From Eledone cirrhosa (lineage: Eukaryota), in NCBI GenBank assembly GCA_964016885.1, contig OZ024743.1, positions 345,526,001 to 345,590,000 of the forward strand: a stretch of DNA of 64,000 nucleotides, read 5' to 3'. Made by a program: the position numbers and the translations under genes. This document shows, in pieces, positions 1 through 64,000 of this stretch. The notes under the pieces were generated by a model, which worked only from the letters and a program-made list of their open reading frames with translations, did not search any database and was not told the origin of the DNA. Within the stretch, counting starts at the first letter, position 1, and each line of letters begins with the position of its first letter.

Positions 1-1235
<1,235 letters not shown>

Positions 1236-1540
1236 GGGAAAGAAAGAAAGAGGGAAAGAGAAAGATGAAGGTCAATAGAGAGGAAATAGAATTGGTTCGA
1301 AGTTCATAGAAGACGCTAAGCTGGTTTCTTACCCCCATGCCACTGGTTATTATGGTGCACCAATTCAAGGGCCAATCCATATACAGTCTTTGGTTAATAC
1401 ATAGGAGTGATATTTTGTACGGTAGAGAGATTGTTGTATTGCATTAGATAAACTGAGAAATCAAATATTTCAGTGCGAGTTCGTAAACGCAAGTTACAGA
1501 TTTAGATTTCTCTTCTCATATATTTGTGCGCACTGATGTA

Positions 1541-1578
1541 CACATACACACACACACACACACGCACACACTCACACA

Positions 1579-1669
<91 letters not shown>

Positions 1670-1781
1670 ACATACACACACACATACACCCATATATACA
1701 CACAGACACACACACACACACACGCATAGACCCATACACACACACACATACACACACGCATACACCCATACACACACCCAC
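1541..1781. repeat. (CA)n microsatellite
   Basis: Directly visible. Confidence 0.95.
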
Positions 1782-2185
1782 ATGCTTAGAAGAAAACTGA
1801 CCGAATGGCGAGGATTTTGAAACTAATTCATCTAGTTGTAGTAGTAGTCGTAGCCGTCGTCGTTGTCGTCGTCGTCGTCGTCGTAGTAGTAGTAGTAGTA
1901 GTAGCAGTAGTAGTAGTAGTAGGAGGAGAAGGAGGAGGAGGGGGGGAGGAGGGGTTGATACGAAGAAGGAGAGAGAAAATAGAATAAAAATGTAGCACTT
2001 ATAACAAGAAGACGAATAAAGAAACTGGCATGATAAGTTTGATATGAGAATAAAGGGGTCGCACGCCCATAAACCACACTGGACGCGATTACGTCGTCTT
2101 CTCCTTCTTGTTGTTCTTCATTTTTGTCTTCTTCAAAGAAAAGGAATTTCCATCCTACTTTGATTACACACACAAACACGCGCGT

Positions 2186-2735
<550 letters not shown>

Positions 2736-3136
2736 TATCGGTTCATCTCATCACCTAATTCAGATCTGATTTACACAATATCACACACGCTATCTGTCTT
2801 TCTTCTTTCCTCCCTTGTCTCCTGCAATCATTGAACATAACTCCGACCCATACGGCAACCTCCATGGATTTTTTTTTTACTATCTTCTCGCGATTTGCTG
2901 AACCAGATTGTATCTCCTTCGTAGTTATCATTAAGTAGGTTTAATGGTGATACGTTTTGAAGAGGCTATTTAGAAAACACCAGTCACACACTCAACAGAA
3001 TATAAAAAGCTGGCAAGAAAATTTAATATTAAGAAAACGTAATACATATAATGCCCACAACTATTTGTTCACAGACTTTCACACACAGACACATGCATAG
3101 GTACACACACAGACATCCCCCCCTCTCTCTCTCTCC

Positions 3137-3181
<45 letters not shown>

Positions 3182-3209
3182 TCTGTCTCTCACTCTCTCA
3201 CTCTCTCCC

Positions 3210-3296
<87 letters not shown>

Positions 3297-3320
3297 ATAT
3301 ACTTTAATATGTATATATGC

Positions 3321-3391
<71 letters not shown>

Positions 3392-3594
3392 TATGTACAC
3401 GTACATACATATATGTATACCGACGTACAGTAGTATGTATATATATATATACATACATGCACACATATATATATGCACGTATGGATTCACCGAACATTTA
3501 TTATAATGCTCGGTGTGTTTGTAAACAAACATCCCGTATTAAGCCGTAGTGTCTAGCAACCACCGTTGCTCGTTTGTTCAACACTGACAAAGGA

Positions 3595-3637
3595 ACGCTG
3601 TACTAGTTTCAAGCTTGTTAGCTATCGTCAGCAACGT
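3595..3637 (-). ncRNA. Type I hammerhead ribozyme (family B copy 1)
   Basis: Reverse complement reads acgttg-CTGACGA-tagctaacaagctt-GAAA-ctag-TA-cagcgt. Confidence 0.8.
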
Positions 3638-4016
3638 ATACCTTTCTGCCAGATTGTTGAACGTATATACTTACCTGATGCATATTAACGGCTGAGTAGC
3701 CCAATATGCATATCGAGTGGGTTAATCGGCCGGGTGCACCGAAAACGATAAACGGAAAAAATGAAACGATATTTCATTTCCCACTCTTAGTACGGCTGTT
3801 ACTTAAATATAAGTATGTACACGTACATACATATATGTATACCGACGTACAGTAGTATGTATATATATATATACATACATGCACACATATATATATGCAC
3901 GTATGGATTCACCGAACATTTATTATAATGCTCGGTGTGTTTGTAAACAAACATCCCGTATTAAGCCGTAGTGTCTAGCAACCACCGTTGCTCGTTTGTT
4001 CAACACTGACAAAGGA

Positions 4017-4059
4017 ACGCTGTACTAGTTTCAAGCTTGTTAGCTATCGTCAGCAACGT
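4017..4059 (-). ncRNA. Type I hammerhead ribozyme (family B copy 2)
   Basis: Same motif as 3595-3637 in the second tandem unit. Confidence 0.8.
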
Positions 4060-4434
4060 ATACCTTTTGCCAGATTGTTGAACGTATATACTTACCTTAT
4101 GCATATTAACGGCTGAGTAGCCCAATATGCATATCGAGTGGGTTAATCGGCCGGGTGCACCGAAAACGATAAACGGAAAAAATGAAACGATATTTCATTT
4201 CCCACTCTTAGTACGGCTGTTACTTAAATATAAGTATGTACACGTACATACATATATGTATACCGACGTACAGTAGTATGTATATATATATATACATACA
4301 TGCACACATATATATATGCACGTATGGATGTTTCATTTTTTCCGTTTATCGTTTTCGGTGCACCCGGCCGATTAACCCACTCGATATGCATATTGGGCTA
4401 CTCAGCCGTTAATATGCATAAGGTAAGTATATAC

Positions 4435-4521
4435 GTTCAACAATCTGGCAGAAAGGTATACGTTGCTGACGATAGCTAACAAGCTTGAAACTAGTACAGC
4501 GTTCCTTTGTCAGTGTTGAAC
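4435..4521 (+). ncRNA. Type I hammerhead ribozyme with extended stem I (family B copy 3)
   Basis: CTGACGA 4466-4472, GAAA 4487-4490, palindromic stem III ACTAGT, GUA site 4494-4496. Stem I acgttg/cagcgt extends via aaagg/ccttt, ctggca/tgtcag and gttcaaca/tgttgaac. Confidence 0.85.
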
Positions 4522-4765
4522 AAACGAGCAACGGTGGTTGCTAGACACTACGGCTTAATACGGGATGTTTGTTTACAAACACACCGAGCATTATAATAAA
4601 TGTTCGGTGAATCCATACGTGCATATATATATGTGTGCATGTATGTATATATATATATACATACTACTGTACGTCGGTATACATATATGTATGTACGTGT
4701 ACATACTTATATTTAAGTAACAGCCGTACTAAGAGTGGGAAATGAAATATCGTTTCATTTTTTCC

Positions 4766-4834
<69 letters not shown>

Positions 4835-5009
4835 GCAAATAAAAGAAACATATATATATATATATATATATGCAAAAGTTCTATTTAAATTGTTGGGATA
4901 CAACAAGCAAATATTTTTATAACTGATATAAAGCACTCGACAAGTATTTGGAGTAAATATACGATATTAACAAATGGAAACTATATTTATAAAACCATAT
5001 TTATTTCAT

Positions 5010-5062
5010 TATACATATTTCAAGGATACCATGTTAAATTATGGTATGCCTTCATCAGACAA
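5010..5062 (-). ncRNA. Hammerhead-like motif in a small (TA)n-flanked element (4872-5143)
   Basis: Reverse complement: CTGATGA-aggcataccat-aatttaac-atggtatcctt-GAAA-tatgta. Strong stem II; stems I and III weak. Confidence 0.6.
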
Positions 5063-5140
5063 AATACAATATATACCAATTTTATAAATAAACATTGACG
5101 TACCCTTTCAAAATGCAACCGTTACTTTTGGAAGACATAA

Positions 5141-5142
<2 letters not shown>

Positions 5143-5215
<73 letters not shown>

Positions 5216-5237
5216 TTTATATGCATATATATATATA

Positions 5238-5309
<72 letters not shown>

Positions 5310-5393
5310 TATAAATATATATATATATATATATATATGCATATAAATATATGTATATATATATATACATATATTTATATGCATATATATATA

Positions 5394-5477
<84 letters not shown>

Positions 5478-5505
5478 TATATATATATATGCATATAAAT
5501 ATATG

Positions 5506-5588
<83 letters not shown>
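5143..5588. repeat. (TA)n tract with TGCA interruptions
   Basis: Directly visible. Confidence 0.95.
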
Positions 5589-5590
<2 letters not shown>

Positions 5591-5774
5591 TTATGTCTTC
5601 CAAAAGTAATCCCTATTCAATATAGAAATGGCTTCTACAGGACTAGAACTGTAGAAGCCATTTCTATATTAAATGATGTTGAACTGTGTTTACCACCGAT
5701 TTTACTCGGGGTCGGCACACACACACACACACATAAATATACATATATGTGCGTGTGTGTATCTAGTCTCTAAA

Positions 5775-5911
5775 GTCTGACTGAAGCTCGGAGGCTGATC
5801 AGGCCGGTGCTTATTCCGGTTTCCATGGCGATAAGCGACTGAGAGTACAATACTCCCGCCAGACCATCGCTGGGTGAAACTCGTAGCTATTGCTGGAGCA
5901 ACATAAAATGA
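5775..5911 (-). mobile_element. Degenerate SINE fragment
   Basis: Shares taagcgactgaga... with the degenerate repeat at ~39440-39660. Confidence 0.4.
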
Positions 5912-6362
5912 AGCCGTTAATATGCATAAGGTAAGTATATGTTCAAAAATCTCGCAGGAAGGTATTCGTTGCTGACGATAGTTAATAAGCTTGAAACAAG
6001 TACAGCGTTCCTTTGTCAGTGTTGAACAAACGAGCAACGATGATTGCTGGACACTACAGCTTAATACGGGATGTTTGTTTACAAACATACCGAGCATTAT
6101 AATAAATGTTCGGTGAATCTATAAGAGCATATGTATATGTGTGCATGTATGTATATATATATATATATACATACTACTGTACGTCTGTATACATATATGT
6201 ATGTACGTGTACATACTTATATTTAAGTAACAGCCGTACTAAGAGTGGGAAATGAAATTTCGTTTCATTTTTTCCGTTTATCGGTTTCGGTGCACCCGGC
6301 CGATTAACCCACTCGATATGCAAATTGTGCTACTCAGCCGTTAATATGCACAAGGTAAGTAT
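5912..6362 (+). mobile_element. Diverged family B monomer with a different circular permutation; HHR at 5967-6008
   Basis: Starts and ends with agccgttaatatgca.aaggtaagt (~28 nt redundancy). CTGACGA 5972-5978, then GAAACAAGTA-cagcg. Confidence 0.85.
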
Positions 6363-6381
6363 GTGTACATATATATATATA

Positions 6382-6698
6382 TTTCGTTTCTGAATTTGTT
6401 TAGCAAGATTCTTTATCTGAAAACGTGTGTTGAAACCGATATTGTTATACTTTGGGAGGGTCATGTTGCCAATAAGAAACACACGCACCAGTTGCTCTTA
6501 CTTCAATGAAGAGGTCTCAGAATGTGTGATGAACGAACTTTGACAATATATGAACAATCATCTGGTTGTGGAACCAACCAACCAACTGGAAATTTATAAA
6601 TTCCTAAATTTATAAATTTAATTTATAATAAATTGAAGTGAAATAACTGGTGCGTGTGTTTCTTATTGGCAACATGACCCTCCCAAAGTATAACAATA
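6382..6698 (+). mobile_element. Non-autonomous mini-PLE: inverted 3' tail plus partial pseudo-LTR with degenerate HHR
   Basis: Inverted repeat 6441-6493/6645-6698. Homologous to the pseudo-LTR at 48925-49181 of the minus-strand PLE. Confidence 0.8.
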
Positions 6699-6710
6699 TA
6701 TATATATATA

Positions 6711-7303
6711 TATATGGTCTTTAAAGCGATGAAATACCATTGAAGGTTGGAAGATCACTGATGAAGGACTAAATTTATTCATATGTAACCCATTTGCAAC
6801 CACGCAGCACGCCATGTTTTCATATTCATATACAATTCCCTCCGCTGTGACCCGTCTATTTCTTTCTTACTGTTTCCCTTTTCTCTGTATCTCTCACTTC
6901 CTTTTACCCCTCTAACAGTCACTCTCTCTGTTTCCCTCTTCCTCACACTTTCACTCACTCACTCTCTGCTACCCCCACCCCCACCCCTCCTACTTCCTCC
7001 TGTTTGACCTGTGCGAGATTCTTTCCTCACGCACACTTTGACCCGGTCGGATGGTCTTTATTCTCTCTCGTCTACGATTTCACAGAACTTATGATCATCG
7101 ATTTCAGGGACTTGACTCCTTCTTCCTCACTTTTCTTTGCATTACCATCTTTGATTGTTTACTGTCTCGCTCGTTCCCCTTATTTACGTGTCCCAACGAC
7201 TTTGTTTAGCCGTTGCTCGCACCAACCTGAGGTATATGGTCTTTAAAGCGATGAAATACCAATGAAGGTTGGAAGATTACTGATGAAGGACTAAATTCAT
7301 TTA
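6711..7303 (+). mobile_element. Non-coding ~522 bp unit with ~65 nt terminal direct repeat (family D)
   Basis: tatatggtctttaaagcgatgaaatacc...ctgatgaaggactaaatt at 6711 and 7233. Related copy at 36740-37213. (TA)n flanks. Confidence 0.7.
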
Positions 7304-7319
7304 TATATATATATATAGT

Positions 7320-8250
7320 GGTCATCAGTTTTTTAGCCGCTTCTTCATGCATCTACACGGGAAATCCGCCATTACCATCAGCGACTACTTCCATACAATG
7401 TTTGAAACGTTGATATACTCGAATTAGATAGTCTCTACCTATAGTCAACATTGTGCTAGAGATTTTATAGTGTTATGGGGACGTTGATTGCCTACGTCTG
7501 ATACATACTTGTCCAACGGATTCATGGAGCGATGTGAAGCCATTTGTTAGATGTGACACGATGATGGAAGTTGTCACTCATCCATTCTTGGGTGGGTCAT
7601 CATGGTCTTATGAGACGGCACAGAGTCTTGGTAGATATACGCTCTTCAATTACGCACTCTCTCTATCCAACATCCCTTATATTCAGTAGTATTGAACTTC
7701 AAGCTCCGCGCAAGAAAGTGAATTGGTATGCTACCTCCCTTGTTTCTCATGATTCCTAGAATTATTGCAGTTGCCGGATCGTTGAACTATTTCTCCTGAT
7801 CAATATTTTGTAATCAGAAAATAACCAAAAAAAAAACCAAAAAAAAAATACGAAAGCTTTTGATGATTCAACTCGCCCAACAAGACCTTTGCCCGGATCA
7901 GGTTTTTATCTTTTGTCTTTGCAGAAATGAATTCGTCTCTCCGCATCACATAGAATGTGTATCGAAGGACCCCATGCACATTTCGTGGGCCTCAAAACGT
8001 TGAGGTATTTAGCAATAGTGCAATTTGATTTTTTGGGCTTCCTTTCGATAATTTTCTCCACCTTACGTACAAAGTTGTTTGATCTGATGGAATTATGGCT
8101 TTTGCTTGCCGTTTAACATTTGGCCACTACAATGGAATCAATGTAAGGCATAGTTTACATGTTGCGTTTTCAGTTGTTGAGTTAACTTGATGTCTGTCAT
8201 CATTTATCTGGAAAGAGGTGATAGTCAGAATAAGTCAGAACATCTTTAGA
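7320..8250 (-). pseudogene. Decayed Tc1/mariner (maT/DD37D-like) transposase
   Basis: Minus-strand fragments translate to QDSVPSHKT..TQEW (~7580-7635), MNPLDKYV (~7500-7526, SPDLNPLDY-like) and C-terminal RFKHCMEVVADGNGG (~7345-7410). Confidence 0.7.
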
Positions 8251-8700
8251 GCTATTAAAAAACGCGATCAGAAAGAACCAAGCAACAATATATATATATA
8301 AATATAGAACCACATACATACATAGCAAATACATACATACATGCGTACGTACGTACGCATGTATGTACGTACGTAAATACGTACATACTTACATACATAC
8401 AGTGGCGGACTGGCCGGGTTACCAGTTTGGCCAATGGCATGTGGGCCCCAGTGCGCCCACGGTAGCATTGCAGGGGCCCACTGTATTATGTTAGGGGCCA
8501 ATGCTTTGATTTCTAAAAATTACTTTTAAAAAGCGTCTTAGAGAAAGAATGAACACATTTTAAAAATAAATAAACAAATAATCAAAGCATTTGGTTAAAC
8601 AATTCCCTAGGGAATTAATAGAAACCAAAATATATGATAATGCTAATAGTTATAATCACTGGTTTCTAAATTCATCCATGAATACATTGACACTTCTCCC

Positions 8701-8748
<48 letters not shown>

Positions 8749-8794
8749 CGTAAAATAAGAAAATTATAAAATTAACTTACTTACTAAAATATCA

Positions 8795-8875
8795 CTTCCA
8801 ACTAAATTAGTTTCTGGAATGGAGTAAATATATTTTCCGAAGAAGACATGGAGAAACATTCCGTCGTCAGGGAAG
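8795..8875 (-). ncRNA. Type I hammerhead ribozyme in a (TA)n-flanked element (~8742-9085)
   Basis: Reverse complement: cttcc-CTGACGA-cggaatg...cattcca-GAAA-ctaatttag-TT-ggaag. Stems I, II and III all pair; GUU site. Confidence 0.8.
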
Positions 8876-9321
8876 ACTATTCTCATCTAAGTATGCAGGC
8901 AAAGCGTGGACTCTGGAAACTTATTAAAAAATAATTCAGTGGATAGGAAATAGCAAAGTGTGGACTGAATTCCTAGCCATTGAGAAAATCACTGCCTCTG
9001 CGTCTGTGGCAAATTCAAAAGAATCAATCACGTGACATCGAGGTCAATCAGTGGAAAGTGGTTTGCTAATAAGACAGCGGTCCATATATATATAAATATA
9101 TATATATATATACTTACACATGCACACGAGTGGGTGGCCAAATCATTTTTGATATCAATGGGTTAAAGACATTTGTGAAATCAACTAGTGGTGAGATCTT
9201 TCTAAAGTTCCTGAAAAGAATGATTCGCCAAACAATGTTTGTAAAAGTTGAAAACATATATGTATACATATATATAAATCTATATAAACACATGTACATG
9301 TACACACATTCACACACTCCC

Positions 9322-9366
<45 letters not shown>

Positions 9367-9373
9367 TAGAAGG

Positions 9374-9510
9374 ATTTAAATGGATACAGTTCAGTAAAAG
9401 GAATTTATTGACACGTGTTTCAATAACAGTTATATAACCTGAAAACAGCTGCTATCTACAAAGTATTAATTATGCAGACACTCAATATTTCAATGTTATT
9501 TTCAACTATC

Positions 9511-9551
<41 letters not shown>

Positions 9552-9715
9552 AGTGAGTGTGAAAGACCAAAGGTCATTATTTAAATGGATACAGTTCAGT
9601 AAAAGGAATTTATTGACACGTGTTTCAATAACAGTTATATAACCTGAAAACAGCTGCTATCTACAAAGTATTAATTATGCAGACACTCAATATTTCAATG
9701 TTATTTTCAACTATC

Positions 9716-9764
<49 letters not shown>

Positions 9765-9928
9765 AGTGAGTGTGAAAGACCAAAGGTCATTATTTAAATG
9801 GATACAGTTCAGTAAAAGGAATTTATTGACACGTGTTTCAATAACAGTTATATAACCTGAAAACAGCTGCTATCTACAAAGTATTAATTATGCAGACACT
9901 CAATATTTCAATGTTATTTTCAACTATC

Positions 9929-9981
<53 letters not shown>

Positions 9982-10015
9982 AGTGAGTGTGAAAGACCAA
10001 AGGTCATTATTTAAA
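9374..10015. repeat. Three tandem ~205-215 bp units, each with an internal (TA)n and a degenerate minus-strand HHR-like motif
   Basis: tttaaatggatacagttcag at ~9375, 9580 and 9793. Reverse complement has TTGTAGA-tagcag...ctgtta-tt-GAAACACGTGTC-aataaa. Confidence 0.8.
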
Positions 10016-10423
10016 GTCTCTGGATTTGTATATTTCGCAAGGTACTTTATATCTTTTATTGGTTTATTGGTGAAAGCAAGAACGGCCACTTGCATACTCC
10101 TCTCTAAATAACAGTATACTATGCATTCACAATTATTTGAAAACTCAATTATAACATTCTGTATTAACATTTAGTATTACATTATACTGCCAGTAATATG
10201 TACAGTGTATATACACTATGATTAGTAAAATATGCCCATTTTTTTCAGAAAAAATTTGATTGCAGTTTTGTTTTCACATGTATCTTTTTGAAAATGTTAC
10301 TTATTTATTATAAAAATTAAATGATAGCATTCTATATGTGGGTGGGCCACCTTTATCTCCTGCAACCAATGTTTTTAGACCCAATCCGCCACTGCATACA
10401 TGCATACATACATACATATATTC

Positions 10424-11548
10424 ACCTTCTTCTTCGCCCACATATTCCTGAGAGGAACGTGTGGGCAGAGTCCTCAAACATTCCTTCCAACGGGCCCTGT
10501 GAGAAGTAACCGTCTCCATCTGATTCAGCATGAGCCCCAAGTGAGACCAGCGAAGCTAAAGGATGTTATTCAAACTACTAGTTATATTATTTATGATGGC
10601 TAAATCGTGAGTGACTCTCTGATCTCCGAGCTACGCACTCTATCGTGTAATGTTACTCCAAAGACCCGTCGGAGGAGGCCCATTGTATTGGCGATCGTAT
10701 TCTTTCGGTCATTACCCAATATTTATGACTATAGATAGCTAAGGGTTGGTATGAATATCGAATTGAAGATAGCGAGTTTGGCTTTTACACCATCCTCTTT
10801 ACTTCCGATTACTGAATGCTGAAGCTGGAACATTACTGCACAGCTCCGGCAATTCTTGCACTTAATTAAGCCTGCTGCTTTTCGTCATTCGTCAACACGG
10901 CCTGGAGATTCTTGAACCTCTCCAGGTGCTTCTGTGCAGTTCCTTTACATATAGAGTGCACTGCGCGGGCTTCCTTGAGAGGATGAGTGTTTCAGTTTAT
11001 GCAGCACTGATTTTCATCCCAGCCATGCAGCACTAGTCATCAAACCTATCAAGTGCAAGTTGGACATTACCTTCTGTCGAGTTAAGTAACACCATGTCGT
11101 CTGCAAATCCCAGCCGACTGATTTTATACCAGCCAGTCATGATACCACTTCCAACCCTTCTGTGCATGTCAATCCTGTTCATGAAAATAATGAACAATAG
11201 AGGTGACAGTACGCACCCATGTTGGAGTCCGACTACCACATTGAATGGTTTCTATTTAGCATAATTTTCCCGAACACAAGTACTCAGGCATTCGTATAGA
11301 GACATGAGGGCAGCAAGAAACACACCATCGATACCTTACTTCTGCGCAACTTTCCATAGCAGCTCCCGAGAAACGCGGTCAGATGCGTTTTCGGTGTCTA
11401 CAAAACAAGAATATACCTCTTGGCAATATACCCACGATTTCTCGAAGACCTGCCACAGTGTGAATATATGGTCGACTGTGCTGCGTCCGCGGCGAAAACT
11501 GCAGTGTCCGTCAGCTAGTTTGGACTCTATAATTTCCCTGCATCTCAT
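10424..11548 (-). mobile_element. Degenerate RTE-clade LINE (RT and 3' end)
   Basis: Fragments CSFRRGRSTVDHIFTLWQVFEKSW..FVD, GLQHGCVLSPLLFIIFM and GFADDMVLL; GAA-rich tail at ~10424-10435. Confidence 0.85.
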
Positions 11549-12610
11549 GGAGTTCTGGGATGGGATATGAGGAAACAATATGAGGCATAGAATGGATAGC
11601 CAAGTGGATAGACACAATCAAAACAGAATTGTGCAGAGGTAATATACTAAGAGATATCACCATAAACACAGGCGATGTAAAGGATCAGGTAGCCAATATA
11701 CCAAACTGGAAAGCCCCGGGAGCAGATGGGATCCACAGCCTGGAGTGGATTACGCTTGCCATCGGGGGAAACCATGAGAGAATCAGAAGATATCTTCTGG
11801 TTCTCGAATGGTCTCTCCCGATCCAGGTTGGAATTTAAAAATCAATTTTACTCTTTTTAAACATATCCCTCAATTTTGGGATATCAAGGATTAAACTACA
11901 TCGTGAACCTGTTGTAAGCAAGGCGATTTCAAGCCTGGTACTCAATGCCTTATAGTTACTGCCAATTCGGTGAAGAATAACATCTGACACCCCAAAATGA
12001 AGGCTCTGTGAAATGAACATGGAAAATGTAATTCACTTGGTAAGTGGATGTGAGAGCCTTGCGCAATTAGAATACCAGTTCCGCCATGATATATTTTCTC
12101 TATAACTTCATTGGTTTCTGTTCATACCAGTATGAAGTCATAGAGAATTGGTATAGCATGTGCCTTGTAAGGTAATGCAGGATAGTGGGAAAGCAACGAT
12201 ATTCTTCTATTATGATTTTCAAACTGATTGTGTAATTGAACATCGTCGTCCGGACCTTGTCGAATAGAACAAGAAAAACAAATACTGTCAGATCATTGGT
12301 GTGGCTATACCAAATGACATGAATATAGCGAGTAAGGAGATAGAAAAAATCACCAAATACTCTGAATTGAAAGTGGAGCTGGCAAGAATATTTGGATTTC
12401 TAGAGGGTAATGTGAAAGTGATAGCAGTTCTAATCGGGGCATTAGGGTCAATCCTATTGAAACTTCAAAACCTCTTAAAGGGGCTGGGAATAAACCATAC
12501 AGGTTAGATGTCACGCAAAAGGCGACTTTGCTAGATGCTGTGCACATTTTCAGGAAATTGTTATCTCTCTGAGGTCCTTGTTGCGACTTGACAGATGATT
12601 AAATATCTCC
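11549..12610 (+). mobile_element. Degenerate R4/Dong-like non-LTR element with restriction-like endonuclease
   Basis: NWKAPGADGIH; C..NMENVIHLVSGC..LAQLEYQFRHD (12008-12090); DFQTDCVIEHRRPDLV; KEIEKITKYSELKVEL...VIAVLIGALG. Confidence 0.8.
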
Positions 12611-13581
12611 CTATATTATCCATCTGCACTTCGTGACAGAGCGATAATAATGTATATGAAAGAATGTTAGGAAGGTAATATATATTGTTACATGTAGAAC
12701 ATAAATGTAGGTTATAATATGAATGCAAATTATATATAGAGAATATATGCTTACAGAATATGTGTAAAAGTCGCTAAATGAAACGTTTGAAAGATGTGAA
12801 TATTTGATAAAAATATGAACAAATTTCACATAGTAATATTTATTAACAATAGACAATATCAATTAAAAACAGTAGGATTGTGTGGTCAAGGCTGGAATGT
12901 TGTTGATTACATGTTTTCGAGTGGTGCTAACTTAGATTGTAACAAGTAGTTGTTTAGTCCCACGAACAGCATAAAGTAAAATATTGGATAGTTAAAGCTG
13001 TAATAACGTTGATTGTACACGTCCGGGTTCTCGTTGGTAATATCACAATAAAAATCGCCCACCAGAACAAGCCCCAAGAAAATACAAAACAACAACGGAT
13101 GCATTTATATGTATTTTATCCTGTTTATTGATAACAGTTATTAGACTGCGGCTATTCTGTGGCTTTGTTCTAACTGTTCGCTTTATCAACCAAAACAATA
13201 ATATCAATGAAAATATAAGGATAATACAAAGTGGAAAAGCGCAATATGTAGAAGGTCGCCGCAATTAAAGTGACAATATCTGCCATACCAATAACCTCAT
13301 AACTAGATGTGTAAGGGAAACAGACAATTATAAAATGACTCACAATAACAATACAAAATCAGTTCCATTAAGGAACAATTGTGGTTTTAAACGTAAAAAT
13401 ACAACTGGAATTATACACAGCTTCCCCTTGTGGTCAAGAACTTCGTTTCGTAACTATGAGAACTAGCAGAAAAACCGCCCAACGAGCGGTTTTCTGCTTG
13501 CTGATGTAGTGTGCATATTGGTATTATACGCAAATATATATGCATATAGATATATGTAAATTGAAAAGTAAATTGACAATA

Positions 13582-14240
13582 TCTTCTTCTTCACCCACTT
13601 ATTTCTGAGTGGGTCGTGGGGTCAGAGTCATTCTCAAACACTCCTTCCAGCGAGTCTGTCAGAAGCAAACATCTCTAACTGATCCAGCTGGATCCCAAAG
13701 CGTGACTAGCCAAGCTCATGGATGTTATCCAACTATCTTACTCAGGGTCTACCTCTGGGTCTCTTGCCGGTTGGTTTTGCCTGTAAAATGTGTCCAGCGA
13801 TCCTTTACTGAGACATTCTAACCACATGCTTATAATATCGGAGTTGTGATCTCTCAATGCGGAGAAGTAGCGGCTCTACCAGGAGTGACTCTCTGGTCTC
13901 TGAGCTATGCACTTTATCGAGTAACGTTACTCCAAAGACCCTTGGGAGAAATCCCATTTCTGCCGCTTTTATTTGCAATTGTATTCTTTTGGTCATTACT
14001 CATGATTCAAAATCTTCGGTAAGAGTTGGCAGGAATACCAGGAAGACAGCGAGTTTGGCTTTTACGCCCATCCCCTTCTTCTGGTTGCTAAATTCTGAGG
14101 CTGGTGCATTACTGCATCAGCTTTTGCAATTCTTGCACTTAATTCAGCCTCCTGCATTCCATCACTCATGAACACGGCTCCAAGATACTTGAACTTCTCT
14201 AACTGCTTCAGTAGAACTTCATTCACATGTATACAAATTT
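13582..14240 (-). mobile_element. Degenerate RTE-clade LINE 3' fragment
   Basis: LKQLEKFKYLGAVFMSDG and IKAAEMGFL..GVTLLDKVHSSETRESL.VEPLLLRIERSQLR; GAAGAAG tail. Confidence 0.85.
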
Positions 14241-14439
14241 GAGGGACCTGTGTCCACCCGTCTATCACGGAATGTGTATGTGTGTTTGTGTGAATGTATG
14301 TATGTGTAAAAGGAAGGACAGGGATACACACATATATATGTCTAACTTAAAAACAGGGACGCACACACACATACACGTCTCTTATTTAAGAACGCCAACA
14401 AACTCACGCGCGTGCACATACACACACTGGCCTATTACC

Positions 14440-60205: not shown

Positions 60206-63200
60206 ATGGCTATGCTAAGAGTAGGCTGTTTAAATGCGCGTGGCCTGGGCTCAACTTGGAAACAAGCAATGCTTCTAAATGACCTCAGGTCACAACGTAT
60301 AGATGTGATGGTTATTTGCGAGGCCCGGATCAGCAACGTGCGACGGCTGGCCCCCACTTTTGATGACTTAGAGATGCACGCATCTCTCTGTCAGCCCGGA
60401 GGTGGGGGTGGAGTTGTCGTTCTGCTGCAAAAACATCTGGGTCTCGCAACACAGATGGTACATTTGGACCCGGAGGGTCGACTAGTGGTTCTGGACCTTG
60501 GCAGTGGTAAAGGCGGAGCGTTTAGGTTGGTAGCCGCCTACGGCCCTTTCGGGTCAATGCGGCCGGACTTCTTCCATCGTCTGGAGACTTTTCTAGGGAC
60601 GTTCTGCTCCTTGCTATTAGTGGGGGACTGGAATGGTATCCTAGATGCACGCTGGGACTACGTAGGGGCCTGTCCCGATAGAGAGGGGTGTAATAGCCTC
60701 AAAGGGTTAATCGGTCGATTTGACCTGGCTGATAGATATCGACTAGATTTTCCGACTGCGCCAACCTGGACTTGGGCAAATCGTAGCGGAACATCTAGGT
60801 CGTACCTAGATAGGTTCTTAGTTAGAATTAAGGATAAGGACTTTTTAAGTTGTCCAAAAATGCGCATGGTTGGCTATTCAGACCACAAATTAGTGACCTG
60901 CATGGTCAACCTTGACAGAACTCATAGACAGGGACCCGGTTACTGGAAGCTTTACTTGTCCTTACCGGCAAGTAAGGCTTACAGGAACCGGATTAGCACT
61001 TTAGTTAAGGAGCGGTTGACGGGCGCCATCGTCAACAGCAGGTGGTGGGGATCTCTCAAAAGAGAGATTAGAGTAGTCTCTATAGAATTTAGTAAGGAGT
61101 TAGCCTCCAATAGAAATAGGAAGGAAAGGGAGCTGGTAGATAATGTAGAAGAGGCAATTAGAAGCGGCGACGTGGCCAGAGTGCTAGCGTCGAGAACGGC
61201 CCTGGGCCAGTTCTTCGACGCGAAACACGAAGGCTGCATCGTCCGAAGCAAAATACGTGCTCTGGGAAACGAGGGGAGCAAAGCTGTTAGCTGGGCCCAC
61301 GTGACAGAAGCCAAAAGAGGGAGCAGATCCACTATCCGGTCTTTGCGAGACCAGGATGGACGGGTGATCCTTGAACCTAAGCAGATGTGCGAGGCTTTTC
61401 AAAAGCACTTTGCCGAATTGTTCGGAAGGGGCGGGGGGCCGGTTGGGGACGTGGACTTCGGTCCATACCTCGACGGCCTGCCTCGTCTCTCGGACAGGGA
61501 GGCGAAGTCCTGCGAGGAGCCGATTTCAGCCGCTGAGATAGAGGACCTGCTGAGCCAATGCGGCAAGCGCAAATCCCCGGGTCTCGATGGTCTTCCATAC
61601 GAACTATATCTAGCTATGCCGGACTTGTTCCCCGAACTCCTCGAGGCGGTCTACTGCAACTGGCGACAGAACGGGAGAATTCCCTGTGCTGTGACCAAGG
61701 GCGTAGTCACGCTAGTGAGGAAGGACGAGAACAAGGGGGACGATATAAATAATTTCAGGCCCATAACTCTGCTAAATACAGAGTTACATATTTTCGCCAA
61801 GGTGCTAGCAAAGAGGTTGGCGCTTGTCGTGGGCAACCTCGTGGGAGATGCGCAGACATGTGCTATCCCGTCCAGGTCCATCCACGATAACCTCCACCTC
61901 ATGCGATACATCATAGAGAGGGTTGGGAACGAACCCGGCTTTGGTGGGGTCCTGATCAACTTGGATCAATCTAAGGCATTCGATAGGGTCGACCATGGTT
62001 ACCTGGATGCGGTACTAGCGGCGGCAGGCTTCGGACCCGTTTTCAGGGGCTGGATCAATGCCATGCACAGCAGCCGCATCTGCTCTAGGGTCAAGGTGAA
62101 CGGCTACCTCTCGGAGCCGTTCGAAATCGCGCGGTCCATCCGACAGGGGTGCCCTCTCTCCTCCCTTCTGTATGTAGTGACTCTAGAGCCACTGCTGCGG
62201 AAGTTGGAGTTGTTGCAGGGCATCCCGTTGGAACCGGGATTGCGGAAAGCGGTGTCAGCCTACGCCGATGACGTAACAGTAATGGTGTCGACGGCCTCGG
62301 AAATCGGGGCGATCGGCACCTTACTGGAGGAGTACGAAAGGTTTACAGGGGCTAAGCTGAACCGGGACAAGTCGATCGGTCTGCAACTCGGCACGTGGAG
62401 GGGCAGATCGATGCCCTCCGATGGCGTCGTCGGGCGCTGGACGGAGGGCCCGGTGAAATTGCTCGGAGTCTGGTTCGGACCAGACCTCCAGGTGGAGAAG
62501 AACTGGGGTGAGGTGACGAGCAGGGTGTTTGCACTGACCCAGAAGTGGGCCGAGTGCAAACTGTCCCTGAAAGGTCGGGCGGAGGTGGCGAACACTTATA
62601 TAGCGTCCGTCATCTACTACCGCCTGACCGTGGTGCCTTGCCCAAGGGAAACGCTCGCCAAAATGGAGCGCGCACTCTTCCAATTCCTTTGGAAGAAGCG
62701 GGCTCCTATGGTGAGGAGATCCATCTGCTGTCAACACCCTTCGAAAGGAGGGCTGGGGATGCCGTGGCTGATGATACGTAAACACGCATTAAGGCTACGG
62801 CACCTTCAGGTATTCCTCTCCGGTCAACCGGTGTGGGCCCCGTTTGTGAGGCGAGCCTTTCCCAGACTCGTCTCACTCACCGAGCTGCAATCCTGGGTCA
62901 AGCAAAGACCGAGAAAACTGGGCGCCTGGCACACCGAGTGTGCCCAGGCGCTCACGACTCTCTGGCAGGCGGACCCGGCTGTCAGTGGAGAATCCACCTC
63001 GTCATTCTATAGAGGGCTGGTGGTTAGCAGGTGCGACGACGCCCTCGGAGAAGCCCTAGGCATGGAGGAAGACGAACTGGCCAACCTGTTCGGTAGGACA
63101 TTCAGCCCGGGACCCATGGATAACTTCCAGAGGTCCCTGGCTTGGCAATGCTACAGAAGGGCTCTGCCCGTTCGAGAAAGGCTCTACAGACACGGGCGCC

Positions 63201-63642
63201 CGGGTAGGGACCCATCGAAAAAGGTCTGTCCCAGATGCGTGTGCGACGAGGAAACCGTTGCACACGCATTGGTACATGCTCGGGCATTGCCGATCTGTGG
63301 GGCTATGTCGAACAACTGCTGTCAAGGGTGGGACCGATCCGGTTGACCACCGAATCTATTGTAACGATCAAGCCGCCTCCCCTCTTCAAAAACGAAGGAG
63401 AGGCGGTGTTTCTGTGCGTAATAGCCATGGCGAAAGAGGTTGTATGGTGGACGCGTATGAAAGGACTGAGGACAGACACCTTTCTCTCTGGCCAACAACT
63501 GGTCCGTTTCTTCCGATATCATTTCGGAAGAAGGATCAGGATGGAGAGAGAGGTGCTGCACCCCAGCCGTTTCTATGAAAGATGGGTGAAAGTGGCGAGA
63601 ATGGCCCGTGTGAATGGGCCTTCACTCTACATCAGACTATAG
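60206..63642 (+). CDS. LINE ORF2: APE endonuclease + RT + C-terminal CCHC (1-nt frameshift at ~63276)
   Basis: LNARGL, E, VGDWN, SYLDRF, SDH (APE); KSPGLDG, FRPITLLN, LDQSKAFDRV, RQGCPLS, YADDV (RT). The sibling has gtacactgc where this copy has gtacatgc. Confidence 0.92.
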
Positions 63643-64000
63643 GTGAGGAAGATGAAAGGCCAAGGGAGCACCCCTTCTCTGTGCTCCTGAGGAGAATGGT
63701 ATAATGTATTTTGAGTTAATAGTAAGCCGGAGTTGATGCCATTCTCTTAACCTTTTCTTGTAGGATTCTCTCCATACCAAAGAAACTACTGTCGACCTCC
63801 ACAACATTCTCAATATCCAGTTCTTGAAGTCGGTTTTGCCAAGGCGCCTCCTCTCTATTGAGGATTTTGTTATAAATTTTATTTTTTGTTATATTTTATT
63901 TTATTTTTATACTTTGTTATTGCCTCCTCCTTATTGAGGACGCCTTTTTGTGTAAACTCCCCCCTTTGTACTTGTCCCACTTTTGATGCCCTGGTGGCAA

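What the first reader, a model, noticed from the sequence alone, without database searches (positions are those of the whole stretch)
3385..6362. Circularly permuted ~421-nt HHR monomers: candidate retrozyme/circular RNA family
Seen: one 421-422 bp ORF-less unit occurs as a 2.2-mer (3385-4329), an inverted 1.05-mer (4330-4770) and a diverged 1.07-mer (5912-6362). Each starts at a different point of the unit, and the two monomers have short terminal redundancy. Each unit has one HHR with a ~25-bp interrupted stem I and (in three copies) a palindromic ACUAGU stem III. Established: palindromic short stem III is typical of HHRs cleaving as dimers, and metazoan non-LTR retrozymes give monomeric circRNAs. 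Inference: variable permutation with slightly-more-than-unit length is what reverse transcription around a circular RNA template would produce.
Basis: partly seen in the sequence, partly recalled or inferred. Interest (0 to 1): 0.82.

Follow-up and report, generated by a model that had tools for sequence, protein, structure and literature searches.

The report
Hammerhead retrozyme with Penelope-type insertions
A 422-base non-coding repeat that carries a hammerhead RNA motif (predicted to cut itself) sits here in three rotated copies ending in TA runs, and it is likely a small parasitic retroelement of a kind known from other animals, likely pasted in by Penelope-type enzymes and possibly copied from an RNA circle.

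Summary
Observation confirmed. A 421-422 bp non-coding unit occurs as a 2.24-mer (3385-4329, sense on the minus strand), a head-to-head 442-nt copy (unit+20) and an independent 451-nt copy (unit+27, 93-96% identical). Each unit holds a type I hammerhead (0 of 5000 shuffles) and folds strongly (z -8 to -10.5). In one public run 9,490 contigs cover the unit all round, and the ribozyme region varies only at tolerated sites. No foreign sequence is attached, so this is not a Penelope pLTR remnant. All three 3' ends overlap (TA)n by at least 3 nt and the A/B pair is head-to-head, which is the Penelope-like insertion pattern. It fits a metazoan non-LTR retrozyme, a known class, in a host that is probably an octopod (weak evidence). 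Rotation alone does not prove a circular template, since internal priming on an uncleaved multimer gives it too. Only the unit+20/+27 lengths favour a circle (2 of 3 copies, chance 0.003-0.014, post hoc). Expression, cleavage and circles are untested. The scan noted other retrozymes on other DNA, but not this sequence.

The parts
3385..4329 (-). Copy A: 2.24 tandem units with two hammerheads; 5' end at unit position 115, 3' end at 216 overlapping (TA)n by 5 nt
   Evidence: the two units differ at 2 of 422 columns
3998..4083 (-). Hammerhead of A unit 1; core at 4053, predicted cut after 4023
3576..3662 (-). Hammerhead of A unit 2; core at 3631, predicted cut after 3601
3601..4022 (-). Predicted 422-nt monomer released by cleavage at both sites of A; 38% GC; 70% paired when folded as a circle
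   Evidence: prediction only
4329..4330 (.). Head-to-head (5'-5') joint of A and B; blunt, no palindrome, no clean microhomology
   Evidence: this exact joint is not among the joints listed
4330..4771 (+). Copy B: one unit plus 20 nt; 3' end overlaps (AT)n by 3 nt
4435..4521 (+). Hammerhead of B: 24-pair interrupted stem I, core 4466-4472, U-U mismatch at the base of a 4-bp stem II, palindromic stem III 4490-4495, cut after 4496
   Evidence: variation
4613..4701 (+). TA-rich hairpin inside the unit (unit positions about 117-205); offers internal TA sites; source of low-complexity false hits
5912..6362 (+). Copy C: independent insertion, 424-nt unit plus 27 nt; stem III palindrome broken; 5' flank is not (TA)n, with a 2-nt overlap; 3' end runs into a decayed (TA)n
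   Evidence: carries majority family letters at 4391, 4452, 4480 and 4534 (B coordinates) where B does not
3242..3389 (.). (TA)n target tract at A's 3' end
4769..4871 (.). (TA)n target tract at B's 3' end

Best explanation
The 422-base unit is a non-coding, hammerhead-bearing repeat present in many variant copies, likely a non-LTR retrozyme whose RNA is predicted to be cut to monomers and closed to circles, and which is likely pasted into TA microsatellites by the enzyme of autonomous Penelope-like elements (PLEs). Steps: (1) shown: tandem and rotated copies, one type I hammerhead per unit, no ORF. (2) Inferred from known retrozymes: a tandem locus such as A is read through; two hammerheads pair their palindromic stems III and cut after GUA; the 422-nt monomer is closed by a host ligase. 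(3) Inferred from the junctions: a PLE GIY-YIG/RT protein cuts (TA)n, and the DNA 3' end primes at any TAT in the RNA, which sets the rotation. (4) Inferred, weakest step: RT runs round the circle and often stops 20-30 nt after meeting its own primed start (B, C) or displaces it and goes on (A). (5) Inferred: priming at both ends of one double-strand break and blunt joining of the two cDNAs gave the head-to-head A/B pair.
For: Hammerhead descriptor 0 of 5000 shuffles. Fold z -8.0 and -10.5 on the sense strand against -4.5 antisense; the constrained hammerhead fold lies 5 kcal/mol above the circular minimum. Run X1: 9,490 contigs at 80-100% identity, 27 of 29 bins covered, end-to-start joint 4751>4330 seen in X1 and X4, share running on into unlike sequence 0 in X1. 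Of 29 variable places in X1, 3 fall in 4466-4496, all at tolerated sites (N7, loop II, H17; P 0.012, tolerant set chosen after seeing the data). Stem I pair 4463/4499 varies on both sides in a way compatible with compensation (linkage not shown). 3 of 3 3' ends overlap (TA)n by 3 nt or more, chance 0.138 each. A head-to-head joint at other coordinates occurs in X4, and three opposite-strand joints in X1. 15 breakpoints show no clustering on the unit (Rayleigh p about 0.5). All four hammerheads are copied intact across the cut site. 2 of 3 copies are unit+20/+27 (chance 0.003-0.014). PLE RT and GIY-YIG ORFs lie in the window. PLE inverted 5'-truncated copies and TA targets are described in PMC8557442, cleavage and extension of both strands in PMC11167929.
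Against: Three copies only, and the length statistic is post hoc. A's two units differ at 2 places, where two turns of one circle would be identical; one of these letters also appears in a loose end of X6. A second rotated hammerhead unit in the window has arms shorter than its unit (497 and 541 of about 593 nt). In the one in-vitro PLE system, unprocessed RNA was the main substrate and initiation was at fixed, non-homologous sites. In X1, 4499 G>U (54% of depth) exceeds the compensating changes at 4463 (34%). No target-site duplication and no partner PLE sharing sequence with the unit were found in the window. Rfam does not recognise the motif. 8 of 9 predicted Xenopus retrozyme dimers did not cleave in vitro.
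Confidence: 0.6

Rival explanations
1. Same non-autonomous PLE-mobilised family, but the template is an uncleaved linear read-through transcript of tandem copies. Internal priming at TA sites and random 5' truncation give the rotations, and circles, if made, are by-products.
For: PAc RT initiates internally and HHR cleavage is not needed for insertion in vitro. An ordinary PLE family in the window has 1 of 4 3' ends shifted 63 nt to an ATAT site. A's units differ at 2 places. The 593-nt unit at 46399-47436 shows rotation without redundancy.
Against: It gives no reason for B and C to stop 20 and 27 nt past one unit (chance 0.003-0.014). The hammerhead core and the palindrome are conserved across the family, which implies cleavage matters.
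Confidence: 0.27
2. A satellite spread at the DNA level (extrachromosomal DNA circles or microhomology-mediated template switching at fragile TA tracts); B would be a fold-back copy of A.
For: B equals the reverse complement of 3748-4188 but for one base. TA tracts flank the copies. Local amplification of retrozyme arrays by unequal crossover is proposed in the 2026 preprint.
Against: No palindrome or clean microhomology at 4329/4330, and B matches no stretch of A exactly. The TA overlap is polar, at the sense 3' end in 3 of 3 copies. C carries family-majority letters absent from A and B. The fold and ribozyme are strand-specific. The same geometry is seen at PLE fragments in the window.
Confidence: 0.07
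3. The unit is the pseudo-LTR of an autonomous PLE, left as truncated partial tandems.
For: Type I hammerheads with palindromic helix III occur in pLTRs. Xenopus retrozymes are related to pLTRs. Head-to-head inversions are the PLE norm.
Against: 2.24 direct units with no ORF between them. In X1 the share running on into unlike sequence is 0, and the best-supported loose ends are variants of the unit itself (16 rows shown, 162 not shown). Ends are not fixed, whereas other PLE-like families here end at the same base (3 of 4 copies of one family; both arms at 23963/24381 and at 5142/5589).
Confidence: 0.04
4. The tandem/inverted arrangement is an assembly artefact.
For: A and B are more than 99% identical, the region is microsatellite-rich, and the exact 4329/4330 joint was not listed.
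Against: End-to-start joints occur in two runs and a head-to-head joint at other coordinates in X4. A's units carry private differences, and C is an independent diverged copy with its own redundancy.
Confidence: 0.02

Closest known systems
Metazoan non-LTR retrozymes (Cervera and de la Pena 2020, PMC7229834; parts 2-4 of 6 read, supplement not readable)
   Same: Short non-coding tandem unit, GC under 50% (38%), one type I HHR per unit, highly self-paired predicted circle with the HHR free to fold, co-existing PLEs. The HHR joins two traits described separately in axolotl: weak palindromic helix III (Amex1) and a U-U mismatch at the base of helix II (Amex2).
   Different: 422 nt is at or just above the reported circRNA range (about 170-400 nt; repeats 150-450 bp). 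No TSD seen. Weak helix III, where most invertebrate retrozyme HHRs are said to have a stable one (PMC7761336). circRNA not shown here. No cephalopod case turned up in the searches.
Non-LTR retrozymes as non-autonomous PLE derivatives (Li, Clavereau and Pollet 2026, bioRxiv 10.64898/2026.07.22.740005; parts 1-3 of 5 read)
   Same: Copy A meets their definition of an active retrozyme (two consecutive units with complete HHRs). Monomers and dimers co-occur, and PLEs are present.
   Different: Their evidence is co-occurrence and pLTR similarity, mostly in vertebrates. The parts read do not analyse insertion junctions, rotation or unit-plus-a-little lengths. No parent pLTR was found here (window only).
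EN+ Penelope-like elements and their pLTRs (Craig 2021 PMC8557442; Arkhipova 2013 PMC3846280; Cervera 2014 PMC4209133, passages; Frangieh 2024 PMC11167929, parts 1-2 of 4)
   Same: Partial tandems, adjacent inverted 5'-truncated copy, (TA)n targets, internal RT initiation, HHR.
   Different: No ORF. 3' ends are variable and overlap the target, whereas PAc starts at two fixed non-homologous sites. The 20-27 nt redundancy differs in sequence between copies, unlike the fixed 30-40 bp PLE tail.
Replitrons (Craig 2023, PMC10288648; passages)
   Same: Short direct terminal repeats and non-autonomous derivatives.
   Different: Their repeats are fixed family sequences, they are HUH DNA transposons of plants, algae and protists, and no ribozyme is mentioned in the passages seen.

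Membership tests
Metazoan non-LTR retrozyme | Short (150-450 bp) non-coding unit in tandem copies | tested here: met
   421-422 bp, 2.24 copies, longest ATG ORF 51 aa; end-to-start joint in X1 and X4
Metazoan non-LTR retrozyme | One type I hammerhead per unit | tested here: met
   4 of 4 full units by descriptor, 0 of 5000 shuffles; Rfam models did not score it
Metazoan non-LTR retrozyme | GC below 50%, highly self-paired monomer | tested here: met
   38% GC, 70% paired, z -8.0 and -10.5
Metazoan non-LTR retrozyme | No LTR/PBS/PPT architecture | tested here: inconclusive
   No LTR layout, ends variable; PBS and PPT were not searched for
Metazoan non-LTR retrozyme | Dispersed multi-copy family in a genome with PLEs | tested here: met
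   9,490 variant contigs in X1; RT and GIY-YIG Pfam hits in the window at 24445-26085
Metazoan non-LTR retrozyme | Self-cleavage in vitro (monomer or dimer) | not testable with these tools
   needs a transcription assay
Metazoan non-LTR retrozyme | Expressed as linear and circular monomer RNA | not testable with these tools
   needs raw total-RNA reads or a northern blot
pLTR of an autonomous PLE | Repeat flanks an RT/GIY-YIG ORF | tested here: not met
   no ORF between units; share running on unlike 0 in X1; the whole genome was not available
pLTR of an autonomous PLE | Fixed 3' end with optional 30-40 bp tail | tested here: not met
   3' ends at unit positions 216, 275, 356, against shared ends in control families
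PLE-type integration (works like) | Inverted 5'-truncated copy at the 5' end; (TA)n target | tested here: met
   A/B joint and 3 of 3 3' ends; same joint type in X4
Replitron | Fixed short direct terminal repeats and a HUH Rep partner | tested here: not met
   the redundant sequence differs between B and C; a Rep partner was not searched for

The most novel reading that the evidence does not exclude
The genomic copies are a direct fossil record of Penelope reverse transcriptase working on a circular RNA. It primes at any TA of the circle from a cut (TA)n tract, stalls 20-30 nt after one full turn, and can do so from both ends of one break. A genome-wide length peak at n x 422 + 20-30 nt would be sequence-level evidence, not found in the papers searched, that animal retrozyme circles are the retrotransposition template, here in a likely cephalopod with more than one such rotated family.
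Probability: 0.45. Interest if true: 0.65.

Novelty: new member of a known kind. Interest (0 to 1): 0.45.

Why it matters
The class is known, and copying from a circle into more-than-unit cDNA is the published hypothesis (PMC7229834, PMC7761336, PMC4209133). Which enzyme moves animal retrozymes, and whether the circle is really the template, remain open in those papers and in the 2026 preprint. This family has many copies, variable breakpoints and clean junctions, so the question can be tested from the assembly alone by measuring insert lengths and end polarity. It also adds junction-level support (TA target, head-to-head inversion) for PLE mobilisation, and probably extends retrozymes to cephalopods.

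Tried and rejected
No whole genome is held for this window, so ends could not be mapped genome-wide. Rfam: no hammerhead match; the miRNA-model hits are microsatellite artefacts. No RNA holder listed among 24 runs. X20 (RNA a guess) matched only the TA-rich stretch 4677-4716 in 3 of 29 bins, which says nothing about expression. 4 of the 20 holders were laid; the small shares of the other runs and their organism labels are not used as evidence. X4 (3 contigs) and X6 (33 contigs) cover the unit at low depth, and I cannot say whether they are other species or traces of the same animal. Exact-pattern scans for the hammerhead core found 0 in metagenome contigs and 0 in viral contigs. A covariation count on the window alignment used a mis-registered structure string and is discarded; three near-identical copies could not show covariation anyway. 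A low-stringency BLAST of the unit against the rest of the window found no parent pLTR. Host: the only species-named hit among 86 for a window PLE protein is Octopus bimaculoides at 53% identity; a second search gave 51 unnamed hits; resemblance of the window's SINEs to octopus SINEs is recalled, not tested. Lunse 2017 is not held, and the supplement of PMC7229834 could not be read, so a cephalopod example there cannot be excluded. The bioRxiv supplements were not seen. Self-priming fold-back for B was considered: no palindrome at the joint. Look-alikes by sequence in the scan's notes were low-complexity matches.

Full report
Setting. The window is microsatellite-rich animal DNA with PLE-type RT and GIY-YIG frames at 24445-26085 and an L1/Tx1-like RT frame at 60182-63343, plus a further PLE-like frame at about 49400-51350. 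No genome is held for it. The host is probably an octopod, on weak evidence: one species-named hit of 86 (O. bimaculoides, 53% identity) and a recalled, untested SINE resemblance. A second search gave no names.

Observation. It is confirmed in full. Copy A (3385-4329) has period 421-422 and 2.24 units. B (4330-4771) is inverted relative to A and is one unit plus 20 identical bases. C (5912-6362) is a 424-nt unit plus 27 bases (26 of 27 identical) and is 93-96% like B. The hammerhead defines the sense strand: minus in A, plus in B and C. A and B are therefore joined 5' to 5' with their 3' ends pointing outward. Counting from the cut site, the 5' ends are at 115, 256 and 330 and the 3' ends at 216, 275 and 356. 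The longest ATG frame in the concatenated unit is 51 aa.

The ribozyme. All four full units match a type I descriptor that hit 0 of 5000 unit shuffles. In B, a 6-bp proximal helix, an internal loop and further helices give 24 pairs of stem I. The core is at 4466, stem II has 4 bp on a U-U mismatch, stem III is the palindrome at 4490-4495, and the cut is predicted after 4496. The palindrome gives an intermolecular duplex of -4.8 kcal/mol, against +0.9 for C's variant. Short palindromic helix III and cleavage as dimers are described for metazoan type I motifs (PMC4209133, passages). The U-U base of helix II is described for axolotl HHR_Amex2 (PMC7229834). Rfam does not score the motif. The monomer folds with z -8.0 or -10.5, against -4.5 for the antisense strand. 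The part before the TA-rich hairpin alone gives -3.2, the part after it -1.8. As a circle, stem II and the four outer pairs of the proximal stem I helix have probabilities of 0.90 or more, and the two pairs next to the core 0.47 and 0.63. A fold with the core forced open is 5 kcal/mol above the minimum.

The family. 20 of 24 listed runs, from 16 studies, hold part of the unit, 6 of them half of its words or more; none is on record as RNA. I laid 4 at 80% likeness. X1 (kind not on record; 1,394 million letters of contigs, which suggests genomic DNA, an inference) gave 9,490 contigs: 2,014 at 99% or more, 3,530 at 95-99%, 3,183 at 90-95% and 763 below. They cover 27 of 29 bins, the two empty bins being the skipped repeat. 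Junction contigs have depths mostly of 9-18 against summed depths of 0.2-2.3 million in the fully covered bins. The tool warns that this is no copy number, but even a 31-fold overcount would leave hundreds to thousands of copies (inference). The end-to-start joint 4751>4330 occurs in X1 and X4. The share of X1 contigs running on into unlike sequence is 0, and the best loose ends are variants of the unit (16 rows shown, 162 not shown). Of 29 places varying at 3% or more in X1, three lie in 4466-4496: N7 (15%), loop II (67%) and H17 A>U (5%), all tolerated. The chance is 0.012 with 8 of 31 positions called tolerant after the fact. The stem III palindrome does not vary at that threshold. At stem I pair 4463/4499, G>U (54%) is met by U>A (15%) and U>G (19%); linkage is not shown and part stays mismatched. 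A and B share a letter at 4391 that 99% of X1 depth lacks, while C has the majority letter there and at 4452, 4480 and 4534. So A and B come from one source, and C is an independent insertion. X4 holds a 389-nt contig one letter from B with a foreign 5' flank at unit position 219, and a head-to-head joint at 4338/4464. X1 has three opposite-strand joints whose polarity I cannot read; joints at this likeness carry the tool's caveat. X20 matched only low-complexity sequence.

How it was inserted. All three 3' ends overlap a TA run by at least 3 nt (5 in A; C's tract is decayed); a random joint does so with probability 0.138. The 5' ends show no such rule: the A/B joint is blunt, and C's 5' flank is other sequence with a 2-nt overlap. 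There is no TSD. An inverted 5'-truncated copy next to the 5' end and a (TA)n preference are PLE features (PMC8557442; PMC3846280), and a purified PLE protein cuts and extends both strands of AT-rich DNA and starts internally in its RNA (PMC11167929). The window supplies controls: other inverted inserts in TA tracts have the same geometry but mostly shared 3' ends (3 of 4 copies of one family; both arms at 23963/24381 and 5142/5589; a shared end plus a tail at 37253-37652). The 422-nt family differs in having scattered ends: 15 breakpoints from the window and the runs show no clustering (Rayleigh R 0.21, p about 0.5).

Circle or linear template. All four hammerheads are copied intact through the cut site, so the template was religated or uncut. 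Rotation alone does not decide this: an uncut tandem transcript with internal priming gives it, and unprocessed RNA was the main substrate for PAc in vitro. The discriminating feature is length. B and C end 20 and 27 nt past one turn, as expected if RT stalls on meeting its own primed start on the same molecule. The chance for at least 2 of 3 copies is 0.003-0.014 under three null models, post hoc and on three copies. Against the circle: A's two units differ at 2 of 422 columns, and a second rotated hammerhead-bearing unit of about 593 nt at 46399-47436 has arms of 497 and 541 nt, both under one unit. I put the whole chain, with the circle as template, at 0.6, a linear template at 0.27, DNA-level spread at 0.07, pLTR remnant at 0.04 and artefact at 0.02. 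That it is a PLE-mobilised retrozyme-type family is about 0.87.

Comparison with what is known. It meets the sequence-level features of metazoan non-LTR retrozymes (PMC7229834, parts 2-4 of 6 read; PMC7761336, passages), and copy A meets the 'active' definition of Li, Clavereau and Pollet 2026 (parts 1-3 of 5 read), who argue that such elements are non-autonomous PLE derivatives. Cleavage and circular RNA are untested, and in that preprint 8 of 9 predicted dimers did not cleave. More-than-unit reverse transcription of a circle is the published model. Seven literature searches showed no cephalopod retrozyme and no analysis of rotation or unit-plus-20 lengths in the listings and passages seen. 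The O. vulgaris repeat paper has 0 occurrences of 'ribozyme'. Unread supplements and subscription papers could hold either. The scan's earlier notes list other retrozymes and a tRNA-bearing PLE-type repeat in TA tracts on other DNA; these are unchecked leads, not support.

Verdict. A real element and a new member of a known kind. Its value is that its junctions make the open question of template and enzyme testable from an assembly. Interest 0.45.

Noticed in passing
window 46399-47436: Second rotated non-coding unit of about 593 nt in a head-to-head pair (arms 497 and 541 nt, segments in permuted order), both 3' ends in (TA)n. Hammerhead-like motif read by eye at 47279 with a U3-A8 core variant, long stem II and palindromic loop III.
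   Followed up: partly
window 37253-37652: Inverted repeat with a type I hammerhead in each arm (37337 minus, 37568 plus); shared 3' end, one arm abutting (AT)n, the other with a tail-like extension.
   Followed up: partly
window 23963-24381: Inverted pLTR-like pair with identical 3' ends in TA and a hammerhead-like motif with a long stem II (read by eye near 24226), just upstream of PLE RT/GIY-YIG frames at 24445-26088.
   Followed up: partly
window 6383-6699, 38778-38817, 48928-49180: 3' end of the PLE-like element at about 48928-51993 (minus) in four places; three end at the same base, one 63 nt earlier at an ATAT site. One copy abuts copy C's TA tract.
   Followed up: partly
window 4872-5142 and 5589-5680: Two fragments facing each other across the (TA)n at 5143-5588 with the same 3' end; hammerhead descriptor hit at 5058 (minus) and a 60-nt hairpin at 5615-5674.
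   Followed up: no
window 9374-10015: 213-bp tandem repeat (about 2.9 copies) with a variable (TA)n inside each unit; no hammerhead descriptor hit.
   Followed up: no
window 920, 8870, 21895: Further isolated hammerhead-like core matches in loose scans; not controlled for chance.
   Followed up: no
window 29589-30518: Frameshifted frames resembling the C-terminal part of a PLE protein by eye; no Pfam hit at E 0.001.
   Followed up: no
window 58394-63700 and 28258-29300: L1/Tx1-like element with ORF1-like and endonuclease-RT frames, plus a 5'-truncated copy 94% identical.
   Followed up: partly
window 3748-4771: Read-through of the A/B pair from either side would form a double-stranded hairpin of about 440 bp, a possible small-RNA source.
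   Followed up: no
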